Sequence record: MN453779.2 | Strand: one strand, 5' to 3' | Length of the DNA stretch: 64,000 nucleotides | In this document: piece after piece, positions 1 through 64,000 of the stretch | Layout of the letters: each line of letters begins with the position of its first letter | Numbering within the stretch: position 1 is the first letter of the stretch | The notes under the pieces: model-generated | What the model was told of the DNA's origin: nothing | Databases searched by the model: none | Seen by the model: the letters and a program-made list of their open reading frames with translations, nothing else | Position numbers and translations under genes: made by a program

Positions 1-68
1 CATTTATAGTATAGCAAGTAATCTTTGTATCAGATTGGATTTTTGACTAACGAAATGGAGAAACGTAA

Positions 69-527
69 ATGAATGTAGCAGAAAGTTCGTTCAAAGAGTT
101 GATGGGTGATATCCAAGATTTTGCTCCCATCCACGTTCGAGATATTATTATTGGAACTTTGAAAAACATCACTCATCAAAGTTTTGACGATAAGAATATC
201 TTTGAAAGTTCTTTAGTGAATTTTAAAGAGCGTGTTAAGTATAAGTACGAGTCATTCCCTAATCAAATTTCTAAAGAAAACTTTGAGGAAATAACAGATT
301 TCCGTGTCATCTACAGAGAGTTTCTCTCAGGATTCTCTATTCCGTTAGAAACCCCAAAATGGTCGGTTGGGAGTCGGGCTAGGTTGGTCATAGCCATTCC
401 TGACAATTTCCCTATTCCACAGATCTCAATACAGTTTTATGTTGACAATGTAAATAAATGGGTTTCTGTTCCTTGCCGTACAAATACAGTAAAAGAAACC
501 ATCATGAATCTGTTTCCTCAAGAATAA
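69..527 (+). CDS. Hypothetical protein
   Basis: 152-aa ORF with a GGAG SD; no recognisable motif. Confidence 0.7.
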   Translation: MNVAESSFKELMGDIQDFAPIHVRDIIIGTLKNITHQSFDDKNIFESSLVNFKERVKYKYESFPNQISKENFEEITDFRVIYREFLSGFSIPLETPKWSVGSRARLVIAIPDNFPIPQISIQFYVDNVNKWVSVPCRTNTVKETIMNLFPQE

Positions 528-538
528 AGGATAAAGTA

Positions 539-1072
539 ATGGAAAAGTTTGATAGTGTAGTTCCCGCAGACCAATCTCTTTTTACCAAGGATTCTCCATT
601 TCAAGAACCAGTAATCGGTAGTGTTAACCAAAATAAAGAACTTGATCTGGAAAAGGATTTCACTCTTTACCAGTTGTCCTTTAAAAACATCATCTTTGGT
701 TTGGTTGCTGTCAACAATAAGACCAGTGATGATCTTGCGGAACTCCAAAAGCAAGTTTGTGGCATTAAGAAGTACAAACATCCCTTCCATGATGCTGTCC
801 GCATTAGTCCTGTTTCTGATCGTTATGGATATAAGTGGTTGGGTCAAGCCATTGCTAATTACGTTGGTCAATCACCCATCCAGGTCCACTCATACATTAA
901 TCCAGATCAGAGTGTTGGGATGTTGATGTGTTGTCCTCGTAAAGCTTTACGTAAGGGTTTTGTTAACGCTGTTGTATGGCAGGGTGTGAACGACCTTGAT
1001 GGTGTAAAATTTGGTAAATACATCTATCCAATTCTGGAAGCTGGTGGGTTTATCAGTGTAGAAAAGGTATAG
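539..1072 (+). CDS. Hypothetical protein
   Basis: Track ORF 458-1072; start moved to ATG 539, which follows an AAGG SD and avoids overlap with the upstream gene. Confidence 0.7.
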   Translation: MEKFDSVVPADQSLFTKDSPFQEPVIGSVNQNKELDLEKDFTLYQLSFKNIIFGLVAVNNKTSDDLAELQKQVCGIKKYKHPFHDAVRISPVSDRYGYKWLGQAIANYVGQSPIQVHSYINPDQSVGMLMCCPRKALRKGFVNAVVWQGVNDLDGVKFGKYIYPILEAGGFISVEKV

Positions 1073-1139
1073 CATCAATTATTCTCTCTAACCGAATATT
1101 CGGTTAGAGAGTTTTATTTAAATCTAGGAGAGAAAAGAT

Positions 1140-1625
1140 ATGTTGCAACAAGTATGTGTTCATCAAGGTAAACGTCATCGTTTCTTCATTATGGAAGAAC
1201 AAAATGTTCCTACTTTCGTTAACGCTGTTAAAGAAGCGCGCCGCAGTGATATTTTTGTTGCTGGACCAATTGAGGTCTTTTATGACAATAAATTTTTTAT
1301 CTCTACGCACGTTAAAGTTTGTTTCAGCTTGGAAATGGGTTTTGGGGTACTAGCTTACGGATTAAAGGAAGCAGATGGCGCAGCCATTCCTGGGTTCATT
1401 AATAAACACACCGACTGTCGTGAAGCGGTAAATAAAGTTGGTGTAAAGGAATTCCTTTATCGTGCAGAAATGAAGTTCCTAGAGTGGTTGGAAGATGGTG
1501 TTGTATCTGATGATAAATTTCTTGACAAAGCTATCTTTGATAAGATTGACGAAACTTTACGTAAGGAAGGTCTGGAGTTAACTCCTTCCCAAATTCTGGT
1601 ACTTAATAAATATATTAAGGAATAG
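1140..1625 (+). CDS. Hypothetical protein
   Basis: 161-aa ORF, AGGAG SD, tightly packed with neighbours. Confidence 0.7.
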   Translation: MLQQVCVHQGKRHRFFIMEEQNVPTFVNAVKEARRSDIFVAGPIEVFYDNKFFISTHVKVCFSLEMGFGVLAYGLKEADGAAIPGFINKHTDCREAVNKVGVKEFLYRAEMKFLEWLEDGVVSDDKFLDKAIFDKIDETLRKEGLELTPSQILVLNKYIKE

Positions 1626-1628
1626 TGT

Positions 1629-1973
1629 ATGAAAGAGATCATAACCCTTCACGCGCTCGCGGATATCGATAAAGGTAAAATTGTTTATATAAAAGGTGAA
1701 CGAAGATTTGGTGACGTAGCTGAAATTCATCCCGTGGTGAATATTGGTAAGCTAACCCATGAAGAAACCCGTGTGTTGGGTTTGATCCCGGAACCCACAG
1801 TTACGTTGGTTAATCACATTCCTACCTGTGACATTTCCATAATCAACAAAGTTTGTAAAACAGTCGACAGTTTCTTTAAAGACAAAGCGTTTGAGGGATG
1901 CCGAACCCCAGCTCCTTTTCGCAATGACAAGGCGATCTACCGACAACATAAACGCCAGAGGAAACATAAATGA
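1629..1973 (+). CDS. Hypothetical protein with basic C-terminus
   Basis: 114-aa ORF ending RQHKRQRKHK; stop overlaps the next start. Confidence 0.65.
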   Translation: MKEIITLHALADIDKGKIVYIKGERRFGDVAEIHPVVNIGKLTHEETRVLGLIPEPTVTLVNHIPTCDISIINKVCKTVDSFFKDKAFEGCRTPAPFRNDKAIYRQHKRQRKHK

Positions 1974-2233
1974 GCATAAGGGAATTAATTATTCTGTTCT
2001 GCGGTTCGGCGATGTTTTTTGGGTTACTTCCGAACCTTATAGATAAAACAGGTAAGGAATTTGAAGTTACGTTATTGCTCTTTGGACTAATTGGCTTGTG
2101 TCTTTTACTAACCTGTGCTTCTTACTACATAGAGTGGTTAATCAAAAAAGAAAATAAAAAGAGATTGAGGAAAGGTCGTAAAGATCATAACGAAAACCTT
2201 AGCATATTAAGCGATTTTTTCAAAGATGATTAA
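1970..2233 (+). CDS. Small two-TM membrane protein
   Basis: Two hydrophobic stretches followed by a basic tail. Confidence 0.6.
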   Translation: MSIRELIILFCGSAMFFGLLPNLIDKTGKEFEVTLLLFGLIGLCLLLTCASYYIEWLIKKENKKRLRKGRKDHNENLSILSDFFKDD

Positions 2234-2244
2234 TATCCAAATAG

Positions 2245-2268
2245 TTTTAGATCTATATTATTTAAGTG
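2245..2268 (+). promoter_or_regulatory. Early (virion RNAP-type) promoter, degenerate copy
   Basis: TTTTAGATCTATATTATTTAAGTG matches the repeated TTTTCARAC-N-TATATTAY motif; upstream of 2302. Confidence 0.5.
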
Positions 2269-2301
2269 TTATTAAACCATAATGTTTAAGGAATCTAGGA
2301 T

Positions 2302-2685
2302 ATGATGAACGAACTGAAAGCTCAAATCTTCAAAAAGAAACTCTTTGGTCTGAAACACAAGTTTCGTTTCCTCAAAGATGATGAAGTTATTCAAGAAGGT
2401 GATCTTCACTTTAAGGCTAGTGGGTACGGCGTTTTTGAATTTAAATCTAAAGACGCTCTGATGGAATATTTGGAACATCGTATCAAAGAAGCTGAGGTTA
2501 GTAACTGGGAAGGTAAAGTCCTTAAATATCTTTCTGAAAACCTGGATAAATATCAGGAAGGTTACAAGTTGATCTTGATTGCAAGATTGCTCGATAGTCC
2601 TGAACATACAGGTCTTTGGACCGCCACTAGTTACGGCGAACCAGTTACCGAGTTCCCACTACGCGTGTTTGTACGTAAAATCTAA
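2302..2685 (+). CDS. Hypothetical protein
   Basis: 127-aa ORF with AAGGA SD. Confidence 0.7.
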   Translation: MMNELKAQIFKKKLFGLKHKFRFLKDDEVIQEGDLHFKASGYGVFEFKSKDALMEYLEHRIKEAEVSNWEGKVLKYLSENLDKYQEGYKLILIARLLDSPEHTGLWTATSYGEPVTEFPLRVFVRKI

Positions 2686-2703
2686 TCTATAAAGGGTGAC
2701 AGT

Positions 2704-3054
2704 ATGAAAATTATTAAATATTTCTGGATAGTGTTTTTCCTTACAGTTTCGGGTGTACAGGCTAATCAACAAAACCCCATCAAACTCCAAACTGGCGAAG
2801 TTGGTAATTACCTAGTCGTAAGGCTGACCTCGCTTGTTGACCAAATAGTCATCAATAATGTAACTATTAATCGTGGGGCTTGCGAAAACCCGTCAATTGG
2901 AAATCCTAAGAAAGGAACGATATTGAAGTTCGGGCAAAGTAAAGATTGGCGATGGATGGTACATAATTCATATAACGGGAATAACTATCCGTGTGAAATA
3001 TTGGAAATCGCAATAAACACCAATGGTGGTGTTTTGACCTATACCCCACAGTAA
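2704..3054 (+). CDS. Putative exported protein
   Basis: Signal-peptide-like N-terminus (MKIIKYFWIVFFLTVSGVQA), beta-rich body with two Cys. Confidence 0.65.
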   Translation: MKIIKYFWIVFFLTVSGVQANQQNPIKLQTGEVGNYLVVRLTSLVDQIVINNVTINRGACENPSIGNPKKGTILKFGQSKDWRWMVHNSYNGNNYPCEILEIAINTNGGVLTYTPQ

Positions 3055-3073
3055 ATAATAAAGGAGAATAAAA

Positions 3074-3511
3074 ATGCATCAAGTCAGCTTTCCTGTAAAA
3101 AGCGGGTGTATCAATATTTTTCTTATGGACTATAATGACCGTAATGGTAGAGTAGTACCGTGCTTGATTTTTATAGCTGGAGATACGCAGGAAGAACTAC
3201 TACAGGTTCCAGATAGTGTCTCAGATGTCTATGAACTTTCAGAACAAATTGAATATTACGTTGACGACCTGGAAGATTTGTATGACGTTATGAAATATGA
3301 AAATTTAGGATCTGAGAAAATAAGGGAAGTGATATTGGAAATTCTCAAAGATTCTGATTATGAACCCAGGTGCTTTGAGATTGAAGATGACGACTTCCAA
3401 GCAATTTTGGTAATAGCGGAGAAGGGTTACGATGGAAAGCTTCGTGATCATTGGAATCCTGTAAACGAAGCAGATGCATTTGAACGACTCTCCATTATCG
3501 CCAATGTTTAA
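3074..3511 (+). CDS. Acidic hypothetical protein
   Basis: 145-aa D/E-rich ORF with AAGGAG SD. Confidence 0.7.
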   Translation: MHQVSFPVKSGCINIFLMDYNDRNGRVVPCLIFIAGDTQEELLQVPDSVSDVYELSEQIEYYVDDLEDLYDVMKYENLGSEKIREVILEILKDSDYEPRCFEIEDDDFQAILVIAEKGYDGKLRDHWNPVNEADAFERLSIIANV

Positions 3512-3565
3512 ATAACAACGTTTGCAATACTAAGCAATAAACAACCCACTAAAAAGGAATAGAAG

Positions 3566-3943
3566 ATGATCAAAGGTATCAAACAAGGTCAGGTTGTAGT
3601 TGGTAAAGTTAAGCATCCTAAAGTAGGTATGCTTCCTACCAATCTCATTCTGTTTGCAGTAGAAGGTGAAGTGGAGGACCTTGGTCTGGATTTAGAGTGG
3701 GTTCAAGAACCTGTAGTGTTTGAAACCACCGTGGATCTTGGTCATAAAGAAGGTTACGTGAAAGCTATTAAAGGTTTTGCTCGCACTCTGGAAAAAGAGC
3801 CCGGTCGTAAACTGGAATGTTTGGCTGATTCAATTCACGGTTCATCTTCTAGTTACTTCTTTGACGTACTCGATTCGTCTCACTCCATCTGCTTGCTGTT
3901 GAGCAAAAACCACGGTGTGCAACTGGACGAACGCTGGAAATAA
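3566..3943 (+). CDS. Hypothetical protein
   Basis: 125-aa ORF with AAGGA SD. Confidence 0.7.
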   Translation: MIKGIKQGQVVVGKVKHPKVGMLPTNLILFAVEGEVEDLGLDLEWVQEPVVFETTVDLGHKEGYVKAIKGFARTLEKEPGRKLECLADSIHGSSSSYFFDVLDSSHSICLLLSKNHGVQLDERWK

Positions 3944-3958
3944 GTATAGGAGAAAGAA

Positions 3959-4408
3959 ATGTTGAAATATCTTTATGGAAAACTTCCAGTTACTTCCACA
4001 CTTAATCAAGGTTCTAAGGAAAAAATAGAGAGGGTTAGCGCCCTCCTCTTTTCTGTTCGCTGTGATGAGTTTCAACACCGCGACATGGAATTTGCGACGG
4101 CCTTTATCCCTTTCAACGGTGGCTTTGGAAACCTCCACCCAACTGATCCAGCCCGTCATTTTTATGGCGAAAGTATTTCTTGTAATGTTCAAACTGACCC
4201 TGACGTCATCGACAATATGATAGAGTTGAAAGAAACTGGAAATGTTTTTTACACCCACCCTAATGATAGTAAACACCGAGTGTTTGCCATTATCGAAAAG
4301 GGTGTAGGTTACCCTTGCAAAACCGGACGTGCTGGAGATTGGATTCCATGTTCTTTGCAAGAGATGGAAAAACTCTGTAACGAAGAACGCTCTACATTCC
4401 CTTATTGA
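3959..4408 (+). CDS. Hypothetical protein, paralogue A of a tandem pair
   Basis: Shares QHRDM, GGF and SISCNV motifs with 4425-4844. Confidence 0.75.
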   Translation: MLKYLYGKLPVTSTLNQGSKEKIERVSALLFSVRCDEFQHRDMEFATAFIPFNGGFGNLHPTDPARHFYGESISCNVQTDPDVIDNMIELKETGNVFYTHPNDSKHRVFAIIEKGVGYPCKTGRAGDWIPCSLQEMEKLCNEERSTFPY

Positions 4409-4424
4409 GTATAGGAAAGAAAAT

Positions 4425-4844
4425 ATGTTTAAATATTTGGCTGGTCAATATTCTATCAACGAAGACGAAGGTATCTGTCAATCACTTTTACTCACAGTAA
4501 AACGTGATAGTTATCAACACCGCGACATGGCCGGTAATTTTGGTTATATTCCTCAGGTAGGGGGCTTCGCCGCGCTGCAACAAGAAACCCCGGATGAAAT
4601 GTTCTTTGGTGGATCGATATCTTGTAACGTCTCCACATCAAAAGAACTCAACCCTACTTTGATGGAACTGGTTAAAAACGGAAACATTTTCCATTGCTCC
4701 ACTTATAAAGTAAAGGATGTATGGTTGTTTCTCGAAAAAGATTACACGCCAGAACCGGATGAAGGTGTTGAATTTAAACGAGTTACAATGGAAGAGTTCA
4801 AAGCTAGAACTGATGAACTCATCAACGATCCATATTACTTTTGA
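4425..4844 (+). CDS. Hypothetical protein, paralogue B of a tandem pair
   Basis: Start moved to ATG 4425 (MFKYL vs MLKYL in paralogue A; similar AGTATAGGA leader). Confidence 0.75.
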   Translation: MFKYLAGQYSINEDEGICQSLLLTVKRDSYQHRDMAGNFGYIPQVGGFAALQQETPDEMFFGGSISCNVSTSKELNPTLMELVKNGNIFHCSTYKVKDVWLFLEKDYTPEPDEGVEFKRVTMEEFKARTDELINDPYYF

Positions 4845-4852
4845 GGTGCAAA

Positions 4853-5215
4853 ATGGCTGAACCAGTAGCAAGATTCAATATCTATACTGTAAACGATTTG
4901 ATCACTTATCTGTCAGCTTGTGTTAACCAGGACCAACTTGTTTCTGGAATGTATATAGTCAATCCAGATCCTGTTGTTCAAGAAGAGTACTCAACGAAGT
5001 TTGGACTAGTATTATCACAAGTTCCGGTTAAGTACCAACCTTACGAACTCGATATTGATCTTATCATTTCTGAGAACGTTACTATTGATCAAGTTATCGG
5101 TATTTTGAAGAAAGTTAAAGATCCGTTTACTTTGATTAAACATATTAGACTCAAAGGTGCAAGTAATAAAATTTATGCTTGTGTTGATGAGAACGGTTTT
5201 GTAATGCATGATTAA
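4853..5215 (+). CDS. Hypothetical protein
   Basis: Start moved to ATG 4853, after a GAGG SD. Confidence 0.65.
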   Translation: MAEPVARFNIYTVNDLITYLSACVNQDQLVSGMYIVNPDPVVQEEYSTKFGLVLSQVPVKYQPYELDIDLIISENVTIDQVIGILKKVKDPFTLIKHIRLKGASNKIYACVDENGFVMHD

Positions 5216-5224
5216 TAAGGTATT

Positions 5225-5262
5225 CCCAACCTAACCCAATTGGGTTAGGTTGGGTTCTTTTA
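5225..5262. terminator. Bidirectional terminator, 30-bp perfect palindrome
   Basis: CCCAACCTAACCCAATTGGGTTAGGTTGGG followed by a T-tract, between convergent genes. Confidence 0.75.
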
Positions 5263-5272
5263 CATGTTTATT

Positions 5273-5872
5273 TTATTCTTGTAGATGAGGTTTATAATAA
5301 ATAGGAACGACTCTATCATCCATGTTTAATGATTTAATTAAAACACTCCCAGAACGCTCTGTAACGGGATCTTTAGTATCAGGTATAGTAAGTGTCATCT
5401 CGTACCAATGGATCTTCCCAAGAAGCTGATAAACCGCCTCTATGGTTTTATTGCCTGGATCTAGAACAAGTACCTGCTCTACCGTGTCAGTTAACTGGTA
5501 CAGTCCAACGGAAACATCTTGGGTTTTTATTGCGTCTCTTAATTTGCTCTCTGTGTATTCTGCTAATGGCTTAACATTAAAATCAGTTAAGATATCATTG
5601 AACGTTACTTTCTCAATAATTGCATCAGCGTGAAAGAACCCTCTGGTTCTTGATACAAAACAGGCTCTAATCTTACCATTATCAAACCTAATACCAGGTT
5701 CTATTTGTACGTCCGTATGACGAAGATCTTCATATCTCTGTTTAGCAACTTTGATCTTTTCTTCATTACCTTCCGCAATAATGAGTGTTAATTGATTTTC
5801 TAGATATTTCTTTATTGAACTAAATAATGGATCATAAATTTTCTTATATTTAATAGATTCTTCATAAATCAT
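5273..5872 (-). CDS. Hypothetical protein
   Basis: 199-aa ORF with AAGGA SD on the minus strand. Confidence 0.7.
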   Translation of the reverse strand: MIYEESIKYKKIYDPLFSSIKKYLENQLTLIIAEGNEEKIKVAKQRYEDLRHTDVQIEPGIRFDNGKIRACFVSRTRGFFHADAIIEKVTFNDILTDFNVKPLAEYTESKLRDAIKTQDVSVGLYQLTDTVEQVLVLDPGNKTIEAVYQLLGKIHWYEMTLTIPDTKDPVTERSGSVLIKSLNMDDRVVPIYYKPHLQE

Positions 5873-5944
5873 GTTAATTCCTTACTTAGTGTACTATTCT
5901 AAGAAGAATGTTAAAAGTCATTCAAACGATCTTAAATTGATAGC

Positions 5945-5977
5945 CCTATATTTTTTCAAGCAGATATTATTAAGTTG
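5945..5977 (+). promoter_or_regulatory. Early promoter (CTATA subtype)
   Basis: CCTATATTTTTTCAAGCAGATATTATTAAGTTG upstream of the phosphoesterase-thyA operon. Confidence 0.55.
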
Positions 5978-6005
5978 AGTAAGTATAGAGTATTAAGGAA
6001 TATAC

Positions 6006-6509
6006 ATGTCAAACACCGCGTTCATAAGCGATCTACATTTAGATCACCCAAAGGCATTGCAGGTAAGAGGTTGGTTTCCTACCCTAAAGGAATACCAGGA
6101 ATATGTTTGCGACATTTGGGTTGATAAAGTCACACCAAGAACTACCATATATCTTTTAGGTGATATTGCTTTCACTTGGGAAGGTTTAGGTATTCTAAAG
6201 AAGTTACCTGGAAAGAAGCTTCTTGTGTGTGGTAATCACGATCACACACGTAATTCAACTAGAGATCTATTAGAAGTTTATAAAGAGATTTATGGACTTC
6301 ACAGACATCGTTCGGGTCTGTGGTTAAGTCACGCCCCAATTCATCATTCGGAACTACGTGGTAAATTGAATGTACATGGACATACACATGAAAAGGTCAT
6401 ACAAGATCCTAGGTACATAAACGTCGCCATAGATCATTTAAGAAATGGTCCAGTTGATTTGGAATTAATTAGATCTGGTGAGTATAGAACATGGAGAGAT
6501 AATAAATGA
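6006..6509 (+). CDS. Calcineurin-like metallophosphoesterase
   Basis: Full motif set: SDLHLDH, LGDIA, GNHD, SHAP, VHGHTH. Confidence 0.9.
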   Translation: MSNTAFISDLHLDHPKALQVRGWFPTLKEYQEYVCDIWVDKVTPRTTIYLLGDIAFTWEGLGILKKLPGKKLLVCGNHDHTRNSTRDLLEVYKEIYGLHRHRSGLWLSHAPIHHSELRGKLNVHGHTHEKVIQDPRYINVAIDHLRNGPVDLELIRSGEYRTWRDNK

Positions 6510-6979
6510 GTGAAGGTTCTATAAAGGTAATGGAGATTGAGTTTAAGATTGCCGTGCGTTCTCTAAGGTTTAGATTGGAAGAGGATTACGATACATTCTA
6601 CCAGAAAGCCCCTGATTCAGACAGAACCGATTTCTGTGTAAAGATGTTAGGGATTGTACCTACACATAAGGAAGCTGGAAGGTATATTGTCCCTAAGTTG
6701 CTCAAAGTTCTTGACAGTATTAACAATGGTAAACTTCACACTCTTCTTTCTAATGAAAGGGACTGCCGTGAAACTAACATGTTGTTGCAAACAGAATTTT
6801 GTAGATCAGTTACAAAGATTGATTATAAGGGAAATTTAGATTTCTTTATAAATAGAGATATCAACATCCCTGAATCAAGAACTGTGTTAAAGGACATGTT
6901 CGACCTGATAGTATTTGTAGAAGCCATTAATCGGTTTATTAAGATCGAGTCAATTAAACCAATCTTCACTGGAGTGTAA
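6506..6979 (+). CDS. Hypothetical protein
   Basis: 157-aa ORF overlapping the upstream stop. Confidence 0.7.
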   Translation: MSEGSIKVMEIEFKIAVRSLRFRLEEDYDTFYQKAPDSDRTDFCVKMLGIVPTHKEAGRYIVPKLLKVLDSINNGKLHTLLSNERDCRETNMLLQTEFCRSVTKIDYKGNLDFFINRDINIPESRTVLKDMFDLIVFVEAINRFIKIESIKPIFTGV

Positions 6980-6981
6980 TA

Positions 6982-9240
6982 ATGTCAAAAGGTTCCGTAA
7001 TGAAAACGAATCTTGATCCTGCCAAATGTCCTTTCTGCGGTTCGCCCGAAGTGGAGTACCCAACACCCCGGACTGTTTATTCTTGCGGGACTAATGATTA
7101 TGACGGCCGCCCTGAATCAGCAATGCAATCTGAAACGTGTAAAGAGCGTGTGCTAGCTAAACCTGTTCACACTACCCAGTTTGAAAAGAAATTTGGTATT
7201 AAGGAAGAAGATTGCAAAAACAAATATGAGTTGTGGTATTTCAAAACACTTCTTTCTTTACTGGAAGATGGAACAGTTAAAGACGACCGGACCAATACAG
7301 GAACACGTTCTATTCCGTTCCATACATATCAACACGATCTTCGTGAATCTTATCCGCTGATGAAGTCTCGTTATCTGGATCCCTTTAATCCTATTAAAGA
7401 AATGATCTGGATGTTGAGTGGTTCTTCTAATGTTAAACCTCTTCAGGAAATGGGAGTTCCTTTCTGGAATAGTTTTGCTGATGAAGACGGAGAGTTGGGT
7501 CCTGTTTACGGTGTACAGTGGCGTCATTGGAAAACCCCTGATGGTGAAGAAGTAGATCAAATCCAATATGTTCTTGACCTACTGGAGAATGAACCTACGT
7601 CTCGTCGTATGGTGGTTAGTTGCTGGAATCCATCCTTTATCCCAGTCGCTAAAACCGCACCGAAAGATAATCCGAAGCTAGGTAAGATGAGCTTGACACC
7701 TTGCTTTGTAGCAGGAACACCTGTTTTAACACCACATGGCTATGTTGATATAGAAAGTTTAAACGCAGGAGATTTGGTTGTAACGGATAAGGGTAATATA
7801 CAGCCGATAAATCATAAATGGATAACTGAATACACTGGCGAAATTATAGGCCTTTCTATGGTCTACCAGACAGAATTAATACAGTGTACACCAAACCACC
7901 CGTTTCTAATTAAAAATAAAGGGTATATTGAATGTAAGGATATCAAGATTGGTGATAAACTTGGGATATTAAGGCCTAAATTTTCCGATCGAGTGCATGT
8001 AAACAACTGGTCAGTGTTAAATAGTTATCACCAAACCATTTCACATAGCGAGGAACTTAATAAAAACGATTATTATTTTCTTGGGTATTTTTTAGGAAAT
8101 GGATGGGTGTCACAAACACAACCTAGAGTTAGTGTGGCAATACCAAACAGTAAAGTGGAATGGTTGTTACCTAAAATAAGAAATTCGATAAAATTGATTC
8201 ATAAACCAGGCATTTCCCCTAACGTAGCTACATACGCTACAAAATCGCAAAAGTGGTGGGGGTTGTTAAAAGAATTTGGTCATGGTGCTAGTAACAAAAA
8301 GATACCTGAATGGATTTTTACTTCCCCTATCGAGTTTGTAGAGGAGTTTATTAAAGGGTATAAAGACGCCGATGGGTTCGAATCTAAAAATAGAAAAGTG
8401 ATCTCTTATACAACCACTTCTAGATCTTTAGCCTATGGACTTCAAAGATTATACGCTGGTTTAGGTAGACACGCGGCGGTATACAAACAAAAAAGACCTA
8501 CAACAACTATTATCGAGGGAAGGTGTGTAAATCAAAAAGACACTTACATGGTAAACCTTAGATCAAGAACAGTACATGATGTGGAAATGGATGGAGACTA
8601 CCTATGGGTCCCAGTGAACGGTATAGGGAAAAAGACAACTTCATGTTTGGTTTACAACTACGACGTAGGTCATGACCACACTTACGTGGTGCATAACTAC
8701 GCCACACACAACTGCCATTTTTCATTTGTTCTCACAGCAACACCAATGAACTTTGGTGACAGACTAAACTATTTCAAACATTCTCACCCAACCATCTACA
8801 GTAATCTTTATCCAATCTCTGGTAAAGGTTGGACCGAGCGTGCTGAAGAAGCAATGAATCATCGCAATGTTCCTAAGTTCTATCTTGATCTTAGTTTCAT
8901 CATGCGGTCTAATGACTTTATTCTTGGTAACCCCGCTAACCTGAATGAATACGCTGCTCTATGTATGATGTTTGCACAACAACGCAACATGATCGCGCGC
9001 TATGTCAATTACACTGGTATTGATGTTCATATCTACTCTAACCACATTGCTGGTGCTAGAGAACAGATTGATTATGTCAAGAAACATCCGGAGATCTTTA
9101 CTGATGAACCAGCTAAAATACATATTGGTTTGAACGGGAAACCTAATACAATATTTGAATACACTGTTGATCATTTTGTAGTCCAAGATTACCATCGTGA
9201 AAATACTGGACCGGTAATTCGTTTCCCAATTGCTGTATAA
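6982..9240 (+). CDS. thyA: Thymidylate synthase (ThyA type) precursor containing an intein
   Basis: DDRTNTGT, EMIWML, ELGPVYGVQWRHW, SRRMVVSCWNP, LTP|CHF, RSNDFILGNPAN, DVHIYSNH. Confidence 0.95.
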   Translation: MSKGSVMKTNLDPAKCPFCGSPEVEYPTPRTVYSCGTNDYDGRPESAMQSETCKERVLAKPVHTTQFEKKFGIKEEDCKNKYELWYFKTLLSLLEDGTVKDDRTNTGTRSIPFHTYQHDLRESYPLMKSRYLDPFNPIKEMIWMLSGSSNVKPLQEMGVPFWNSFADEDGELGPVYGVQWRHWKTPDGEEVDQIQYVLDLLENEPTSRRMVVSCWNPSFIPVAKTAPKDNPKLGKMSLTPCFVAGTPVLTPHGYVDIESLNAGDLVVTDKGNIQPINHKWITEYTGEIIGLSMVYQTELIQCTPNHPFLIKNKGYIECKDIKIGDKLGILRPKFSDRVHVNNWSVLNSYHQTISHSEELNKNDYYFLGYFLGNGWVSQTQPRVSVAIPNSKVEWLLPKIRNSIKLIHKPGISPNVATYATKSQKWWGLLKEFGHGASNKKIPEWIFTSPIEFVEEFIKGYKDADGFESKNRKVISYTTTSRSLAYGLQRLYAGLGRHAAVYKQKRPTTTIIEGRCVNQKDTYMVNLRSRTVHDVEMDGDYLWVPVNGIGKKTTSCLVYNYDVGHDHTYVVHNYATHNCHFSFVLTATPMNFGDRLNYFKHSHPTIYSNLYPISGKGWTERAEEAMNHRNVPKFYLDLSFIMRSNDFILGNPANLNEYAALCMMFAQQRNMIARYVNYTGIDVHIYSNHIAGAREQIDYVKKHPEIFTDEPAKIHIGLNGKPNTIFEYTVDHFVVQDYHRENTGPVIRFPIAV
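7702..8712 (+). mobile_element. Intein (337 aa) with LAGLIDADG homing endonuclease
   Basis: Begins CFVAGTPV, ends VYNYDVGHDHTYVVHNYATHN, +1 residue Cys; endonuclease blocks FLGYFLGNG and FIKGYKDADG; removal restores LTPCH. Confidence 0.95.
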
Positions 9241-9262
9241 CTAAATAAAGAGGTCGATTAAA

Positions 9263-9373
9263 ATGTCAGTTGGCGCTTTGTTGTTAATTGCTGTATTGTA
9301 TCTTATTGGCGTTTTGATCGATCTAGTTATTAATAAGAAGGATAAAAGACCTAAAGGGTTCAGGGAGGGATAA
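9263..9373 (+). CDS. Micro-ORF (36 aa), single TM, not in track
   Basis: MSVGALLLIAVLYLIGVLIDLVINKKDKRPKGFREG with a GAGG SD. Confidence 0.55.
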   Translation: MSVGALLLIAVLYLIGVLIDLVINKKDKRPKGFREG

Positions 9374-9454
9374 ATGATAAAAGGAATTTCTATACTAATA
9401 ATCTTTGGGATGATTATATTACCATTTATTATACTGATGGAGAATTTATATTGA
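9374..9454 (+). CDS. Micro-ORF (26 aa), hydrophobic, not in track
   Basis: MIKGISILIIFGMIILPFIILMENLY; GGAGG SD; abuts the previous stop and overlaps the next start. Confidence 0.45.
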   Translation: MIKGISILIIFGMIILPFIILMENLY

Positions 9455-9699
9455 CATTTATTATAGAGTTTAGCTTAGGGTTTCTTCAGTTCATCAAAGA
9501 GTACTGGGTAACTGTTTTACTGGTATCTTGTATTTTTATTATCTTCGATATTATCGATCTAAAGAAACGCGAACATAAATCTGTTAGACAACATCGTGCT
9601 ATGTTATTTTGGTTATTTATCCAATATAACGTTATTACGGTAGTCTTCGGATATATTCTATTACTTGTCGGTAAGACATTTCACTTTATAGTAAGTTAG
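9451..9699 (+). CDS. Small membrane protein
   Basis: TTG start, two hydrophobic segments. Confidence 0.55.
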   Translation: MTFIIEFSLGFLQFIKEYWVTVLLVSCIFIIFDIIDLKKREHKSVRQHRAMLFWLFIQYNVITVVFGYILLLVGKTFHFIVS

Positions 9700-9708
9700 G
9701 AGAATTAA

Positions 9709-9981
9709 ATGGATTTTCTCGCGTTTATTACCAGTCAAGACTTTTTGTTCTGGGCGCTTATGTTTGTAACTATTGCAGTGGCGTACTTGTTCTCACTACT
9801 ACGAGTTATTCTAGTTGATGTCAAAGACACTAAACTTGCATATGGTCCTTATTGCAAGAATCTGAAGTTGTTGTATAAACCCTATAAGCAATGTTTTAAA
9901 GAAGCTTTCACCCAAGAGTGGAAGACTATGTTTTTGTTTGTAGTAATTTACATTAGCTACTTCTATTACCAATTCGGTTAA
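9709..9981 (+). CDS. Small membrane protein
   Basis: AGGAG SD; N- and C-terminal hydrophobic segments. Confidence 0.65.
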   Translation: MDFLAFITSQDFLFWALMFVTIAVAYLFSLLRVILVDVKDTKLAYGPYCKNLKLLYKPYKQCFKEAFTQEWKTMFLFVVIYISYFYYQFG

Positions 9982-10042
9982 TTTCATTTGGAGGTGGGAA
10001 ACTACCTCCAAACTCTTTATGTTTTAATATGGGATTTTAATA

Positions 10043-10693
10043 ATGAGTAAATTGGTTCTAGCATTTGATATAGATGACACCTTGGCGGTCACTGGCGGCT
10101 ACATTAATAAAAAGATTAAAGAGTTCTTCAAACAAAATGGCATGAAAGAAGAACTTGAATATGTACTTGCTAATGAAGAAAATGTTTCTACTATGTTGTA
10201 CCCAGCTTGGATTAAGAAACACGTAGATAAAGAGATTATCGGTCCTGGTTTTTACATGCTCGAAGCTGCTAAGACAGCTCTGTGTTCTGCTTTTTCTATT
10301 GGAACATTAGAAGCATTGCTGGAACATCACGGGGATGATATCATCGTTTCGGTTTGCTCACATCGTGGTTTCCATCCTTATGGTGAAATCTACACACGTC
10401 AGTGGTTGGACGAAAATAAACTTCTTCATCTGTTTGAAGATATTCATATGCTGGATTCGTCTGTTCAACCAGATAAAGTTTCTTTCCTTAAGGAAACTTA
10501 TCCTGATCATGAAATCTTGTTGATTGACGATAACCCAATGTCCAAGCATCTGGGTGAAGTAATTCCTCATCATGAAGAAATTATCATTTATGATGAAGAA
10601 CATAAACTTGACGCTTATGTAAATCAAACCAGGTATCAATCACCTAAACAACTTTCACGTTTGATTATGGATCGACTGGAACGTCTTCTATAA
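10043..10693 (+). CDS. HAD-superfamily phosphatase (5-prime-nucleotidase-like)
   Basis: Motif I AFDIDDTL, a Lys in PDK, motif IV LIDDNP. Confidence 0.8.
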   Translation: MSKLVLAFDIDDTLAVTGGYINKKIKEFFKQNGMKEELEYVLANEENVSTMLYPAWIKKHVDKEIIGPGFYMLEAAKTALCSAFSIGTLEALLEHHGDDIIVSVCSHRGFHPYGEIYTRQWLDENKLLHLFEDIHMLDSSVQPDKVSFLKETYPDHEILLIDDNPMSKHLGEVIPHHEEIIIYDEEHKLDAYVNQTRYQSPKQLSRLIMDRLERLL

Positions 10694-10704
10694 GGATAAT
10701 AAAG

Positions 10705-11190
10705 ATGGAACTCAAATTCCTTTCCGTTAATATTAATACCATTAAGAATGTACTTAATGAAAAACAGATCGCTAAAGTTATTGAATTGCAAAACAACTTG
10801 ATCAAATGGGAAATTGAAAACAAGAAGTTTTTATGTGATCAAGAAACTTTATCCCCACTATCCACAGATATTAACGGTTTACTCAGACGCGATTGTCAAG
10901 TACTTTATGTCGCTATTAATCCTGTTAATAATCTACCAGTAGCAATTACTGTGGCTGAACCACATCCTGATAATAGAGAAATTTGTGGACTGATGTCGGT
11001 CTGTGTTGAACCTATGTACAAACGGGAAGGAATTGGTTCTCAATTGATGAACGAAATTAAAGAAGATCTTTCTAGTAATGGATTTAAAGAGATCGTCTTG
11101 TTTTTAGATTTTAGAAGTCCAGAAGCTTTGGGGTTCTATACAAGTTTAGGTTTTCAGTTAACTTTTGCAAACGCTTCGTTAGGGATTTAA
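10705..11190 (+). CDS. GNAT acetyltransferase
   Basis: Acetyl-CoA motif VCVEPMYKREGIGSQLM and ALGFYTSLGF. Confidence 0.85.
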   Translation: MELKFLSVNINTIKNVLNEKQIAKVIELQNNLIKWEIENKKFLCDQETLSPLSTDINGLLRRDCQVLYVAINPVNNLPVAITVAEPHPDNREICGLMSVCVEPMYKREGIGSQLMNEIKEDLSSNGFKEIVLFLDFRSPEALGFYTSLGFQLTFANASLGI

Positions 11191-11191
11191 A

Positions 11192-11725
11192 ATGACTTGT
11201 CAAGTATCAATGATTTTTGCTAGCGATAAAAATTCAGGAATAGGCCTCAATAATAAACTACCATGGGATTCAATCCCAGAAGACATGGAATGGTTTAAAC
11301 AATGCACAATGGGTAAGACTGTTGTAATGGGTAGAAAGACTTGGGAATCTCTTCCAGAGCGTTTTAGGCCACTTCCTGGGCGCACTAACGTTGTCTTAAC
11401 TTCTAATACTGATAACTTTATTGATGCAATTGTTTCACCATCGATAGGAGCAGTGTTGGAACGATTTAAAGATGAGAAAGAAATTGTTGTAATCGGCGGT
11501 GGTGAAGTCTACAAGTCTTTTGCTCCATATGTCACAAGAGTCTATCAAACCAACATTCTTGACAAACACCGCGTTGATGTTAGAATGGAAGTTGAATGTG
11601 ACGATTGGGACCTTATTTATTTTGACGCCAGGAAAGGCCAAGATGGTCCCATATTCCAAATATTCGAAAAAATAGATGGAAATGAAGAATTAATAATTAG
11701 TGTTGAAAATATCTTACCTCTATAA
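11192..11725 (+). CDS. folA: Dihydrofolate reductase
   Basis: GIGLNNKLPW, EDMEWFK, VVMGRKTWESLP, RPLPGRTNVVLT, VIGGGEVY. Confidence 0.95.
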   Translation: MTCQVSMIFASDKNSGIGLNNKLPWDSIPEDMEWFKQCTMGKTVVMGRKTWESLPERFRPLPGRTNVVLTSNTDNFIDAIVSPSIGAVLERFKDEKEIVVIGGGEVYKSFAPYVTRVYQTNILDKHRVDVRMEVECDDWDLIYFDARKGQDGPIFQIFEKIDGNEELIISVENILPL

Positions 11726-11751
11726 TTTTTCAAACATATATTATTAAGATG
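11718..11751 (+). promoter_or_regulatory. Early promoter (CTATA subtype)
   Basis: CTATAATTTTTCAAACATATATTATTAAGATG at the end of folA, upstream of the ClpP-like gene. Confidence 0.65.
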
Positions 11752-11783
11752 GATAAGTAGAAAAGGTATTTAGGAGAACCCCG

Positions 11784-12515
11784 ATGAGTGAAGAACAAAA
11801 AGTAGAAGAAGTTGTTGAAAGACCCACCTGGGACACATATTCACTATGTGGTGAGATAGAATACTCCGCGATCGATAACTTCGCTAGTTTATTGCGTTCT
11901 AAGGATCCCGGCACGCCAATGATTTTGCTAGTTAGATCTGGTGGTGGCTCTAGTAACCCAGCAAACACTATCACAGATATGATCAACGCCCAACATTGCA
12001 AAAAAGTGATTATTGGTTTGTCTATGGTTTGTTCCGCAGCGTGGGTTCTGTTTACCCCTTTGCAAGCATTAAGACTTTGTTACAGGACATCATTGTTCAT
12101 GCAGCATCAATCAACGTACAGTATTAAAGGTGTTTCGCGGGACGAAGCTAATATGACAATGGGTGTTCAAAACCACCTCACCTACACTATGGACGATATG
12201 TTTAAGGAAGGGTTTGGGATAGACGATAAAACTCTACAAAAACTTATTGCTAAAGAAAGTTGGATTTCTTCCTCCGAAGCTTTGTTCTTTGGTGACCGCG
12301 GTATAGTTGACGGCATTATTGCTAAGGAGTTAAGAACTGAAGATTACATCGTTCTTACCAGGGACGGTTATAAGCGTATCGATGTTAATGAAGTTTATAA
12401 CTCTTATCTCCTTAGACGTCATCCCCTTCTGACGGAAGAAGAGTGTGAAGAGTTTGGACTCAAACAACATGTTCCAGTTCCTGTTGGATTGAAGTTCCCT
12501 AAAGCTTTTGCTTAA
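11784..12515 (+). CDS. clpP: ClpP-like serine protease (S14/crotonase fold)
   Basis: VRSGGGS, CSAA (catalytic Ser), FMQHQ (His), ESWISSSEAL...GIVDGI. Confidence 0.75.
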   Translation: MSEEQKVEEVVERPTWDTYSLCGEIEYSAIDNFASLLRSKDPGTPMILLVRSGGGSSNPANTITDMINAQHCKKVIIGLSMVCSAAWVLFTPLQALRLCYRTSLFMQHQSTYSIKGVSRDEANMTMGVQNHLTYTMDDMFKEGFGIDDKTLQKLIAKESWISSSEALFFGDRGIVDGIIAKELRTEDYIVLTRDGYKRIDVNEVYNSYLLRRHPLLTEEECEEFGLKQHVPVPVGLKFPKAFA

Positions 12516-12567
12516 TGTTTAACACAAGTCTAGTAATGTAAACCTATAATTAAATAAGGATCTGATC

Positions 12568-14121
12568 ATGTCTATTTTGACCGAACAAACCTTTACCAAT
12601 AAAGAAGAAACCCGCGCCATTATTGATGAAGTTATCCAAATGGCGTATGAAAGCGTTTGTTCCACCATGGGTCCAAACGGAAGTTATGCGGTTATTAATC
12701 AGCTCAATAAACCGAAACTCACTAAAGATGGCGTGTCGGTAGCTAAGGCACTGGACTTCAACGAAGCACGCCGAAACCTCATCGCTGATGTGATCAAAGA
12801 ACCTTCTATCAAAACTGATCTGGAGGTCGGTGACGGCACTACTACTACTGTATTCCTGACTTACAATCTTTACAAAATGTTTAAAAACAAAATGGGTTTC
12901 ACCCAAACTCGTTTTGTTGACAAACTGGTTAAAGAAGCGATAGAAGAGATCAACAAGCTGATTATCCCAGGTGATATTCATTCTGACACATTCCGCAAGA
13001 TGTTGATGACAACATCTAACTACGAATCAGAAATCGTAGATAAGGTACTGGAGATTTATCAAACCCACGATAATCCCAATATCCGCTTGGAAAACTGTCC
13101 GACGCTTCCTGCTGATCAGATTGTGGAAACCAAGGAAATTCTGTTCCCGGGGAATTATGGTAAAGATATCTTTACTCCTCCACATCCTGGTATTTTGAAT
13201 GTTCCTCTGGAAGCTAAGTGCCCAGTAGTGATCATTGATGGTGTTGTTAATATGATTGTTGTTAACAAGCTTATCGGAGCGTTCACTGGTTATAATAACG
13301 TAGTAATGTTTGCACGTAGTTTTGAACCTATCGCGTTGAGTGCTTTGCAATCTATTAATGGTCAAGGTGCCACTAAGTTCATCCCGTTCAAAGTAGAAGC
13401 TGCTGGTTCTCTTGGTAGTAATATTCTATCTGAACTGGGTAAGCTAGTAGGTGTTACTCCTGTTGTGGGTGTAGAAGAGATCTATGAACGTGAAACGGTA
13501 GAATTGGCCAGATGTTCATTTATCCTCACTACGCAAGGTGTTATGTTCACTAAGGAAGATCCGGTTATTAGCAAAGTAGCCGAAGAGATCCTTTCTGAAC
13601 TTGTACCTCGTTATGAGAAAATGAATGCCATTGACAAGCAAACACCAATCGGATTGTCTTTGTTTACTCGTATCTCTCGTCTTCGTGCTAATAATGTAAC
13701 TATTAAAGTTACTGGTACAGTTCCGTCGGAAGCTACTGAACGTTACTACCGTTATGAAGATGCAATGAAAGCAGCCAAGACCGGCTCCATTTATGGTATC
13801 CTTCCTGGTATTGGTTGGGGTTATCTAACTGTTGCGCAAACACTACTTTCCAAATATGGAGCGCTTGAACTAACCCAAGAGCAACAAGATTTGGTGTTGG
13901 ATTTCACTTCAGTGTTAACCCAACCGTATCTTCATCTCACTGGGAACACTTTGGAGAACATCAAGTTCCTTGATTTGGTAACAGGTTTGGAAGAAGAAGT
14001 CCCAACTGGTGTGTTTGATAACGCGGCGGCAACAATGACAGCTTTGACTGGTGGCTGGGCTTGCTGTAAGACTCTTGCTAAGATTAACAATATCATGGGT
14101 CGTTCTAGCAAATCCTATTAA
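12568..14121 (+). CDS. groEL: GroEL-like phage chaperonin
   Basis: TMGPNG, TKDGVSVAK, GDGTTT, EDA, GILPG; no GGM tail. Confidence 0.92.
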   Translation: MSILTEQTFTNKEETRAIIDEVIQMAYESVCSTMGPNGSYAVINQLNKPKLTKDGVSVAKALDFNEARRNLIADVIKEPSIKTDLEVGDGTTTTVFLTYNLYKMFKNKMGFTQTRFVDKLVKEAIEEINKLIIPGDIHSDTFRKMLMTTSNYESEIVDKVLEIYQTHDNPNIRLENCPTLPADQIVETKEILFPGNYGKDIFTPPHPGILNVPLEAKCPVVIIDGVVNMIVVNKLIGAFTGYNNVVMFARSFEPIALSALQSINGQGATKFIPFKVEAAGSLGSNILSELGKLVGVTPVVGVEEIYERETVELARCSFILTTQGVMFTKEDPVISKVAEEILSELVPRYEKMNAIDKQTPIGLSLFTRISRLRANNVTIKVTGTVPSEATERYYRYEDAMKAAKTGSIYGILPGIGWGYLTVAQTLLSKYGALELTQEQQDLVLDFTSVLTQPYLHLTGNTLENIKFLDLVTGLEEEVPTGVFDNAAATMTALTGGWACCKTLAKINNIMGRSSKSY

Positions 14122-14137
14122 TATATTTGCGGGGTTT

Positions 14138-14169
14138 GGTGGGGGAGTTGAATCTCCCCCATCTTTTTT
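14138..14169 (+). terminator. Rho-independent terminator
   Basis: GGGGGAG/CTCCCCC stem plus T6, after groEL. Confidence 0.75.
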
Positions 14170-14194
14170 AACATATTTATTTTTGGTAAAACAT

Positions 14195-14446
14195 ATGAAT
14201 ATAGCGGCTCAACGCAGGGCAAACCTGCTAAGTAACACTAATCTGGTATTAATGTTTAGTTTGGTTTTTATAGCAGGTATAATGACCTTAGTTCACAGCA
14301 ACCAATTCGGTTTATTTTTGTTTGTTTTTACTTTAATTAGAGTTGGCCAAATGTTATTTATGGACGTCAAATGGGTAGTAAGTCCAATAACAATGATGAT
14401 CATTGTCTGTGTATCAATAGGAAACGTAATAGGGTATCTCATTTAA
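14195..14446 (+). CDS. Small multi-pass membrane protein
   Basis: Start moved to ATG 14195; three hydrophobic segments. Confidence 0.6.
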   Translation: MNIAAQRRANLLSNTNLVLMFSLVFIAGIMTLVHSNQFGLFLFVFTLIRVGQMLFMDVKWVVSPITMMIIVCVSIGNVIGYLI

Positions 14447-14458
14447 AGGGATAGGTAA

Positions 14459-14737
14459 ATGAACTGTAGTGTAGAATTGAAAACTATCAAAAATGATTTT
14501 GTTAAGTGGTTGGAAAACAATACTTTAACTTTTATCTTCACAATTATTACTGCTGTACTGGTTTGTGTTTTAACCTACAGTTACGTTCCTTATCATATAG
14601 GAGTTTTCTACGGACCTTTCTCCATAATAGCTTTAGTAATTCAGGGAAATAAATCTAATTACCTTTTCCATCCATTAATGTTTCTTGCTTGGATTATCGT
14701 GGTAGTTTGTGAAGTTACTAGGATCATTATTATTTAG
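14459..14737 (+). CDS. Small multi-pass membrane protein
   Basis: Three hydrophobic segments, AAGGGA SD. Confidence 0.6.
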   Translation: MNCSVELKTIKNDFVKWLENNTLTFIFTIITAVLVCVLTYSYVPYHIGVFYGPFSIIALVIQGNKSNYLFHPLMFLAWIIVVVCEVTRIIII

Positions 14738-14763
14738 ATTAATAACTTATAAGAGAGAACGAG

Positions 14764-15438
14764 ATGGCTAAGAAAATTTATTTGCAGTATGGTTGTATGA
14801 ACAGTTCGAAAACTGCCAGTATGATTATGACACATTTCAATTATCGGGAACAAGGTCAAAACCCGATGATTCTAAAACCCAGTATTGATAACCGAGAAGG
14901 TACCGAACCTCTGGTTAAATGTCGTGCTGGTCTCTCCGCACATGCGGTAGTGTTTACTCCAGATACCAACCTGTTCTTTCTAGCGGCTAAACTATCCGGC
15001 GCTAAAGAAATTGATTTCAATCGATTAAACAAGCTGGTGGCTGAGACCGAAACTGAACATGAACAAATGGTTAGGTTCGGACAAGGTTTTGATAAAACCG
15101 TAGATTGTTTCCTAATCGACGAGATTCAATTCCTCACTATCGAACAAGCTAAACAGATTACCGACATTGCTGACTATCTCGATATTCCAGTGATGTGTTT
15201 TGGTCTTCGTAACGATTTCCAATCTAACCCATTCCCCGCTTCTGCTTATCTTCAAGCAAATGCCGAAGAGTTAAAAGAAACAAAAGGAATGTGTTTCTGC
15301 AAGCGAAAGGCAACACATGTTCTTCGAGTGGATGACGAAGGCAACGTGATCAAAGAAGGTGAACAAATCTGTGTTGGCAACAATGACAGATATCATAGTG
15401 TATGTCGTTACCATTATAAAGCAGGAGTTTTCAGGTAA
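14764..15438 (+). CDS. tdk: Thymidine kinase
   Basis: YGCMNSSKT, LIDEIQF, GLRNDF, Zn ligands CFC...CR.HY. Confidence 0.92.
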   Translation: MAKKIYLQYGCMNSSKTASMIMTHFNYREQGQNPMILKPSIDNREGTEPLVKCRAGLSAHAVVFTPDTNLFFLAAKLSGAKEIDFNRLNKLVAETETEHEQMVRFGQGFDKTVDCFLIDEIQFLTIEQAKQITDIADYLDIPVMCFGLRNDFQSNPFPASAYLQANAEELKETKGMCFCKRKATHVLRVDDEGNVIKEGEQICVGNNDRYHSVCRYHYKAGVFR

Positions 15439-15439
15439 C

Positions 15440-15480
15440 ATTTAAGATCCATGAAATTTCAAACCTATATTACTATAGTG
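15440..15480 (+). promoter_or_regulatory. Early promoter, consensus copy (TTTAAGATCC subtype)
   Basis: TTTAAGATCCATGAAATTTCAAACCTATATTACTATAGTG contains the phiKZ early-type TATATTAC. Confidence 0.75.
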
Positions 15481-15539
15481 ATAAATAGAAGAGATATTTT
15501 AATCACTTCTTTAACTTAACCAAATATAGGAATGAAATC

Positions 15540-15965
15540 ATGAACACTGTAAACACTGAAGCTCTGAAAGCTGCTGTCAATACTTCTTCCATCCTGGGTC
15601 AAATGGACACCGAACAGAACTCCTTCGCTCAGATGGTTGAAGTAAGTAAGAACGAAGCCCTGCTGGGTGAAAACACTAACATCGCAGCCGCAATTGCCGG
15701 CGTCGGTCTGGCCGTTGGTTTGGAGTTGATCTCCACCAATGGTAACAAACTCTCTGCTGCTGTAGCTGGGCTGACTGGCGGTGCGGTAGTATATGCAGCT
15801 AAAGACGCACTGCGTGGTTATCAGTCTACTGGCACTGCCGTAGTGGCTGGTCTTGTTGCTTACAAGCTGTCGGCAATGGCTGGACGTACTGTGTCGAGTT
15901 ATTTTCCACAAGTAAATGTAGTGGAGCGTGTTATCGAAGTTCCAGTACAAGGTAATGTGGAGTAA
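15540..15965 (+). CDS. Gly/Ala-rich putative membrane protein
   Basis: 141 aa, three small-residue hydrophobic helices; flanked by its own promoter and terminator. Confidence 0.75.
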   Translation: MNTVNTEALKAAVNTSSILGQMDTEQNSFAQMVEVSKNEALLGENTNIAAAIAGVGLAVGLELISTNGNKLSAAVAGLTGGAVVYAAKDALRGYQSTGTAVVAGLVAYKLSAMAGRTVSSYFPQVNVVERVIEVPVQGNVE

Positions 15966-16011
15966 GCTCCGTTGGGAGCTTACAAATAAACCCCCAGTGG
16001 GTTTATTTTTT
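15962..16011 (+). terminator. Tandem hairpins / terminator
   Basis: GTAAGCTCC/GGAGCTTAC stem, then AAATAAACCC/GGGTTTATTT stem plus T-tract. Confidence 0.7.
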
Positions 16012-16085
16012 GTTTCAAAGATACTATGAACCTTAGGTAGACTTAATAGTTTACCTTACTTTATTTTATTTATAAGGATACGTTT

Positions 16086-16895
16086 ATGACTCAGCTTATT
16101 GATCCCCGTCAATACTTCCTTGACATCATTGCTAAAAATCGTTTAACCTCAGCTAATCAAGCCGGTGTTCAATTGCAGATTGATATTGCCAAAGCACGTT
16201 ATGAAAACCTTGATATCTCTGAAGTTGTATTCACTAACGAACGGTTTGATGAAACTTCTGGTCAATGGAGTGTCGACATCGAATGTAAAGGTCGCGGTTA
16301 CATTATTAGTGATCTTAAGTTCACATCTGGCACTCTTGCACCCATGATTAAGCAGAACGCCGTACAAGCCGTTGAGGAGCTTCTGAAGATCACCACCCCT
16401 GGGTTCTATATTCATAACGATCAACTTTATCTCCTCGCTCCTAAAGAAATGGAAGTTGCAGAGATGTTGGCGTGGACTGGTTACGACATCACCGAAAAAC
16501 ACTACGTTGTAGTAGAGAACGAAACTCGTGATGAAGAAACTAAAGCAGATGCTGAGATCCAAGTTTCTTACAGCTTCTTGAAAGGTAAGATTCTTGTTAC
16601 TTATCTGGATGTGGTCCTTTCTGAGCCGGCAGTAGATCTGGAACAAGTGGGTATGAATCACGATGTTGAGAAACTTGAACAAGCTCAACTTGACCATGAA
16701 GAACCTTCTGTTGAAGAACACCAACCAGTAACTGACGAAGTTGTTCAGGACGAAGAAGTCCAGCAAGAACAAACAGTTGCCGAAGAAGAATCAGTTGTTG
16801 AAACTGTGACTGAAGAAGTACATGCTGTACAGGAAGAGGAAGTTAAAACCACTGTTCAGCAAGTACAATATACTCGCAAAAACAAACGTCGCTAA
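16086..16895 (+). CDS. Hypothetical protein with acidic low-complexity tail
   Basis: 269 aa; last ~75 aa E/V/Q-rich, ending RKNKRR. Confidence 0.8.
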   Translation: MTQLIDPRQYFLDIIAKNRLTSANQAGVQLQIDIAKARYENLDISEVVFTNERFDETSGQWSVDIECKGRGYIISDLKFTSGTLAPMIKQNAVQAVEELLKITTPGFYIHNDQLYLLAPKEMEVAEMLAWTGYDITEKHYVVVENETRDEETKADAEIQVSYSFLKGKILVTYLDVVLSEPAVDLEQVGMNHDVEKLEQAQLDHEEPSVEEHQPVTDEVVQDEEVQQEQTVAEEESVVETVTEEVHAVQEEEVKTTVQQVQYTRKNKRR

Positions 16896-16906
16896 GACTA
16901 TCTAAT

Positions 16907-16947
16907 AGATCCTCTTAGCCAGACGGCTAAGAGGATCTTTCCTTTTT
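16907..16947 (+). terminator. Rho-independent terminator
   Basis: 14-bp stem AGATCCTCTTAGCC/GGCTAAGAGGATCT plus T-tract. Confidence 0.85.
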
Positions 16948-16981
16948 ATAATAACTAACACACGGGACTATTTTCACTATT

Positions 16982-17013
16982 CTATATATTTTCAGACCGA
17001 TATCATTAAAGTG
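16982..17013 (+). promoter_or_regulatory. Early promoter (CTATA subtype)
   Basis: CTATATATTTTCAGACCGATATCATTAAAGTG. Confidence 0.55.
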
Positions 17014-17058
17014 TTATTGCACGATGGTCTTTTCATTCAAGTATAGTGAGAGTAGAAA

Positions 17059-17721
17059 ATGATTATGATTAATGAGAGAAATATAGTTAACGCTTTGGCA
17101 TTAAGTATAGGTGAAGTTAACTACACTGGTGATGATAGACTCTATATTTACGAAGTCAATCAGGTTCTAAATCGCTATAAAACTAATCTATACAACATGA
17201 TGGATGAAACCAAATCCAATGTTGATCCAGCCACTGTGATACAATTTGTTCTTCGAAGTTCTATAGACATTAGTGGACAAGGGATGATAATCAACCTGGT
17301 AAGAAAGAACCCCACAATGTTAAAGGTTTACGGGACACGCGCATACGGACCAGAGGTTTATGTCGAATATGAACCATTTCAATGCACTATAGATATTAGT
17401 GATAAGTTTCATTCTGAAGCTTTGATGGGTATTAGAAAAGATTTGTTTGCTAGAGAAACAGGAACCGATAAACGCCCGGCGTGGAAAACTTGTCATGAAT
17501 CTATGATTTCCCATCCAGATGTTTTAGAAACTAGAATGTCGGTCAGTTTCCAATTAATCAAATCAGGTCATACGGACGGATGTCTTTCTATTCTTATGTC
17601 TGGAATAATTTATCCTGAAGTTCTTGATAAGGGAAGGGCTAAACTACCCATGCTGTTTGACCATGGTGAGAAGAGTAAACAAAAACAACGCCAACCAAAC
17701 TCTTATTACAAGAACGCATAA
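17059..17721 (+). CDS. Hypothetical protein
   Basis: 220-aa ORF. Confidence 0.7.
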   Translation: MIMINERNIVNALALSIGEVNYTGDDRLYIYEVNQVLNRYKTNLYNMMDETKSNVDPATVIQFVLRSSIDISGQGMIINLVRKNPTMLKVYGTRAYGPEVYVEYEPFQCTIDISDKFHSEALMGIRKDLFARETGTDKRPAWKTCHESMISHPDVLETRMSVSFQLIKSGHTDGCLSILMSGIIYPEVLDKGRAKLPMLFDHGEKSKQKQRQPNSYYKNA

Positions 17722-17746
17722 TTATAACAAGAAAAGGGACTCGACT

Positions 17747-18334
17747 ATGAAAAAAGATGTTTCCATGAAAGATACCATAACTGAGCTTAGCACGGATAAC
17801 ACTGGTTTTTACGGTGTTCGTTTTGGAGCTTTGGGTGAACCTTACATCACTTTATATAAAGATAGATTTAATCTATTGGGGTTTGATGCGAAGCTTTGTG
17901 CAAAGGTATTTGGATTCATTCATCGTTCAACAGCTATTACTATTGAAATCTCATGTCAAACTTTAAAACTGACTTTCTTTTCAAAGGGATGTGAAATAGG
18001 AAATAGTTTTGCAATTGCTGTTAACGAAACTGACTACACAACACGCAATATGAACCAGTCTGATGCGCTTATTTTTATTAAGAGAGAAATCATATCCAAC
18101 TGCATGGATAAGATCCTCGATCTTCCCTCAAGGCGTCGTAAAGCGTTGTGTGCATTGTTGTCGTTAATCAATGATGAACATGTTACTAAATATAAGATAG
18201 GACATCGTTATAAGCTAGTTAAACATCGCGGTAGATTTAGATTGTTATTTGGAGATACTATCGCTTCTGATGTTAACTGTATAGAAGAGTTAACTAAAGA
18301 TATGTTTGTTCACCATTATCCAGCGCTTGTATAA
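17747..18334 (+). CDS. Hypothetical protein
   Basis: Start moved to ATG 17747 after an AAGGGA SD to remove overlap. Confidence 0.65.
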   Translation: MKKDVSMKDTITELSTDNTGFYGVRFGALGEPYITLYKDRFNLLGFDAKLCAKVFGFIHRSTAITIEISCQTLKLTFFSKGCEIGNSFAIAVNETDYTTRNMNQSDALIFIKREIISNCMDKILDLPSRRRKALCALLSLINDEHVTKYKIGHRYKLVKHRGRFRLLFGDTIASDVNCIEELTKDMFVHHYPALV

Positions 18335-18344
18335 AAGAAATAAT

Positions 18345-18374
18345 CCCTCTACTATCCCTAGGGATAGTAGAGGG
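18345..18374. terminator. Bidirectional terminator, 30-bp perfect palindrome
   Basis: CCCTCTACTATCCCTAGGGATAGTAGAGGG between convergent genes. Confidence 0.7.
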
Positions 18375-18383
18375 TAAAATACT

Positions 18384-19019
18384 TTAAGGATTTGTTTGAC
18401 CGGTAATAGTTGCTTCTAACTCTTCAATATAGGTTTGAAGCTCACTAATAGTTTTATTAGCTTCTGCTAGTTTAACAGTGTCGCTAGGCTCCTCAGTGAT
18501 CTGTAATTGACGAGAACGTTCCCAGCTATCAGCAGTTTCTTTACTAACGTATCCGCGAGTTGGAATAGTCCCTAAAGTCGTATTAGGGTCGTTAATTCCT
18601 ACACACTCCTTAATATAGTTATTGATATGTTCAATAGCGACATTAATTCGATCTTTCATAGAAGGAGGACAAGCACCCAAGCTTACAATCAAAGCCAGGT
18701 TCTCGTAAATAACCCCATCTAAAAGAGGGATACTTTTCAGAAAAGTGGAAAGAACGTATACCGGCCCTCTCCCTCTACTAGTTAAAGAAACTACGACCGC
18801 TTTATTGTCAATAGCAGTTTGGATCTCTTGCTGTGCTTGTTCAGTTGTGTATCCGACTGGTTGAAACACAGTGGTGAAAAGATCTATCTTCAATGCCTGC
18901 ATCTCAGGAAGAGTTCTGATAGCTTCTACCGTGTAAAAAACTTCTGGATTAACAACTTTATCATAAGGGACATCAGCAACAAATTTACCGGCCGAACGGA
19001 TAGATGGAATATTATTCAT
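18384..19019 (-). CDS. Probable virion structural protein
   Basis: 211 aa with a C-terminal coiled coil; coupled to 19012-20346; call by core-region context. Confidence 0.55.
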   Translation of the reverse strand: MNNIPSIRSAGKFVADVPYDKVVNPEVFYTVEAIRTLPEMQALKIDLFTTVFQPVGYTTEQAQQEIQTAIDNKAVVVSLTSRGRGPVYVLSTFLKSIPLLDGVIYENLALIVSLGACPPSMKDRINVAIEHINNYIKECVGINDPNTTLGTIPTRGYVSKETADSWERSRQLQITEEPSDTVKLAEANKTISELQTYIEELEATITGQTNP

Positions 19020-20346
19020 CGATCAACCCATCCTGTACAAATTGGTATCGTGAGATCATAGTCAATTTAACCTTACTGGAACGTTTGCTCAAGTAAAGAC
19101 GGTTGTTTTTGATAACACGCTGAATGCCTTGTGGAGGGAGTGTGTTAGGGGTAACTACTTCGCCAGCCACTAACAAAGCTTCCAGGTCTTTAATAAGTAA
19201 AGAGGTTTCTTTACTCATCATCCCAGCTTGAGAATCAGAACTTGGAATGAGCTGATAATCAGAGAAGATGTTGGTCAGAAGGATCCGTCCATCGCTATTA
19301 GTAGGTTTCCCCACCACACCCAATTTAGCTGATTTATACAAATGCGGTACGATTTGTAGCGATTTTATGATGTCACTCTGAGGATAAAAGTCGGCGTACT
19401 TCTTCGGGAGCACATCTCCGCCTTGGTAGGTGAATATAGGGCTGTAGGTGGATCCAAGTACAGTTTCATTAATCAAACCCAATTCGTTCCAATACGGGAC
19501 CACGACAAACTCAAGCGGATTGAACAGATCTGGAATAATTTCTTCCCATTTAGTTTCAGGGTACGTGGAGTTAGCTAGAATTTGTTTACGAATCTCTTCG
19601 TAAGTTTCTTCTTCTGCGTCGTTAGGATTCCCGTAGTAAATCACTGTCCAGTACGCTGTGTTCTTTTGCGGTTTGTTGATTAGGTCATAGACATCAAAAG
19701 GAAGTACAATACGGCGAGTATAAGGATCTTGATTCCCAACCAAATCGTACACACGTTGCTCGATCTTGTCGGTGGTTTCTTCTGCTAAGCGATTTTGCAC
19801 TTCTTTGTAGTTGTGCTCACCAAAGTAGTCGATACCGCCAATTGGGAGGGGATGAATTACGTAGATTTCTCGGTACGGGAATTCGCTTTCAAAACTACTA
19901 TTTGCAAACCAGATTTTAAACTCATGTATCACACCACCTACTTCGTAAGTGAAACTGATACTCGAGGGTAACCAGATGGCGTTATTAGTTACCATCTTAG
20001 CCACTTCTTTCCACACCCAACCCTGAGTATAGTTCGTTTGTAGAGCCTGCAAACACGCTTGTGAGTTTTCAGACAAGTTTCCTTTCTTGGCTTCTTCATA
20101 AAGCCAGTTGATCATTGTCAACACAGGGGTAGCGTGAGTGCTAGGAATTTTCTCATAACGAAGATCTGGATTTACTTGGTTGACACCTCGGAAACCTACC
20201 AGTTGACAAGGTTGATTATTCAAGTAGTAGTAATCAGGAGACTTGGCATAGGTTTTGGTCTCGTTGGTCAACTCTCCAAGTGGGGAGGTTGAACCATTGA
20301 GTACCAGTTCAGTAATAGTGGTAAAGCAGCTAAAAAGAGTTGACAT
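19012..20346 (-). CDS. Probable virion structural protein (phiKZ-like)
   Basis: 444-aa ORF; resemblance to phiKZ-like virion proteins from recall only. Confidence 0.55.
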   Translation of the reverse strand: MSTLFSCFTTITELVLNGSTSPLGELTNETKTYAKSPDYYYLNNQPCQLVGFRGVNQVNPDLRYEKIPSTHATPVLTMINWLYEEAKKGNLSENSQACLQALQTNYTQGWVWKEVAKMVTNNAIWLPSSISFTYEVGGVIHEFKIWFANSSFESEFPYREIYVIHPLPIGGIDYFGEHNYKEVQNRLAEETTDKIEQRVYDLVGNQDPYTRRIVLPFDVYDLINKPQKNTAYWTVIYYGNPNDAEEETYEEIRKQILANSTYPETKWEEIIPDLFNPLEFVVVPYWNELGLINETVLGSTYSPIFTYQGGDVLPKKYADFYPQSDIIKSLQIVPHLYKSAKLGVVGKPTNSDGRILLTNIFSDYQLIPSSDSQAGMMSKETSLLIKDLEALLVAGEVVTPNTLPPQGIQRVIKNNRLYLSKRSSKVKLTMISRYQFVQDGLIDE

Positions 20347-20395
20347 AGTTGACCTTTAAGCGTATAATGTTGGTAGTTAATAAAAATGGTGGGCA

Positions 20396-20824
20396 GTGGC
20401 GATGCTGATTATATTGCGAGCCCTGGTTAATCGCTGGATTGACCATTTGATGCACGGGACAACGGGTGAAGTCTCTTTAAAACGATTGCGTCAATTGTTA
20501 CTGCGTTCAATTGTCATTGCGATAAGTGCAATCACCTTTAGTATAGGATTGACGGTACGATCTCTCATTTGGTACTTGGATTCTAGAACAATGGAACAGT
20601 CGATCAGGAAGATTGACGTACATCTTGTTCAACAACAAGAGAACATCAATGACCTGTTTCGTATTAACAGCGAACAACACAAAGCAAGTGTCAGACTTAC
20701 GTCTGAGAACATTGAGTTGAAAAACGATGTGTTCACACTGCTTAGTAAAAACAAGCAACTCAACCAAGAAGTAAAAAAGCTAAGGGAAGAGTTAAATGGA
20801 CAAACCAAAACTCAAGAGAGGTGA
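20396..20824 (+). CDS. Membrane-anchored coiled-coil protein
   Basis: TM segment IVIAISAITFSIGLTV followed by heptad-rich C-terminus. Confidence 0.6.
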   Translation: MAMLIILRALVNRWIDHLMHGTTGEVSLKRLRQLLLRSIVIAISAITFSIGLTVRSLIWYLDSRTMEQSIRKIDVHLVQQQENINDLFRINSEQHKASVRLTSENIELKNDVFTLLSKNKQLNQEVKKLREELNGQTKTQER

Positions 20825-20881
20825 ATTAAGACTACACTTGCCATCAGTTGTCTAAAAGCAAACCAACGTACAGGGAACATT

Positions 20882-22306
20882 ATGAATATCGTTTATTATC
20901 TTGTCAGCTCGTTAATAAAAGATAAAAACGTAGCACTCTCTGGTGGTCACGGTTATACCTACGATCAAACTAAAGAGAGCAACCGCAAGCTGATAAAAGA
21001 CACTCCATCCGGGTATGGTTACTTTGTGAATGGGAGTTATCAAAGTATCCCCGTTGAACAAGTAATGATTTTGAATGGGCGTGGTCTTCGTCAGGAGACT
21101 GATGTAGATGCATTCTTGGCTCATTTGATTTATCTACTGGAATATGTGGAACAAGAGAGCGTCGAGAAAGTCTTGATCATTCACAATAGTGTTAATGGTC
21201 AGAAACTCTTGGAAAATAATAAAGTATCTGAAAAGTTTGCTGATAATAACTATGTAAAGAGAGCGCGGGAACTTTACGGCAAACTTAAAGATAAGATTAT
21301 CTTTGACCTTGAGTATTACGCCAAAGGTGGGGAGGGTCCGAAGCAAGCTCACAAACAGATGGAACTTGCCCAAGCAATGTTAGAACTACCCATTGGGGAA
21401 CCAGTGAGCATTGATATTGTCACTGTAAAAGAATATAAGAATCCTGAGAACGATTTTAATAAGATCGTTACAGCGTCCCGCTGGTTCTTTAATACTGGTG
21501 ACAAGTCTGAGTTTTATAACATTGATGAGAACGGTTATCGTCGGTACGAGTTTGGTAGGATTGATCCCCAGAAAGCGTACTATGGTAAGGCTACGCCTGA
21601 TGTCTTTTATTCAGCACTCTTTACCAAAACTCCAATTGTTATTTTGGATAAGTTATACGATTTCTGTAAAGCAGTTAAACCTAATCCGTTGAATCTGTTA
21701 GCAGCCGCCGATATCGCGATGGTTAAGTCCAAGGAGATAGCTCGAGTAATCGACACCATCCCTGGAACATTGACTAAGAACGATCTGAAAGCATCTATGA
21801 GCGTTGCTGGTGTTACAGATCCCGTATTAGTTAACTTTATTGACCCCCCTGGCTTGAGTTATCGGATTAAAGATTTCCAATATAAGTTGAAAATGCTTCA
21901 TTCGTACTTTATGCGCAGGGATGAAAACAACCAATTCCAAAAACAACATTTCTTGGATATCACTGATAAGTTTTTTGAACAAGATACTAAAGGTAAATGG
22001 AAGATCCATTCTGACTTTACTAATAACACCTTGACCATACCTATCATGATTGACGCACCAGGATGTGTGAAACAAGTTAAGATCAACTTGGGTATTCGTT
22101 ACGACATTCCAGAACGTAGCGCTTTAAACACTATTATCAATAATAAGATAACGGATTTCAAAGTGTGGATTGGATTGGACTTTAACGATGATGCGGGTGT
22201 GATGTATTACACTGTGATTCAAACACCTGATTTCAACTTGGTTCATTGTAATTCTTGCGCTTCTCTTCGAGTGTATAGCTTGAAAGAATTGGGAAAGGCT
22301 AAATAA
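20882..22306 (+). CDS. RNase H-like protein of phiKZ-like phages (possibly inactive)
   Basis: N-terminal GGHGYTY and downstream RWFF motifs recall the phiKZ-type RNase H family; catalytic acidic residues not evident. Confidence 0.45.
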   Translation: MNIVYYLVSSLIKDKNVALSGGHGYTYDQTKESNRKLIKDTPSGYGYFVNGSYQSIPVEQVMILNGRGLRQETDVDAFLAHLIYLLEYVEQESVEKVLIIHNSVNGQKLLENNKVSEKFADNNYVKRARELYGKLKDKIIFDLEYYAKGGEGPKQAHKQMELAQAMLELPIGEPVSIDIVTVKEYKNPENDFNKIVTASRWFFNTGDKSEFYNIDENGYRRYEFGRIDPQKAYYGKATPDVFYSALFTKTPIVILDKLYDFCKAVKPNPLNLLAAADIAMVKSKEIARVIDTIPGTLTKNDLKASMSVAGVTDPVLVNFIDPPGLSYRIKDFQYKLKMLHSYFMRRDENNQFQKQHFLDITDKFFEQDTKGKWKIHSDFTNNTLTIPIMIDAPGCVKQVKINLGIRYDIPERSALNTIINNKITDFKVWIGLDFNDDAGVMYYTVIQTPDFNLVHCNSCASLRVYSLKELGKAK

Positions 22307-22319
22307 CAATATTGAATAT

Positions 22320-22350
22320 AACCCCTACTCTCCATTGGAGAGTAGGGGTT
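22320..22350. terminator. Bidirectional terminator
   Basis: AACCCCTACTCTCC-ATT-GGAGAGTAGGGGTT. Confidence 0.75.
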
Positions 22351-22373
22351 TACTTTATGCTTTATTTTTATTT

Positions 22374-23306
22374 TTACTGCGCCATGACAGTATCGAATAC
22401 ACTCTGATCTTCGCTCAATACAGCCAATGAAACACTATTAAAGATCTCTGCAATCTTACCGATGGTTTTGTTGCAGGACTTAATACAGTTAGCAGTGTGA
22501 CTAGAAAGGTTAGCCAAGTAGTTAGTTACTTTCTTGGAGTAACGATGATCTTGTTCGTTTTCGGCTTTACTTTCTGCAAGTTTCTTGGTCTGTTCGTTAG
22601 ACTTCTCAAGAGCTGGTGTAATTTTAGCTTGGAGAGATTTGAAAGCGGAACGCAGTTCAGCAATCTTAGCGCACAGAGTCGCTGCTTCGGTCAAAGACTT
22701 AACATCCGCTTCTACTTTCTTCCCAACCAGTTTACCCATATCCTGATAAAGAGTATTGATCTTACTAAGATCAGAAGTGAGATCAGGGAATTCTGCTTTG
22801 ACCTTTTCTGCGGTGGCTTTGATGTCTTTCATCAAAGAGTCTTTATCAATCAAATAGATATCGTTCATCTTACGAAGACCGACTGTATGAACAACTGTCT
22901 CAGGATCAAGTTTAGCAATGTGAGTTTTCAGTTTAGCTTCTGCTTCCTCACGTTCTTCTGGGGACATTGCAGCCAGAGCTTTATTAACCTTACCAGGGAG
23001 TTCATTAGCTGCTTTTACAGTTTTAGCTACCTGCTGATCTTGCTTGGCACCAGCAGCACCAAAGAAGAACTCTTTGACGGACTTAAGCCAGGATTTAATC
23101 ATCTCGTAGAACTTAACAGCACCATCCTTGATGGTCTGAACGAAACCTTCATTACCAGCGTACTGATTAAAGGAAACGCCGTTCAAAGACAAGCAGGTAC
23201 GAGTATAAACTGCGTCACTATCTTTAGCGCTGATATCATTATCGAGTGATTCAAAACCAGCCAGCAGACTTTGGAAATGTTCTACATCAGAAACAAACAC
23301 GTTCAT
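22374..23306 (-). CDS. Probable internal head (ejection) protein
   Basis: Helical Ala/Lys-rich protein with acidic N-terminal propeptide, GxE sites (AGFES, AGNEG) followed by FVQTIKDG..FYEMIKSW. Confidence 0.55.
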   Translation of the reverse strand: MNVFVSDVEHFQSLLAGFESLDNDISAKDSDAVYTRTCLSLNGVSFNQYAGNEGFVQTIKDGAVKFYEMIKSWLKSVKEFFFGAAGAKQDQQVAKTVKAANELPGKVNKALAAMSPEEREEAEAKLKTHIAKLDPETVVHTVGLRKMNDIYLIDKDSLMKDIKATAEKVKAEFPDLTSDLSKINTLYQDMGKLVGKKVEADVKSLTEAATLCAKIAELRSAFKSLQAKITPALEKSNEQTKKLAESKAENEQDHRYSKKVTNYLANLSSHTANCIKSCNKTIGKIAEIFNSVSLAVLSEDQSVFDTVMAQ

Positions 23307-23318
23307 AAATACAGTCCT

Positions 23319-25445
23319 TTAAAATACATCAGAAATAGAAGTGCGGATAAGAGAAATACTCGGAACAGCTTCCACAACATCCAATGGAATATCTAACAAA
23401 GGATTTGTTGTAGGAATGTCCCAAATATATTCACCAGATTCCATCCCACCAATGGCAGTTGTATTGACACCAAGTTCAGCAACACCAGGGATTTTACCAC
23501 CACCTAACAACTGTTCTACTTGTTCTCTAGACCATTCTAGAATATCAATAGACCTACTAGTGATATTCTCTTCCTCACCAGTATCGAGGTCAATTAGATA
23601 AACGTAACACTTCTCATCTTGACCTCTACGGTGAACGCGGGCGATGGTCTGCGTTAATTCGTATGATCTAAATGGAGAGTTCATCAGAATGATCTGGTTG
23701 GCCATTAGCATTGGTTTACCTTCACGTAAAGTTTGGAAGGTGGTAATCAATGGATTGGTATCAGGGTCGTCAGCTAACTGGGAAATCACTTTGTCAATTT
23801 CTGTACTATTGTTACCGTAAACAGAAACGGACTTTAAACCAACTTCTTTAAAGTAATCTTCCAACTCTTTGATAACTTCTACATAAGAAGTGTAAACAAG
23901 AGTCTTCTTCTTAACACTATCAATCAACTTAGGAAGGTTAGCGTGACGGATTGTCTCTTTGATGGCATTCATTCTAGCTTTACCTAGAACGTTACCAAGA
24001 GCTTCGCCTCTAATCTTCAATCCAACGTATTTAACAGCCGACTTAATGTGTCTAAAGTAATGAAGATCCTCGCCTTTCAGATAAGACTCAATTTCCTTTT
24101 CAACATTTGCACAGAACTTAGACTTGTCAGAATCAGTAAAGTTGTTATATCCATTCTTCTGGAAGTAATTAACATATTGGATGTACTGAGCAATTCTAGC
24201 TTGTGTAGTTTGATCACTCCAACGACGTTCTTTAAAGTCGTTCACATAGATCAACCAATCTTCTTTATACACATCCATACGTTCTTTATAGAACTTTACT
24301 CGATCCGTGATATAAGTCAACATATCGTTTCGAATATTGTTCAAAGTAAACGCTTCAGCACCGGGGAACAAAACCTTAATCACTTCAGGTTCAGGAGGAG
24401 CTTCCATGGTAGTGATGGCAGGTATGGTGTATTTAATTCTACCTAGTCGATGAGCCAACATTTCATTAAGGAATGTGTTATCTCTTCCGTACATCTTAAG
24501 GAAGTTATCTCTTACTTGTTTATCAAAGAACTTATCGATAACGACAAACAGAGCAAAGGTTTCTTTACCTTGTGCTTTGATAGGAGTTCCAGACATAAAC
24601 AAGACATCTGAGATATAAGGATGAGAACAGAATTCAATAAGCCCTTTAGTTTGCTGAGAACTATGTTCGTTATAGTTATGACATTCGTCAACAATTACTT
24701 TAGCTGGGAGTTGACCATTTTTAGTAATCGTTTTGATAGCAAGTTCCCAGCTCTCAGTTCGAATTGGTTCTTTATGGATAATAAAGATTTCTGCATCAAC
24801 ATGATCAAGGATGTTGGTTCCATCTAAGGATGTCCAAACTTTGGGAGGTTTCTTGTAAACGTTGTTGATCTCATTGACCCACGGTGAATAAACCAATCCC
24901 TTTGGAACTACTATGAATAGTTTACCTTTAGAGATCATTTTACTCCAAACAAGTGAGCAAAATGACTTCCCAGAACCAGTAGCTGCATCTAGCAAACACC
25001 CACGCAATTGGAATCCGTACTTGATACGACTATAATCAGTTAGGAAATCATATTGATCTGGAAATGGTTTTAATGTGAACTCTTTAAGGGCTTCGTCAAC
25101 AGGATAACTTGGGAATGTTTGGTAAGTGGTTTCCAGCCATGTTTTGGTTTTGACTTCATCGTATAATTGCTTGTACTTGTGGATACCCACGTAATAGCGA
25201 TCAACTGTACGTTTATTTTTCTGGTTAGTAAGGTGGTCTAGAATCCATGCGAATTCCACCATAAAGAATTTATGGATTTTAAACGACCTTGCATTTAATC
25301 TAGTAATCAATCTAGAAAAGATAACTGAGGTACCAAAGTTATTTTTTAAGTCAAGTTCTAAGGACTTTAAACTAATACCCTGTACTACATAGTACGAACC
25401 GACACTTTCAACCTTTGGACTTAGTGTAAAGTATCCAGATAACAT
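23319..25445 (-). CDS. SF2 (DEXH / SNF2-like) helicase
   Basis: ATGSGKS, VDECH, MSGTP, QTIARVHRRGQ. Confidence 0.9.
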   Translation of the reverse strand: MLSGYFTLSPKVESVGSYYVVQGISLKSLELDLKNNFGTSVIFSRLITRLNARSFKIHKFFMVEFAWILDHLTNQKNKRTVDRYYVGIHKYKQLYDEVKTKTWLETTYQTFPSYPVDEALKEFTLKPFPDQYDFLTDYSRIKYGFQLRGCLLDAATGSGKSFCSLVWSKMISKGKLFIVVPKGLVYSPWVNEINNVYKKPPKVWTSLDGTNILDHVDAEIFIIHKEPIRTESWELAIKTITKNGQLPAKVIVDECHNYNEHSSQQTKGLIEFCSHPYISDVLFMSGTPIKAQGKETFALFVVIDKFFDKQVRDNFLKMYGRDNTFLNEMLAHRLGRIKYTIPAITTMEAPPEPEVIKVLFPGAEAFTLNNIRNDMLTYITDRVKFYKERMDVYKEDWLIYVNDFKERRWSDQTTQARIAQYIQYVNYFQKNGYNNFTDSDKSKFCANVEKEIESYLKGEDLHYFRHIKSAVKYVGLKIRGEALGNVLGKARMNAIKETIRHANLPKLIDSVKKKTLVYTSYVEVIKELEDYFKEVGLKSVSVYGNNSTEIDKVISQLADDPDTNPLITTFQTLREGKPMLMANQIILMNSPFRSYELTQTIARVHRRGQDEKCYVYLIDLDTGEEENITSRSIDILEWSREQVEQLLGGGKIPGVAELGVNTTAIGGMESGEYIWDIPTTNPLLDIPLDVVEAVPSISLIRTSISDVF

Positions 25446-25455
25446 ATAGGACCTT

Positions 25456-26538
25456 TTGATGCAAAATTTTAATTCGGATAAATTTGTTAGTTTTCTTCAC
25501 TTCGCTAACTTCGTACTCCCCGAAGAAGGCATTATGGAGCTAGATGAAGATACTGTAAACGAAGTAATCAAAATATCTCTTGGCGAACATCTCTTTACTG
25601 TTACTGGAAAGTTCTGGAATAAGTTTTGTAAGATTGTTGAAAAGGAAGAGTTAGGTGAACTACTTCAGATGTTAGAAGAAGTTGATGGACCATTTAAGTA
25701 TTCTGCTAAACCTAGTGTAGATGATTTCTTACCTAACCTGGCTGAAGATCTAAAAGAACTTCCCGATAATGTTAAAGACGTTATTCAACAGCGTATCTCA
25801 GGTATTGTTAACATCACTGGTATTCAGATTCGTCGTTTGGCAGAGATCATTAACAAACGTATTGAAGAGGTTAGTCGTGACGTTAACATTATCAAAGACT
25901 TCGACGCTTTCCTAACTCTTGATGTTACCTATGAGAAAGGATTTAAGCTGTTTCTCTGTTTTGATAAGATTAAACCGATCTTTGACGAACCCACAGATAT
26001 TCAAATTCTTCGCACCCCGATGAGCAACGAAGACATTAAACTTTATATCGGTGATGACTATAAAGAGATTCGTCGTTTGTTCACTTTGATCGAAGAAGGT
26101 GTTAATAGTCTGTTGGAATGTAAAGCAGTTAGCTTTAGTAGTTTAGCTAAGGACTTTGCTATCAGCTTGGTTAATGGGTCAATAGTTCAACATCTACTTC
26201 AGATTACTCCGGTATTTATCTCGTTTGGTGGTGCAGATAACTGGAGAGTGTTTGGTGATCTTACTCCTAACTCCACAGTTTGTCATAAACTACTTGATCA
26301 AGAACTTGAGTACATTGTTAAGTATCTCAAAGAGATTCCTTTGGAAGAAGGCGTTGACTATTACGCAGTGGATATTAACCATCTTACCGTTTACGGTCGT
26401 AATAACCTCAACAAGACAGTCAACGGTCCACACAGTAAGCATAGTGATCACCTATCCCTGCGTTACAATGACGGTTTCTTTAATCTACTCCTACTGCGTT
26501 TAAAACAATCTGACAATAAAATCTGTTTTAGTTACTAA
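25456..26538 (+). CDS. Hypothetical protein
   Basis: 360-aa ORF divergent from the helicase. Confidence 0.75.
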   Translation: MMQNFNSDKFVSFLHFANFVLPEEGIMELDEDTVNEVIKISLGEHLFTVTGKFWNKFCKIVEKEELGELLQMLEEVDGPFKYSAKPSVDDFLPNLAEDLKELPDNVKDVIQQRISGIVNITGIQIRRLAEIINKRIEEVSRDVNIIKDFDAFLTLDVTYEKGFKLFLCFDKIKPIFDEPTDIQILRTPMSNEDIKLYIGDDYKEIRRLFTLIEEGVNSLLECKAVSFSSLAKDFAISLVNGSIVQHLLQITPVFISFGGADNWRVFGDLTPNSTVCHKLLDQELEYIVKYLKEIPLEEGVDYYAVDINHLTVYGRNNLNKTVNGPHSKHSDHLSLRYNDGFFNLLLLRLKQSDNKICFSY

Positions 26539-26550
26539 GCAAACATAAAG

Positions 26551-26578
26551 CCTAAGGTAGACGATTGTCTACCTTAGG
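26551..26578. terminator. Bidirectional terminator
   Basis: CCTAAGGTAGAC-GATT-GTCTACCTTAGG. Confidence 0.7.
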
Positions 26579-26581
26579 TAT

Positions 26582-27355
26582 TTACAGTTTTACTAATTCT
26601 TCAGAATGAATATTGAGAACCCGTGTTACTTCTGCGAGCAAAGTAAAAGAGTAACCAATAAATGTCATGTTATCTGAAAGGAATTGGATGGACTCATTAA
26701 GCAAACCAAAGTCAGCAGGCGATAGAATGATTTCATTACTATCAACTTTACGTTTAACCAGTTTAACGATCTCTACAACTTGATCTGCTTGTTTAGCTAG
26801 AACTTCTGCATCACGAGATTTCAAAGTAACAACTTCTTTATTGAAGTATTTGATCACATCTCCCACTTCTGACCAATTGGGATAAAGTTCAGAAACGGGA
26901 CGAGTGAATACTTTACTCTCTTTAAGCTGTTCTACTTTCTCGCGCAGCTCACTAACTAGAACCAAGTGGTCGCCATTACGAATACTAAAGGGAACTTTAC
27001 CTGTTGCAGCAGTATTCTTTAGTGCTCGATAAAGATCTTCAGCTTGAGTCATAACCAGTTTCATGGCACCGATAGATTGGAGCAACAAAATAGTGTACTC
27101 TTTGAAACTCATCTGTGCTGGGTTAAAGAAAACTGGGGATTGGATATGTTTGAACGAGACATCAAAATAAGTTTTATTACTTTTCAACCAAACACTTGGA
27201 TCTGTTTTAACAGTATGAATGGACTTATTAAAATGTTTGGCATTGAACTTATCAATACCTAGAGAAAATTCTTTATACAGAGATGAAATACGCTCACCAA
27301 CGGTAAGCGCTTCATTTCCAGTGATCTGATCAAGATCAAAAATACGAGTAGTCAT
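26582..27355 (-). CDS. Probable virion/head protein
   Basis: 257-aa helical protein with an N-terminal TGNEA candidate processing site. Confidence 0.5.
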   Translation of the reverse strand: MTTRIFDLDQITGNEALTVGERISSLYKEFSLGIDKFNAKHFNKSIHTVKTDPSVWLKSNKTYFDVSFKHIQSPVFFNPAQMSFKEYTILLLQSIGAMKLVMTQAEDLYRALKNTAATGKVPFSIRNGDHLVLVSELREKVEQLKESKVFTRPVSELYPNWSEVGDVIKYFNKEVVTLKSRDAEVLAKQADQVVEIVKLVKRKVDSNEIILSPADFGLLNESIQFLSDNMTFIGYSFTLLAEVTRVLNIHSEELVKL

Positions 27356-27412
27356 GCTATGGAAATCCCATTAGTGTGAATCGATTCATAACATTTGAGA
27401 AAAGGGTTGAAT

Positions 27413-28879
27413 ATGCTTTCTGCTTTGAGTTTCATTAAAGATTACGGCGCTGATTCTAATCTGCAAATCGGGTTAAACGTCTCTCCAATTTTTGATATGC
27501 AAACTACCAACATGATCAAGGGCGAGGATGATGTTTGGTATATGAATGGTGGATTGATGCCGATCAACGCATTGGCTGGTGGCAATAATACCCAGAAGAC
27601 TGGTCGATTGGTTAAAGACTGCGCTGCTTTACTTCACCGGTTCCGGCACGCTACTATTCTCTATGGCGATACTGAATCTACATTGGATGTTTATCGTCTT
27701 GCCGAAGAAGTAAACCGCCTGTACGGTATTGAAAATTATTTCGAAGATAACATCGAAGATAAACGCTTCTTCTACATGCCTAACTCTGCTGGTATTGACG
27801 GGACTGAGCTTCATAACAAAGTACTTGATATCTATAAACGTATCCAAGCGCTCTCAGAGTCCAAAGATAAAGCTGAACAAGAAGCGTATAAAGAACTCTT
27901 CATGGATACTCCTTGGACTTCTAAGAAGACAGGTAAACGTATTCAGGTTCAACATCCTATCCTATTTATCTGCGATTCTATTTCAGAAGTTATGTTTGAC
28001 AAACTAATGTTCAAACAGTTTGATGAAGGCGATATGGATGAAGGTGGTAAGAAACGTACTCGGGATATGGAGATCGGTAACCTTCGTCGTATCCTGATGA
28101 CTGATGTATGTATTCTAGGTCCGCGTGTAGGTATCCGTTCCTATTGGATTGCTCAATCTGCCGATGTGATCAATATGGATGGTAAGCCTAAAGAGAAAGA
28201 CTCTACCTTCCTTCGGCACAACAAGAAACTCTCTGCTCCTAAAGCTATGTTGAAACTTCCTCACATTGGTGTGGAGATCATCAAAGGTACAGTATTGAAA
28301 CAACCCGATCACTCTGTTACTTATCCTCGTGGTAAAGAAAGTCAGATCGAAGTTAATGCCAAGAGTAATCCAGATCTTGTTGAATACTTCACCACAGTGT
28401 TTCGTAACAAGTCAGGTAGCTCGGGTGGTGACATCTCCTTTATCGGTTCTCAGGAACTTGGTATTCAGGAAGGTATGAGTATGTATCACATGCTCAAAGA
28501 AGCTAAGTACTTTGGTTTGACTGGTTCTGCTGTTCGTCATGCTTGTGCTCTTTATCCTGAGTGTAGTTTGATGCGCACTACAGTGCGTGATCTGGTAGAA
28601 GGTGAAACACGCGATGCTAAATTGTACCGCGCTATTGAGATCACTTGGCAACTGTGGTTTATTCAGACCTTCTGGAGTAACATCCCTGCTAACTTCCGTA
28701 TCACCCCAGAGGAGCTTTATAACGCTGTTAAAGAACAAGGTATCGATTGGAATGATATCCTTGAGAACACAGTTTACTTCTGGCACGATAACCCGGAACA
28801 CATTAAGAAACACACACTGACTGTTTATGAACTTCTAGAGATTGCAGTCAATAAGAAAAAACCTTATTGGATTAAATAA
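27413..28879 (+). CDS. uvsX: UvsX/RecA-like recombinase
   Basis: P-loop-like AGGNNTQKT, DTESTLD, Walker B ICDSISE; start moved to ATG 27413. Confidence 0.75.
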   Translation: MLSALSFIKDYGADSNLQIGLNVSPIFDMQTTNMIKGEDDVWYMNGGLMPINALAGGNNTQKTGRLVKDCAALLHRFRHATILYGDTESTLDVYRLAEEVNRLYGIENYFEDNIEDKRFFYMPNSAGIDGTELHNKVLDIYKRIQALSESKDKAEQEAYKELFMDTPWTSKKTGKRIQVQHPILFICDSISEVMFDKLMFKQFDEGDMDEGGKKRTRDMEIGNLRRILMTDVCILGPRVGIRSYWIAQSADVINMDGKPKEKDSTFLRHNKKLSAPKAMLKLPHIGVEIIKGTVLKQPDHSVTYPRGKESQIEVNAKSNPDLVEYFTTVFRNKSGSSGGDISFIGSQELGIQEGMSMYHMLKEAKYFGLTGSAVRHACALYPECSLMRTTVRDLVEGETRDAKLYRAIEITWQLWFIQTFWSNIPANFRITPEELYNAVKEQGIDWNDILENTVYFWHDNPEHIKKHTLTVYELLEIAVNKKKPYWIK

Positions 28880-28881
28880 TT

Positions 28882-29235
28882 ATGCTTCACGACTATTCTG
28901 TATTGGTATTGGTAGAACCGGATTTCCACCTCAAGGCGAAAGATGTCGAAACTTATCTTGCTAAACTTAAAACGTTTCTGTTAAAGCGTGCTGGCGATAT
29001 TAATCTGCGTGTGGTAACAGTAGAAGGTAAGTACGGCATTCCTGGGGTAGAAATTATGCAAACCGATAATCGAAATAAGACTGCTTTTATTAAAGCTATC
29101 GAAGATTATTTGGGGCAACTCAATGAGATTGTCGTAATTGCTAACTTCCAGAAAGAACCTTATTTAGATGCTGTTAGTATTAAAGCGTCAGAAGCATCTA
29201 AGACATTCACTGTTTACGGTTACGAGACCAAGTAA
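28882..29235 (+). CDS. Hypothetical protein
   Basis: 117-aa ORF in the uvsX operon. Confidence 0.7.
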   Translation: MLHDYSVLVLVEPDFHLKAKDVETYLAKLKTFLLKRAGDINLRVVTVEGKYGIPGVEIMQTDNRNKTAFIKAIEDYLGQLNEIVVIANFQKEPYLDAVSIKASEASKTFTVYGYETK

Positions 29236-29913
29236 ATGAAACATCGTAGCGAAATTGAAGAAGAGATTCTGACATTCGCAAAGCGCATGACACCAGGTGG
29301 CGGAAGTCACCTGGTTTATAAAGCTCTGTTTAAGAAAATGAACGATGAGCAATTTAAAGCGTTTTGGAATGGTATTTGTGACAGTAATTTTATCCCTGTC
29401 TTTGTTAACAACTTTGACAATAAGGAGATGATTGATTACGATGATGTCTGTTTGTTTGCAAAAGAATTGAACATTCCTTTGGAACAACAACTCGTTATTA
29501 CTGATCCCGATTCTGGTTTGGAATACACTACTCCTGAGACAGCTATTGTAGGTTACGCAGAGATGCGTAAACAGCGTCAGTTGCAAGCTAAGAAGTTTGG
29601 TGCTAGTAAGAACGACCACGAGACAGAAGACCTCACAGGCCAACCTACAGGCGATTCTAAAGCAGGTGGTATTAGTTCTCCTGAGATCCGGGTATTGTTG
29701 TCACTAGGTTTGAAAACTACTGCTAAGGAACTCTTTGATGTTCGTGGTGGTGATGTTAAAGCTTATCGGGCTTATAAGTCTGATATCCTTACTAGCGGCG
29801 AAACGACTACTCAGTCTTCTTTACAACGTGGTTCTGGTGTTAAGTCTCTTCAGACTGCTCACTTCTTACTGCGTGGTAGAATGCTTGATAACAATCTCAA
29901 CGCTAAGGGCTAA
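29236..29913 (+). CDS. rpoB: Virion RNA polymerase beta subunit, C-terminal piece (phiKZ gp149-like)
   Basis: LTGQPTGDSKAGGISSPEIRVLLSLG..TAKELFDVRGGD aligns with the beta C-terminal VTQQPLGG..GG.R.GEME...LQEMLTVKSDD block. Confidence 0.85.
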   Translation: MKHRSEIEEEILTFAKRMTPGGGSHLVYKALFKKMNDEQFKAFWNGICDSNFIPVFVNNFDNKEMIDYDDVCLFAKELNIPLEQQLVITDPDSGLEYTTPETAIVGYAEMRKQRQLQAKKFGASKNDHETEDLTGQPTGDSKAGGISSPEIRVLLSLGLKTTAKELFDVRGGDVKAYRAYKSDILTSGETTTQSSLQRGSGVKSLQTAHFLLRGRMLDNNLNAKG

Positions 29914-29915
29914 CT

Positions 29916-30368
29916 ATGGATCAGCTACCTATTCCAGGTCAACTTGTTGATCCTGTTGAAGCCCTGCTAGGGGACATTGTTGAAGAAGCAATGATTGAGA
30001 TTATTGCTAATAAAGACAGTTCTCTATTTTGGACCAAACTCAAAGATCATCTTTACGATACCGCTTTGATTTCTTTTGAAGAAAACTATAATAATCTAAT
30101 TGCTGACTTGGGACAAACCCCAGATGCATTTGATTATTTTGTTAGATTTGTTCAACGTGTATTAGCTAAACCTTACTGTTCAGAAGCTTTGCGTAAAGTA
30201 GAGTCAACTAGAGAGTTGGTTAACAAAACAACAGGGTTAGATAACATGTTGGTTATTACTACCGATAATAAAGATCAAGTTAAACCTATCTGTTATATGC
30301 TCGCTGTGTACGCCCCAATCACGATGTATCGAATTAATGTCATTGGTGTAGATAAAGGGGAAGAATAA
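29916..30368 (+). CDS. Hypothetical protein
   Basis: 150-aa ORF in the operon. Confidence 0.7.
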   Translation: MDQLPIPGQLVDPVEALLGDIVEEAMIEIIANKDSSLFWTKLKDHLYDTALISFEENYNNLIADLGQTPDAFDYFVRFVQRVLAKPYCSEALRKVESTRELVNKTTGLDNMLVITTDNKDQVKPICYMLAVYAPITMYRINVIGVDKGEE

Positions 30369-31096
30369 TGGATATCCTCGTATACACTGATCTAGACAGC
30401 TTATTTGATACACGTCGTGGCATCATTCACAAACTTGCTTTAGAATCTGGTAATGTTAACTTTAATTGGGAAACACAATTCTCCCAAATTTATGCGAGAC
30501 GAAAGTACGACATCTTTAACCAACCCGAACTTGGCATTACTCAAGAAAAATACCAAGCTCGATTTGATAAAAGGACTCTTGATGATTTTGCTGACTCAAA
30601 GTGCGCTTATGTGCTTCCGAGTAAGCTTATCAATCATATGTTTAATATTGTACGCGAGTTGGAATTTGGTGTAGGTAAGATGTTGTCCATGAGTACATTC
30701 AATGTGACAGTTAACCTATACCCATTCGAGCTCAGTTTAGAAAGACAGAAAGCACTAGAAGATACTTTACGTGGTGCTGTGAAGTTTAACATTGGCATAA
30801 ACTTTGTTAACATTCCTTATGATGATCAACGCGCTAAGTATCTTAACAGTTTTCAATATGTCTTTAAGTATGATCTCTTCTTGTCTAAACACATGAAGAA
30901 TTATTGGTCAGATTACGGAACGTGCCAACCTAGCAACGTGAAGTTTATCGTACCTGATGTATTAGCAAAACAAACAGAACTACCCGAAGGAATGGATGCT
31001 GAATCTCCCAGATCTCTCATCAGTAAGCTGAATATTTCCCTTGGCGGTAAAACGACCTTTGTGGCAATTGATAAGACTATCTACGACTATCGTTAG
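30368..31096 (+). CDS. Conserved hypothetical protein, HAD-like N-terminal DxD
   Basis: ILVYTDLDSLFDTR; coupled start. Confidence 0.6.
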   Translation: MDILVYTDLDSLFDTRRGIIHKLALESGNVNFNWETQFSQIYARRKYDIFNQPELGITQEKYQARFDKRTLDDFADSKCAYVLPSKLINHMFNIVRELEFGVGKMLSMSTFNVTVNLYPFELSLERQKALEDTLRGAVKFNIGINFVNIPYDDQRAKYLNSFQYVFKYDLFLSKHMKNYWSDYGTCQPSNVKFIVPDVLAKQTELPEGMDAESPRSLISKLNISLGGKTTFVAIDKTIYDYR

Positions 31097-31109
31097 ATAA
31101 CGGCAAATA

Positions 31110-31141
31110 CTCCTACTCTCCCAATTAAGGGAGAGTAGGAG
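31110..31141 (+). terminator. Rho-independent terminator
   Basis: CTCCTACTCTCCC-AATTAA-GGGAGAGTAGGAG. Confidence 0.75.
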
Positions 31142-31158
31142 ATTTATTTATGTGTATC

Positions 31159-31198
31159 TTTAAGATCCAGGAAACCTCAGACCTATATTATTAAAATG
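31159..31198 (+). promoter_or_regulatory. Early promoter (TTTAAGATCC subtype)
   Basis: TTTAAGATCCAGGAAACCTCAGACCTATATTATTAAAATG. Confidence 0.7.
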
Positions 31199-31237
31199 AA
31201 AGAGTAACAATGTTTATTAATCTAGGAGAAGAAAATT

Positions 31238-31738
31238 ATGAAAATTACCTTTGCAAAAATTGAAGACAATGCAAAAATGTACGGCTCAGACCAAGTGGGT
31301 GTTTATCTGGATGGGGTGATGAGGTTTTTTATCACCAGCAATGGGGGCTTCCTCCACGCAAGGATTTTCACTTATCCTGATAACCAACAGATGTGTGGAT
31401 TTATAAACAAATACAAACCCACCTCGGTAGAGGAGATGAAAAAGTTGGTTCAAGCTCATCTGGGAGAACTTCTTGAAACCCTTAACGATGTGCGTAGTTA
31501 TTTTATCAAGTCGGTCTACACTAGCGGGGTTTACGGTTCTGTCTCGAGGGAACACCTTAGCTGGGGATATCTCTCTTTTGACGCGTTCGATTGGACACGG
31601 GAGCAGTTCAGCCTCGAGCTTGTTCAAAAACTAAAAGCACTGATTCACGAACATCCTGAAAAGGCCCAGGATGTGACCAGGATCGAAATCATCGATGTCC
31701 GGGAACTCACCAAAGAAATCATTCAAATTAAGGTGTGA
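31238..31738 (+). CDS. Hypothetical early protein in a stand-alone cassette
   Basis: 166 aa, AGGAG SD, own promoter and terminator. Confidence 0.75.
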   Translation: MKITFAKIEDNAKMYGSDQVGVYLDGVMRFFITSNGGFLHARIFTYPDNQQMCGFINKYKPTSVEEMKKLVQAHLGELLETLNDVRSYFIKSVYTSGVYGSVSREHLSWGYLSFDAFDWTREQFSLELVQKLKALIHEHPEKAQDVTRIEIIDVRELTKEIIQIKV

Positions 31739-31774
31739 CCATGGTCGTTTTTCAATGACCATTACTAAGTAGAA

Positions 31775-31801
31775 GCTCTGACTCCCATTGGGAGTCAGAG
31801 C
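31775..31801. terminator. Bidirectional terminator
   Basis: GCTCTGACTCCC-ATT-GGGAGTCAGAGC. Confidence 0.7.
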
Positions 31802-31817
31802 CACTCCTCTTATTTAT

Positions 31818-32357
31818 TTATTCATCAAAACTTTCTTCAATTTCTTTTGAATCTACAACAATCAAACCTTGAGCTAATTCCTCTGCTTTGATCATCGTTT
31901 CGGAATCCAATTGTGTGACAGGTTTTAGGGGATCTAAAATAATACCCATGTCGCCATAGTTGGGAATTACAAGTTTACCATTAGCTACTTCATTAAGAGC
32001 GTTAACAAAAGCTGCAAAGGAAGTCTTGTTGTCTTCCATCTCTTTTGCCTTAGCTTTTTCTTTTCTGTCGTCACGCACAGATTTCTCTAATTGACCAATC
32101 AGAGTGTTGATAGAATCAAGTAGTTTACAGTTAGATGGTTTACTAATGTAAGTTTGAGTAGCAATGTCCAACAGCAAGGTACGTTGTTTTTGAACTAAAT
32201 TAATAAGCTCATTTTCTGTCTCGGTATTTTGATCTTTCTTTAAGATAGCATTGATGTTACTAATAAGGACATCCTTATCCTTCAACATTACATCACTCTT
32301 AGTTCCTTCTACTGGTGGTGGGAGGATACCTGAATCCTCCATTTCATCATCGTACAT
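31818..32357 (-). CDS. Hypothetical coiled-coil protein
   Basis: 179-aa ORF with GGAG SD. Confidence 0.7.
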   Translation of the reverse strand: MYDDEMEDSGILPPPVEGTKSDVMLKDKDVLISNINAILKKDQNTETENELINLVQKQRTLLLDIATQTYISKPSNCKLLDSINTLIGQLEKSVRDDRKEKAKAKEMEDNKTSFAAFVNALNEVANGKLVIPNYGDMGIILDPLKPVTQLDSETMIKAEELAQGLIVVDSKEIEESFDE

Positions 32358-32379
32358 AAATTACTCCAATTTGGTCTTT

Positions 32380-32413
32380 CTATAATTTTTGAGATAGATA
32401 TTATTCTCATGGT
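32380..32413 (+). promoter_or_regulatory. Early-type promoter, degenerate (CTATA subtype)
   Basis: CTATAATTTTTGAGATAGATATTATTCTCATG. Confidence 0.45.
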
Positions 32414-32460
32414 AAACACATGAGAAGTTTTCTACTAATGAGAATAAGGATGCGTTACTC

Positions 32461-33009
32461 ATGTTCTTTAAGAAGTTGCTTGCTAAGATACCATTTATTC
32501 GTAAAAGAATGATTAAGTCAATTAGAGTTAAACTGACTGAGATCTTAGAAGACTTTGATTCTGGAGCATTTAACGATATCTACGTTAAAGCTTTACAAAG
32601 CATTCTAAAATCGCCTGTAATCAATTTTAACGAAGAGTTGGTACTCGGTTCAATCAATCCCATTAAGACGTTTAGCAATAGCTCAGCGGCTCTTGTATTA
32701 AGTATAGAAAAGAAGGAAGTAAAGAAGTCAGTAATGGTGAAAAACGGGTCAGTAGCTTTAACCCAGAATACCAGATCGTTCTCTAGATGGTATTCGAATA
32801 AAGAAAGTATAGAAACGTTTGTTGGTGTAATTAGCGTATACTTGGAAAAACAAGTTATGTTAATGGAACCAGTTCTTGTCAACGGAGATAAAGTGGTCGA
32901 AGTTGTTATGACACCAGATGAGGATGAATTCCTTGACAGTCTATTATATAGACTAGCTCTGGTTGATCTAGTTAACATCATCGACTTCTACCTAGAGAGA
33001 CAGGTATGA
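32461..33009 (+). CDS. Hypothetical protein
   Basis: 182-aa ORF. Confidence 0.7.
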   Translation: MFFKKLLAKIPFIRKRMIKSIRVKLTEILEDFDSGAFNDIYVKALQSILKSPVINFNEELVLGSINPIKTFSNSSAALVLSIEKKEVKKSVMVKNGSVALTQNTRSFSRWYSNKESIETFVGVISVYLEKQVMLMEPVLVNGDKVVEVVMTPDEDEFLDSLLYRLALVDLVNIIDFYLERQV

Positions 33010-33428
33010 AAGACCAAAAGAAAACGAAAACGGTTCCCTTTGGAAAAAATAAAAACTACGTTCCAAAAGAACAGCTAACCGATACCCCGAGTCGAATGTT
33101 TAGAGAGATCATGGATGTCATGGGAGTAAATGCAGCCAAGTGGAAATCCTATATGGACGAATACTTGCGTTGGATCCACCCTGATGACTCTGGTCCACCA
33201 CTGGAAGTTAAGAAAGCTAGAGGCACTTCCTTAGGTAATGCCCAAAGCGCTTACTTCTGTAGTCGTACTTTAAGTTTTAACAAACTTATCACTGGTTTGA
33301 AAATACTCAAACTCAAACGCGTGACTTTCAAGATAGAGTGTGAAACAGAATCGGGAGAAATCTTCAATGTTTCCGAAACTACCATCTTGAGACGTTCCCG
33401 TAGTGATGTAATTGATGATAAAGACTAA
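33006..33428 (+). CDS. Conserved phiKZ-like hypothetical protein
   Basis: 140 aa; RGTSLGN..LSFNKLITGLKIL recalls a phiKZ core family. Confidence 0.6.
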   Translation: MKDQKKTKTVPFGKNKNYVPKEQLTDTPSRMFREIMDVMGVNAAKWKSYMDEYLRWIHPDDSGPPLEVKKARGTSLGNAQSAYFCSRTLSFNKLITGLKILKLKRVTFKIECETESGEIFNVSETTILRRSRSDVIDDKD

Positions 33429-33438
33429 TTAGAGTAGC

Positions 33439-33464
33439 TCGATACCTCCAACTGGAGGTATCGA
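33439..33464 (+). terminator. Hairpin / terminator
   Basis: TCGATACCTCCA-AC-TGGAGGTATCGA. Confidence 0.6.
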
Positions 33465-33503
33465 CACTCTTCACGTTTATTTATTTTTTAAGGATTTATT
33501 CCC

Positions 33504-34619
33504 ATGGGTTTACTTCAGAATAATAATCTATTTAGTGGTGTTGATTTAGATAACCCGTTACAAGCTGCATCCAAATCTATTTCAGACGCCATGAGTGGGT
33601 TTAGTGATCAGCTTATTAATCCTCTTAAGAACATTTCTGAATCTGTTAGTTCCGGTGTAGCATTGGTCGGTGAAAAAGACTCTATGCTAACTAAAGCACT
33701 CACTACGTTTAAATCGATTAATATTGAAAAGATACAATCTGGTGTTACTGATATGGTTGGGGGGATTCTTAATTCCCCAGATCTAGGTAGTATCTTAACC
33801 TATGAAGATGGGTTTAAGGTAGATACTGATGGATTGATAAGGATAGCTTCCCAAGGCTTAGGTTTTAATGTCAATGGTATTTCTGATATTAAAAATCAGT
33901 TAGGTCAAAGTTTCCTAGATGAGTTAAACTCTATGACTGGGGGTTTAACGTCAGGACTTTACTTTGAAGACGGAACTAAATTAAGAATTAGTGACGGTTG
34001 GGAAATGGGTGCTATAGATACTCTTACTGCTTTTCTAGGTAAGAGCAACCCAGCATTCGCTAAGATCCAAAGTTTAGCAGGCGTTAACTCCATTCTCAAT
34101 ACCATGTTGAAACAAGCTGCTCAAAATGGCTTGTATCAAAGTTTTGAAGATTTCAGTAATCAATACTTGTTCACTAGCGATTATGTTGATGCCATTATCA
34201 ATTCACTAGAGTACTGTATTGGTAAAGGTGATATCCAATCAATTAACAAGATCTTTGAAATTATCACCTCTGATGGATTACCAGTAGTAAGAGCTAAATA
34301 TCCAGATCTTATTGAAAGGATGTTAGCTAACTTTACATTTAGTTCTGAAACGAATCCTGAAGATTATCAAGAGCTCGGTATGCTGCTTAAGAACCTCTGT
34401 GAGCTCGTTGGCGGTGAACACTGGTATCTTTACCAAACAGAGTTCGGAATGGCCGTAAACCTAGTTACAGTGACTTCAATTAGCGATGATGCTAAACTAC
34501 TCCTTTCCGACTATCCTGAGTACTGTCCATTCTTATGTGCTTCTGGTATTTATCAGGAAGTAGATGCTAGAGAACACTTCTTATCGCAATTCCCCAATGC
34601 TATTGCATTTGAAAACTAA
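33504..34619 (+). CDS. Probable virion structural protein
   Basis: 371-aa ORF; call by composition and context. Confidence 0.55.
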   Translation: MGLLQNNNLFSGVDLDNPLQAASKSISDAMSGFSDQLINPLKNISESVSSGVALVGEKDSMLTKALTTFKSINIEKIQSGVTDMVGGILNSPDLGSILTYEDGFKVDTDGLIRIASQGLGFNVNGISDIKNQLGQSFLDELNSMTGGLTSGLYFEDGTKLRISDGWEMGAIDTLTAFLGKSNPAFAKIQSLAGVNSILNTMLKQAAQNGLYQSFEDFSNQYLFTSDYVDAIINSLEYCIGKGDIQSINKIFEIITSDGLPVVRAKYPDLIERMLANFTFSSETNPEDYQELGMLLKNLCELVGGEHWYLYQTEFGMAVNLVTVTSISDDAKLLLSDYPEYCPFLCASGIYQEVDAREHFLSQFPNAIAFEN

Positions 34620-34624
34620 TTTCC

Positions 34625-34654
34625 CCTTACCTAACCAATTAAGGTTAGGTAAGG
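34625..34654 (+). terminator. Rho-independent terminator
   Basis: CCTTACCTAACC-AATTAA-GGTTAGGTAAGG plus T-rich tail. Confidence 0.75.
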
Positions 34655-34953
34655 TTATTTATTAACTATAAATTTATTTTTTAAAGTAGTTTTCTATTAT
34701 ATAGTGACTAGGAAACCCCTGGACGCCCGATAGGGCAATTTGTTTGTATATTAGCGGAACGTAGTGACATCCTTTTATCTTTAGTCTTTATCTTTAAGTT
34801 ACTTTTAACTTGGGTAAACTAAGAATAAAAAGAAAATAAAGATATAAAGAAACCATATAAATAACTCTACTTACCCTTAATAGGGTAAGTAGAGAATGAG
34901 TATAGGTATACTATGTAAAAGTTTGGAACTATTCCGTTGTCCTAAGGGTTTAT

Positions 34954-36321
34954 ATGACTAAACAATTTTTAATGCTCGACGAAAAACCACTTCGACATGT
35001 ATTGATAAAATCACTCCCAAGATTTCTAGAGGGAGCCAAGAAAGAATTTTACATGTCTGTTGAAACAGAGGAAAATTTTCTCAATAAGTTTAAAACTTAT
35101 TTTAAGGATAAGAGTGATATAGTATCAGCCAAACTAACTCTCTATGATAAATTTTTATTATATAAAGCGGAACATCCTGATTATACCTTTTGGACTTCAT
35201 TAAAGTTAATACGTAACGGTAATGAAGAAGAAGTAAAGGTATATGATAATTATAGTATTAACACGGATGGGGATATTTATTCACACTTTACCCAACGTAT
35301 TATGAAAGTAAAAGTTAAGAATACCGGGTATAAAGAAATTTCAATTAAAATATTAACCAGATCGGTTTTTATTTCTCATCACCGGGCATTGATGTCAAGC
35401 TTTGGATACGATATTAAACATCAACATAAACTGAATACCTTAACAATAAACCATAAGAATGGTGTAAAGGTCCAAAATGTTCTATCTAATTTGGAATGGA
35501 TGACGACCGGAGATAACTCTAGAGATAGATCAGTGATGATGGGGATAGTAGGTAAAAAGTATGGGACTAAGCCAATAAAAATTACTACGCTTGACGGTAT
35601 AGATGGTGTGAAACCGGGAACAGTATTTTACCTAAGACTTAGTACCGACGGATGTAAATACGGTTTAACTCCAGGAATAATAAATAAACCTTTAAATACA
35701 GGCACCAAGTGCTATGATTGTAAACTAGAATATATCACTAAAGAAGAACTACCAGAAGAGATACAAGAGCTACCTCAAGAACTATTGAAACATTTTGAAA
35801 AGAAACGAGCTATGTTCAACGGTTCATTAAAACTAAAACTTTTTCTAACTAAGGAAATATGCAATTATAAAGTAGGAAGTGTTTTTGTCACCACTAAAGA
35901 AAAACTGACTGAACTGGGTGTGGGGCTGGGATCTATAGCCTCTGCCATTTCAAGTCGCAAAACCTTATTTGGGTTTAAAATTTCGTATCTGTCACTCAGT
36001 GATCACAAGGAGTATTTGGACATACCTGATTGCTTTGTGAAACACTTCGATAAAGAAAACAACAGAATGAAAATGATTAGAAAAAAATGGGCGTTAAGCT
36101 GTACAGTAGTAACCGAGATAAAGGGTTACAAAATTGGCGATGTTTTCATAGAAGCTGATTTACAAAAACTATTAAGACTTGGTGTTAGACCTTCTGTAGT
36201 TTACGGTTCTAGCAAAAGAGGAAACTGTTCGAACGGACTACGATTTAATAGAATATATTGTCCAATACAAATTAATAATAAACCAACTATACCTCCTGAT
36301 TTATTAAAACTGATTTCATAA
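34954..36321 (+). CDS. Free-standing HNH homing endonuclease with three C-terminal repeats
   Basis: NUMOD4-like YSINTDGDIYS...TGY, then HRALM, INHKNGVKVQNVLSNLEWMT; three repeats of (x)KVGxVF...LG. Confidence 0.88.
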   Translation: MTKQFLMLDEKPLRHVLIKSLPRFLEGAKKEFYMSVETEENFLNKFKTYFKDKSDIVSAKLTLYDKFLLYKAEHPDYTFWTSLKLIRNGNEEEVKVYDNYSINTDGDIYSHFTQRIMKVKVKNTGYKEISIKILTRSVFISHHRALMSSFGYDIKHQHKLNTLTINHKNGVKVQNVLSNLEWMTTGDNSRDRSVMMGIVGKKYGTKPIKITTLDGIDGVKPGTVFYLRLSTDGCKYGLTPGIINKPLNTGTKCYDCKLEYITKEELPEEIQELPQELLKHFEKKRAMFNGSLKLKLFLTKEICNYKVGSVFVTTKEKLTELGVGLGSIASAISSRKTLFGFKISYLSLSDHKEYLDIPDCFVKHFDKENNRMKMIRKKWALSCTVVTEIKGYKIGDVFIEADLQKLLRLGVRPSVVYGSSKRGNCSNGLRFNRIYCPIQINNKPTIPPDLLKLIS

Positions 36322-36323
36322 TT

Positions 36324-36354
36324 AACTATCTTCCGGGTAATCCGGAAGATAGTT
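36324..36354. terminator. Bidirectional terminator
   Basis: AACTATCTTCCGG-GTAAT-CCGGAAGATAGTT. Confidence 0.75.
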
Positions 36355-36377
36355 GTCTAAACACAATAACATCTATA

Positions 36378-38576
36378 TCATCGATTGAGAGGTCTCGATA
36401 TCACCAGGCGTCCAAAATCGCCTATAATAGAATCCGCAACGACATTGGCGACGCTGGAAGCCTTGAACATATTTTTAGTATCTGTAGTAAAACGTGTTAA
36501 TCTCCTGTTAAGGTCGGCATAACGTAAAACCGTATCTAAATAGTCAACACCAGCAGTGCGGTTTATCCAGTCGTTGTACTTACCTCTGTCACCTAAATAC
36601 CGGCTTGATTGAGCTGCCATGTTAGCAAGATCAAGGGGGTTGGTTACACGACTAATGGGTACTGAGAGGATAGGTTCAAAGTCAGCCACATCGATCGTAA
36701 CTCTACAGTTACGAGGTTTCATATCTGTAGTCCAACCAAGCGGACCTTCACCGAAAGTAATGGATGCGTTTCTTACCATTCCCATGCGGATAATTGATTT
36801 CCCTCGCTGGAAACATTTAATCATGAATGGTGAACCGTAAGTAGAGCCACCAGTACTAAATGGTACAATGAACGGTAGAATCAATGAGAGTGGTAAAAAG
36901 ACGTTAGTAGCAATTGAGTATGGATGTGCATAAGGTGCTTCAAAGAACAAACTGAAACTTTCAGTATGAAGGTTAGCTGTACTATCTTGCCAGTGTTCTG
37001 GGATTTCTACACGACTATTACCAAGAATACTAAGTGGGAGTGCGCCCAATACTGAACCAGTAGCGACGCCGGCAACAGCATCTTTCATAGTAGTAATCAG
37101 ATTGTCTATTAACCCAATACCAGTTGCTCCGCCTTGAATATTGAACTTGAAATCTGAAACAGCTTGCACTGTACTGTTGAATGTTGATGCAATGGCTGAT
37201 TGCTGGAAAGAGTTACTAAATGAATCAGAAACCGGTCCGGTTCCTTCAACTCTAAAACTAACCCCATCCATACCACCGTAGAGTTGATCCATTAAAACGG
37301 AACCAATCTCTGTTAACCAACCATTCTCATCGATACCAGAGTCGTCAGTAATAGTAGGGACGTTACCTTCCAATTGCGGAGGTGTGCTGGAACTTGCAGT
37401 ACTAGAGCTGTTATTATCCAACCCGACACTTTCGTTATTAAATGAATTTAATCTAGAACGGATGTCATTAAGGGGATTTTCAGATACTCCGCTAGAGACA
37501 GAAAGGGCTGGATTAGAAGGTTTAATTTTAGAGTAAGCTTCCGGATCGGTATAAGCGGAAGCTACTTCGGGATAAGCTATTTCATCTTCCCCTCTAGAAG
37601 CCGCTACGCTACGTAATTCGGCATCTAAGAACTCTTTAGTACCTTTACCTTCAGCTCTGGTTCCTCTTCCATTAACGAAGTTACCGTCACGAATAAGCTG
37701 ATCCAAGATCTGCTCAATAGCTTTATCTTTTTCCTCAACTGTTCTAATCCCAGTATTCTTATCGAGATCTTTTACTTTAGATAGGAAATGGCGATACTTA
37801 CGAACACCACGTAGACTTAATCTAGTAATGTCAATTGTACCGTCTTCGTTAATAGCATCTGGGAATAAGGAATTCATATACGCAAAGTTATTACGCATAG
37901 CGGAACTATTAGTTTCGTAACCCCTATTACCGGCTTTGGCACGATCGCCAGCTCTTACATCCAAGGTGTTACCTTGCTTGGGTAATACAGTAAGGGTGTA
38001 GCCCGCGTTTACCATTAAGTCGTTGAAGATCCCTTGGCTGGCGGTAAAGTACATCCCCATTGCTAGTTTACCGTAGTACCACTTGTTCTTAGGTTCATTC
38101 ATCAAGTATTCAAAGAAATTATAACTGGTAGCTAGAATCTGAGCCGGCCAGAATGCAATAGCTCCAGCTGCTTGACCTATATAGAACGCCCAAGAAGGAG
38201 CGCGTCCTTTAGTTACCATTACAGAAGCAGAATAATCAAACATGTTCAAAAGGAATGTCAAGAGCCCTGTAAACTCTGGTACACAAGCCGTAAGCGTAAC
38301 AGTTTGTGCATTATCATGATGAATACGTTTATAAAACCTTCCCATATTTCCCATGCGGTTTTCCATTATCGGTTTAGGATAAGGATCGGTATTTAAACCG
38401 TAACCTGGGAGTGGGTTAATGTATCTGTTATCTCCAATAGCTGTGGAGAAGAAACTGGTATAAAGATCGTAGTCAGATCTGATAAGCACTTCTTCTGGAT
38501 TACGAATACCGTCACTCATTAAACGAAATGAGCGAGATATCACGTTATCGTCTTTATAAGGAAGCTTGACGCTCAT
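36378..38576 (-). CDS. Tail/baseplate structural protein (phiKZ gp182-like position)
   Basis: 732 aa directly downstream of the giant tail protein, as in phiKZ synteny. Confidence 0.6.
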   Translation of the reverse strand: MSVKLPYKDDNVISRSFRLMSDGIRNPEEVLIRSDYDLYTSFFSTAIGDNRYINPLPGYGLNTDPYPKPIMENRMGNMGRFYKRIHHDNAQTVTLTACVPEFTGLLTFLLNMFDYSASVMVTKGRAPSWAFYIGQAAGAIAFWPAQILATSYNFFEYLMNEPKNKWYYGKLAMGMYFTASQGIFNDLMVNAGYTLTVLPKQGNTLDVRAGDRAKAGNRGYETNSSAMRNNFAYMNSLFPDAINEDGTIDITRLSLRGVRKYRHFLSKVKDLDKNTGIRTVEEKDKAIEQILDQLIRDGNFVNGRGTRAEGKGTKEFLDAELRSVAASRGEDEIAYPEVASAYTDPEAYSKIKPSNPALSVSSGVSENPLNDIRSRLNSFNNESVGLDNNSSSTASSSTPPQLEGNVPTITDDSGIDENGWLTEIGSVLMDQLYGGMDGVSFRVEGTGPVSDSFSNSFQQSAIASTFNSTVQAVSDFKFNIQGGATGIGLIDNLITTMKDAVAGVATGSVLGALPLSILGNSRVEIPEHWQDSTANLHTESFSLFFEAPYAHPYSIATNVFLPLSLILPFIVPFSTGGSTYGSPFMIKCFQRGKSIIRMGMVRNASITFGEGPLGWTTDMKPRNCRVTIDVADFEPILSVPISRVTNPLDLANMAAQSSRYLGDRGKYNDWINRTAGVDYLDTVLRYADLNRRLTRFTTDTKNMFKASSVANVVADSIIGDFGRLVISRPLNR

Positions 38577-38601
38577 CTGGTTACCTCTAAAAAGAAAAAG
38601 G

Positions 38602-38627
38602 GAGTAGGAGGTTTGACCCTCCTACTC
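38602..38627 (-). terminator. Rho-independent terminator
   Basis: GAGTAGGAGG/CCTCCTACTC stem with a T-tract on the minus strand. Confidence 0.75.
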
Positions 38628-38634
38628 AGTTTTA

Positions 38635-41600
38635 TTAATTCATCCTCACCCCACTTTGTTGTTTAGCGAGACGATTGATACCTTCATTCAGAGTATCGAC
38701 GGATGTGATCAACCTAGCCATTGCAGCTGTGTTGGCTTCATCGTTAACAGCCAGAGGACCGTCAGGTAACTTGAGTTCTACCGGAACTTCTTTGGTAGAT
38801 GTCTTCATTACATTAGACTGATTAACAGCAGGGGTATTAGTTGCTGTATTACTCGGTTGTTGCGGAGCAGCAATACTCGGTGGAGGAGCCGGTACCTTAG
38901 GCTTACTAGCAGGAGAAGCTGTAGGAGTACTAGTTGGTGAAACAGGTTTATTAGAAACCTTAGCAGTATCTGCCGCGTTCATCAAACTGTTGATGTCCTC
39001 CTTAGCATCTGGGTTAACAGCTTTGTTACCATCGACGTGATCAGGTGGAACATTACTATCTGGAACAGAAGGTAATTGGGCTTGTTCGTTACTAATCTGA
39101 ACAGAGCCCTGTTCACCAGTATCTGGTACAGATATATCTCCCCGGTTAAGACGATCCAAGTACTCTTGATAGTATTGCCTACGTTCATCTGAGCCAGGAA
39201 CGGGATTACCACCATTGATACCACGCATGGCGGTTTCAAAATCACCTGTCTGGGCAATAGAACGCATAGCTTTACTATTAAGTAAGAATCGTACAGCAGA
39301 TTCAGCCATTACGTTAGGATCTTCAGACACGATACGTGGATTGGATACAACATCAATCCCAGTTTCTTGTTTGAATTTCTCGTAGTTAGCCTTGCCTGTT
39401 AACTGGAACAGTCCTCTACCACGGTATAACCAACCGTCTTCCGGTTTAGTGTTACCAAGCGTCGGACCTTTGGGAGCTCTACCGTAAACGTACATGGCGC
39501 GTTCAGGCGGAGACATGGCTGCAACCTTTTCAGCTGTGGCCATATCAGGAATATTACGGAAGTACCTCTTCAGAGTAGGGGCAGACCAGTTGGTATTCTC
39601 TACAGTAGCTGAATAGTTCCCTGTTTCCTTCTTAGCCATAGCCAACGCAAGAGCCAACATCTTCTTATCAGTTACACCAGCTTTTAACAAGTGGTTTAAT
39701 AAGAGCTGTTCACCTTGAGCAGGATCCATCTTGATCCCTTTGTCATCACCTGCTAACTTCTGGAACTCTGGATTAAAAGTATCTGACCAACCAAGGTTTA
39801 CATTCCCGCCTTGTAAGTTGTAGTTAGTACCAAACCCAATACCGTTGTTATTACGACCATCGGCAGTAAATGAATTACCAGTTCCACCACCGTAAATACC
39901 AACATTACCAGCAGAGACATTTCGGTTTTTACCATACACTTTATCAAACAGTGCATTGGTATTAACCTGGACTTGGTTAGAGTCGATTTTACTTCCGTTT
40001 ACTTTCTCATCGTAAGTAAGTGAACGCTCATCTTCTAACTCAGGTTCTTTCAGTCTTGCTTTTGTGGCCTTAGCATCCAAAGACTTAAGATACTTCTCAA
40101 CACGATCAGGCCAGCTACCAGAATTGGAATTTTCAAATGGAGATACTTTCACATCCCATACTGACACTTCTTCTTGCTGATATATAACCCGAGTTTCTGA
40201 TAAGAATCTAGCCAACTTAGCTTTGTTGGTATCAGAGAGTGATCTCCAACCTTGCTTAGGTAGCTGATTACGGAGACGTTTCATTTCCTTAACGTATTGT
40301 TGTAATACAGGTAAGAAACGATTCTGGAACCACAGATGCCAGTTAGACTCACCATTAGTTGTTTCAATCCTAAATTGCGCTTTAAACAGATTAAATACTC
40401 TAGTAGGGTTACCACTAAAGACCGCTTCCGTTCCAAGCGTGTTAATCAGATCTTCACAATAACGTTCCAGTCTAAGTACGGCATCTACTCGCCAAGGCAT
40501 GTTGTCGATGTTACCATAAACACCTAAACGGACCATAGTAAATGGATCGATAGCTGTATTAGCATCTTTATGCAAATCAGAGATATCGATTTCTCTTACA
40601 GCTTGCGGTGTTTGGAACTTACGATCAACTTCTTCCTGAGCGAGTTTATTAGCTCGATCTCCAAAACTATTACTGAACCACCCTGCAAGACCGTCCGGAG
40701 TCTTTTCGTTGAGCACTCTGCTACGACGCTCTACATCTGTTTCTAGTTTGAACTCTTCTTCAGGAGTGGGGTATTTCTTACGAAGTTCTGACAGTAAAGA
40801 ACTAACCAAGTTCTCAGTCATCACTCGATTAAGAATACCTTCCCTTGGATCTATCTGAACTTGGACTTCATAAGGGAATGGATCCAAAGTACCCATAGAT
40901 GTTCTTACACGTTCACAGAGTAGTGTAACTTCATAGCTCTCTTTGCGGTCAAACTCGTTGATGTCACCATGTCTACCTACGGATACTGCTACAGCGTACA
41001 GCAAGAACACTGGTTTGAAACGTGCATTAAACCAAGTGTGAACTTGATCAAATGGAACACTATCTCCACCTTTAGCAAACTGCTGGAGGATCTGTGCAAC
41101 AGGAGCATTTTGGGTAAAACTTGCCCTGTTATTAGCAATAGCCAAATGAGGAATTAATGCTTGTTCCAACTTAGAGACACGTTTAGCCAAATTACCGTCA
41201 ATACTCTTGATACCGTACTGAGCATAACGAATGCGACGTTGTAGTGAATCAGGAATCTCTTTAGCGCTAACTCCACCAGCACCATCAATGTAAGCTTGTG
41301 CTTCACGACGGTCAGTAAAGAAGGTTCCGTCAGGAGCCCAGAATACACCCTTGTTATCGATAAAGTCACTAGCGGCTTTTGGTAACAAGAATTCCTTAGC
41401 TGTTTTCAAAGCAAGTGTAGGTAAGAAGAAATCAGAAGCAGTATCGACAACTTTCTCCATAGTAGTTAACTTTGGACCATTATCGTCTTTACCATCTTCG
41501 TACACATCTCCATCAGTGGGTTCATCTTCACCACCAAAGGCATCGGCTGCGTACATCCCGCCACCTACTACAGCACCAGTACCTAGTAAAGCAGCCAACA

Positions 41601-44600
41601 TCTTACCACGACCACCCAACTTGCCAAGCGCTCCACCGATCTTACCTCTTACCCCTCCTTTACCAGCACTACCTAATGCATCCCCTAAACCACCTGCTGC
41701 TGTTTTAGCCATGGTGGCTTTAGTCAGAGCAGTGAAACCCCACTTCATTAATTTGAAGATGGGAGAAGCTACACCCAACACTCCCGAGAACAACATACTA
41801 CCGATAGAAGCTAAGCGTTTTCCAGAGTTAACCAGAGAACCCATAATCAAACCACCTAAGGTTCCAATGGGATTCTTAATAAGACGCATGGCAAAATCAC
41901 CCATCCCTCCCATCAAGCTAAAGAGTTTACCGAAGATGCCTTGCTTTTCGGTTTTCTCTCCCTCTTTAGGTTCTTTCATTCCTTCAGCAATATCGATGAT
42001 GGAGTCCTGAACCTTTTCTTGTTTCTCTGCTTTCTCTTGACGGATCTTATCTTCCAGAGAGTTTAACCTCAAACCTTTAGTGATAGGCGACCCTATTGGA
42101 TCACTTTCACCATCAAAGTTATCTGGAATATCAATACCAAACTTCTGAGACAATATAGCATAGATACGATCTAAACGACGTTCAACACCACGGTTACTAC
42201 TTTGGCCTGGTTTACCACCTACAGAACCTTCTGTATCACTCTGTGGACGATTATAACCGAACTTACCTAAGATGGTATCAAGACCTGATCTAGCCAGTCC
42301 AGCGGCTGTTTCTGCTAATCCTGAAGCAGCACTACCTACAGCTCTTACTTTCTGACCAGTTGCTGTGATAAGACCTTGATCAAACTCAATTTGAGAGATA
42401 ACCTCATTCCCTTCACTGTCATAAACAGGTCCAGTTATTTCGTTCCATCCCCAAATAGGTTTAATAGAACCAGTGGTATCTTCAATTGAGTATTCACCTT
42501 CTTTGAACTTCACAGCTCTAAGTCTAGGAGTCTTCTCACCTTTCACATATACATCTTGCTGGTAAATGAGATTCTTACCCATCTCCATCACAGACTTAAT
42601 ACGTGTTAGTGGATCAACAAAGTTATAAGCACCAACTACGGCATCTTTGAGCTTAACAATGCCAGAGAGAACCACCGCTCTACCATCAGCACCAAAGATT
42701 TTACCACCTAACTCCTTAATAGTTATGGTAACCTTTTCAGCTGCATCAAAGATTGGACCTTTAATATCACGCCAAGTGTTTATCACACGACGTTTTACAG
42801 CATCGTAATAATCACCAGCTTTTAACTTAGATGACTTAAGAATCGGGTTGCCGTTCTCATCAAGAATATCTTCTTCATCAGAAGGTTCGTCACCTACCGC
42901 ATTCTCATTGTCAACCCTACCCCAATGTTGTACTAAAGCACCTAGAGCGACACCACCTACTCCAGCGGCTGCTGCTAGAATTGGATTTTGGATAAAATGA
43001 GAACTAACACCACCTAAAATAGAACCTAAGATTAATGGCTGGTTTTGCATAACCATTTCAAACCCTTTACCCAAGATATTAGTTGGGAGGATTTTCTTAA
43101 GTCTATTAATAACATCAAAGTTATAACGATCAGCTTGACGTTCCTCAGTTTCTGACTTGGCTTGCTTGTTAAACAATTTACCATCTTTAACAATAGTCAA
43201 AAGTTCTGTAAACAACGCATCCATATTAGAAGTTGAAGTTGCGATCTTATCAATGTTGGTAATTACTTCACCGGTATGTGTGTCAAAGTAAGCCTGTGGT
43301 CCCTTAGAACTTTCTGTATTAACTTTGGAAGTATTATCAACCAATCTGCTAAGCTGAGCTGACAAATCGCTTATGGAACTATTGAGTTCGTTAAACGTAT
43401 TGTTAGTAGAAGCTGAACCAGTTGGTGATTTAGGAACGATGAATCCACCTTTACCGTCACTAACAGGTTTCTTGGAAGTGGTATCGAACATACCCTTCAA
43501 TTGAGGGTTATTAGGGTTCTCCATGAACTGTCCCAACCTTTCGTGGAAAATGTCCATGTTAACTTTCTCTACCCCAGCTTCAGTGTAAATGACACCAAGA
43601 TCTCTAAGGAGTTGTTCATTACCAGTAGAACGAAGCATGTCGATGCGCTCTGCTACATTGGGGAAAAGTTCCTTCATGTTAGCAGCAGTGGCAGAAGCTA
43701 CGTTAAGGCGCTCGTTACCTTCATTACTACGCATGTCGGTCATGCGCTTAAGTTTATCAAAACCCTTAGCAGATTTAAACTCAGAAACATCTTGGTCATT
43801 AAGTCCAAAGTGACGTTTCATTACAGCATGGATTTCTTTTTGGTGAGCGCCAGAAACGTTAGGAATATCACCAAGATAATAGAATGGGTTAAACCCTTTC
43901 TCTTGATCGACATCTTTAGCGATCTGTTGGGCTAGCGCTTTTCTAGCACCAGCGCTAAGAGAACGCTCTGTATCCAGCCCGTCAACCATCTCCAAAGCTG
44001 CTTGAGCGTAACGACTAAAGTCTCCGTAAGGCATTAAATCAGCTTTAACAGAAATGCGCTTTTCAGAATCAGTTTGGAACTGACCACGCATATAGTTATA
44101 GCTTACACCTTCGATATTCTTTTCGCCAGTACGAATCCCTTCGGTGCTGGTTAAGATCCTACTAAGCAACCCTGGGATAACCTCATTGAGTGTGATATTG
44201 TTAGTCTCTTTCCAGATACCTGGATTATTGAGATCTTTTACATTACGTTTATTAAGGGTATATTGAGTGCCACGAGATTTAGTAATCTCTGACATGAAGC
44301 TGTTAACGGAAGCTTTAGCTTTGTTGGTGGCTGCATTCTTAGCAACCCAAATAGCCTTTGGAATAGGTTTCTTACCAGGAGGAAGTTGATCTAAGTAATC
44401 TTGATAATCAAGATACTCCATCTCGTCCATAGCTTCGTAATCTTCAGCAAGGTAGTTAATTAACCCAACACCAGAAGTAGAAGCGTAAGAAGCTTTATTA
44501 CCAAAGTTAGTCAATTTGCCAAACATTTCTTGGAACTGCTTAGCTTCTTTGGGATTTTTAGCTGCTAGCTTATTAATCCAATCTTTACCTTTACCACGTT

Positions 44601-45690
44601 CAAAGAAGTAAGGAATATTGGAAACGAACATACTACCGAGTTGTTTGCCGATTAGATCACCAATCATCCCTTTGGACATCGGCATTCCATCTGACATGTC
44701 TAACATATCAGCAATTTGTTCTAAAGCAAAATTACCACCTTGATAACCTTCTTGTCTAGCCGACTTACCAAACTTATCCTTAATTAAACCAGTGAGTCCA
44801 CCTACACGTTTACCTATTGTGCTAAAAAGCTTATTTCTCATAAACTCTTTAGAAGCAGTAAAGTTGGACGTCTTTTGGTAATCGCTCATCATACTTGCTT
44901 TTTGAATCTTTTTCAATTCAGCAATTTCAGTATGAATTCCTTTCTCCATAAACTTATAGTACTTGACGTTAGAAACGTAAGTTTTAGCTAATAAAGAAAG
45001 CTTAGCCTGATCCATTCGAAGTTGGACGTTACGTTGGTAGTTAACCAGATCACGCATTCCAGATTCGATGTTAACGAGTTGTCTATTACCAGAAGAGATA
45101 CTCGCGGTGATCATCCCGCCAACATGAGCAGACATGGTATTTAATGTTTCACCTAAAGCTGTGAACATTCCTTCTTGAGCTTCAAGAGAGCGATCAAGCG
45201 CAGCAGCAACATCGTAGTCACTAGTTTCTTCTATAGCTAAACCAGGAGCTTCATAACCACCTAATTTCTCCCAACTAGAAAAGTCTTTCTGGGAGAAATT
45301 CTCGAGCTCATTTGTAATTGAACTGGGCATTCTTTCGCCCATTTTCTTTGACAGATGACCCGCAATGCTTTGTAACGATTTAACAGAAGAAGCATTTTCT
45401 TCTTTAAATTCTGTTTTTAATTCGTCAAATCTACGACCAGCCCAGCTGACCCGATCTAACGCTGTGGAGAATGATTTAGGAAGAATAGTACGAAGTGTTC
45501 GCATTCTTGCTTCGCCACTTCCAACTGTTTCATCGACAATCCCAGAAAGGAATCCGGAGGCCATCCCTCCGACAAACCCTTTCTTTGCATACGGATCCAT
45601 ATCAAAATCCATATCAAAGTCGAGATCTCCACCAAAGGGATCATCATCCCAGTCTAGATCATAAGTATCACTTGCCATACATTCCCCCAC
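38635..45690 (-). CDS. Giant tail / tape-measure protein with GH19 peptidoglycan hydrolase (phiKZ gp181-like)
   Basis: 2351 aa; GH19 motifs KKETG, DGWLYRGRGLFQLTGKANY, INGG near the C-terminus; divergent from the RNAP genes. Confidence 0.85.
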   Translation of the reverse strand: MGECMASDTYDLDWDDDPFGGDLDFDMDFDMDPYAKKGFVGGMASGFLSGIVDETVGSGEARMRTLRTILPKSFSTALDRVSWAGRRFDELKTEFKEENASSVKSLQSIAGHLSKKMGERMPSSITNELENFSQKDFSSWEKLGGYEAPGLAIEETSDYDVAAALDRSLEAQEGMFTALGETLNTMSAHVGGMITASISSGNRQLVNIESGMRDLVNYQRNVQLRMDQAKLSLLAKTYVSNVKYYKFMEKGIHTEIAELKKIQKASMMSDYQKTSNFTASKEFMRNKLFSTIGKRVGGLTGLIKDKFGKSARQEGYQGGNFALEQIADMLDMSDGMPMSKGMIGDLIGKQLGSMFVSNIPYFFERGKGKDWINKLAAKNPKEAKQFQEMFGKLTNFGNKASYASTSGVGLINYLAEDYEAMDEMEYLDYQDYLDQLPPGKKPIPKAIWVAKNAATNKAKASVNSFMSEITKSRGTQYTLNKRNVKDLNNPGIWKETNNITLNEVIPGLLSRILTSTEGIRTGEKNIEGVSYNYMRGQFQTDSEKRISVKADLMPYGDFSRYAQAALEMVDGLDTERSLSAGARKALAQQIAKDVDQEKGFNPFYYLGDIPNVSGAHQKEIHAVMKRHFGLNDQDVSEFKSAKGFDKLKRMTDMRSNEGNERLNVASATAANMKELFPNVAERIDMLRSTGNEQLLRDLGVIYTEAGVEKVNMDIFHERLGQFMENPNNPQLKGMFDTTSKKPVSDGKGGFIVPKSPTGSASTNNTFNELNSSISDLSAQLSRLVDNTSKVNTESSKGPQAYFDTHTGEVITNIDKIATSTSNMDALFTELLTIVKDGKLFNKQAKSETEERQADRYNFDVINRLKKILPTNILGKGFEMVMQNQPLILGSILGGVSSHFIQNPILAAAAGVGGVALGALVQHWGRVDNENAVGDEPSDEEDILDENGNPILKSSKLKAGDYYDAVKRRVINTWRDIKGPIFDAAEKVTITIKELGGKIFGADGRAVVLSGIVKLKDAVVGAYNFVDPLTRIKSVMEMGKNLIYQQDVYVKGEKTPRLRAVKFKEGEYSIEDTTGSIKPIWGWNEITGPVYDSEGNEVISQIEFDQGLITATGQKVRAVGSAASGLAETAAGLARSGLDTILGKFGYNRPQSDTEGSVGGKPGQSSNRGVERRLDRIYAILSQKFGIDIPDNFDGESDPIGSPITKGLRLNSLEDKIRQEKAEKQEKVQDSIIDIAEGMKEPKEGEKTEKQGIFGKLFSLMGGMGDFAMRLIKNPIGTLGGLIMGSLVNSGKRLASIGSMLFSGVLGVASPIFKLMKWGFTALTKATMAKTAAGGLGDALGSAGKGGVRGKIGGALGKLGGRGKMLAALLGTGAVVGGGMYAADAFGGEDEPTDGDVYEDGKDDNGPKLTTMEKVVDTASDFFLPTLALKTAKEFLLPKAASDFIDNKGVFWAPDGTFFTDRREAQAYIDGAGGVSAKEIPDSLQRRIRYAQYGIKSIDGNLAKRVSKLEQALIPHLAIANNRASFTQNAPVAQILQQFAKGGDSVPFDQVHTWFNARFKPVFLLYAVAVSVGRHGDINEFDRKESYEVTLLCERVRTSMGTLDPFPYEVQVQIDPREGILNRVMTENLVSSLLSELRKKYPTPEEEFKLETDVERRSRVLNEKTPDGLAGWFSNSFGDRANKLAQEEVDRKFQTPQAVREIDISDLHKDANTAIDPFTMVRLGVYGNIDNMPWRVDAVLRLERYCEDLINTLGTEAVFSGNPTRVFNLFKAQFRIETTNGESNWHLWFQNRFLPVLQQYVKEMKRLRNQLPKQGWRSLSDTNKAKLARFLSETRVIYQQEEVSVWDVKVSPFENSNSGSWPDRVEKYLKSLDAKATKARLKEPELEDERSLTYDEKVNGSKIDSNQVQVNTNALFDKVYGKNRNVSAGNVGIYGGGTGNSFTADGRNNNGIGFGTNYNLQGGNVNLGWSDTFNPEFQKLAGDDKGIKMDPAQGEQLLLNHLLKAGVTDKKMLALALAMAKKETGNYSATVENTNWSAPTLKRYFRNIPDMATAEKVAAMSPPERAMYVYGRAPKGPTLGNTKPEDGWLYRGRGLFQLTGKANYEKFKQETGIDVVSNPRIVSEDPNVMAESAVRFLLNSKAMRSIAQTGDFETAMRGINGGNPVPGSDERRQYYQEYLDRLNRGDISVPDTGEQGSVQISNEQAQLPSVPDSNVPPDHVDGNKAVNPDAKEDINSLMNAADTAKVSNKPVSPTSTPTASPASKPKVPAPPPSIAAPQQPSNTATNTPAVNQSNVMKTSTKEVPVELKLPDGPLAVNDEANTAAMARLITSVDTLNEGINRLAKQQSGVRMN

Positions 45691-45703
45691 TTAGGAAATA
45701 GCG

Positions 45704-47581
45704 ATGAGTAGACAACCTACTAACTTTACGCTGCTTGATCCTAAAACGTTTCCAATAGAACTCATGTCACCCGTGACAGTAGCAGATTCGTTTGAAGGTC
45801 AAACCACTAACTTACACGAAGACGGACTCTACTCGACCAGGATCTTTGGTCGAGTAGGTACTGATGAACGAGATAAAACCGAATCTTACATTAATTCCTT
45901 ATTGCCCATTTTCAATCCCACGTATTTTAAAGCATTAGTGCAGTTAAAATCACTTTACTTAGATATAGTAAAGGGTAAGGCATATGCTGTATGGGATGAG
46001 ACAGAACGTGATTTCATAAAATCTAACGTCCTGGAAGGCGATACAGGATTTGCGTTTTTTATGACTCATTTTGGTGAATTAGATCCAAAACCAAATCAGT
46101 CTTTTAAACGAACTCAGAAGATCACTTTGGTTAATAATTTCCGTGATCGAGCTTTGAATAAACACATTCCAGTTATTCCGGCGGGGATCCGAGACATTGA
46201 AATCGGACCTACTGGATTAGTTACTGAAAATGAGATTAACGATCTTTATCGTAAATTGATTTTCCGTACTAAGTCACTGACTACCAAGAACCCTGATCCA
46301 CTTGATCCAGTTTATGATAATATTCACTGGGGAATGCAGGAGTCTTTGAACAACATTGACCAACATCTCTTTGAGTTACAGGAGGGTAAACGAGGTTTCA
46401 TGCAGCGTCGAATGAGCCGACGTTCTATCCACTCTGCAACTCGTAACGTGATCGTCTCTCGTAAAGTCTCTGTAGAGAATATGGATGATAATGTCACTGG
46501 CGATCCTAACTCCACTTTTATTGGGATGTACCAAGCACTACTTGGCTATAACCTAGTTGCTACACACGAACTTCTTAACGGTTTCTTATCTGAAGTATTT
46601 ACTCCTGGTTTGGATAAAGCACGTCTAGTGGAACCTAAGAGTTTAGAGAGTGCTTATGTGGATGTAGATCCCTACACAGTAGATAAGTTTACTTCTGCCG
46701 ATGGAATTGGTAAACTCTTTAATGGGTTTAGTGACCCCAATGTTCGTAACCGTCCTATTAAGGTAGCTGGTCATTACTTAGGTTTACTTTATGACGATGG
46801 TAAAAACGTTTGCTTAGTTCATGATGTAAATGACCTAGGTGAAGGAATGGATAAGAAGTATCTCCATCCTGTTACCTATATGCAATTCTTTTATATCCAG
46901 ACCGTAAAAGCAATTGAAAAGAAGATGTTACAAATTACTCGTTACCCAATTACTGGGATAGGATCCATTGTACCTACACGAGTGTTTGTTCTTCCAACTA
47001 CAGCCACGTCAGAATCAAGAACATTGATTGACATCGATGGTAGTAAGTTGGATAGTTTTCACTTCTTTCCAGTGTGGACTAAAAATCCCAGTTACTTTGA
47101 TGGGATGAGTATTAGTAACGTACGCTTAGCAGCTGCTGGTGGTGACTTCGACGGTATTTCTGTTTGCCGCTTTTAGTAGTAATACTAATCGAATAAGTGC
47201 GGAATAAAGCAAGGAATCTCTCCATTTAGAGATAACTTGAACCGAAGGCTTACTGTAAATGGTAAGTCAGGGGCAGAGCGTAGATAGTGAACCTCTTTCA
47301 TTAAAGAGAATATAATCTATCCAAGAGGCCGCACCATCCTACTGGGATGAAAACGTACGCCGATACCCGGAGCGATCTGGGAGTGAAGATAAAAAACTTC
47401 ACATTAACATTTGGACCAACTATCAGCCAACAGCATTCAAGCTAAAGATTCAGTAGAAGAAATTGAGACTTTGTTTGGTAAACGTATATTCTATATTTCT
47501 GGAGCAGGTGACTTCCTATATGACCCTGTACAGGAACCACACGCGTTCCTTTTACGTTCATTGACCAATGGATTATCGTAA
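45704..47581 (+). CDS. rpoC: Virion RNA polymerase beta-prime catalytic subunit (phiKZ gp180-like); spliced join(45704..47155,47414..47581), 539 aa
   Basis: LHEDGLYSTRIFG, EGKRGF, RYP; catalytic GGDFDG|DQ restored by removing the intron; exon 2 is open to TAA 47579-47581. Confidence 0.92.
47156..47413 (+). mobile_element. Group I intron (258 nt, no ORF) in the DFDGD motif
   Basis: 5-prime exon ends in U, intron ends in G; P1 CGGU/GCCG; P3 GTGCGG 47197/CCGCAC 47329; P7 GCGTA 47278/TACGC 47356; P8, P9 (GCGA loop), P9.1. Confidence 0.92.
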
Positions 47582-50500
47582 TGCAAGAACATCCAGTAAA
47601 CTTTGACGAACTTAGCGGGCTAGAGGGTTTGTTATACTCTCAGTTCGTTAAACTACATGGTACACGAGAACGTGCTAATGATGTAGTGAATCCACGATAT
47701 CAAGTAGTCGGTGATATCATGTTACCTCGTAACAGTCTCATTCATTACCAGGGAAATATTCCTGGTGAATTGGGACCTAGTAACACCGCTGCTTTTATTA
47801 GTAACTATGACAAACGTATTAACATCTTTTTTAATGTTAAGTACGAAACACCTTTGGGAACAACTAAGATTGTTCCTATTCAGTTGACTAAGTTGATCAA
47901 GCAATATGAGGGTGGACATTACCTTTATACCCGTGCTCGTCAATACCAAACTGTAATTCACAAAGAAGGTGAATTACTGGTCAACAACTTAGCCATTGGT
48001 AAGATCCCTGTTCAGTATCGCAGACAAACTGTATTTACCCCATTCCAACGTTCCTATAATGAACTTTACACATTAATGGAGTCAGTGAATGAGTTTAGTC
48101 AATACGATATTCATCAGTTTGTAGAGTTTAAACTTCCACGTTCTTTCCCTTCTTATAAAACGTTAGAACTTAAATTTGAAAAGTATAAACGTTTCTTTAA
48201 TAGTGAAGGTGTTATTGAGAAATACGAGAAGGAAGCTCTAAAAGAATTCCAGGCCGAAGAGTCTTTCTGGCTATTAGATCTATTTGGTATTCTGATTGGT
48301 TTTGAGAATAAACAATACAGTTTGTTTAATCGATTGAATGACCGAGCTAGAAGTCAACTAGAATTGATCTTTAGTTATAACGGTGTGTGTTGGATTGCTA
48401 ATCTTCAAACACTGATCAATTTGATTGGGTACGATGATAAACCAGAAGACACTTCTCCCCGTCCTATTAAGTTTAACTACTTCAAGCGTTTCTACCTTGC
48501 TTTGATTTCTCTGGTGAGTCCGCTTTCTGAAGAAGTTGTGGAAGATAGCTATGACCAACCAGAAGAAACCGCCAAAGAAGAGGTGGTGGCAGATCGATCG
48601 GAAAAAGGAGAGAGAGGATCTGGACGAGAGTCTGAAAACAAGTCCCCTCTGGTACCTAGCACTACTCCTGGCGGCTTGGCTGATCTTTATGCCAGCAGTA
48701 AGGGAACTACTCCTGCGGTGTCTGATACCCCAGGAGCAAAAGGAGAGAAGACTACTGAAGGAACACTTCCTGGGGATTCCGAATCCGAGAATGACCCAGC
48801 ATCAGCTGAAAACTCTGGTAATTCCCCGGAAGAAGAATGGGGTGCGGACATAGACGATAGTGTCTTTGAACGCGCCAGCATCGAACAAGCCACCATAGTT
48901 AACTCTGAAGAAGCTTATTCGCCAGTTAGCACGATCAATCGCATTCTGGAACGTAAGGCAGCCAGGGGACAATTAACAACCAAAGAGAAAGAGTATTACA
49001 CTAACGCAAGTGTTTCTTATTTGGACATTGAGTTTGGTGGTAGACTTCTAGCTGAGATTGTTGATATCAAACCTGAAGACTTGGTGATGAAACCTAAAGC
49101 GTTTGCACCTAAGTCGGAAGCTGTTACAGATGAGTCTGTATTGCGTTCTAGAAGCATGGAACTCACTAATGGATATGTAGAACAATTCCTTGAACGAGAT
49201 ATCATGGGAGCGGTTCTTGCTGTTCAGAACGGCGGCACTGCTTTACTGGATCTAAACCGTGAAACTATTATCACTGCTGATTCCAAGTACGACGTTTACA
49301 AAATGAAACTTCAGCCTGTGGATAACGGCAATCAGTCTACTAGACAGTTCCGTTTACCTAAGGTAGCATCTGACGGTAGTTTTACTATCAACGGGGTTAA
49401 ATCTTACGCTCAGTTGGTCCGTATGGATCTTCCGGTTAGAAAGATCAATCCGGTTAAGGTAGCCATTAGTTCTTATTACGATAAGAAACTGATGATTGAA
49501 CGTTCTGCTTATAAAGTAGACGATTACAATCATTGGCTTAAGACTAATATCATCCAGAAGAGTTATGAAGATAAATCCATTACAGTTAAATTAGGTTCAT
49601 TCAAATCTGAGCTTAAAGAAGTGTGCTGGTATTACTCGGTATTAGCTTCTCGCTTTAAAGAGATTACTGTTGGTGGTTTGGAATTTAACTTTGATACTGA
49701 ATCTATTTTGGTGAAACACCCTAAATGGAAAAAGTATTGTAAAGGTGAAAGCTGGGTCATTGGTGATGAACACGGAGTTCCTGTACTAATCGATAACAGC
49801 GGTTTGGTAATGATCGATGGTGTAGAGAAAGGTTATATCGAAGAGATCCTTCGGTTACCTATGGCTAAAGCTCCAGTCCCTACTGCAACTGCGAACATTA
49901 ACGGATATAAATTCCCTGTAGTGGTGGTTCTTGCTTACTGGATCGGTTTTAGCGAACTAGTGAAACGCCTCAAACCCACTCATCGCGTTGTTGAACCAGG
50001 TACTCGCCCTATGCTTAATGCTAATGAGTATATTGTTCAGTTTGCTGATGAGCGTTTGATTCTTGACCGTCGAGATGGATTGAGTACTTTGATCTTCTCA
50101 GGACTGAGAAAGCTAGATGGTTTAGCAAACTTCTCCAAGGCTCAATTGGATGATCCTAACGTATGGTTCAGCTTGATTAATGATAGTCGTGTTAAACCAT
50201 CTCATTTTAAAGAGATGGATTTGATTTACGATATGTTTATTGATCCCATCACTGCTCGTGAATTGGAACGTCGTGGTTATCCTCTCATTATGGATAAACT
50301 AATCATCCGGGCCGTAGAAATGCTTCTTAACAACGAAGCAGAACACGAAGTAGAGATTGCTGAACAACGTTTGGTTGGTTTCGAGAGATTCCCTGGTCAC
50401 GTCTATCGTGAACTTGTTAAGTCTACCAGGCAGTTTAGGAACAAACCTAATACTGGTAAGAAGACCTTTGACTTAAACCCAGAAGCTATCATGATGAATA

Positions 50501-52339
50501 TCCTGACTGATAGCAGTATGCAACCAGTTGAAGAAGTCAATCCAGTCCATCAACTGAAACAGCAAGAAGAAGTTACGTTTGGCGGGACCTTTGGTCGAAG
50601 TGATCAAGCAATGGTACGTCGCACACGTGGTCAATTACCAAGTTACGCAGGGATCATCTCTGAAGCTGGTAAGGACTCAGGTAAAGTAGGATTTATCTCT
50701 TATCTAACTTCTGATGCCAAGATTGTTGACTATGCTGGTAACGTGGATGTGACCCAAGAAACCACCAATGCAGGTCGTGGTTCTGTAACGGCTAACTTAC
50801 TTTATGGTACAACACGCGATGACAGTAAAAGGTAAACACAGCGTCGACGACTTCGACGTTACTGCCCTTACACTTAGAAATGAGTGTTTGCATTAACCCT
50901 TAATTGCTGGGAAGTACTCAAAGATGCTCTTACCGAAACGGAAACCGAAAGGTTATATGGAAAGGTTTGAAAAGTAGAGCGGAGAGACAGTCAGCAGCGG
51001 AGCGTCTAAGTATATTCGTGATGAATAGATATGACGAGCGTTCAACGACTAGGGGTGAAACTCCCCGTAGCTGGAACAAGGAATGTTCCTACCAAACAGG
51101 GTTACCTTACTGTGTTGCTGAAGAAGCAACTAGACAGTTGGTTGAAATATAGTCTGCTCCTTATAGTGATATAGGGCGGGTGCTAGGTATCGCACCGGGT
51201 CTTAGGATAAGACTGGACATAAGGCGTTGTTCTCAGGTGTTCAGCTAAGTCAATGGATGGCTACTGATAGTTACGTTGCTAACCCTATTAGAACTCCTTC
51301 TGATAGCGTAGTAGCTTATCGTAACTCAGAACTCTATTGTTCTTATGCTAAAGAAGTGGGAACTATTACTGCTATCACTCCTGACGGGATGACTGTTAAG
51401 TATGATAATGGTAGTGAAGAGAAATTCCCACTTGGCTATGAAGTAGGTAAAGGTGCTGGTGAGTATCACAAACATCTTAAAATCACCGATATGAAAGTTG
51501 GTGACAAAGTTGAGAAAGGTGATGTACTTGCTTGGGATGATTGCTTCTACACTCGGGATTTAACCAATCCAAAACGGATTGTTATTAAGCTTGGGACAAT
51601 GGCTCGTATTGCATTGGTAGAAGATCAATTTACCTTTGAGGATTCCATTGGGATTACTCAGAAGTACGCAGATCTTAATACCACGCCATATCTCAAAAAC
51701 AATGAGTTTAGAATAGGTTATGAACAAGCCATTAAACTCTATGTCAAAGTTGGGGATAAGGTAGAATACGATCAAATATTAGCTGATGTGATGGATCCTT
51801 CTTCTGCCATGTTTGAAGAGGAAAGTGTTAATTCCATTGCTGGTTTGGATCGTCTTGGTATTAAACAGATCAAAGCTAAACAAGCTGGTATAATCACTAA
51901 GATCGATGTTATCTATAACGGTGACTTAGATACGGCAGAAGAGTCTTTGAAAACATTCATTCAGGAACAAGATAAGCTACGTGCTAAGAAAGCTAAGTTC
52001 AGAGAACTTGCTGCTACTAATGGGAACGTTGGTGGTAACACATCAGTAGGTAAGTCAAAGGTCTATCCCAATACAGCAGCAGTAACTATTACCATCGAGA
52101 GTAAACTCACCACCACAACTGCTGATAAGTTTGTAGCGGGTAACCAGATGAAAGGTACAGTAGGGTTTATTTACCCAGATCCTATTTATACTGTTGATGG
52201 TCGGGAAGTTGATGTTAAGTTCTCTTTGAAGTCTTTGCTTAACCGAATGGTATTAAGTCTTCGTGATAAACTGGTAGCTAATGAGTTGAACCATGTTTAC
52301 ACTAGTCGTATGATGAAAAAATATGGGAGATATGAATAA
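47581..52339 (+). CDS. rpoB: Virion RNA polymerase beta subunit, large piece (phiKZ gp178-like); spliced join(47581..50833,51225..52339), 1455 aa
   Basis: FTINGVK, NPV, RTRGQLPSYAGII, DSGKVG, RDDSKR|SLFSGVQ, FTFEDSI, DKFVAGNQMKG. Confidence 0.9.
50834..51224 (+). mobile_element. Group IA intron (391 nt, no ORF) in the RNAP beta gene
   Basis: P AATTGCTGGGAA 50902, Q CAGTCAGCAG 50988, R GTTCAACGACTAG 51040, S AAATATAGTC 51145; P3 AACCCT/AGGGTT; U|...G| junction restores the frame. Confidence 0.92.
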
Positions 52340-53209
52340 ATGACTAACACTAACAAAGAGGTGTTTGGGTTAAAAACCATCCAATCACTTTTTCGGGAAG
52401 TTGGCCTCTATGGAGGGCGCATCGACGCCCTCTTTGGGACTGGTTGTGTAAACGCTATGCATAGTCTCGTTAAACACGCTAATCCGAACTACAACCCGAT
52501 TGTAGCTGTTCCTACTTACTTGGCTAGTGATGTATTTAAGTGGGTTCAAGAATACCTTGTACGAGCTGGTAAGGTGCCTGCTGAGTTTAAGGTAGATGGA
52601 AAGTGGGGACCTGCTAGTAAAGGTGAATTAGAGAAGCTTTGTAACATCTACGCTCAGGATAATAACCTACCCCAATACAGCTATGCGTGGACAGCTCACA
52701 AGAATCTAACTCCTGAAGTAATTAAGAAAGTTGAAGACTGGATGGTTAAATGGGGTAAACCTCTTGATCATGTAAGTTACTTGTTTAGTTGTTTTGCTTT
52801 GGAGACAGGAAGGACTTTTGATCCAGCGGCTTTGAACAAACATAGTAAAGCTCGGGGTCTCATTCAGTTTATGCCAAATGGTTCCATGAAGGATTTAGGT
52901 GTAACTGATAGTCAACTTAAAGTGATGACTGTATTTGAACAACTTGACTGGGTTTTCAAATACTTTGAAAAGTACAGCTATATCAAGAAGTGTAACTATC
53001 TTGAAGATTATTACCTCTCTATTTTCTACCCAGCTCATGTCGGTAAAGATCCCAACTTGGTAGTTGGGACCAAGGGAACTAAACTCTACGAGCAAAACTC
53101 TGGGTTTGATGCTGAGAAGAAAGGTTTCTACACCGTTGGTGATATTGCTTCAGCGATTACTACTTTCTATTGGGAAGGTATGGATCCAAAACTTCGTCTT
53201 GCTAAATAA
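52340..53209 (+). CDS. Modular endolysin: peptidoglycan-binding N-terminus plus lysozyme/SLT-like domain
   Basis: IDALFG and VDGKWGPAS PG-binding motifs; ETGRTFDP...ARGLIQFMP. Confidence 0.85.
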   Translation: MTNTNKEVFGLKTIQSLFREVGLYGGRIDALFGTGCVNAMHSLVKHANPNYNPIVAVPTYLASDVFKWVQEYLVRAGKVPAEFKVDGKWGPASKGELEKLCNIYAQDNNLPQYSYAWTAHKNLTPEVIKKVEDWMVKWGKPLDHVSYLFSCFALETGRTFDPAALNKHSKARGLIQFMPNGSMKDLGVTDSQLKVMTVFEQLDWVFKYFEKYSYIKKCNYLEDYYLSIFYPAHVGKDPNLVVGTKGTKLYEQNSGFDAEKKGFYTVGDIASAITTFYWEGMDPKLRLAK

Positions 53210-53218
53210 GGTATTCTC

Positions 53219-53383
53219 ATGGAAAACACTGTCGACAACATCATTACGTTGTCTAATATGTACGAGGTCGTTTCACAGACCTTGAAGAAAGTAGGTTACG
53301 AGTTCCAAGCTCCCTTGAGCGAAGTTGAGGAACAAGAAGTAATCTCCCGTCAAATTAAATCTGCTGTAGTGGGAGAAGAATAA
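53219..53383 (+). CDS. Small protein (54 aa), not in track
   Basis: MENTVDNIITLSNMYEVV...VGEE; AAGG SD; stop overlaps the next ATG. Confidence 0.65.
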   Translation: MENTVDNIITLSNMYEVVSQTLKKVGYEFQAPLSEVEEQEVISRQIKSAVVGEE

Positions 53384-54903
53384 TGATTCCTCAAAGCACT
53401 ATTCTAGTTGTTACTCCTATTGCAATGGAAGTGGACCAGAAAGGCACTGTATTGTCAGAAGGTAGTTCTGATATCATCAAAGGTCTGAATGACACTACTG
53501 CTTCTTTGGGCGGGTTCACTCCTGACAACATCGCAACTGAACTTCCTGATTATACCAAGCTGGTTCCTGAACATACCGAAGTAATGGATATGGTTTCTAC
53601 TAAACTGGCAGAAATCATTCGTAGTTCTCTGTACGTAATCAGTAAATATGTTAAACCTATTTTGAAGGAAGCGGATCACGAAATTGCTCGCAATCTGAAT
53701 GTTCAGAATGTAGTCGATCTCTCCTTTGACTATCTGAATGTCAAAATGGTTAACATGGAACCGGATTTCCTTAACTCCCCGTTCTGCCCAACTGAACTTC
53801 CTAATACCTTGAAGGAAACTTCTAAAGTAGCACTTAATGAACTACTTAAAGGTAATTGGGCGGATGACAAAACTGGTGAAGAACTGATCGAACTGATCCG
53901 TGTTGATTCTGCCGTTCTTTATACTTTCTTTGAAAGTCCTGATGAAGTACTAGAAGTATATCGCCGGATCTTTGTTAACAAAGCCTGGCACGATTTCTTT
54001 AGTAGTGTCAGTATTCAGAATGGTGTTGTAGATGTCATGCACCAGGATAGTTACCATATTGGTAAATTCCGCGCTATTGTTATCGCCAACCTGTTGGTAA
54101 ATAAACTGTGCGCTATGGAAGACCCGATGGAAGGCGTAACTGGCGTTAGTCTGGTTGACTATCGCGGTTCCCTTGCAATGACTCGTGACATCCTGTCTGG
54201 TTCACTGGTACGTTTCCGTAACATCTGGTTGGGTCAAGCTGCTAGCGGCATTGTTATCGTTGATGGTGACGTTAAGTATACAGAAGCTAACTGGGGGTTG
54301 CTCAACGGCACCAAGCTTCTGACTGGTAGTGTAACTGTAGGGTACAATAACAAAGTTCTGAACTTGTTCAGCGAAGCTTCCAGCTACAGTCTCTCTGAAT
54401 ATGTACTGGGTTATCTGTACGCAAAAGAGCGTGGTTATCGTATTAAAGATATCATGACTGATGCAAATGTAATTGAAGATGCATTGCGCGAATATCAGCA
54501 AGATCTCACTACTCGTCTTTATGACAACCTTCAGAAAGTATCTAAGGAATCTTTCATTACTGCTATTAAGCGGATGGAAATGCACGAGAACTTTGAAGGT
54601 ATTGTTAACACCATGGACGAAAGCGTTCCTAAAGGTGTTCGGATTATTAGCAAACTTCAAGAAGCGATGAACCTTAACGATTTCTTCGGTAATCCGATGA
54701 TGATTAAAGATATCTGTAAGGGTAAAAGTTCTCTGCTCCAAACTGGTATCGCTAAAGAACTCTGTCTGGTATTTGGTTCAGAGATCGCAGCTGAAATCCT
54801 GTTGGAGAATGCTAAAGGTGAACCAGGTCCAGTAGAACATCAGCGTAAGGTTCTTACTGGTGCAATTATCAAAGCGATTATCAAACGGATCTATACCAAG
54901 TGA
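53383..54903 (+). CDS. Probable virion structural protein
   Basis: 506 aa in the RNAP-protease operon; phiKZ synteny. Confidence 0.6.
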   Translation: MIPQSTILVVTPIAMEVDQKGTVLSEGSSDIIKGLNDTTASLGGFTPDNIATELPDYTKLVPEHTEVMDMVSTKLAEIIRSSLYVISKYVKPILKEADHEIARNLNVQNVVDLSFDYLNVKMVNMEPDFLNSPFCPTELPNTLKETSKVALNELLKGNWADDKTGEELIELIRVDSAVLYTFFESPDEVLEVYRRIFVNKAWHDFFSSVSIQNGVVDVMHQDSYHIGKFRAIVIANLLVNKLCAMEDPMEGVTGVSLVDYRGSLAMTRDILSGSLVRFRNIWLGQAASGIVIVDGDVKYTEANWGLLNGTKLLTGSVTVGYNNKVLNLFSEASSYSLSEYVLGYLYAKERGYRIKDIMTDANVIEDALREYQQDLTTRLYDNLQKVSKESFITAIKRMEMHENFEGIVNTMDESVPKGVRIISKLQEAMNLNDFFGNPMMIKDICKGKSSLLQTGIAKELCLVFGSEIAAEILLENAKGEPGPVEHQRKVLTGAIIKAIIKRIYTK

Positions 54904-55646
54904 TCGATTTCGATAAGCTGAAGAAAGATACAGGGCGGATTAATTCCGCCCTTAAAGTCATGCCTGATAACACTGTCGTTGCTCTTAAGAAGATGACTTG
55001 TTACATTCCTAAGCGTTTCGAACAATCTGGTTTGGCAGAAATTGGTGATTCGGTAAATACAATTATGGCAGTTGGGGTAGTGGTTGATGACTACTACTCT
55101 TGCTTTGGTTCTCTGACACGGTTTAGTATGAAACCTGGCGATACTTCTGAGGAAGTTATTAAGGGTGATCGTTACTATGTCATGCATTTTGAACCAGGTG
55201 ATATTGTTATTGAAAACATCTTTGTTCCGCAGGATGCTAACCTGATCTATTATTTCTATTTGGAATTCATCAAGTATGCTCGTTATCCATGGTATATGGA
55301 TGAAAACGTACTATTGAATATCTTTGATGAAAGTTCTTATTTTGCAGGTAAGAAAGTAGGTAGTTCTGCTCAGGTACTAAGAGTGTTGTTTTCTTTAACA
55401 ATGCGCGATCCTGTCAACTTGGATATACCGTTTCGTTATTCCCCGCAGTTTAAAGATCTCTCCGTGAAACCTCGCATCATCGGCATTAACAACCCAGGTC
55501 AACTACTTAATAGCACATTTAGTAGATTGTCTTCAGGTTATATGTCGGATAACATTGTCAGTGGTATTCTTAACCCAGATACTCAGATGACAACGTTGGA
55601 AGAGGTGATCCGTGGTCTTCCTGAAGAGTATGGAGAGTTACAATGA
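54900..55646 (+). CDS. Conserved phiKZ-like protein (probable virion)
   Basis: 248 aa, GTG start overlapping the upstream stop; lies just before the protease. Confidence 0.6.
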   Translation: MIDFDKLKKDTGRINSALKVMPDNTVVALKKMTCYIPKRFEQSGLAEIGDSVNTIMAVGVVVDDYYSCFGSLTRFSMKPGDTSEEVIKGDRYYVMHFEPGDIVIENIFVPQDANLIYYFYLEFIKYARYPWYMDENVLLNIFDESSYFAGKKVGSSAQVLRVLFSLTMRDPVNLDIPFRYSPQFKDLSVKPRIIGINNPGQLLNSTFSRLSSGYMSDNIVSGILNPDTQMTTLEEVIRGLPEEYGELQ

Positions 55647-56497
55647 GTGAAATTAGTTTTGGGAATATCGTTCTGGCTAATAGTGGTAAGAAAGGTGTTC
55701 TCAAACCAAACTCAGATGGTATTTACCGTTTGAATGCTGGTGGGTTCAACATCCCCAACCATGCCGGTATTGTTTATCCTGCTAACAAATACATTCGCGA
55801 ACAGATGGAAGCTAATAGCGACCTTAACCGTCGTGTTAGTATGGGTTATTGCTTGATGGAACAAGAACATCCACAACCTTTCTTTTATGTAGAAGAGAAT
55901 GGGGTTCGATATCGTAAAGCAATGACTTCTGTACTTGAATGGATTAATCGTCTTCGTAGTTACGATCACGATAATGTCTGTGGACTTATCAGTAAGATCA
56001 TCTTCCGTCCTGAGAATCCTAACAATCTTTCTGCCCCTATTTGGAATGAGATCGATTGTAAGCCATTTGGTGCTAAAGGCGAATGGTTCCGTGAATCTCT
56101 GGAAACTCCGGAACATAACACTGCTGTAAGTATCCGTACACAGATTGATCCGTTTAAACCTGGTGAAACACGCAAGGAAGTCGTTTACTGGTCGGGTTAT
56201 GATGTAGTTTCAGAACCTGGGATGTTACACGCCAATAAACATCTCTCAGCTGGCTGTGAATCTATGTTATCTGATTTTAATCTGGGTATGGATAACGTCA
56301 TTAAGTTTAAAGCTTCTGATGTTATTGAACAGATTGACAACCAACTTGCTCTTGCTGCTAATAGTGACTTTGAACTTCAACGTGTTGGCGGGATGGAATC
56401 ACTTAACATGATGAAGGACATGGTAGAAGCTGTTAAGCGCAGTTACAAGCCTGGTGACACAACTCGTGTTGGTGTTTCCTTTGTAGACGTATTCTAA
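55643..56497 (+). CDS. Prohead (head maturation) protease (phiKZ gp175-like)
   Basis: EQEHP (His), VSIR (Ser), YDVVSEPG (Asp); C-terminal GxE self-cleavage candidates. Confidence 0.8.
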   Translation: MSEISFGNIVLANSGKKGVLKPNSDGIYRLNAGGFNIPNHAGIVYPANKYIREQMEANSDLNRRVSMGYCLMEQEHPQPFFYVEENGVRYRKAMTSVLEWINRLRSYDHDNVCGLISKIIFRPENPNNLSAPIWNEIDCKPFGAKGEWFRESLETPEHNTAVSIRTQIDPFKPGETRKEVVYWSGYDVVSEPGMLHANKHLSAGCESMLSDFNLGMDNVIKFKASDVIEQIDNQLALAANSDFELQRVGGMESLNMMKDMVEAVKRSYKPGDTTRVGVSFVDVF

Positions 56498-56501
56498 TAT
56501 G

Positions 56502-56531
56502 ACCTACTTCTCCTTAATTGGAGAAGTAGGT
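56502..56531 (+). terminator. Rho-independent terminator
   Basis: ACCTACTTCTCC-TTAATT-GGAGAAGTAGGT plus T-rich tail. Confidence 0.75.
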
Positions 56532-56605
56532 TTATTTATGTTTTTACTCTGTTTGACATTTATCGTAGAGCTATTTCGTTTAATTTATTCATCAGGAGTT
56601 TTCTA

Positions 56606-57163
56606 ATGCATTTTAATTTGGAAGTTATTCGTCGTTACACCCACGCTATTGAATTCGTAGAACAAGCCTTTACTATTGAGAATACCTTTAAGGAAATGAT
56701 TCCTACTTGGGAGAAACTTCTTTCCGAGGATGGAAGTTCTATTATTGTTCGTGAAACTCTAACGCGTTCTAAAGCTCAGTTGGTACAACTGTATGCTCGT
56801 GATCTAATGAAGTATGTTAACTCTATTATCGGGTTGACTCTGTTCCCTATTACTCAAGAAGATATCAAAGTAGGTAACTGGCGAGTAGATTCCATTATTC
56901 TCCAGATCGCTAGTAATGATATTAAAGATCATCGTCATCTGTTTGATTTGATGATGACTAACTTGTATGGTGTTCCTACTGTAATGTTTGAGTTTAGTAA
57001 GGAAAAGAGTTCTACTATTCTTGCCAAGTATCTAGAGGGCACTTTCCAAGGTATTAAACTTCAATATGATGAAACCAGAGAAGTTTCTTTGGTGGGTTTG
57101 GAAGACAAACTGGTTAGTTATCTGAACTCTAAAGAAGTTGAAACAGTTATCGCTTTGAACTAA
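56606..57163 (+). CDS. Hypothetical protein
   Basis: 185 aa, AGGAG SD. Confidence 0.75.
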   Translation: MHFNLEVIRRYTHAIEFVEQAFTIENTFKEMIPTWEKLLSEDGSSIIVRETLTRSKAQLVQLYARDLMKYVNSIIGLTLFPITQEDIKVGNWRVDSIILQIASNDIKDHRHLFDLMMTNLYGVPTVMFEFSKEKSSTILAKYLEGTFQGIKLQYDETREVSLVGLEDKLVSYLNSKEVETVIALN

Positions 57164-57174
57164 ATGATTTTACT

Positions 57175-57210
57175 AACAGAAGAGGAGTCATTCCTTCTTC
57201 TGTTATTTTT
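57175..57210 (+). terminator. Rho-independent terminator
   Basis: AACAGAAGA...TCTTCTGTT imperfect stem plus T-tract. Confidence 0.6.
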
Positions 57211-57216
57211 ATAGTT

Positions 57217-57249
57217 CTATAATTTTTCAAACCGATATAATTATGGTGA
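57217..57249 (+). promoter_or_regulatory. Early promoter (CTATA subtype)
   Basis: CTATAATTTTTCAAACCGATATAATTATGGTG. Confidence 0.65.
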
Positions 57250-57313
57250 AGCGATTACGCTGGGAGACGAAACAGTCGTTCTCTCATTTCTTATTTGTTT
57301 AAGGGTGTCTTAA

Positions 57314-58219
57314 GTGAAACTAAGTTATCAAGATTTCTTTCTAAGTTATAATCCTAATTTAATCGGTCGTTTATTTTGTAATAAAATGTCTGGTGATAAT
57401 GAACATCGGATTGTTGTTTACAAAATGGATAGATGGTATAGTCATCAATCTATAGAGTTATCAGAAGCTTTCTTAAAGGCTGTTAAAAAGCTTTCTAAAG
57501 GAAAGATGGGTGAACGTACTAGTATTCCTGTGAAATCGCTTACAATCGTTCGTGGTGAGTCTGGACGAATGTTTGTAACTAGGGGTGAAACAATCTCTAT
57601 TTGTTTAGTAGATTATGTCTCTGGGGAACTAGTTGAAGAGAATGAACTTAGGCTAAAGGAAAGTTATGACTTTTTAATTAAGGTAATAACACTTATTCTC
57701 AAATGGGGTAAAGAGAGTAAACCTGGCAGTAAACCAAAGCTTAAATTCCCAGTTCATCCATCTGCTGATAAAGTAAATACCAAAAGTTATTTTATCGACT
57801 ATCCCAATAGTGAAACCCCTAGTGTGTTTAGTTGGTTTGAACTTCCAAATGCAGGGGGATTTAATATCAACATAGAAGGTAGTCAATACAGTAGTTTTGT
57901 AACTAATAAGAATGGAGAAGTCCAGGGCCATTTGTCAGATTTAATTGAAGGACTTGAACTAATACAAAAGAACAGTCAAGTTTACCAAATGGTTAAATTG
58001 AGTAAATCTAATCCTAGTCATTATGTAACGTCATCACCTGGTGAGCATAAAGGTAAGGACGGCAAACGTATTCCAATAGTAGTAATTAACTTTGACAATA
58101 GTAAGTCTTTAAACAAAGTGTTATTTGCAGGTTATCCTGAAACACTTAAAGATTTGATTGTTAAGTTAAAAGAAGCTAATAAAGGCTTAACCAAACACTT
58201 TAATAAGGAAATAGAATAA
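57314..58219 (+). CDS. Hypothetical protein
   Basis: 301 aa, GTG start. Confidence 0.7.
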   Translation: MKLSYQDFFLSYNPNLIGRLFCNKMSGDNEHRIVVYKMDRWYSHQSIELSEAFLKAVKKLSKGKMGERTSIPVKSLTIVRGESGRMFVTRGETISICLVDYVSGELVEENELRLKESYDFLIKVITLILKWGKESKPGSKPKLKFPVHPSADKVNTKSYFIDYPNSETPSVFSWFELPNAGGFNINIEGSQYSSFVTNKNGEVQGHLSDLIEGLELIQKNSQVYQMVKLSKSNPSHYVTSSPGEHKGKDGKRIPIVVINFDNSKSLNKVLFAGYPETLKDLIVKLKEANKGLTKHFNKEIE

Positions 58220-58935
58220 TGAATACCACAACAACACCAAATATCTTTGATCCAGAAATGATGCTGAAAGCCGTTAAGGACGACTCTATATCAGTACCTG
58301 GGTTTATTACCGTGAATAACAACGGAAGTTTTACAATACCAGTTTCTGAAAAGGAGCATTTTAAATTAGCGTACCTTAAATGGTGTCAAATGTTCTATAT
58401 TCAAACTAGTAAGCGCAAGACTTATATTGTTCTAGATGATGAGGCCAAGAACATTATTCTTGCTTTGTACAAAAATGATATAGAACTTTTGGAAAAAGCT
58501 GAATCAGTTAAACACGAAAATATCTTCTCTGAGCAAATGGTGGCGCAACTCTGTTTTGTTTTGTTGACTATGCGGATTGACTTAACTACCGATTTAGTTA
58601 AGTTCGGCGACTTCAATCTAATTGGTAGCGGTGATAAAGTTGAATACATAATTGAAATGAAATTGCGAGGGTTTAATTTCATCACCTTTAAGTTTACCGC
58701 TGGTCGCATAGATGTTAGTACAGATTCAGTAAGTTCTAAGCAACCTACCCCGCCCACGCTGCATATGTCCATTATTACTATACTTGATATGTGGAAAATG
58801 GTTGGGGAAGACCTAACCATTCTATCAACTACCAAGCTGGTGGATGGCGTTCTAGATCAAGTTGCACACCAGTATTTGTTACGAGCATTGCCTGTTAGAG
58901 TTAAACTTATTGTAGAGACAGAATTTATCAGTTAA
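58219..58935 (+). CDS. Hypothetical protein
   Basis: 238 aa, TAATG coupling. Confidence 0.7.
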   Translation: MNTTTTPNIFDPEMMLKAVKDDSISVPGFITVNNNGSFTIPVSEKEHFKLAYLKWCQMFYIQTSKRKTYIVLDDEAKNIILALYKNDIELLEKAESVKHENIFSEQMVAQLCFVLLTMRIDLTTDLVKFGDFNLIGSGDKVEYIIEMKLRGFNFITFKFTAGRIDVSTDSVSSKQPTPPTLHMSIITILDMWKMVGEDLTILSTTKLVDGVLDQVAHQYLLRALPVRVKLIVETEFIS

Positions 58936-58946
58936 AATTAGTGGTT

Positions 58947-58978
58947 CTATAATTTTTCAAACCTATATTACTATAGTG
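58947..58978 (+). promoter_or_regulatory. Early promoter, consensus copy (CTATA subtype)
   Basis: CTATAATTTTTCAAACCTATATTACTATAGTG; last 24 nt identical to 15457-15480. Confidence 0.75.
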
Positions 58979-59036
58979 TATAGATAAGAAAGTTATTTTA
59001 ATCTCCGCAATAAAACAATCAAAGGAAATCAAACCA

Positions 59037-59471
59037 ATGTCTAAAGCAAACGCATTCGCTAAATCCATGGAATCTTCTATCGCTGAACTGGTTAAGAATG
59101 CAACCATTCACAAAGATACTCATCACGTAGCTTTTGCTACTCCTACCCTTCCTAAAGGCATCACTGCTGAATCACTTACTCTGCATAACGATTTCGTTAA
59201 TCAGGTATCTGTAGCAGCTGAAGCAGCTCTAAGCGAAATCGCTATTGCTCAGTATCCTGACACCAAGGTCACTGAGTGGGATACAAAACTGAGTCTTGCT
59301 CCTGGAATCGACATCACCGCAGCCGCAGTGTTGAAATCTACAGTTGGTGAAGAGACTATGTACGGCATCACAGATCTGTGTGTGGACCACGTGTTCAATG
59401 AAGAACTCTCCAGCTGGTATAGTGAATTCCAAACTGTTAACCAGGATCGTGTTAAAAAGCTGTTTGATTAA
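59037..59471 (+). CDS. Hypothetical early protein, monocistronic
   Basis: 144 aa; own consensus promoter and terminator. Confidence 0.8.
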   Translation: MSKANAFAKSMESSIAELVKNATIHKDTHHVAFATPTLPKGITAESLTLHNDFVNQVSVAAEAALSEIAIAQYPDTKVTEWDTKLSLAPGIDITAAAVLKSTVGEETMYGITDLCVDHVFNEELSSWYSEFQTVNQDRVKKLFD

Positions 59472-59483
59472 TTGAACGTTATG

Positions 59484-59511
59484 GTTACTCTCGGCTTAGG
59501 TCGAGAGTAAC
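59484..59511 (+). terminator. Hairpin / terminator
   Basis: GTTACTCTCGGC-TTAG-GTCGAGAGTAAC. Confidence 0.65.
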
Positions 59512-59543
59512 TTCTCTACCTTACTTTTTATTTTAGGATAAGT

Positions 59544-59906
59544 ATGAAACAAGATCCAGTTCAGATGTTTGAAAATTACAGACACTTGGTTAATAAGCTA
59601 GTCTATATTAAACTTAGCAATGACTACATGGCAACTCGATTGGAAATCCTTAAAGAACTTCGAAGGTTTGCTTGTGACTTTGAGAAAGGTTCTATAGATA
59701 TAGATTCCTACAAGGATAGTTTCAAGATAAGAAAAATCCACACTCCTTATACTTATGAAATTTGTACAGCAGAGTTTTGGACAATCTCGATTAATAAAAA
59801 CTCTGTTAAGGATTTGGTGTTATTTCTTAAATCTGAAGGACTAAATATAGATGAGTACGAAAGTCTGTGCCAAAATAGTAAAGAGGGTTTGGTTGGAAGG
59901 GAATGA
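59544..59906 (+). CDS. Hypothetical protein
   Basis: 120 aa, AGGA SD. Confidence 0.65.
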   Translation: MKQDPVQMFENYRHLVNKLVYIKLSNDYMATRLEILKELRRFACDFEKGSIDIDSYKDSFKIRKIHTPYTYEICTAEFWTISINKNSVKDLVLFLKSEGLNIDEYESLCQNSKEGLVGRE

Positions 59907-60450
59907 TCGCATTAGCGCGGCTGTATTTCAGCATCACCTAACTGAACAAAATTGGTTACGCGCTAACAAGGATGGGGAAACGGAAGGGTTTGTTAACTTT
60001 CACGATAGCACTAAAGTGACGTTCTTCTTCGGTGGAGGACTAATTATAATTCACAGTAATGACTTTATTCCAGTAATAGATTCTTATGAAGATTTTATTA
60101 AGAAACTTAAAGTCATCCAAAACAGCGTAGAAGACGCTATAGAGAGACTTCAGTCTAAAGACAAGGAAAGGTATTACTTTAATATCAAACGCTTTCTAAA
60201 CGGCTCTGAAGGACCTTCCTCTATATACACTTCTAGCATTGCCATTACATCCTCCACAACACATGGGAGAACATTTGAAATTGCTGACTGTCAATCTAAA
60301 AGTAGAATCTACTTAGGTGGCAAAGGACCATCACTTCGTTTTCTAAATAGGTTTAATAATTTCATTATTTTCTGTGTAGGTGAGGTTGAAAAGACCCTCG
60401 CTAAACATGGAGATGTACTAAGGGAATACAAAGATAAAATAAGATTTTAA
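59851..60450 (+). CDS. Hypothetical protein (start uncertain)
   Basis: 199-aa ORF overlapping the upstream gene by 56 nt. Confidence 0.6.
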   Translation: MSTKVCAKIVKRVWLEGNDRISAAVFQHHLTEQNWLRANKDGETEGFVNFHDSTKVTFFFGGGLIIIHSNDFIPVIDSYEDFIKKLKVIQNSVEDAIERLQSKDKERYYFNIKRFLNGSEGPSSIYTSSIAITSSTTHGRTFEIADCQSKSRIYLGGKGPSLRFLNRFNNFIIFCVGEVEKTLAKHGDVLREYKDKIRF

Positions 60451-60486
60451 GATGTAAACTTTTTCAAACCAATATTATTTTAGTGT
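60446..60486 (+). promoter_or_regulatory. Early promoter (TTTAAGAT subtype)
   Basis: TTTTAAGATGTAAACTTTTTCAAACCAATATTATTTTAGTG. Confidence 0.6.
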
Positions 60487-60526
60487 ATTGAGTATGAATT
60501 GTTTAATTTCAAAAGGAAGATTTGTT

Positions 60527-61051
60527 ATGAAAAAGTATTTTGTTGCTGCTATGATCTCTATGGTAAGTTTCTTCAGTGTAGCCACTGAGGTTAAGGTAAT
60601 TGGCTGGAAAGAAAAACAGGATGATAAGCTAGTCACTTATCAAATCAGTAACACTGGTAATAAAGACGGTGTTCTCACCATCGGATGTGAAAAGAAAGGT
60701 GAACCCTTTACCGTTAAATACGTAATTAATGGTAAAGAGGTAGAAATGTTTATTATCGAGACTTTGAGTACCAGTGGAAAAGATACCTTCCCGTATGTTA
60801 GTATCTATGGTCTGAGTTCCATGACATCTGATATGGTACTGGAGCAAATTGAAAACACTGACCAAGGGTTTGTGATCAGTCGTTTTGAAAATGGTGATCG
60901 TGCTCGTTATCGTGAGTCACGGGAAACTGGTGATAAAACTATGACACCTATTCCTGTCGGTAATGAACTGTTCACTGGTTATGAATTCGTTGGTGAATTT
61001 GTAGCTGATTTGAAACAGGTATGTGGTAAAACTGAAGATCGTAAATTTTAA
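60527..61051 (+). CDS. Putative exported protein
   Basis: Start moved to ATG 60527; signal peptide MKKYFVAAMISMVSFFSVA. Confidence 0.7.
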   Translation: MKKYFVAAMISMVSFFSVATEVKVIGWKEKQDDKLVTYQISNTGNKDGVLTIGCEKKGEPFTVKYVINGKEVEMFIIETLSTSGKDTFPYVSIYGLSSMTSDMVLEQIENTDQGFVISRFENGDRARYRESRETGDKTMTPIPVGNELFTGYEFVGEFVADLKQVCGKTEDRKF

Positions 61052-61080
61052 GATCCAAGATATTTCAGTTCTACATTACC
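61047..61080 (+). promoter_or_regulatory. Early promoter, degenerate (TTTAAGATCC subtype)
   Basis: TTTTAAGATCCAAGATATTTCAGTTCTACATTAC. Confidence 0.5.
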
Positions 61081-61114
61081 TTACTGTATTAACCTTGCGG
61101 TAGTTTGTACCAAG

Positions 61115-61143
61115 CTCCTATTCTCCGTGTAGGAGAATAGGAG
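61115..61143. repeat. Palindromic hairpin of the CCTA(C/T)TCTCC family
   Basis: CTCCTATTCTCC-GTGTA-GGAGAATAGGAG. Confidence 0.7.
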
Positions 61144-61175
61144 TAAACACTTTCATGTGATAAAAGGAAATTATT

Positions 61176-61808
61176 ATGAAAATCCAATCTATGTTGTTTG
61201 CTCTGTTTATGACTGTAGTTGGTTCCGATGTAGTGGCGATGTCTGCTGATCCTGAACCCATTAACTACAACATCCGCGCTGCTGAAGCGGTGGTCACCAA
61301 CACCTATGTGAACAATCAAGGTAATCCTGTTTTGAGTATTGAACTGAAGAAAGGCATTCAATCTCAAACTGTTTATTTTGTTTGCGCTAAAGGTAGCAGT
61401 GATTACTCGGTGTTCTATGATTTTACTGATATCAATAACCAAGCAACTGACTATTCAACTGGTTTTGCCATTCAGTACTATCCGAAAGGCCAAGGTAACA
61501 AAGCTCGGCTAGTTTATGACGATTGGGATAACAACCTGATCCTGTCTGATCGTCGTAATGCTACTTTCACCCAAGCTATGGAGCGTGCTGGTAAACTCAA
61601 AGGCGGTACTATCGTATTTGCGTTCTACTCTACTGACAACTATGAGCAAGGTACACCGACAGCCTATTCTTGGTCCATGCCAGTAGAAGACTTCGTTAAG
61701 AATGTAAACGGTGTTGTAAAAGGTGGAGAGTTTGATGGGGCATGTGATCACGCTTTGGTTAAAGGTCACTCACCTACAGTGCAGTACCAAATGCCGCGTA
61801 TGCGTTAA
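61176..61808 (+). CDS. Putative exported protein
   Basis: Signal-peptide-like N-terminus; shares FxIxxYxKG and a conserved Cys with 61896-62594. Confidence 0.7.
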   Translation: MKIQSMLFALFMTVVGSDVVAMSADPEPINYNIRAAEAVVTNTYVNNQGNPVLSIELKKGIQSQTVYFVCAKGSSDYSVFYDFTDINNQATDYSTGFAIQYYPKGQGNKARLVYDDWDNNLILSDRRNATFTQAMERAGKLKGGTIVFAFYSTDNYEQGTPTAYSWSMPVEDFVKNVNGVVKGGEFDGACDHALVKGHSPTVQYQMPRMR

Positions 61809-61820
61809 TACTATAACTAG

Positions 61821-61848
61821 AGGTAACCTATAACGTTATAGGTTACCT
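61821..61848. terminator. 28-bp perfect palindrome / terminator
   Basis: AGGTAACCTATAACGTTATAGGTTACCT. Confidence 0.65.
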
Positions 61849-61895
61849 TGTTTAACTTTCATTACTTTTAAGTCTAGATAAAGGAATATATAAAA

Positions 61896-62594
61896 ATGAC
61901 CAATAATAAATACGCCAACCCTGTTGTTTTCATTTTTGGTGTTGCGTTTTTGTTTGCTGTTATGTGGTATATTGGGATGGGTACCACTAAAGATAAAACG
62001 AAACCCATTGGGCTCGATCAAGTCCAAATGGAAGAGTTAAGTAGTAGTTTTAAAGACGATCTGGGTGAACCTGTTACTGTCATCTCTAAAGGTAAATTGG
62101 GCGTAGAATATGGTCGTGTTCTTCCTAATATCACGGCTATTCGTTTCTATGATCGTGAAGCCGATGATGGTATTCATCATCCAATTACTTTGATGTGTAA
62201 CGCGAGAACTCAAACACTATTGGTTAAACATGATCTGGAGTATCGCGATTACGCTGATGAGTATTCTGTATCGGAGTTTTCTATTCGTCATTACGCTAAA
62301 GGGACGACTACAATATTTGAAGCAGACGAGAATCGAGCCAAACCTTTCTCTACTAACATCGGTGATCGTAATCTTAAGGAAGCCATTGAATACATCATGA
62401 CTCTTCCTGGTGATGATCTGATATCTTTGGTAGTAGAAGAACCAGTACCTGATGATGACTACGCTACATTTGGCTCCGCCTACTCCCCAATGTACACGGT
62501 AGCTGATTTTACCTATTTGGTAAAATCTCTCAATATTAATGACTGTATAGATGTAGAGATGAAACAAAAGCCAGTTTATAATAAACAGGGGTAA
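61896..62594 (+). CDS. Membrane-anchored protein, paralogue of 61176-61808
   Basis: N-terminal TM helix; LMCNART...FSIRHYAKG. Confidence 0.7.
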   Translation: MTNNKYANPVVFIFGVAFLFAVMWYIGMGTTKDKTKPIGLDQVQMEELSSSFKDDLGEPVTVISKGKLGVEYGRVLPNITAIRFYDREADDGIHHPITLMCNARTQTLLVKHDLEYRDYADEYSVSEFSIRHYAKGTTTIFEADENRAKPFSTNIGDRNLKEAIEYIMTLPGDDLISLVVEEPVPDDDYATFGSAYSPMYTVADFTYLVKSLNINDCIDVEMKQKPVYNKQG

Positions 62595-62600
62595 TTCAAA

Positions 62601-62630
62601 AGAGTAGGAGCATTTGCTCCTACTCTACTT
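62601..62630 (+). terminator. Rho-independent terminator
   Basis: AGAGTAGGAGCA-TT-TGCTCCTACTCT plus T-tract. Confidence 0.7.
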
Positions 62631-62652
62631 TTATACATTATTTTATTTATTC

Positions 62653-62684
62653 CTATAATTTTTCAAACCGATATAATTATTATG
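62653..62684 (+). promoter_or_regulatory. Early promoter (CTATA subtype)
   Basis: CTATAATTTTTCAAACCGATATAATTATTATG; first 28 nt identical to the 57217 copy. Confidence 0.65.
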
Positions 62685-62719
62685 TAACCTAACATATTGT
62701 TTAATAAAGGAGTATAGAA

Positions 62720-63445
62720 ATGAACCACGAAATTAGCTTGCTTGAGAAAGTTAACGATTACTACCTTAAGTTCAAGTTTCTGTTTCGCAATGTACCTATT
62801 AATCAACCCCTGTTGAAATTCTGTGTTGAGAGCATTTCAAGGAACGATAAAGCTCATAACCTTGAGCATGTATTTGCTGTATGTAAGCTTGCAGTAGATA
62901 TTTGTGAACAAGAGAAGATGAGTGGTCGTGAAAAGGAACTAGTGGTCTTAGGGGCACTGTTTCACGATTTAGGTTGCTGCTATGAACGTTCCCAACACCA
63001 CGTTATAGGGTACGGGTTAACCTACGAGTATCTTAACCGATTCTGTCCTTTCGATTATACTTCTGAGGAAGTAATGATTATAGCTAACGCGGTTTTAGAA
63101 CATCGTAGTTCCAATAAGAACAAGCCGACTAACAAAGTTAGCGAAATAGTTAGCATAGCTGATTCCAGTCGTCCTAAGATCAAGTTATACATTCAAAGAT
63201 GTATTCAATTCCGTGAGCATCGCGGAGACCTTGATCGACTATCAACACTGGAGTTTTTCGAAGAAGTAAAGGGACACTTAGTAGAAAAGTTCGGTCCTGA
63301 TGGTTACCACTGGAAAAGTTATCCTGATTTAGGCTTAACCTATTTTGACAAAGAGTGGAAAGAGTTCAGTAGTTATCTCTGTAAGGAAAGAGAAGCTGAA
63401 TTTGACTTGCTTGTAAAAGAGGTCTTCGATTCACTCCGGGAGTAA
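62720..63445 (+). CDS. HD-domain metal-dependent phosphohydrolase
   Basis: AHNLEHV, LFHDLG, EHRS, IAD. Confidence 0.88.
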   Translation: MNHEISLLEKVNDYYLKFKFLFRNVPINQPLLKFCVESISRNDKAHNLEHVFAVCKLAVDICEQEKMSGREKELVVLGALFHDLGCCYERSQHHVIGYGLTYEYLNRFCPFDYTSEEVMIIANAVLEHRSSNKNKPTNKVSEIVSIADSSRPKIKLYIQRCIQFREHRGDLDRLSTLEFFEEVKGHLVEKFGPDGYHWKSYPDLGLTYFDKEWKEFSSYLCKEREAEFDLLVKEVFDSLRE

Positions 63446-63450
63446 TTGTC

Positions 63451-63915
63451 ATGTGGTACTCACTCGGCATGATGGCAATCAGTATTGTGGTAACTATCTT
63501 CACCTCATTAATGGTCAGTTACTGGGCGTGGAGATATATAACGAATCAAGAGTTCTCTGAAAAGAGAGCGTTCTCTTGGCATAGTTTCTTTAAGAACAAT
63601 ATCTACGTCTGTGTTGGAGAAGACAAGGGCGAGGAGTGGTCTTTAGAAATTCGTTACAATATGGACATCAGAAGGATTAAGAACGTACACGTACTTAGAC
63701 ATAGCTACTCGTTGTGTATTCCGTTTAACACTACATTAGCTGAGTTTAAAGAGTACGCAAGTTCATTAGATCCTAAAGATAACCCATTACATAAACTGAT
63801 AAGAGTCGTTGCTAATGAGGAGGAGTTATCCTCTTTAGAACTCAATGAGAAAGAACTGGCCGCCTTTAATGAGTTCAAAAATAACATTATCAATCAAGTG
63901 TTGATCAAAGATTGA
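63451..63915 (+). CDS. Hypothetical protein with N-terminal TM helix
   Basis: 154 aa, GGGAG SD. Confidence 0.65.
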   Translation: MWYSLGMMAISIVVTIFTSLMVSYWAWRYITNQEFSEKRAFSWHSFFKNNIYVCVGEDKGEEWSLEIRYNMDIRRIKNVHVLRHSYSLCIPFNTTLAEFKEYASSLDPKDNPLHKLIRVVANEEELSSLELNEKELAAFNEFKNNIINQVLIKD

Positions 63916-63953
63916 TGTGTGATGTTGCTTTCATGACAGAACAACATAATAAA

Positions 63954-63981
63954 CCTCTGGAACCCAATTGGGTTCCAGAGG
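63954..63981 (+). terminator. 28-bp perfect palindrome / terminator
   Basis: CCTCTGGAACCCAATTGGGTTCCAGAGG; shares the core AACCCAATTGGGTT with the 5225 palindrome. Confidence 0.7.
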
Positions 63982-64000
63982 CTATGTTTCTTATTTTTGT

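What the first reader, a model, noticed from the sequence alone, without database searches (positions are those of the whole stretch)
7702..8712. Intein inserted so that the ThyA catalytic cysteine is its +1 nucleophile
Seen: LTP|CFVAGT...THN|CHF. Known: the Cys of the PCH motif is the thymidylate synthase nucleophile. The same Cys must drive trans-esterification before it can act in dTMP synthesis, so activity depends strictly on splicing. Both LAGLIDADG blocks look intact, suggesting an active or recent invasion. With the two introns, three unrelated self-splicing elements in this window all sit in catalytic or near-catalytic motifs.
Basis: partly seen in the sequence, partly recalled or inferred. 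Interest (0 to 1): 0.65.

Follow-up and report, generated by a model that had tools for sequence, protein, structure and literature searches.

The report
Intein at thymidylate synthase catalytic cysteine
The thymidylate synthase gene of Aeromonas jumbo phage PS2 is interrupted, exactly in front of its catalytic cysteine, by a self-excising protein element (intein); the kind is well known, but this one belongs to a large, apparently undescribed lineage that sits at Pro-Cys active-site motifs of two unrelated enzymes.

Summary
Window 7702-8712 (+) is a 337-residue, in-frame class-1 intein with a LAGLIDADG endonuclease domain. It lies in ORF 6982-9240, which is PS2_0193 of Aeromonas phage PS2 (identical in PS1) and is annotated only as "putative thymidylate synthase".

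- **Insertion site.** The intein sits between Pro240 and the Cys of the ThyA P-C-H motif. Four relatives carry the exact empty allele (...LT[P/A]|CH...). One of them is 98% identical in protein.
- **Catalytic residues.** All splicing residues and all TS catalytic residues are present. An AlphaFold model gives a TS fold (TM 0.9 to E. coli TS) with an intein excursion.
The first LAGLIDADG motif reads G-N-G, not G-D-G. About half of this intein's clade shares the Asn, while the second motif's Asp is nearly invariant.
- **Not unique.** At least 78 metagenomic protein clusters carry an intein at the same ThyA site.
- **Nearest relatives.** The closest non-ThyA kin sit at the Pro|Cys-Gln catalytic motif of DNA cytosine-C5 methyltransferases.
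- **Mobility.** The inteins are more conserved than their host genes, which suggests horizontal spread between thyA genes.
- **Unusual junction.** The residue before the intein is almost always Pro, which blocks or impairs most inteins tested in the laboratory.

Splicing and endonuclease activity are inferred, not shown. I found no paper describing a ThyA intein. An overlapping window flagged the same stretch (s1-414006).

The parts
6982..9240 (+). Precursor ORF (PS2_0193, 752 aa plus stop): ThyA-family enzyme interrupted by an intein
   Evidence: It is 100% identical to Aeromonas phage PS1 and PS2, where it is annotated 'putative thymidylate synthase' with no intein feature.
6982..7701 (+). 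N-extein (240 aa). Residues 1-85 are a Cys-rich N-terminal extension. Residues 86-240 are the N-half of the TS fold and end in ...K-M-S-L-T-P.
   Evidence: PF00303 6.9e-41. TIGR03284 scores 115.7 bits against a cut-off of 108.35. R208 and R209 are invariant. Residues 1-58 have pLDDT below 50.
7702..8712 (+). Class-1 intein, 337 aa, with an embedded LAGLIDADG homing-endonuclease domain
   Evidence: Pfam Hint_2, PT-HINT, LAGLIDADG_3 and Hom_end. It is absent from four empty alleles at the exact codon boundary. Foldseek matches the TliVMA intein 7qsu at E 8e-19, and also PI-SceI and PI-TkoII.
7702..7704 (+). Cys1 (TGC), the N-terminal splicing nucleophile; block A is C-F-V-A-G-T
   Evidence: Invariant in 24 ThyA-site inteins (C241).
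7888..7899 (+). Block B T-P-N-H (intein Thr63 ... His66)
   Evidence: T303 and H306 invariant.
8017..8571 (+). Homing-endonuclease domain (approximately intein residues 106-290)
   Evidence: PF14528 covers residues 212-271 and PF05204 covers 200-290. The model shows helix/strand repeats at precursor residues 361-527. The domain is as conserved as the splicing domain (44.7% against 40-42%).
8080..8106 (+). LAGLIDADG motif 1: L-G-Y-F-L-G-N-G-W. Asn133 (AAT 8098-8100) replaces the usual catalytic Asp.
   Evidence: In the window's clade this position is Asn in 26 and Asp in 23 of 51 representatives.
8347..8382 (+). LAGLIDADG motif 2: F-I-K-G-Y-K-D-A-D-G-F-E, with Asp224 (GAT 8371-8373) canonical
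   Evidence: Asp in 49 of 51 clade members.
8650..8712 (+). Blocks F and G, ending in His336-Asn337 (8707-8712)
   Evidence: N577 is invariant and H576 is at least 90% conserved.
8713..8715 (+). +1 Cys (TGC). It is the second splicing nucleophile and, after splicing, the Cys of the TS P-C-H motif (equivalent to E. coli Cys146).
   Evidence: C578 and H579 are invariant.
8713..9240 (+). C-extein (175 aa plus stop). It is the C-half of the TS fold, with an insert of about 45 aa after the C-H strand and then the R-S-x-D...N, H and Y catalytic residues.
   Evidence: PF00303 2.3e-19. phmmer alignment to E. coli TS. R642, S643, D645, N653, H683 and Y685 are conserved.

Best explanation
Window 7702-8712 encodes a genuine class-1 intein: a HINT splicing domain with an inserted LAGLIDADG endonuclease domain. 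It has invaded the thyA-type thymidylate synthase gene of Aeromonas phage PS2/PS1 between Pro and the catalytic Cys of the P-C-H motif.

Inferred mechanism:
1. The 752-aa precursor folds.
2. Cys1 makes the N-S acyl shift at the Pro240-Cys241 bond.
3. The thiol of the +1 Cys (Cys578) takes over the N-extein by trans-thioesterification.
4. Asn337 cyclises, helped by His336, and releases the intein.
5. An S-N shift restores a normal Pro-Cys peptide bond.
6. The result is a 415-aa enzyme whose freed Cys thiol is then the nucleophile that attacks C6 of dUMP.

At the DNA level the element is, or recently was, mobile between thyA genes through its endonuclease. It is the only cultured-phage member found here of a large lineage of inteins. 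That lineage occupies the Pro|Cys nucleophile motif of ThyA (P-C-H) and of DNA cytosine-C5 methyltransferases (P-C-Q).
For: Shown directly:
- Exact boundaries and reading frame.
- Pfam HINT and LAGLIDADG domains nested in a split PF00303.
- Precise empty alleles in ACP1, pAEv1810 and AVP1 (86-88% aa), and in a Logan contig with 98% aa and 94% nt identity and the same gene neighbourhood.
- Invariance of Cys1, Thr/His of block B, terminal Asn, +1 Cys and +2 His in 24 precursors.
- TS identity: TIGR03284 is above its cut-off for the N-extein alone and for the empty ACP1 allele; the Arg, Ser, Asp, Asn, His and Tyr catalytic set is conserved; DHFR lies 2 kb downstream.
- AF2 model with pLDDT 82. 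Its extein halves together match E. coli TS at TM 0.9, and the insert matches the TliVMA and PI-SceI inteins.

Lineage:
- An exhaustive HMMER scan of 1.84 billion representatives gave 125 hits at E <= 1e-30.
- Among the best 150, 78 have ...P|C...HN|CH (the ThyA site) and the top 43 are all of this type. About 40 have G[FS]P|C...HN|C[Q/T..]xxS (C5-MTase). About 10 use a second ThyA site, GP|CYGxQWR.
- Trees on whole inteins, on HINT columns alone and on endonuclease columns alone all unite the ThyA inteins with one MTase-intein clade, apart from the other MTase inteins (support 90-99).

Mobility:
- The intein is 70-72% identical to its nearest relatives, while their exteins are only 39-58% identical. 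The same trend holds across most of the family.
- The endonuclease domain is as conserved as the splicing domain.
Against: - No experiment: splicing, TS activity and endonuclease activity are all inferred.
- LAGLIDADG motif 1 has Asn for the catalytic Asp. In characterised enzymes such as I-CreI D20N this abolishes cleavage (my own knowledge), so present-day mobility is uncertain.
- No co-conversion tract is visible around the insertion site when compared with the closest empty allele.
- Pro at -1 impairs most inteins tested in vitro (PMC6486613), so splicing might be slow.
- Junction residues have low pLDDT in the model.
- PF14890 (Intein_splicing) scores 33.5 bits, just below its 35.8 cut-off.
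- The tree root is at the midpoint only, and the AU tests did not finish. The direction and number of host switches are therefore not settled.
Confidence: 0.85

Rival explanations
1. The intein is a stranded passenger. Its endonuclease is dead because motif 1 carries Asn instead of Asp, it no longer homes, and it persists in PS1/PS2 only because imprecise loss would destroy thyA.
For: Asn133 replaces the metal-binding Asp. No co-conversion tract is seen next to the insertion. Among the Ferozepurvirus relatives examined, only PS1/PS2 carry it.
Against: The G-N-G variant is shared by 26 of 51 representatives of the clade, across less than 50% sequence identity, while motif 2 keeps Asp in 49 of 51. 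The endonuclease domain is at least as conserved as the splicing domain and shows no shrinkage (median length 341 aa). Inteins are more similar than their exteins, as expected if this lineage still moves. A one-sited enzyme could act as a nickase, and engineered LAGLIDADG nickases still drive gene conversion (my own knowledge).
Confidence: 0.3
2. The intein is kept as a regulator. Splicing is conditional, through a Cys1/Cys+1 disulfide or zinc inhibition, so the phage gates dTMP synthesis by the redox or metal state of the cell.
For: Both junction nucleophiles are Cys. Redox-trapped and zinc-inhibited inteins exist (zinc-inhibited DnaB intein cited in PMC8616854; redox traps from my own knowledge). 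Phage inteins with tuned splicing rates have been proposed as regulators (PMC5050341). The unusual -1 Pro could slow the first step (PMC6486613).
Against: Nothing in the sequence is specific to regulation. The closest relatives manage without the intein. The pattern of sporadic presence, an intein more conserved than its host gene, and a retained endonuclease is that of a selfish mobile element.
Confidence: 0.12
3. The host protein is not a dTMP-forming thymidylate synthase. It is a ThyA-fold pyrimidine hydroxymethylase or another base-modifying enzyme, so the Cys is a nucleophile but not 'the TS nucleophile'.
For: The protein is atypical. It has an 85-aa Cys-rich N-terminal extension and an insert of about 45 aa after the C-H strand. 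NCBIfam PRK01827-type equivalog scores are below their cut-offs. Jumbo phages often modify their DNA (my own knowledge).
Against: TIGR03284 is above its cut-off. Asn653 aligns with E. coli Asn177, the residue that selects dUMP over dCMP (the role is from my own knowledge). A DHFR gene lies 2 kb downstream and a thymidine kinase gene about 5.5 kb downstream, which fits a dihydrofolate-producing TS cycle. The best structural matches are all bona fide TS.
Confidence: 0.1
4. The intein no longer splices, and thyA is a dead gene in PS1/PS2, tolerated because the host Aeromonas supplies dTMP.
For: No experimental evidence for splicing exists. Pro at -1 is unfavourable in model inteins (PMC6486613). 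Phage thyA may be dispensable.
Against: The 2259-nt frame is intact. Every splicing residue (Cys1, TxxH, His-Asn, Cys+1) and every TS catalytic residue is conserved. 61 of 69 representatives at this ThyA site also have -1 Pro, so this junction is the family norm and not a lesion.
Confidence: 0.06

Closest known systems
Inteins of phage DNA cytosine-C5 methyltransferases (e.g. Escherichia phage UE-S1 UES1_076, Lactobacillus phage Nyseid, Mannheimia phage 587AP2). C-5 methylase is listed as an intein host in actinobacteriophages (bioRxiv 10.1101/2025.01.02.630785).
   Same: They are the closest sequence relatives outside ThyA (27-38% identity over the full length). The architecture is the same: class 1 with a LAGLIDADG domain, about 340-365 aa, block A C-F-V-A-G-T. 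The placement is the same: directly after Pro and before the catalytic Cys (G-F-P|C-Q). Both host enzymes use that Cys to attack C6 of a pyrimidine.
   Different: The host enzymes are not homologous (Rossmann-fold SAM methyltransferase against the TS fold). The +2 residue is Gln rather than His. The flanking DNA shares only CCN|TGYCA.
ThyX (flavin-dependent thymidylate synthase) inteins of mycobacteriophages and Actinobacteria/Cyanobacteria (Kelley et al. 2016, PMC5050341; Novikova et al. 2016, PMC4760082)
   Same: An intein in a dTMP-synthesis enzyme of phages, located in an active centre.
   Different: ThyX (COG1351, IPR003669) is unrelated to ThyA in fold and mechanism and has no catalytic Cys. 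These are the only 'thymidylate synthase' inteins I found described.
Group I introns in phage thyA/td genes (T4 td with I-TevI; Bacillus phage thy introns)
   Same: The same host gene is targeted by a self-splicing mobile element with a homing endonuclease, at a conserved region (PMC5009752 for I-TevI/td; the rest is my own knowledge).
   Different: Those elements splice at the RNA level, are ribozymes and not proteins, use a GIY-YIG endonuclease, and have a different insertion point.
Archetypal LAGLIDADG inteins PI-SceI (VMA1) and the TliVMA intein (PDB 1vde, 1ef0, 7qsu)
   Same: The two-domain fold is the same (Foldseek E 8e-19 to 4e-14), as is the class-1 chemistry with Cys1 / His-Asn / Cys+1.
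   Different: Sequence identity is 12-20%. Those enzymes have acidic residues in both LAGLIDADG motifs, while this one has Asn in motif 1. They also lack a Pro at -1.

Membership tests
Class-1 intein (HINT domain) | N-terminal Cys/Ser nucleophile at intein position 1 | tested here: met
   Cys1 = TGC 7702-7704. Invariant in 24 relatives.
Class-1 intein (HINT domain) | Block B T-x-x-H | tested here: met
   T-P-N-H at intein residues 63-66. T303 and H306 invariant.
Class-1 intein (HINT domain) | C-terminal His-Asn followed by a Cys/Ser/Thr at +1 | tested here: met
   H336-N337|C (8707-8715). N577 and C578 invariant.
Class-1 intein (HINT domain) | HINT fold / profile match | tested here: met
   PF13403 scores 40.6 bits (cut-off 28.4) and PF07591 scores 32.8 (cut-off 27.7). 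PF14890 scores 33.5, just under its 35.8 cut-off. Foldseek matches intein structures.
Class-1 intein (HINT domain) | In-frame insertion in a conserved host protein, with intein-less alleles joined exactly at the junction | tested here: met
   Four empty alleles.
Class-1 intein (HINT domain) | Protein splicing actually occurs | not testable with these tools
   This needs expression with western blot or mass spectrometry.
LAGLIDADG homing endonuclease (two-motif, monomeric) | Two LAGLIDADG helices, each ending in a metal-binding Asp or Glu | tested here: inconclusive
   Motif 2 has Asp224. Motif 1 has Asn133 instead of Asp. The Asn variant is conserved in half of the clade.
LAGLIDADG homing endonuclease (two-motif, monomeric) | Profile and fold match | tested here: met
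   PF14528 scores 47.8 bits (cut-off 22.5) and PF05204 scores 28.5 (cut-off 21.1). The model aligns to the TliVMA and PI-SceI endonuclease domains.
LAGLIDADG homing endonuclease (two-motif, monomeric) | Site-specific cleavage of the empty allele | not testable with these tools
   An in vitro cleavage or nicking assay is needed.
ThyA-type thymidylate synthase (PF00303 / TIGR03284) | Profile match above the curated cut-off | tested here: met
   PF00303 1.1e-61. TIGR03284 scores 115.7 bits for the N-extein alone and 152.7 for the empty ACP1 allele, against a cut-off of 108.35. The two exteins were searched separately and never joined.
ThyA-type thymidylate synthase (PF00303 / TIGR03284) | Catalytic P-C-H Cys plus the Arg, Ser, Asp, Asn, His and Tyr substrate-binding set | tested here: met
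   P240|C578-H579, R208/R209, R642, S643, D645, N653, H683 and Y685 are conserved.
ThyA-type thymidylate synthase (PF00303 / TIGR03284) | TS fold | tested here: met
   The AF2 model against E. coli TS gives a target-normalised TM of 0.88-0.91.
ThyA-type thymidylate synthase (PF00303 / TIGR03284) | Converts dUMP and methylene-THF to dTMP and DHF | not testable with these tools
   Supported only by context: DHFR and thymidine kinase genes lie nearby.

The most novel reading that the evidence does not exclude
PS2's intein is the only cultured-phage member found here of a large, undescribed intein lineage specialised for a Pro(-1)|Cys(+1) junction.

- The lineage has hopped at least twice between the catalytic Pro-Cys motifs of two non-homologous pyrimidine-C5-methylating enzymes: ThyA (P-C-H) and Dcm-type methyltransferases (P-C-Q). 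It has also reached a second Pro-preceded ThyA site.
- What the sites share is the splice-junction chemistry, not a long endonuclease target. The shared DNA is only CCN|TGYCA.
- Two corollaries follow. First, these are natural inteins that splice efficiently with Pro at -1, a context that defeats most inteins used in protein engineering. Second, the conserved Asn in LAGLIDADG motif 1, with Asp kept in motif 2, marks a natural single-site (nicking) homing endonuclease.
Probability: 0.35. Interest if true: 0.62.

Novelty: new member of a known kind. Interest (0 to 1): 0.45.

Why it matters
- **Annotation.** PS1/PS2 gene 0191/0193 should be annotated as a ThyA precursor with an intein. The mature enzyme is 415 aa, not 752.
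- **Intein biology.** ThyA at the P|C-H site appears to be an uncatalogued but abundant intein insertion site. PS1/PS2 are the only isolates in a 50,697-record phage collection that carry it, so they provide a culturable test system.
- **Evolution.** Kinship with the inteins at P|C-Q of C5-methyltransferases is a clean example of an intein lineage moving between non-homologous genes that share only a short catalytic motif.
- **Biotechnology.** A family of more than 100 natural inteins with Pro at -1 could supply splicing tools for junctions that current inteins handle poorly (PMC6486613).
- **Endonuclease.** The asymmetric G-N-G / A-D-G pair is a candidate natural nickase.
- **Limits.** None of this changes the known picture of what inteins are.

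Tried and rejected
- **Rfam at gathering thresholds:** no hit in the whole window. At E <= 1 there was only a sub-threshold group I intron at 50836-51176. The '258-nt intron' is invisible to Rfam. I only checked that its flanks read ...G-G-D-F-D-G | D....
- **Co-conversion tract:** mismatches between PS2 and the 94%-identical empty allele (L011) are spread evenly. There were 5 and 1 in the first 60 nt on either side of the site, so there is no signal.
- **Shared endonuclease target:** the 24-nt flanks of ThyA-site and MTase-site inteins agree at only 5-11 of 24 positions per side, close to chance, apart from CCN|TGYCA. This does not explain the host switches.
- **Composition:** the intein is slightly lower in GC (0.33-0.40 against 0.39-0.43) and more A-rich. 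The difference is suggestive only.
- **AU tests** for monophyly of the MTase or ThyA inteins did not finish in the time allowed. I relied on SH-aLRT support and on separate HINT-only and endonuclease-only trees instead.
- **The genome search 'own':** no genome is held for this window. I searched the PS2 record through a locus handle instead.
- **Literature:** searches for ThyA or thymidylate synthase with intein, and for cytosine methyltransferase with intein, returned only ThyX inteins, N6/N4-methylase inteins and one listing of C-5 methylase as a host. Absence from this library does not prove the site is unpublished, and InBase could not be consulted.
- **Joined extein:** I did not build or search a joined (spliced) extein sequence. 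The exteins were analysed separately by reference, and natural empty alleles served as the spliced model.
- **Read-mapping tools** were not used, because RNA or DNA reads cannot show protein splicing.
- **phmmer alignment to PDB TS chains** skipped the P-C-H strand itself because of the downstream insert. The motif assignment rests on the Pfam profile coordinates, on invariance, and on the fold match.
Full report
**Where the window comes from.** ORF 6982-9240 is 100% identical to 'putative thymidylate synthase' of Aeromonas phages PS1 and PS2. The window coordinates map one-to-one onto the last 64 kb of PS2, MN453779.2. PS2 is a 240-kb jumbo phage of the genus Ferozepurvirus. Neither record annotates an intein.

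**The observation.**
- The ORF encodes 752 aa.
- The DNA reads ...TTG ACA CCT | TGC TTT GTA... at 7702 and ...CAC AAC | TGC CAT TTT... at 8712/8713.
- This gives ...S-L-T-P|C-F-V-A-G-T ... Y-A-T-H-N|C-H-F-S-F, an insert of exactly 337 codons.
- Pfam finds Thymidylat_synt split into residues 86-243 and the C-terminal part. Between them lie Hint_2, PT-HINT, LAGLIDADG_3 and Hom_end.
- Three sister phages (ACP1, pAEv1810, AVP1; 86-88% aa identity) have a 414-aa gene. In it the same flanks are joined as ...LT[A/P]-C-H... with nothing between.
- A metagenomic contig (Logan ERR12379740) has the same neighbours: acetyltransferase, DHFR, ClpP and GroEL. It carries an empty allele that is 98% (aa) and 94% (nt) identical to the PS2 exteins.

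**The host enzyme.**
Each was searched by reference, and the natural empty alleles served as the spliced form.
- The N-extein alone passes the TIGR03284 thymidylate synthase cut-off (115.7 against 108.35 bits). The empty ACP1 allele scores 152.7.
- phmmer aligns both halves to E. coli, M. tuberculosis and C. glutamicum TS.
- In an alignment of 24 intein-bearing homologues, several residues are invariant or nearly so. They are the Cys-His after the intein, the S-R-R arginines (R208, R209), R642-S643-x-D645, N653, H683 and Y685.
- These match the E. coli R126/R127, R166, S167, D169, N177, H207 and Y209 set. The residue roles come from my own knowledge of TS.
- Asn at the 177-equivalent points to dUMP as substrate. 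DHFR lies 2 kb downstream and thymidine kinase about 5.5 kb downstream. Both fit a dihydrofolate-producing TS.
- The protein is nevertheless atypical. It has an 85-aa Cys-rich N-terminal extension (pLDDT below 50 for residues 1-58) and an insert of about 45 aa after the C-H strand.
- An AlphaFold2 model of the precursor (24-sequence alignment, mean pLDDT 82) places the two extein halves together in a TS fold. TM normalised to E. coli TS is 0.88-0.91.
- In that model the insert forms a separate two-domain body. It matches the TliVMA intein (E 8e-19), PI-SceI and PI-TkoII.
- The junction residues (237-240, 575-579) have low confidence.

**The intein.**
- All class-1 hallmarks are present. These are Cys1, block B T-P-N-H (Thr63, His66), and blocks F and G ending in His336-Asn337, followed by Cys+1.
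- The canonical four-step mechanism therefore applies by inference. The thiol of Cys578 must first accept the N-extein as a thioester. Only after Asn cyclisation and the S-N shift does it become the free thiol of the P-C-H motif.
- That the unspliced precursor is inactive is a reasonable inference. A 337-aa domain is attached to the backbone nitrogen of the nucleophile, at an active site that in TS lies by the dimer interface. It has not been shown.

**A correction on the endonuclease.**
- LAGLIDADG motif 2 (G-Y-K-D-A-D-G) is canonical.
- Motif 1 reads L-G-Y-F-L-G-N-G-W, with Asn133 (AAT, 8098-8100) at the position of the metal-binding Asp.
- This is not a private lesion. In the 52-member clade that holds the window, this position is Asn in 26 and Asp in 23 representatives. 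Motif 2 keeps Asp in 49 of 51.
- The endonuclease domain is as conserved as the splicing domain (mean identity to PS2 44.7% against 40-42%). Lengths are stable (median 341 aa).
- The asymmetry argues against random decay. It is compatible with an enzyme that has one full catalytic centre, possibly a nickase. That is speculation to be tested.

**Not unique: a large family at the same site.**
- A word-based search with the precursor found 27 further PF00303 proteins with an intein at ...[P/A/S]|C-F ... H-N|C-H.
- An exhaustive HMMER scan of 1.84 billion cluster representatives with the intein alone gave 8146 hits at E <= 1e-3 and 125 at E <= 1e-30. I classified the best 150 by their junctions:
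  - 78 are ...P|C...HN|C-H, the ThyA site, and the top 43 are all of this type.
  - About 40 are G-[F/S]-P|C...HN|C-[Q/T/I/V/G]-x-x-S, which is motif IV of C5-cytosine methyltransferases.
  - About 10 sit at a second ThyA site, G-D-[I/L]-G-P|C-Y-G-x-Q-W-R.
  - A handful are in other proteins.
- Some hosts are DHFR-TS fusions carrying two inteins (P0029, P0031).
- One JGI record is already auto-named 'thymidylate synthase/intein/homing endonuclease'.
- In the 50,697-record phage collection, the only ThyA-site members of this lineage are PS1 and PS2. Every other hit is at most 31% identical and lies in a methyltransferase, NrdD, terminase, polymerase or similar gene.

**Kinship with C5-methyltransferase inteins.**
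- In phages UE-S1, Mannheimia 587AP2 and Nyseid, the related intein lies at G-F-P|C...H-N|C-Q. That is again directly after Pro and before the catalytic Cys.
- A tree of 85 inteins (LG+C20 PMSF) has a clade with SH-aLRT 99. It holds all ThyA inteins plus 21 MTase inteins. The other 26 MTase inteins and the NrdD, SufB, RadA, SNF2 and terminase inteins lie outside it.
- A second tree used the unbiased representative set (130 inteins) and gives the same picture. A 102-member group (support 90) contains 69 first-site ThyA inteins, 10 second-site ThyA inteins and one 19-member MTase clade. The window sits in a 52-member, almost purely ThyA clade (support 99).
- Trees from HINT columns alone and from endonuclease columns alone agree, so this is not an effect of domain swapping.
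- Starred branches force at least two changes for the MTase label and three for the ThyA label.
- The root is at the midpoint only and the AU tests did not finish. I therefore claim repeated switching between the two kinds of site, not its direction.

**What links the sites.**
- ThyA and C5-MTases are not homologous. Both use a Pro-Cys cysteine to attack C6 of a pyrimidine (my own knowledge).
- At the DNA level the flanks share only CCN|TGYCA. The remaining 24 nt on each side match at chance level. A common long endonuclease target is therefore not the explanation.
- The common feature is the junction itself. Position -1 is Pro in 61 of 69 ThyA-site representatives, and that set was defined by the +1/+2 residues alone. 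All the MTase sites I defined also have Pro, but there Pro was part of my classification rule.
- Pro at -1 is reported to block or impair natural and engineered inteins (PMC6486613, citing Mathys 1999, Iwai 2006, Appleby-Tagoe 2011 and Cheriyan 2013).
- A lineage adapted to Pro(-1)/Cys(+1) would find few acceptable sites. The Pro-Cys nucleophile motifs of these two enzyme families are among them. This is my preferred explanation, and it is an inference.

**Mobility and age.**
- The PS2 intein is 70-72% identical to its nearest relatives (P0006-P0008). Their exteins are only 52-58% (N-extein) and 39-42% (C-extein) identical.
- The intein is more conserved than the exteins for most of the family. 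For an enzyme as conserved as TS, this suggests horizontal intein transfer between diverged thyA genes.
- The 98%-identical empty allele shows that gain, or precise loss, is recent on the scale of about 6% nucleotide divergence.
- No co-conversion tract is visible. Composition differs only mildly.

**Literature.**
- In the searchable library I found inteins described in ThyX (Kelley 2016, PMC5050341; Novikova 2016, PMC4760082; actinobacteriophage preprint 10.1101/2025.01.02.630785).
- I also found inteins in N6/N4 methylases, and C-5 methylase listed as a host in the same preprint.
- I found no description of an intein in ThyA. InBase could not be checked.

**Verdict.**
- This is a real, well-preserved intein of a known kind at a typical kind of place, directly in front of a conserved catalytic nucleophile.
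The site is less exceptional than implied, and the claim that both endonuclease motifs are intact is wrong.
- The added value lies in four points. The site is widespread yet apparently uncatalogued. It is kin to the P|C-Q methyltransferase inteins. The junction has Pro at -1. The G-N-G / A-D-G endonuclease is conserved. PS1/PS2 are available as isolates to test all four.
- The statement about other self-splicing elements in the window is plausible. Rfam gives a sub-threshold group I hit at 50836-51176 (E 2e-5). The frames on either side of 47156-47413 read ...D-F-D-G | D.... Both agree with earlier notes s1-157512 and s1-159661.

Noticed in passing
outside the window: PS2 record MN453779.2 10459-13827 (L018:1460-4828): There is a second LAGLIDADG-bearing insert in the same phage, in PS2_0008 'putative DNA helicase/terminase' (1122 aa; PF14528 8e-11 at residues 394-468). 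It is only 23% identical to the ThyA intein and has G-D-G and D-T-D-G motifs. It is probably an independent intein and is not annotated.
   Followed up: partly
window 47156-47413 and 50834-51224: These are two unannotated group I introns in the virion RNA-polymerase genes, reported in earlier notes. Rfam sees only the second, below threshold (35.5 bits, E 2e-5, at 50836-51176). The frames flanking the first read ...G-G-D-F-D-G | D-Q-L-S...
   Followed up: partly
window 6982-7236 (residues 1-85 of the precursor): The ThyA gene has a Cys-rich N-terminal extension (C-P-F-C ... C-G-T ... T-C), conserved in all Ferozepurvirus alleles. It is absent from canonical ThyA and is not confidently folded by AlphaFold (pLDDT below 50 for residues 1-58). 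It may be a zinc ribbon of unknown role.
   Followed up: no
window 8740-8880 (C-extein residues about 10-55): An insert of about 45 residues follows the C-H strand relative to E. coli TS. Inserts at the same place are seen in several metagenomic ThyA hosts of this intein family (e.g. P0011, P0023, P0025).
   Followed up: no
metagenomic proteins P0029, P0031, P0032 and about 10 representatives: There is a second ThyA intein insertion site, G-D-[I/L]-G-P|C(or S)-Y-G-x-Q-W-R, where the +1 nucleophile replaces the usual Val of G-P-V-Y-G. Two AT-rich DHFR-TS fusion proteins carry inteins at both sites.
   Followed up: partly
L008 (Lactococcus phage P1048 nrdD) and relatives AM4, AM5, 949: A related intein (about 26% identical) sits at R-V|C-G-Y, next to the Gly of what I take to be the glycyl-radical motif of the class III ribonucleotide reductase (motif assignment from my own knowledge).
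   Followed up: no
Escherichia phage P1 and RCS47 dmt genes: tblastn shows a full-length match of about 26% identity to the intein inside the dmt DNA methyltransferase gene of phage P1-like records. This suggests an intein in Dmt of some P1 relatives. I did not inspect it.
   Followed up: no
empty alleles L002 (ACP1) and L011 (Logan contig): Two intein-less alleles have Ala (GCT) instead of Pro at the residue before the catalytic Cys (L-T-A-C-H), which is unusual for the ThyA P-C-H motif. This could be a homing-resistant target variant or plain polymorphism.
   Followed up: no

Follow-up and report, generated by a model that had tools for sequence, protein, structure and literature searches.

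The virion RNA polymerase (vRNAP) gene of PS1, a nucleus-forming Aeromonas jumbo phage whose genus is placed taxonomically in the Chimalliviridae, is split by 258 nt within its DFDGD codons, and the question raised by this locus, which lies in the 64,000-nt stretch of record MN453779.2 analyzed in the current work (the window), is what such an interruption represents. We conclude with high confidence that the insert is a group I intron which is compact and ORF-less, resembles the Twort introns in its architecture (possibly IA-type), has a variant P7, and is located in the vRNAP beta'-N gene of PS1 and PS2. That group I introns occur in jumbo-phage RNAP genes, as the initial annotation of this DNA stated, was already known, and such genes are frequently intron-bearing (PMC11620839; PMC12350094 Fig. 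5A; bioRxiv 10.1101/2020.12.14.422802).

Table 1. Coordinates of the interrupted vRNAP locus, given as positions in the window
Feature	Position	Strand	Basis
Exon 1	45704..47155	+	ORF list; PHROG 2986 'RNA polymerase beta subunit', E 2.6e-176, profile 6-487
Recoded exon tract, -12..-1 and +1..+27 of the insertion site	47143..47440	+	wholly silent, protein identical
P1, exon CGGU + intron A 47152-47156 with UGCCG 47165-47169	47152..47169	+	invariant, 100% paired, five copies
Group I intron (very probable), 258 nt	47156..47413	+	precise absence in AVP1/pAEv1810; structure and covariation; R1 homology
P2, 6 bp, GUAA tetraloop	47173..47188	+	both sides changed at 4/6 pairs, five copies
P3 5' strand GUGCGG, partner 47329-47334 CCGCAC	47197..47202	+	invariant in Aeromonas set
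P4 47210-13/47236-39, P5 47217-21/47228-32	within 47210..47271	+	covariation at family level
P6 47242-43/47270-71, P6a 47247-53/47262-68	within 47210..47271	+	covariation at family level
P7 5' strand G-[A bulge]-GCGUA, partner 47356-47361 UACGCC	47276..47282	+	family covariation
P7.1/P7.1a, extra hairpin between P7 and P3'	47283..47321	+	compensatory substitutions; possible subgroup IA-type insertion
P3 3' strand 47329-34, then directly P8 hairpin 47335-39/47345-49	47329..47349	+	covariation
P7 3' strand UACGCC	47356..47361	+	family alignment
P9, GCGA-capped, 47366-71/47376-81	within 47366..47413	+	4 compensatory pairs
P9.1, 47383-88/47397-402	within 47366..47413	+	2 compensatory pairs
3' tail AUUAACAUUUG, ending in omega-G 47413	within 47366..47413	+	G end in all copies
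Exon 2, 55 codons DQLSANS...NGLS + stop	47414..47581	+	PHROG 2986 profile 488-539, E 1.4e-8; join translation
Second group I intron, 391 nt, canonical P/Q/R/S core	50834..51224	+	RF00028 35.5 bits, E 2e-7

The interrupted gene and its join

Neither of the exon products, nor the protein of the downstream RNAP gene, had a Pfam match at E<=0.1, and PHROGs were then used for the RNAP assignment. Comparison of the exon 1 product with the RNAP beta' chains of phage AR9 (7S00/7S01; E 7e-7) aligns GGDFDG with SGDYDG, and homologues of the split gene are named 'virion-associated RNA polymerase beta' subunit'. By sequence, the gene is assigned as the beta' N-terminal fragment of a multisubunit virion RNAP, the packaging of which in the virion is putative.

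The open reading frame listed for this gene (45704..47176) terminates in AAAGGDFDG-ISVCRF followed by a stop, and the frame is kept when T47155 is joined to G47414, the join reading ...GGDFDGDQLSANS... and continuing through 55 codons to a stop at 47579-47581, both as initially described. Removal of the 258 nt fuses 484 and 55 codons into a 539-aa protein in which GGDFDGDQLSAN is restored together with a catalytic loop, GGDFDGD, of the NADFDGD type; the peptide at the junction is ...GGDFDGDQLSANSIQAK and the nucleotide junction is GACGGT/GACCAA (the slash marking the join). The 55 downstream codons had been reported as missed: they are indeed absent from the ORF list, but they are not missing from GenBank, where they are annotated as a separate CDS, PS1_0228, a 56-aa 'hypothetical protein' which starts from TTG 47411 and covers exon 2.

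The boundaries of the intron are fixed in two independent ways, since precisely 258 nt are absent from the empty alleles and the two parts of the protein meet without a gap at positions 487/488 of the PHROG 2986 profile. These empty alleles are found in phages AVP1 and pAEv1810, which are ≈95% identical to PS1 in this region and carry a single uninterrupted 1620-nt CDS specifying 539 aa. A splice register shifted by one base (GG/T...TT/GGAC) would also retain Gly-Asp but makes G the -1 base and U the last base of the intron, and was rejected because it is contrary to both group I rules and P1. An intein was dismissed given that the insert is too short and full of stops, as was a group II intron, for which the insert is too short and its structure wrong.

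Helices, covariation and a proposed splicing pathway

In order to evaluate pairing, an alignment was made of the five distinct Aeromonas copies of the insert (255-258 nt, from six interrupted genomes), in which 69 pairs were scored. Paired cells amount to 99.4%, as compared to 32-42% when partners are slid, and changes on both sides occur at 20 pairs versus 2-3 in the slid controls, so that the conserved pairing of the insert is far beyond chance. RNAalifold finds all non-pseudoknot helices unaided, and the MFE z-score of the intron is -2.9. The elements first read by eye in a single sequence (P1 CGGU/GCCG with its U.G, the GUAA-capped P2, P3 GUGCGG/CCGCAC, P7 GCGUA/UACGC, P8, P9, P9.1 and the terminal G) are all kept in the five diverged copies. 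The 5' splice site is marked by the wobble U47155.G47166 in P1 (CGGUA/UGCCG); a T precedes the intron in each of the five copies, and the Gly codon at the insertion site is GGT in all intron-plus alleles and GGA in the intron-less ones. The terminal G is found in 5/5 Aeromonas copies as well as in a copy from Raoultella. The interval between P7 and P3' forms one composite covarying hairpin, 47283-47321, rather than two separate P7.1/P7.2 hairpins, and in ZPAH34 and CF8 one base pair of the P7.1 region is lost in compensatory fashion. The intron is ORF-less, with stops in all three frames, the first in-frame stop being intron codon 7.

A model (R1), of which P7 formed no part, was derived solely from the five Aeromonas copies. 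The wider intron family comprises 66 matches, corresponding to 62 distinct sequences, in which 96.2% of the cells are paired and covariation occurs at 65/69 pairs; P3 is 100% paired with 6/6 pairs covarying, and P7, although absent from R1, is 98.5% paired with 3/6 pairs covarying. The ordered series P3-P4-P5-P6-P7-P3'-P8-P7'-P9 with its P3/P7 pseudoknot is present and backed by covariation. The proposal that the unusual P7 is a compensatory variant is borne out, as it is a real helix which occurs as GCGUA/UACGC, as GCAUA/UAUGC (AhC3_1) and as GAGUA/UACUC, with the G-C beside the bulged base kept; the pair adjoining the bulge is G-C in 54/55 family sequences. In PS1 this is G47278-C47360, beside bulged A47277, which is proposed from the structural model as the guanosine-binding pair.

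These data also bear on the possibility that the insert is never spliced, the gene being either a natural split into 490-aa and 56-aa products, a pseudogene or a case of ribosomal bypassing. RNAP subunits divided among several genes are known from jumbo phages and GenBank lists two CDSs here, the second from TTG 47411, but a split at this position would cut inside the Mg-binding loop, no Shine-Dalgarno-like sequence was found 5' of TTG 47411, the empty sites are exact, and the 258 nt are a conserved, covarying RNA structure rather than a spacer. The ribosomal bypass of T4 gene 60 spans 50 nt, which the 258-nt gap far exceeds, and no matching take-off and landing codons are present. We consider an unspliced gene extremely improbable.

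We infer that the intron is actually spliced, and by the chemistry expected of its class. The pre-mRNA would fold into the P1-P9.1 structure, in which exogenous guanosine, held at G47278-C47360 of P7, would attack after U47155; terminal G47413 would then replace the guanosine in P7 and the exons would be ligated, giving an mRNA for the 539-aa protein with an intact Mg-binding loop. Unspliced RNA would be read only to the stop seven codons into the intron, and the earlier deduction that its truncated product would lack the third Asp is judged sound from the join translation. It is quite unlikely that this group I-derived intron depends on a protein cofactor from phage or host, or splices poorly and leaves the gene partly crippled: its unusual P7, its short P4 (4 bp) and a weak P10 (at most 3 bp, in 3/5 copies, as judged by eye) would be in keeping with that idea, yet conservation of all the helices and core blocks is strong across ≈27% exon divergence, with compensatory change only, six phage genomes have preserved this essential gene intact, and the intron family is large and widespread.

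A variant P7 outside the standard intron model

The suspicion that the divergent core escapes standard intron models was confirmed. RF00028 is silent on 47156-47413 while the same scan finds the neighboring canonical intron, and no Rfam match to the 258-nt intron was obtained either in the whole window at the gathering threshold or in 47000-47600 at E<=10. Likewise, RF00028 matched 0/13 loci of the variant-P7 family, canonical neighboring introns being detected in the same scans. It has been described that phage group I variants can be missed by the Rfam and GISSD models (PMC11878797).

When R1 was used to search 50 kb of phage Twort, exactly three matches were obtained, all along the full length of the model (E 5e-12, 3e-8 and 4e-5), with no other match in the 50 kb; they correspond to three adjacent introns, located in the gap after TwortORF106, which are also called by RF00028. 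We take these to be the orf142 introns, of subgroup IA2 and proven to be self-splicing, a crystal structure being available for orf142-I2. Twort and Aeromonas introns have in common a length of ≈250 nt without an ORF, P1, a GUAA-capped P2, GAAAA in J2/3, P9.1 and a UAACA 3' tail. They differ in P7, which in the Twort introns is of the canonical GACUA/UAGUC type, with RF00028 scores of 64-101 bits, whereas the Aeromonas intron has GCGUA/UACGC and obtains no RF00028 score. The canonical introns scanned have a GACUA/UAGUC P7, with A-U where the Aeromonas intron has C-G; this C-G pair (C47279-G47359) sits directly above the proposed guanosine-binding pair.

R1 also matches both introns in gyrA of AR9, a gene annotated as a three-piece join. 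A search of IMG/VR with the exact 44-nt core gave 0 matches, and a degenerate core pattern was required to find family members. The family, found in large phages, numbers at least 60 compact introns, with copies in Raoultella VB_ZK_P1, Enterocloster CB457P1, Listeria LIS04, Bacillus BpSp and IMG/VR contigs, and R1 scores of AR9 and this wider family range from 72 to 151 bits. The core blocks in common are AGGGGCA..GC(R)UAG, GAAUAUAAU, CCA(M)GAG, GAAAA..UA(Y)GC and GAUAAAAA(R)C, the last of which, together with UAACA, is conserved family-wide. The gyrA introns of AR9 and PBS1 and the rest of the family resemble the Aeromonas intron in core blocks, P7 variant and architecture, but most of them sit in other genes (gyrA; loci near terminase, and others), unlike the Aeromonas copies at DFDG/D, and some have large insertions or an adjoining endonuclease ORF, unlike the ORF-less Aeromonas intron. 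Among family members outside Aeromonas, only the Raoultella copy is inserted at DFDG/D. Evidence for splicing in AR9 is second-hand, as relayed in bioRxiv 10.1101/2020.12.14.422802.

Patchy distribution, probable mobility and consequences

The interrupted gene is found in six genomes, these being PS1, PS2 (with an intron identical to that of PS1), ACP1, ZPAH34, CF8 and AhC3_1, yet most homologues of this RNAP gene are uninterrupted and the presence of the intron is patchy among relatives. The second intron, which is also ORF-less, resides in the next gene, which encodes a beta-like vRNAP subunit (exons 47581-50833 and 51225-52339), at ...RDDSKR/, and without its 391 nt this gene specifies 1455 aa, a length equal to that of the AVP1 protein. 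It is present in CF8 and absent from AVP1, ACP1 and ZPAH34, ACP1 carrying the 258-nt intron.

Around the insertion site PS1 and AVP1 differ at 14/39 flank positions, as compared to 76/1580 elsewhere in the gene (Fisher p=4.8e-9), and many of the intron-plus flank states equal Chaoshanvirus alleles. The silent recoded flank indicates probable homing-type mobility with co-conversion, in which the intron, a mobile selfish element aimed at the most conserved codons of the gene, would have arrived together with a short foreign, silently different exon stretch. No homing endonuclease ORF was found within the 258 nt or between the exons in any Aeromonas copy. With respect to the mobility mechanism we infer that, because the intron encodes no protein, movement would need a nuclease in trans or general recombination during co-infection.

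The initial annotation had proposed the ribozyme as a gate on the assembly of active virion RNAP, controlled splicing thereby timing or limiting the output of active enzyme. Such a gate would find some accommodation in the locus, given that the unspliced product lacks the third Asp of the catalytic motif along with the 55 C-terminal residues, that adjacent vRNAP genes both carry introns, and that a nucleus-forming phage (chimallin is present in ZPAH34) would uncouple splicing from translation; for phage introns, splicing which depends on conditions has been discussed (PMC10914365). However, the intron is dispensable because the near-identical AVP1 and pAEv1810 do without it, ACP1 has the first intron and not the second, the gene is uninterrupted in most homologues, the recoded flanks suggest that it was acquired horizontally and recently, and no sensor-like element or other feature suggesting regulated splicing was found. 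The gate proposal is not upheld, and we hold it to be very unlikely. The PS1 intron adds a genuine new case to a class of mobile element that was already known, and does not represent a novel type of regulator.

Published introns allow this mobile element to be placed in context. The intron in PhiPA3 gp210 (Birkholz et al. 2024, PMC11620839) is likewise a group I intron located at invariant codons of the catalytic region of a chimallivirus vRNAP gene and showing evidence of homing-type behavior, and interference competition has been shown for PhiPA3 against PhiKZ. It differs in being located in a beta-like subunit (homologue of PhiKZ gp178), after a conserved DD and not at DFDGD, at a position a few codons from that of the second PS1 intron, and in encoding an HNH nicking endonuclease, whereas both PS1 introns are ORF-less (PMC11620839). 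Introns published in the beta' N-terminal subunit of jumbo-phage vRNAPs occupy the same class of gene as in PS1, but contain homing endonuclease genes which the PS1 intron lacks (PMC12350094 Fig. 5A; bioRxiv 10.1101/2020.12.14.422802). In the published papers found on Aeromonas jumbo phages, introns are never mentioned.

The DFDGD codons of jumbo-phage beta' genes contain or adjoin four insertion points, which are used by two unrelated intron families. R1 did not match the introns which Vibrio VP4B and Klebsiella phiKp_32 carry at neighboring DFDGD positions, both introns having a canonical core, and a shared site therefore does not mean a shared intron family. It is conceivable, albeit unlikely, that DFDGD is a contested site at which the PS1 intron and its recoded flanks are kept as immunity in interference competition like that of PhiPA3 against PhiKZ, destroying the target of trans-acting homing nucleases of rival chimalliviruses and being tolerable through splicing in a ribosome-free phage nucleus.

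For annotation, the consequence is that PS1, PS2, ACP1, CF8, ZPAH34 and AhC3_1 are currently listed with a truncated RNAP subunit, usually accompanied by a stray small 'hypothetical protein' (exon 2 is left unannotated in ZPAH34 and AhC3_1), and need correcting to a single subunit of 539 aa whose catalytic loop is intact; the same correction is needed for the adjacent beta-like gene in PS1 and CF8. Surveys of phage introns based on RF00028 undercount, and the alignments generated here could seed a new model. The replacement of A-U by C-G above the proposed guanosine-binding pair makes this intron a natural ribozyme variant of interest. The hot-spot at DFDGD fits the idea that homing elements target codons which are unable to change, and the intron-plus and intron-minus sister phages represent a natural system for intron-mediated competition among nucleus-forming phages.

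The interrupted RNA polymerase gene and its uninterrupted alleles

By the coordinates of the match, the window represents the final 64 kb of the record of Aeromonas phage PS1, its segment 45704-47600 being 100% identical to phages PS1 and PS2. The genus Ferozepurvirus is placed taxonomically in the Chimalliviridae (nucleus-forming jumbo phages), and chimallin is reported to be encoded by the related phage ZPAH34 (PMC10321303). The ORF at 45704..47176 specifies the C-terminus ...AAAGGDFDG-ISVCRF followed by three stop codons; translation of the T47155 to G47414 join proceeds in frame, reads ...GGDFDGDQLSANSIQAK... and adds 55 codons, as the initial annotation had proposed. The 490-aa piece matches positions 6-487 of the PHROG 2986 ('RNA polymerase beta subunit') profile, the match stopping with the glycine of DFDG (residue 484), and the 55-aa piece, searched on its own, matches positions 488-539. 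It follows that in uninterrupted family members the pieces adjoin each other exactly. A further match of the 490-aa piece (E 7e-7) is to the beta' subunit in the solved structure of the AR9 phage RNA polymerase (7S00/7S01), where GGDFDG lies opposite SGDYDG; annotations of homologues name them as virion-associated beta' subunits. A 2351-aa ORF (38635-45690, - strand), annotated in relatives as 'putative endolysin', lies head-to-head with the interrupted gene; this endolysin/RNAP gene layout resembles that of PhiKZ gp178-gp181 (gp181/gp180/gp178).

Phages AVP1 and pAEv1810, which are ~95% identical to the window here, carry a single uninterrupted gene of 1620 nt, and their alignment gap relative to the window is exactly the 258 nt from 47156 to 47413 originally assigned to the insert (intron 1). 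The insert is present in six genomes (PS1, PS2, ACP1, ZPAH34, CF8 and AhC3_1) as five distinct copies of 255-258 nt, each preceded by T and terminated by G, and removal restores GGDFDGDQLSAN. The junction reads GGA/GAT in AVP1 and pAEv1810, and GGT precedes the insert in every interrupted allele, supplying the U that must precede the 5' splice site of a group I intron.

GenBank presents two separate polypeptides instead of the predicted spliced product, with a 56-aa CDS starting at TTG 47411 (47411-47581). In public annotations of PS1, PS2, ACP1 and CF8, exon 2 stands as a 'hypothetical protein' of its own, beginning at TTG or another start codon, and it lacks annotation in ZPAH34 and AhC3_1. 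This two-polypeptide reading is very unlikely: no Shine-Dalgarno-like sequence was found upstream of TTG 47411, and the covarying RNA structure described below is left unexplained. The two RNAP genes of PS1 are listed as four CDSs (PS1_0227 to PS1_0229 and the next CDS, including 47411-47581 and 51227-52339), and the correction provided by intron 1 and by intron 2, in the adjacent beta-like gene, is clean and part of the value of the finding.

Structure of intron 1 and a family with a variant P7

Alignment A1 comprises the five distinct copies, each with 10 nt of exon on either side, and a full group I structure was written onto it (see table). Standard pairs occupy 99.4% of 342 cells, versus 32-42% with the 3' partners slid by 1-3 columns, and double-sided changes affect 20 pairs versus 2-3 in the slid versions; none of 500 shuffles attained the observed pairing/covariation values. 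RNAalifold, applied blind, recovered all helices except the pseudoknotted P7, and the single-sequence fold z-score is -2.9. The helices and terminal G named in the initial annotation are thus upheld, as is its compensatory P7 variant, which in AhC3_1 is GCAUA/UAUGC in place of GCGUA/UACGC. The assignment of intron 1 to the group I introns is strongly supported, and we regard it as very probable.

Introns and structural elements of intron 1 (slashes in the site column mark insertion points; L012, L068 and L069 are locus labels with their own coordinates)
Feature	Coordinates	Site or exons	Detail
Intron 1, PS1	47156-47413	DFDG/D	258 nt
P1	U47155.G47166		wobble
P2			GUAA loop
P3			GUGCGG/CCGCAC
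P4, P5, P6/P6a			present in A1 structure
P7			G-[A]-GCGUA/UACGCC
P7.1/P7.1a		between P7 and P3'	extra hairpin
P8			present in A1 structure
P9, P9.1			GCGA loop on P9, then P9.1
3' tail	G47413		last base
Intron 2, PS1	50834-51224	exons 47581-50833 and 51225-52339	group I, ORF-less, 391 nt, canonical P/Q/R/S core
Raoultella VB_ZK_P1 (L012, PV662128.1) intron A	2047-2411	NA/DFDG	canonical core, RF00028 63.8 bits
VB_ZK_P1 mini-exon		between introns A and B	12 nt, GATTTTGACGGT (DFDG)
VB_ZK_P1 (L012) intron B	2424-2734	DFDG/D	PS1-intron relative, R1 140 bits
Klebsiella phage phiKp_32 (L069) intron	about 906-1284	DFD/GD	canonical core, RF00028 37.5 bits
Vibrio phage VP4B (L068) intron	about 904-1397	DYDGD/Q	canonical core, RF00028 51.2 bits

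The suggestion that this divergent core could escape standard models was correct: Rfam 15 gave no intron-1 match at the gathering threshold, nor any when a 601-nt slice was scanned at E<=10. A like scan detected the neighbouring canonical intron 2 with RF00028 (the Rfam group I model) at 35.5 bits; as the gathering score is 50, intron 2 too has gone unannotated. That Rfam and GISSD models may miss phage intron variants has been published as a warning (PMC11878797).

A covariance model (R1), trained on the five Aeromonas copies only and with P7 modelled as unpaired, found full-length relatives in Raoultella phage VB_ZK_P1 (140 bits), Enterocloster phage CB457P1 (113 bits), Listeria phage LIS04 (105 bits) and Bacillus phage BpSp (72 bits), and an IMG/VR search by a degenerate core pattern produced 51 contigs (L016-L066). 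R1 matches total 66 sites, and the alignment of 62 distinct sequences is 96.2% paired with P3 covariation at 6/6 pairs; common blocks are AGGGGCA(R)(M)GC(R)UAG, GAAUAUAAU, CCA(M)GAG, GAAAA..UA(Y)GC, GAUAAAAA(R)C and GAUAACA. P7, which is outside R1 and whose 3' strand is left free by the degenerate pattern, is 98.5% paired across the family with 3 covarying pairs, and 54 of 55 sequences have G-C at the pair beside the bulge, as would be expected of the guanosine-binding pair. The family contains no fewer than 60 compact group I introns from phages, with the variant P7 GC(R)UA/UA(Y)GC (L016-L066, L013, L014, L015, L070). Across 13 scanned loci RF00028 recognised none of the family introns (0/13), and canonical introns elsewhere in those loci score 64-94 bits. 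PS1 intron 1, which lacked annotation, adds a new member to a known kind of intron, within a divergent-core family missed by standard models; it is not a new kind of element.

Two family copies lie close together in L020, L022, L059, L060, L061 and L063. In LIS04 (L013, 1537-2680) a family member is located directly 3' of a CDS annotated 'endonuclease', amid intein/Hint fragments and adjoining the large terminase gene; this locus may represent a family version that carries an ORF, and may point to the type of nuclease responsible for the family's mobility.

R1 gave exactly three matches (E 5e-12, 3e-8 and 4e-5) and nothing further at E<=1 across 50 kb of Staphylococcus phage Twort; RF00028 calls the same three loci group I introns, at 64-101 bits. 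They correspond to the self-splicing orf142 introns, for one of which a crystal structure is available. They share P1, a GUAA-capped P2, J2/3, P9.1 and the 3' tail with Aeromonas intron 1, but differ in the P7 core. R1 also matches the two introns of AR9 gyrA (102 and 91 bits), a gene whose annotation is a join of three pieces; their P7 is GCAUA/UAUGC, and both are members of the family. AR9 mature mRNA sequences were established experimentally according to a preprint (10.1101/2020.12.14.422802).

Insertion sites in RNA polymerase genes

The DFDGD codons of the beta'-N gene are an insertion hot-spot, with four distinct insertion points across phages and two intron families. VB_ZK_P1 2047-2734, once joined, reads ...KTFNA/DFDG/DTMY..., and R1 did not match the VP4B and phiKp_32 introns in the orthologous gene. 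In the 1455-aa vRNAP beta-like gene, intron 2 follows ...RDDSKR; CF8 has it as well, and AVP1, ACP1 and ZPAH34 are without it. Group I introns in jumbo-phage RNAP genes were indeed known: in a chimallivirus virion-RNAP gene, the PhiPA3 gp210 intron interrupts the beta-like subunit following a conserved DD (PMC11620839), and intron 2 sits within a few codons of that described site. The literature found on Aeromonas jumbo phages makes no mention of any intron.

Unspliced RNA would yield a truncated, inactive subunit, a fair inference of the initial annotation; in every copy, the intron reaches its first in-frame stop after 2-9 codons. Its further proposal, that the ribozyme gates assembly of active virion RNAP, is not supported: near-identical phages lack intron 1, ACP1 has intron 1 without intron 2, and among the matches listed for 220 records with a homologue most are uninterrupted.

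Recoded flanks and probable mobility

Among the Ferozepurvirus alleles, almost all codons between positions -12 and +27 of the site differ silently between intron-plus PS1 and ACP1 and intron-minus AVP1 and pAEv1810 (14/39 differing sites versus 76/1580 in the remaining gene; Fisher p=4.8e-9), the protein across this tract being identical. Chaoshanvirus alleles agree with many intron-plus states. The tract looks like exon-flank co-conversion from a divergent donor or, equivalently, like a recoding of the target site that counters a nuclease. Intron 1 has stops in all frames and no ORF was found between the exons in any Aeromonas copy; therefore, any nuclease must act in trans. A natural intron-plus/intron-minus system is available in nucleus-forming phages, together with a sizeable intron family unseen by Rfam.

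Follow-up and report, generated by a model that had tools for sequence, protein, structure and literature searches.

An interrupted virion RNA polymerase gene in phage PS1

The window, meaning the whole 64,000-nt stretch of DNA analysed here, comprises the last 64 kb of the genome of Aeromonas phage PS1, a jumbo phage (MN453779.2). Its forward strand carries two coding segments, PS1_0229 and PS1_0231, which are both listed in GenBank as 'hypothetical protein' and which we read, together with the sequence between them, as follows:

47581–50833, + strand: exon 1 of the predicted gene for a virion RNA polymerase beta subunit like gp178 of phiKZ, in PS1_0229 (ORF 47581–50835)
50834–51224, + strand: predicted group I intron, subgroup IA-like, without ORF, 391 nt (RF00028, empty-site relatives, CF8 homologue, covariation)
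51225–52339, + strand: exon 2 of the beta-subunit gene, in PS1_0231 with annotated start TTG at 51227 (PHROG 3148, E = 5.6e-124, profile positions 1056–1422)

Exon 1 matches PHROG 3148 'RNA polymerase beta subunit' with E = 1.8e-281 over profile positions 2–1053 of 1424, directly abutting the range matched by PS1_0231. The two exons are collinear with residues 1–1084 and 1086–1455, respectively, of AVP1_0120 from phage AVP1. The ORF upstream matches PHROG 2986 (gp180-type gene), and the gene order around the beta-subunit gene is the same in PS1, phiKZ, and PhiPA3. From its profile matches, the product of the joined exons is identified as a phiKZ gp178-type virion RNA polymerase beta subunit (PHROG 3148). 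Pfam gave no match for exon 1, and the sole match of exon 2, to Rpb2_6, was below threshold. A phmmer search of the PDB with the full AVP1 protein as query returned no match, and the C-terminal 506 aa yielded weak matches to bacterial RpoB chains (E about 0.006).

The intron site adjoins a catalytic-centre motif of the beta subunit. Exon 1 ends in ...RDDSKR followed by the U that opens the junction codon; the remaining two bases of this codon stand at the start of exon 2, which also contains the FEDS motif region. The DD motif of the PhiPA3 and phiKZ homologues corresponds to D674/D675 of E. coli RpoB (PMC11620839); our PDB alignment is loosely consistent with this but too weak to place the motif independently, so the D675 equivalence is taken from that study.

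Compared with AVP1, PS1 contains exactly 391 inserted nucleotides between flanks of 90–91.5% nucleotide identity (600 nt on each side). The stop codon of the exon 1 ORF (TAA) occupies 50833–50835, which makes T50833 the last exon base, and the insert ends with G51224. Joining T50833 to C51225 creates the junction codon TCG, and the predicted spliced exon sequence is ...AAAAGGT|CGTTGTTC..., encoding RDDSKR-S-LFSGVQ in a protein of 1084 + 1 + 370 = 1455 aa. This fusion had been proposed in an earlier, sequence-only reading of the window, and it agrees in length and collinearity with the AVP1 gene, which is uninterrupted and encodes 1455 aa. The same reading had pointed to an intron-less homologue as the means of confirming the residue after DDxKR; the AVP1 protein has Thr there (RDDSKR-T-MFSGVQ). 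In PS1, the canonical rule for group I junctions would give Ser.

Distribution of the insert

The insert is present in PS1, PS2, and CF8, with that of CF8 being homologous and located at the same site, and absent from AVP1, ACP1, and pAEv1810, all of which are ~91% identical to PS1 in the flanks. Its occurrence is sporadic among close relatives, as AVP1 belongs to the same genus as PS1, and the intron-less ZPAH34 to the same genus as CF8. In a 60-row sample of the 273 matching records, the interrupted motif was continuous and matched in one piece in 54 of the 57 non-query rows, while an insert was seen in three of the 57, given a two-piece limit of about 800 nt above which inserts would not show. 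Between PS1 and CF8, the intron is 82% identical, compared with 66–75% for the flanking coding sequence. The PS1 intron is new and unannotated, but this kind of element is already known from related jumbo phages. Introns in PS1, PS2, or CF8 were not mentioned in the literature searched, which did not extend to the description of the PS1 genome by Rai et al. (2020, Arch Virol).

The largest open frame in the insert encodes 82 aa (50904–51152), has no Pfam match, and is interrupted by stops in the CF8 homologue. These observations support the earlier suggestion that the PS1 intron is ORF-less, and it has no homing endonuclease gene. The proposal that it arose independently of the first PS1 intron also holds up: no similarity between the two was detected by blastn, by nhmmer with the intron family, or by RF00028 applied to 47130–47470.

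Predicted ribozyme fold

The insert contains all helices of a group I fold, with the following parts:

50828–50869, + strand: P1 (sequence; compensatory change in phiKp_32)
50870–50887, + strand: P2 hairpin, 7 bp, GAAA loop (7/7 pairs with compensatory changes on both sides, 10 homologues)
50894–50900, + strand: 5' strand of P3, pairing with 51098–51104 and forming a pseudoknot with P7 (6/7 pairs compensatory)
50902–50996, + strand: P element and P4 with the enclosed P5-P5a-P5b-P5c arm (P4/P5 placed here by the RF00028 alignment)
50997–51041, + strand: P6-P6b-P6a arm (P6b, 40/40 cells paired and 3/4 pairs compensatory; P6a, 5/5 compensatory)
51042–51051, + strand: R element with the 5' strand of P7 (position agrees with the RF00028 consensus)
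51052–51092, + strand: P7.1 (51052–51066) and P7.2 (51067–51092) (P7.1, 4/4 pairs compensatory)
51104–51142, + strand: P8 arm (compensatory changes at the helix base)
51159–51224, + strand: P9 (GUGA loop), P9.1, P9.2, and the terminal G51224 (sequence; compensatory changes among PS1, CF8, and phiKp_32)

The core elements P, Q, R, and S begin at positions 50902, 50990, 51042, and 51145, in an order and spacing that fit a group I intron, and their combination is found once in the 64-kb window. These elements, as well as P3 and P7, had been recognised in the sequence-only reading and are present where it placed them. The core of P3 pairs AACCCU (50895–50900) with AGGGUU (51098–51103), and appears as AAUCCU/AGGAUU in CF8 and as CUUCUC/GGGAAG in PhiPA3. 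P4, formed by 50905–50910 and 50991–50996 (Q element), is nearly invariant, with 59 of 60 cells paired, and the P5-P5a-P5b-P5c arm (50914–50988) shows compensatory changes in P5a and P5c. P7 pairs GACUA (51047–51051) with UAGUC (51150–51154) in the S element (51145–51154) and is invariant in all 10 homologues, which makes the comparison uninformative for or against this helix. Two extra hairpins between P7 and the 3' strand of P3 are a mark of subgroup IA. In PS1 and CF8, P7.2 forms an evident hairpin, but it aligns poorly in distant homologues, and the distal part of P8 is only found in the clade of PS1, CF8, phiKp_32, EL, and FishSpeaker.

In P1, the 5' exon end AAGGU (50829–50833) would pair with the guide GCC(C)UU (50864–50869), in the order U·G, GG/CC, bulged C, and AA/UU from the splice site. 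U50833·G50864 thereby lies at the cleavage site and is followed by an A50834–U50863 pair on the intron side, and the P1 loop of PS1 holds a small 20-nt hairpin (50842–50847/50852–50857). In the P1 of phiKp_32, ACGGU in the exon faces GCC(C)GU in the guide, so that the extension has changed in a compensatory way relative to PS1. The GGU/GCC pairing at 50864 noted earlier is retained, but P1 is longer than had been thought, with 5 bp, one bulged C, and the additional intron-side pair. P1 is still short and needs the bulged C, and the search for an adjacent P10 in PS1 gave no convincing candidate; both points weigh against splicing.

The fold was evaluated in a covariation alignment of 10 homologous introns, with partners slid by 1–3 columns and 500 shuffles as controls. 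Standard pairs occupy 82.6–82.7% of the pair cells, compared with 35–42% when partners are slid, and none of the 500 shuffles reached the observed pairing. Compensatory types occur in 56 of the 96 pairs, and pairing stays at 78% without PS1 and CF8 and at 73% without the four closest sequences. PS1 and CF8 differ in 18 helix pairs, including 14 double compensatory changes, three single changes that keep the pairing, and one broken pair. RNAalifold recovered P2, P5b/c, P6, P6a, P7, P7.1, and the P8 base unaided. The minimum free energy fold of the single sequence is not unusually stable (z = -1.68) and lacks the group I topology, since the pseudoknot is beyond its representation; it is uninformative.

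A profile of ten related introns matches the 64-kb window once (E = 8e-91) and nowhere else. RF00028 matches 50836–51176 with 35.5 bits (E = 1.6e-7, 461 nt searched), below the gathering threshold of 50 bits, as are the proven T4 introns td (40.3 bits) and nrdB (35.7 bits), whereas the homologues from phiKZ (92 bits), PA7 (75), PhiPA3 (67.8), and phiKp_32 (51.9) all exceed this threshold. No group I match was obtained from Rfam in a whole-window scan at the gathering threshold or in an 8-kb scan at E <= 10; we attribute this to a filter effect, since RF00028 does match when only the 461 nt are searched. The helix set including P7.1 and P7.2, the homologue covariation, and an RF00028 score in the td/nrdB range support the assignment to group I, subgroup IA, in line with the sequence-only reading.

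Related introns at the DD motif and beyond

Guide and exon vary together across the family: exons ending in ...GGU| (PS1, CF8, and phiKp_32) go with the guide GCC and those ending in ...GAU| (EL, PhiPA3, and 201phi2-1) with GUC, and in PA7, GUCUCC faces the exon GGAGAU|. An intron of the same ribozyme lineage lies 10 nt upstream of the PS1 site, right after DD, in EL, and probably also right after DD in FishSpeaker. The more distantly related introns of PhiPA3 and 201phi2-1 are located right after DD as well, 10 nt upstream of the PS1 site. In PhiPA3, the intron in this gene contains gp210 (Birkholz et al. 2024, PMC11620839) and has been interpreted as a mobile group I intron inserted at a catalytic-centre motif of an essential virion RNA polymerase gene (PMC11620839). 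The GAU-guided family is also present at the NADFDGD| site of beta' (phiKZ and PA7), which may, though this is rather doubtful, point to reverse-splicing hops between the two catalytic-centre motifs.

Splicing and alternative interpretations

Considering all data, 50834–51224 is very probably a group I (IA-type) self-splicing intron in a single PS1 virion RNA polymerase beta gene. The sub-threshold RF00028 score and the wider Rfam scans that missed the element count against this reading. The proposed steps follow established group I chemistry. The pre-mRNA would fold into the P1–P9 core, and an exogenous guanosine in P7 would attack the phosphate after U50833, which would be held by the guide (50864–50869) via the U·G wobble. 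The freed 3' OH of U50833 would then attack after the terminal G51224, ligating the exons into a message for one 1455-aa protein reading ...RDDSKR-S-LFSGVQ.... This terminal guanosine at the putative 3' splice site has counterparts in the homologues, which likewise have a G at the junction deduced from their exons; in nine of the 10 sequences of the alignment, the end was set by trimming at such a terminal G.

Alternatively, the insert could be a dead relic that no longer splices, leaving polypeptides of 1084 and 370 aa to assemble non-covalently. According to their annotations, the beta and beta' subunits of jumbo-phage RNA polymerases are naturally split in several places, and GenBank indeed lists two separate ORFs here, the second with a TTG start at 51227, although the sole Shine-Dalgarno-like sequence, AAGG, ends 2 nt before this TTG. 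In addition, a long-read transcriptome study did not find the predicted phiKZ introns spliced under its conditions (PMC10914365), and one of these, in gp179, belongs to the PS1 ribozyme family. However, a relic would not be expected to have kept its fold since the divergence of PS1 and CF8 (14 double compensatory changes vs. one broken pair) or to be more conserved than the coding sequence around it. The U at -1, the terminal G, and the complete set of core elements are preserved, and the break would fall inside a motif that is continuous in nearly all sampled homologues. We therefore regard the loss of splicing as unlikely. Even less probable is splicing one base upstream, after G50832 and G51223, which would yield RDDSKR-A-LFSGVQ, in frame and with equal length. 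Since GG precedes the 3' junction in PS1, CF8, and phiKp_32, both joins are always possible in these phages, and EL has an Ala at this position (DD-VKR-A-VF). Yet the residue after DDxKR is not conserved (Thr in AVP1, Val in PhiPA3, Ile in 201phi2-1). Moreover, the 5' splice site of group I introns lies directly after a U that pairs with a G in P1, and here U50833 alone can pair with G50864 while keeping the register of the GG/CC pairs.

Other intervening elements can hardly account for the locus, as nothing but the interruption of a conserved gene speaks for them. An intein is excluded by the stop at the junction (50833–50835) and by stops in all three forward frames of the insert. The T4 translational bypass gap measures roughly 50 nt, and the 391 nt found here are far longer. 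A group II intron was rejected because the group I model and helices match instead.

The preferred reading, a splicing group I intron, implies that PS1_0229, PS1_0230, and PS1_0231, all 'hypothetical proteins' in GenBank, represent one intron-bearing gene for a 1455-aa beta subunit. CF8, phiKp_32, and VB_ZK_P1 would need the same annotation correction, as FishSpeaker and EL probably do. The PS1 intron reveals no new kind of element, but it shows that the DD hotspot is occupied at two sites, that of PS1 lying 10 nt downstream of the published PhiPA3/201phi2-1 site. It has been demonstrated at this hotspot that an intron endonuclease mediates the competition of co-infecting jumbo phages, and the occurrence of introns with and without an endonuclease gene at one site makes it suitable for studying how phage introns are gained, lost, and retargeted. 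It is conceivable, but rather doubtful, that the introns of PS1, CF8, and phiKp_32 branched off from the DD-site introns of jumbo-phage virion RNA polymerase genes by a shift of site, with a one-base change of the guide from GUC to GCC redirecting the ribozyme from ...GAU| to the ...GGU| that follows 10 nt downstream. The occupied new site might then interrupt the sequence recognised by DD-site HNH endonucleases of the PhiPA3 gp210 type. In phage-phage competition, the PS1 intron, lacking an ORF, might in that case be maintained as a resistance allele and owe its mobility to phiKp_32-type endonucleases acting in trans.

Comparison with known introns

Like the PS1 intron, the td and nrdB introns of T4 are of class IA, have additional hairpins between P7 and P3', and interrupt phage protein genes at conserved enzyme motifs. 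They reside in different host genes, carry endonuclease ORFs (I-TevI and I-TevIII) in other loops, and share no close sequence similarity with PS1 beyond the core elements. Closer are the unannotated introns of phiKp_32 (Klebsiella) and VB_ZK_P1 (Raoultella), which occupy the exact PS1 site (DDPKR + U |), use the guide GCC, and have the most similar core outside the Aeromonas phages (71–73% identity). Unlike PS1, they contain a 350-aa HNH_3/NUMOD1 endonuclease ORF (PHROG 59) in the P1 loop.

The gp210 intron of PhiPA3 shares with PS1 the gene, the DD hotspot, and the broad ribozyme family (P/Q/R/S and P7.1). In contrast to PS1, its 5' part encodes gp210, a homing endonuclease of the HNH type that actively nicks DNA, and it sits 10 nt further upstream, right after DD. 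In the core tree, it belongs to a different clade, which it shares with the phiKZ and PA7 introns at the DFDGD site of beta'. The gp273/274 intron of 201phi2-1 is, like that of PS1, an ORF-less intron (about 335 nt) in the DD motif region of a gp178-family gene, and its core is related, giving a partial-length match of 83% with the PhiPA3 core as query. It differs in its site directly after DD (...GAU| with guide GUC vs. ...AGGU| with GCC 10 nt downstream in PS1), in its far smaller P5 arm, and in the periphery around P8 and P9. In GenBank, the gp273/274 CDS is joined on mass spectrometry evidence, and spliced reads have been reported for this intron (PMC11512511).

An unrecognised intron in the gene for the virion RNA polymerase beta subunit

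The window is identical to the final 64 kb of the genome of Aeromonas phage PS1 (MN032614.2), a jumbo phage of the genus Ferozepurvirus, and its positions equal those of MN032614.2 minus 173367. Three genes are annotated around and within the 391-nt insert at 50834-51224:

47581-50835, PS1_0229, 1084 aa, "hypothetical protein", 5' neighbour of the insert
51021-51152, PS1_0230, 43 aa, "hypothetical", annotated within the gap, inside the ribozyme core
51227-52339, PS1_0231, 370 aa, "hypothetical protein", 3' neighbour of the insert

PS1_0229 and PS1_0231 are one gene. On the profile PHROG 3148 (RNA polymerase beta subunit), the PS1_0229 piece covers positions 2-1053 (E = 1.8e-281) and the downstream piece positions 1056-1422 (E = 5.6e-124), and the two therefore abut. 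A phiKZ gp180-type gene lies upstream, and the gene order is that of phiKZ and PhiPA3. AVP1, from the same genus and 90-91.5% identical to PS1 over 600 nt on each side of the insert, has a single unbroken gene (AVP1_0120) of exactly 1455 aa that reads ...TTRDDSKR-T-MFSGVQLSQWMATD..., and ACP1 and pAEv1810 show the same pattern. A 201-aa tblastn probe taken from AVP1 across the junction matched 273 phage records. Among the matches listed (60 of 273), three rows were query-related (AVP1 as probe source, one PS2 row) or intron-bearing, and 54 of the 57 non-query rows matched in one piece, a test that covers inserts of up to ~800 nt, since the matches on either side of a longer one stay separate. 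The remaining three rows, from PS2, EL, and a phage resembling EL, carried an extra 390-415 nt. Leaving out AVP1 and two rows of relatives of phage D3 did not change the result.

We conclude that 50834-51224 is a genuine, ORF-less group I (IA-type) intron. The sequence-only reading had proposed such an element here; the observation is confirmed and its interpretation supported. The P, Q, R, and S elements begin at 50902, 50990, 51042, and 51145, a combination that occurs once in the window, and P3 (AACCCU/AGGGUU), P7 (GACUA/UAGUC), and the guide G50864 all lie where that reading had placed them. Stops occur in each of the insert's three forward frames, and an 82-aa frame (50904-51152) has no Pfam match and is interrupted in CF8, an Aeromonas phage with a homologous intron at the same site.

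Rfam scans of the whole window and of 8 kb returned no group I match; one appears when just 461 nt are searched, because the filters then pass the element. RF00028 aligns over its whole model length to 50836-51176 with 35.5 bits (E = 1.6e-7 for 461 nt searched), below the gathering score of 50 bits. In the same library, the proven T4 introns td and nrdB score 40.3 and 35.7 bits, and the homologous introns of phiKZ (92.2), PA7 (74.8), PhiPA3 (67.8), and phiKp_32 (51.9) exceed the threshold.

Covariation supports the RNA fold

A full group I secondary structure was derived for PS1 and checked against ten related introns that blastn had found and MAFFT aligned (PS1, CF8, phiKp_32, VB_ZK_P1, FishSpeaker, EL, PhiPA3, PA7, phiKZ, and PS119XW), including:

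399-1832 of segment L004, Klebsiella phage phiKp_32, group I intron at the DDxKR+1 site
520-934 of segment L012, EL, ORF-less intron of the same family, splitting the beta gene (gp186/gp187) right after DD
about 1391-1731 of segment L006, Shewanella phage FishSpeaker, ORF-less intron of the same family, splitting the beta gene

Standard pairs fill 82.6-82.7% of the cells (96-97 pairs, P2-P9.2, ten introns). This value drops to 35-42% when partners are slid by 1-3 columns, and averages 66% when columns are shuffled internally, with none of 500 shuffles attaining the observed value. It is 78% without PS1 and CF8, and 73% without the four closest sequences. Compensatory types occur at 56 of 96 pairs, including P2 (7/7), P3 (6/7), P6a (5/5), P6b (3/4), and P7.1 (4/4); P4 and P7 hardly vary at all and so give no information on pairing. 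A blind RNAalifold run finds P2, P5b/c, P6, P6a, P7, P7.1, and the base of P8. The PS1 and CF8 introns are 82% identical, compared with just 66-75% for the flanking exons, and 14 of their 18 differing helix pairs are double compensatory, three are wobble-preserving single changes, and one is broken, a signature of selection on the fold.

RNAalifold also pairs CCC (50865-50867) in the guide region with a conserved GGG (51197-51199) 3' of P9.1 in the majority of the ten homologues; this could be two conserved runs matching by chance, or a rival pairing to P1. The GUAG at 51067-51070, 3' of P7.1, is invariant in all ten, but its apparent PS1 partner CUAC is not conserved, which suggests a part in tertiary contacts or at the junction, not in a helix.

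Splice junction and guide sequence

The exon-1 ORF ends in ...TTRDDSKR, followed by TAA at 50833-50835, and the exon-2 frame from 51224 reads A-LFSGVQLSQWMATD. The reading frame allows just two joins. Of these, the canonical U50833/G51224, already proposed as T50833-C51225, gives the codon TCG (Ser) and 1084 + 1 + 370 = 1455 residues, the length of the intron-less AVP1 protein; the shifted one (G50832/G51223) gives Ala and lacks a U at -1. Relatives differ at this residue, with Thr (AVP1), Val (PhiPA3), Ile (201phi2-1), or Ala (EL), so homology cannot decide between Ser and Ala in PS1. The density of PS1-AVP1 mismatches is ~3-fold higher less than 10 nt from the junction than elsewhere (AGGT↓CGT vs. 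CGCA↓CTA), and GGT↓C is common to all intron-bearing alleles.

P1 of PS1 consists of U50833-G50864, GG/CC, one bulged C, and AA/UU, plus A50834-U50863. The guide sequence tracks the exon across the family. In phiKp_32, exon ACGGU faces guide GCC(C)GU, a compensatory change relative to PS1; exons ending in GAU↓ (EL, PhiPA3, 201phi2-1, and probably FishSpeaker) have the guide GUC; and PA7 (exon GGAGAU↓, guide GUCUCC) forms a perfect 6-bp P1 with no P2. A convincing P10 next to the guide was not found in PS1; phiKp_32 has one of 3 bp. The PS1 intron is probably active in splicing, and the canonical join is the predicted one.

Further probable introns in PS1

Comparison with AVP1 also delimits the first intron, a 258-nt insert (47156-47413) in the gp180-type (beta'-like) gene, which splits the catalytic DFDG↓D motif and is present in CF8 and absent from AVP1. 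It shows no similarity to the 50834-51224 intron by blastn or family nhmmer and no RF00028 match, which fits the earlier proposal of two independent introns. PS1_0228 (47411-47581) really is the 3' exon of PS1_0227, and the GenBank calls PS1_0228, PS1_0230, and the PS1_0231 start (51227) are artefacts of unrecognised introns. With blastn, three stretches of the PS1 genome resemble the 50834-51224 intron, just one of them in the window. Two more members of the family are thus probable in the rest of MN032614.2 (1-173367), where the non-virion RNAP genes, judged from AVP1 and ZPAH34, are their likely hosts.

Related introns and changes of insertion site

phiKp_32 and the Raoultella phage VB_ZK_P1 contain the same intron, unannotated, at the identical site (DDPKR + U↓). 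It encodes a 350-aa ORF with HNH_3 and NUMOD1 domains (PHROG 59, HNH endonuclease, E = 2.8e-26) in the P1 loop, with the 5' splice site on one side and the guide sequence on the other. That position holds a 20-nt hairpin in PS1 and a different one, of 32 nt, in CF8. The annotated beta ORF upstream runs on into the intron in both phiKp_32 and VB_ZK_P1.

Birkholz et al. (PMC11620839) described the gp210 intron of PhiPA3, which lies in the homologous gene; its published site, NDD↓MKR, is confirmed here, and we found the same after-DD site in EL (HDD↓VKR) and 201phi2-1 gp273/274 (HDD↓MKR). FishSpeaker permits two in-frame joins, DD↓PKRTSF or DDQH↓RTSF, the former favoured because the guide GUC is conserved. 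The PS1 site, in contrast, is 10 nt downstream of the after-DD site (DD-S-K-R + 1 nt). In the ribozyme-core tree, the clade of PS1/CF8 and phiKp_32/VB_ZK_P1 nests with FishSpeaker and EL, and PhiPA3 groups with the beta' NADFDGD-site introns of phiKZ (gp179 intron), PA7, and PS119XW. Set against the insertion sites, these groupings indicate that the family changed sites more than once; any direction or mechanism of these changes is inference. The beta' NADFDGD↓ site of PA7, phiKZ (gp180/gp179/gp178), and PS119XW is occupied by the same ribozyme family, and the C-terminal exon of phiKZ gp180 is encoded by the sequence that separates the intron core from gp178 (1738-1925 of segment L008).

Predicted phiKZ introns showed no splicing in one long-read study (PMC10914365). 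For the 201phi2-1 intron, ORF-less like that of PS1, spliced reads have been reported (PMC11512511), and GenBank gives the gp273/274 CDS as a join, supported by mass spectrometry. The PS1 intron, unannotated until now, belongs to an already known type of element, to which it adds two modest points: a shifted insertion site, matched by a change in the guide sequence, and same-site forms with and without an endonuclease gene.
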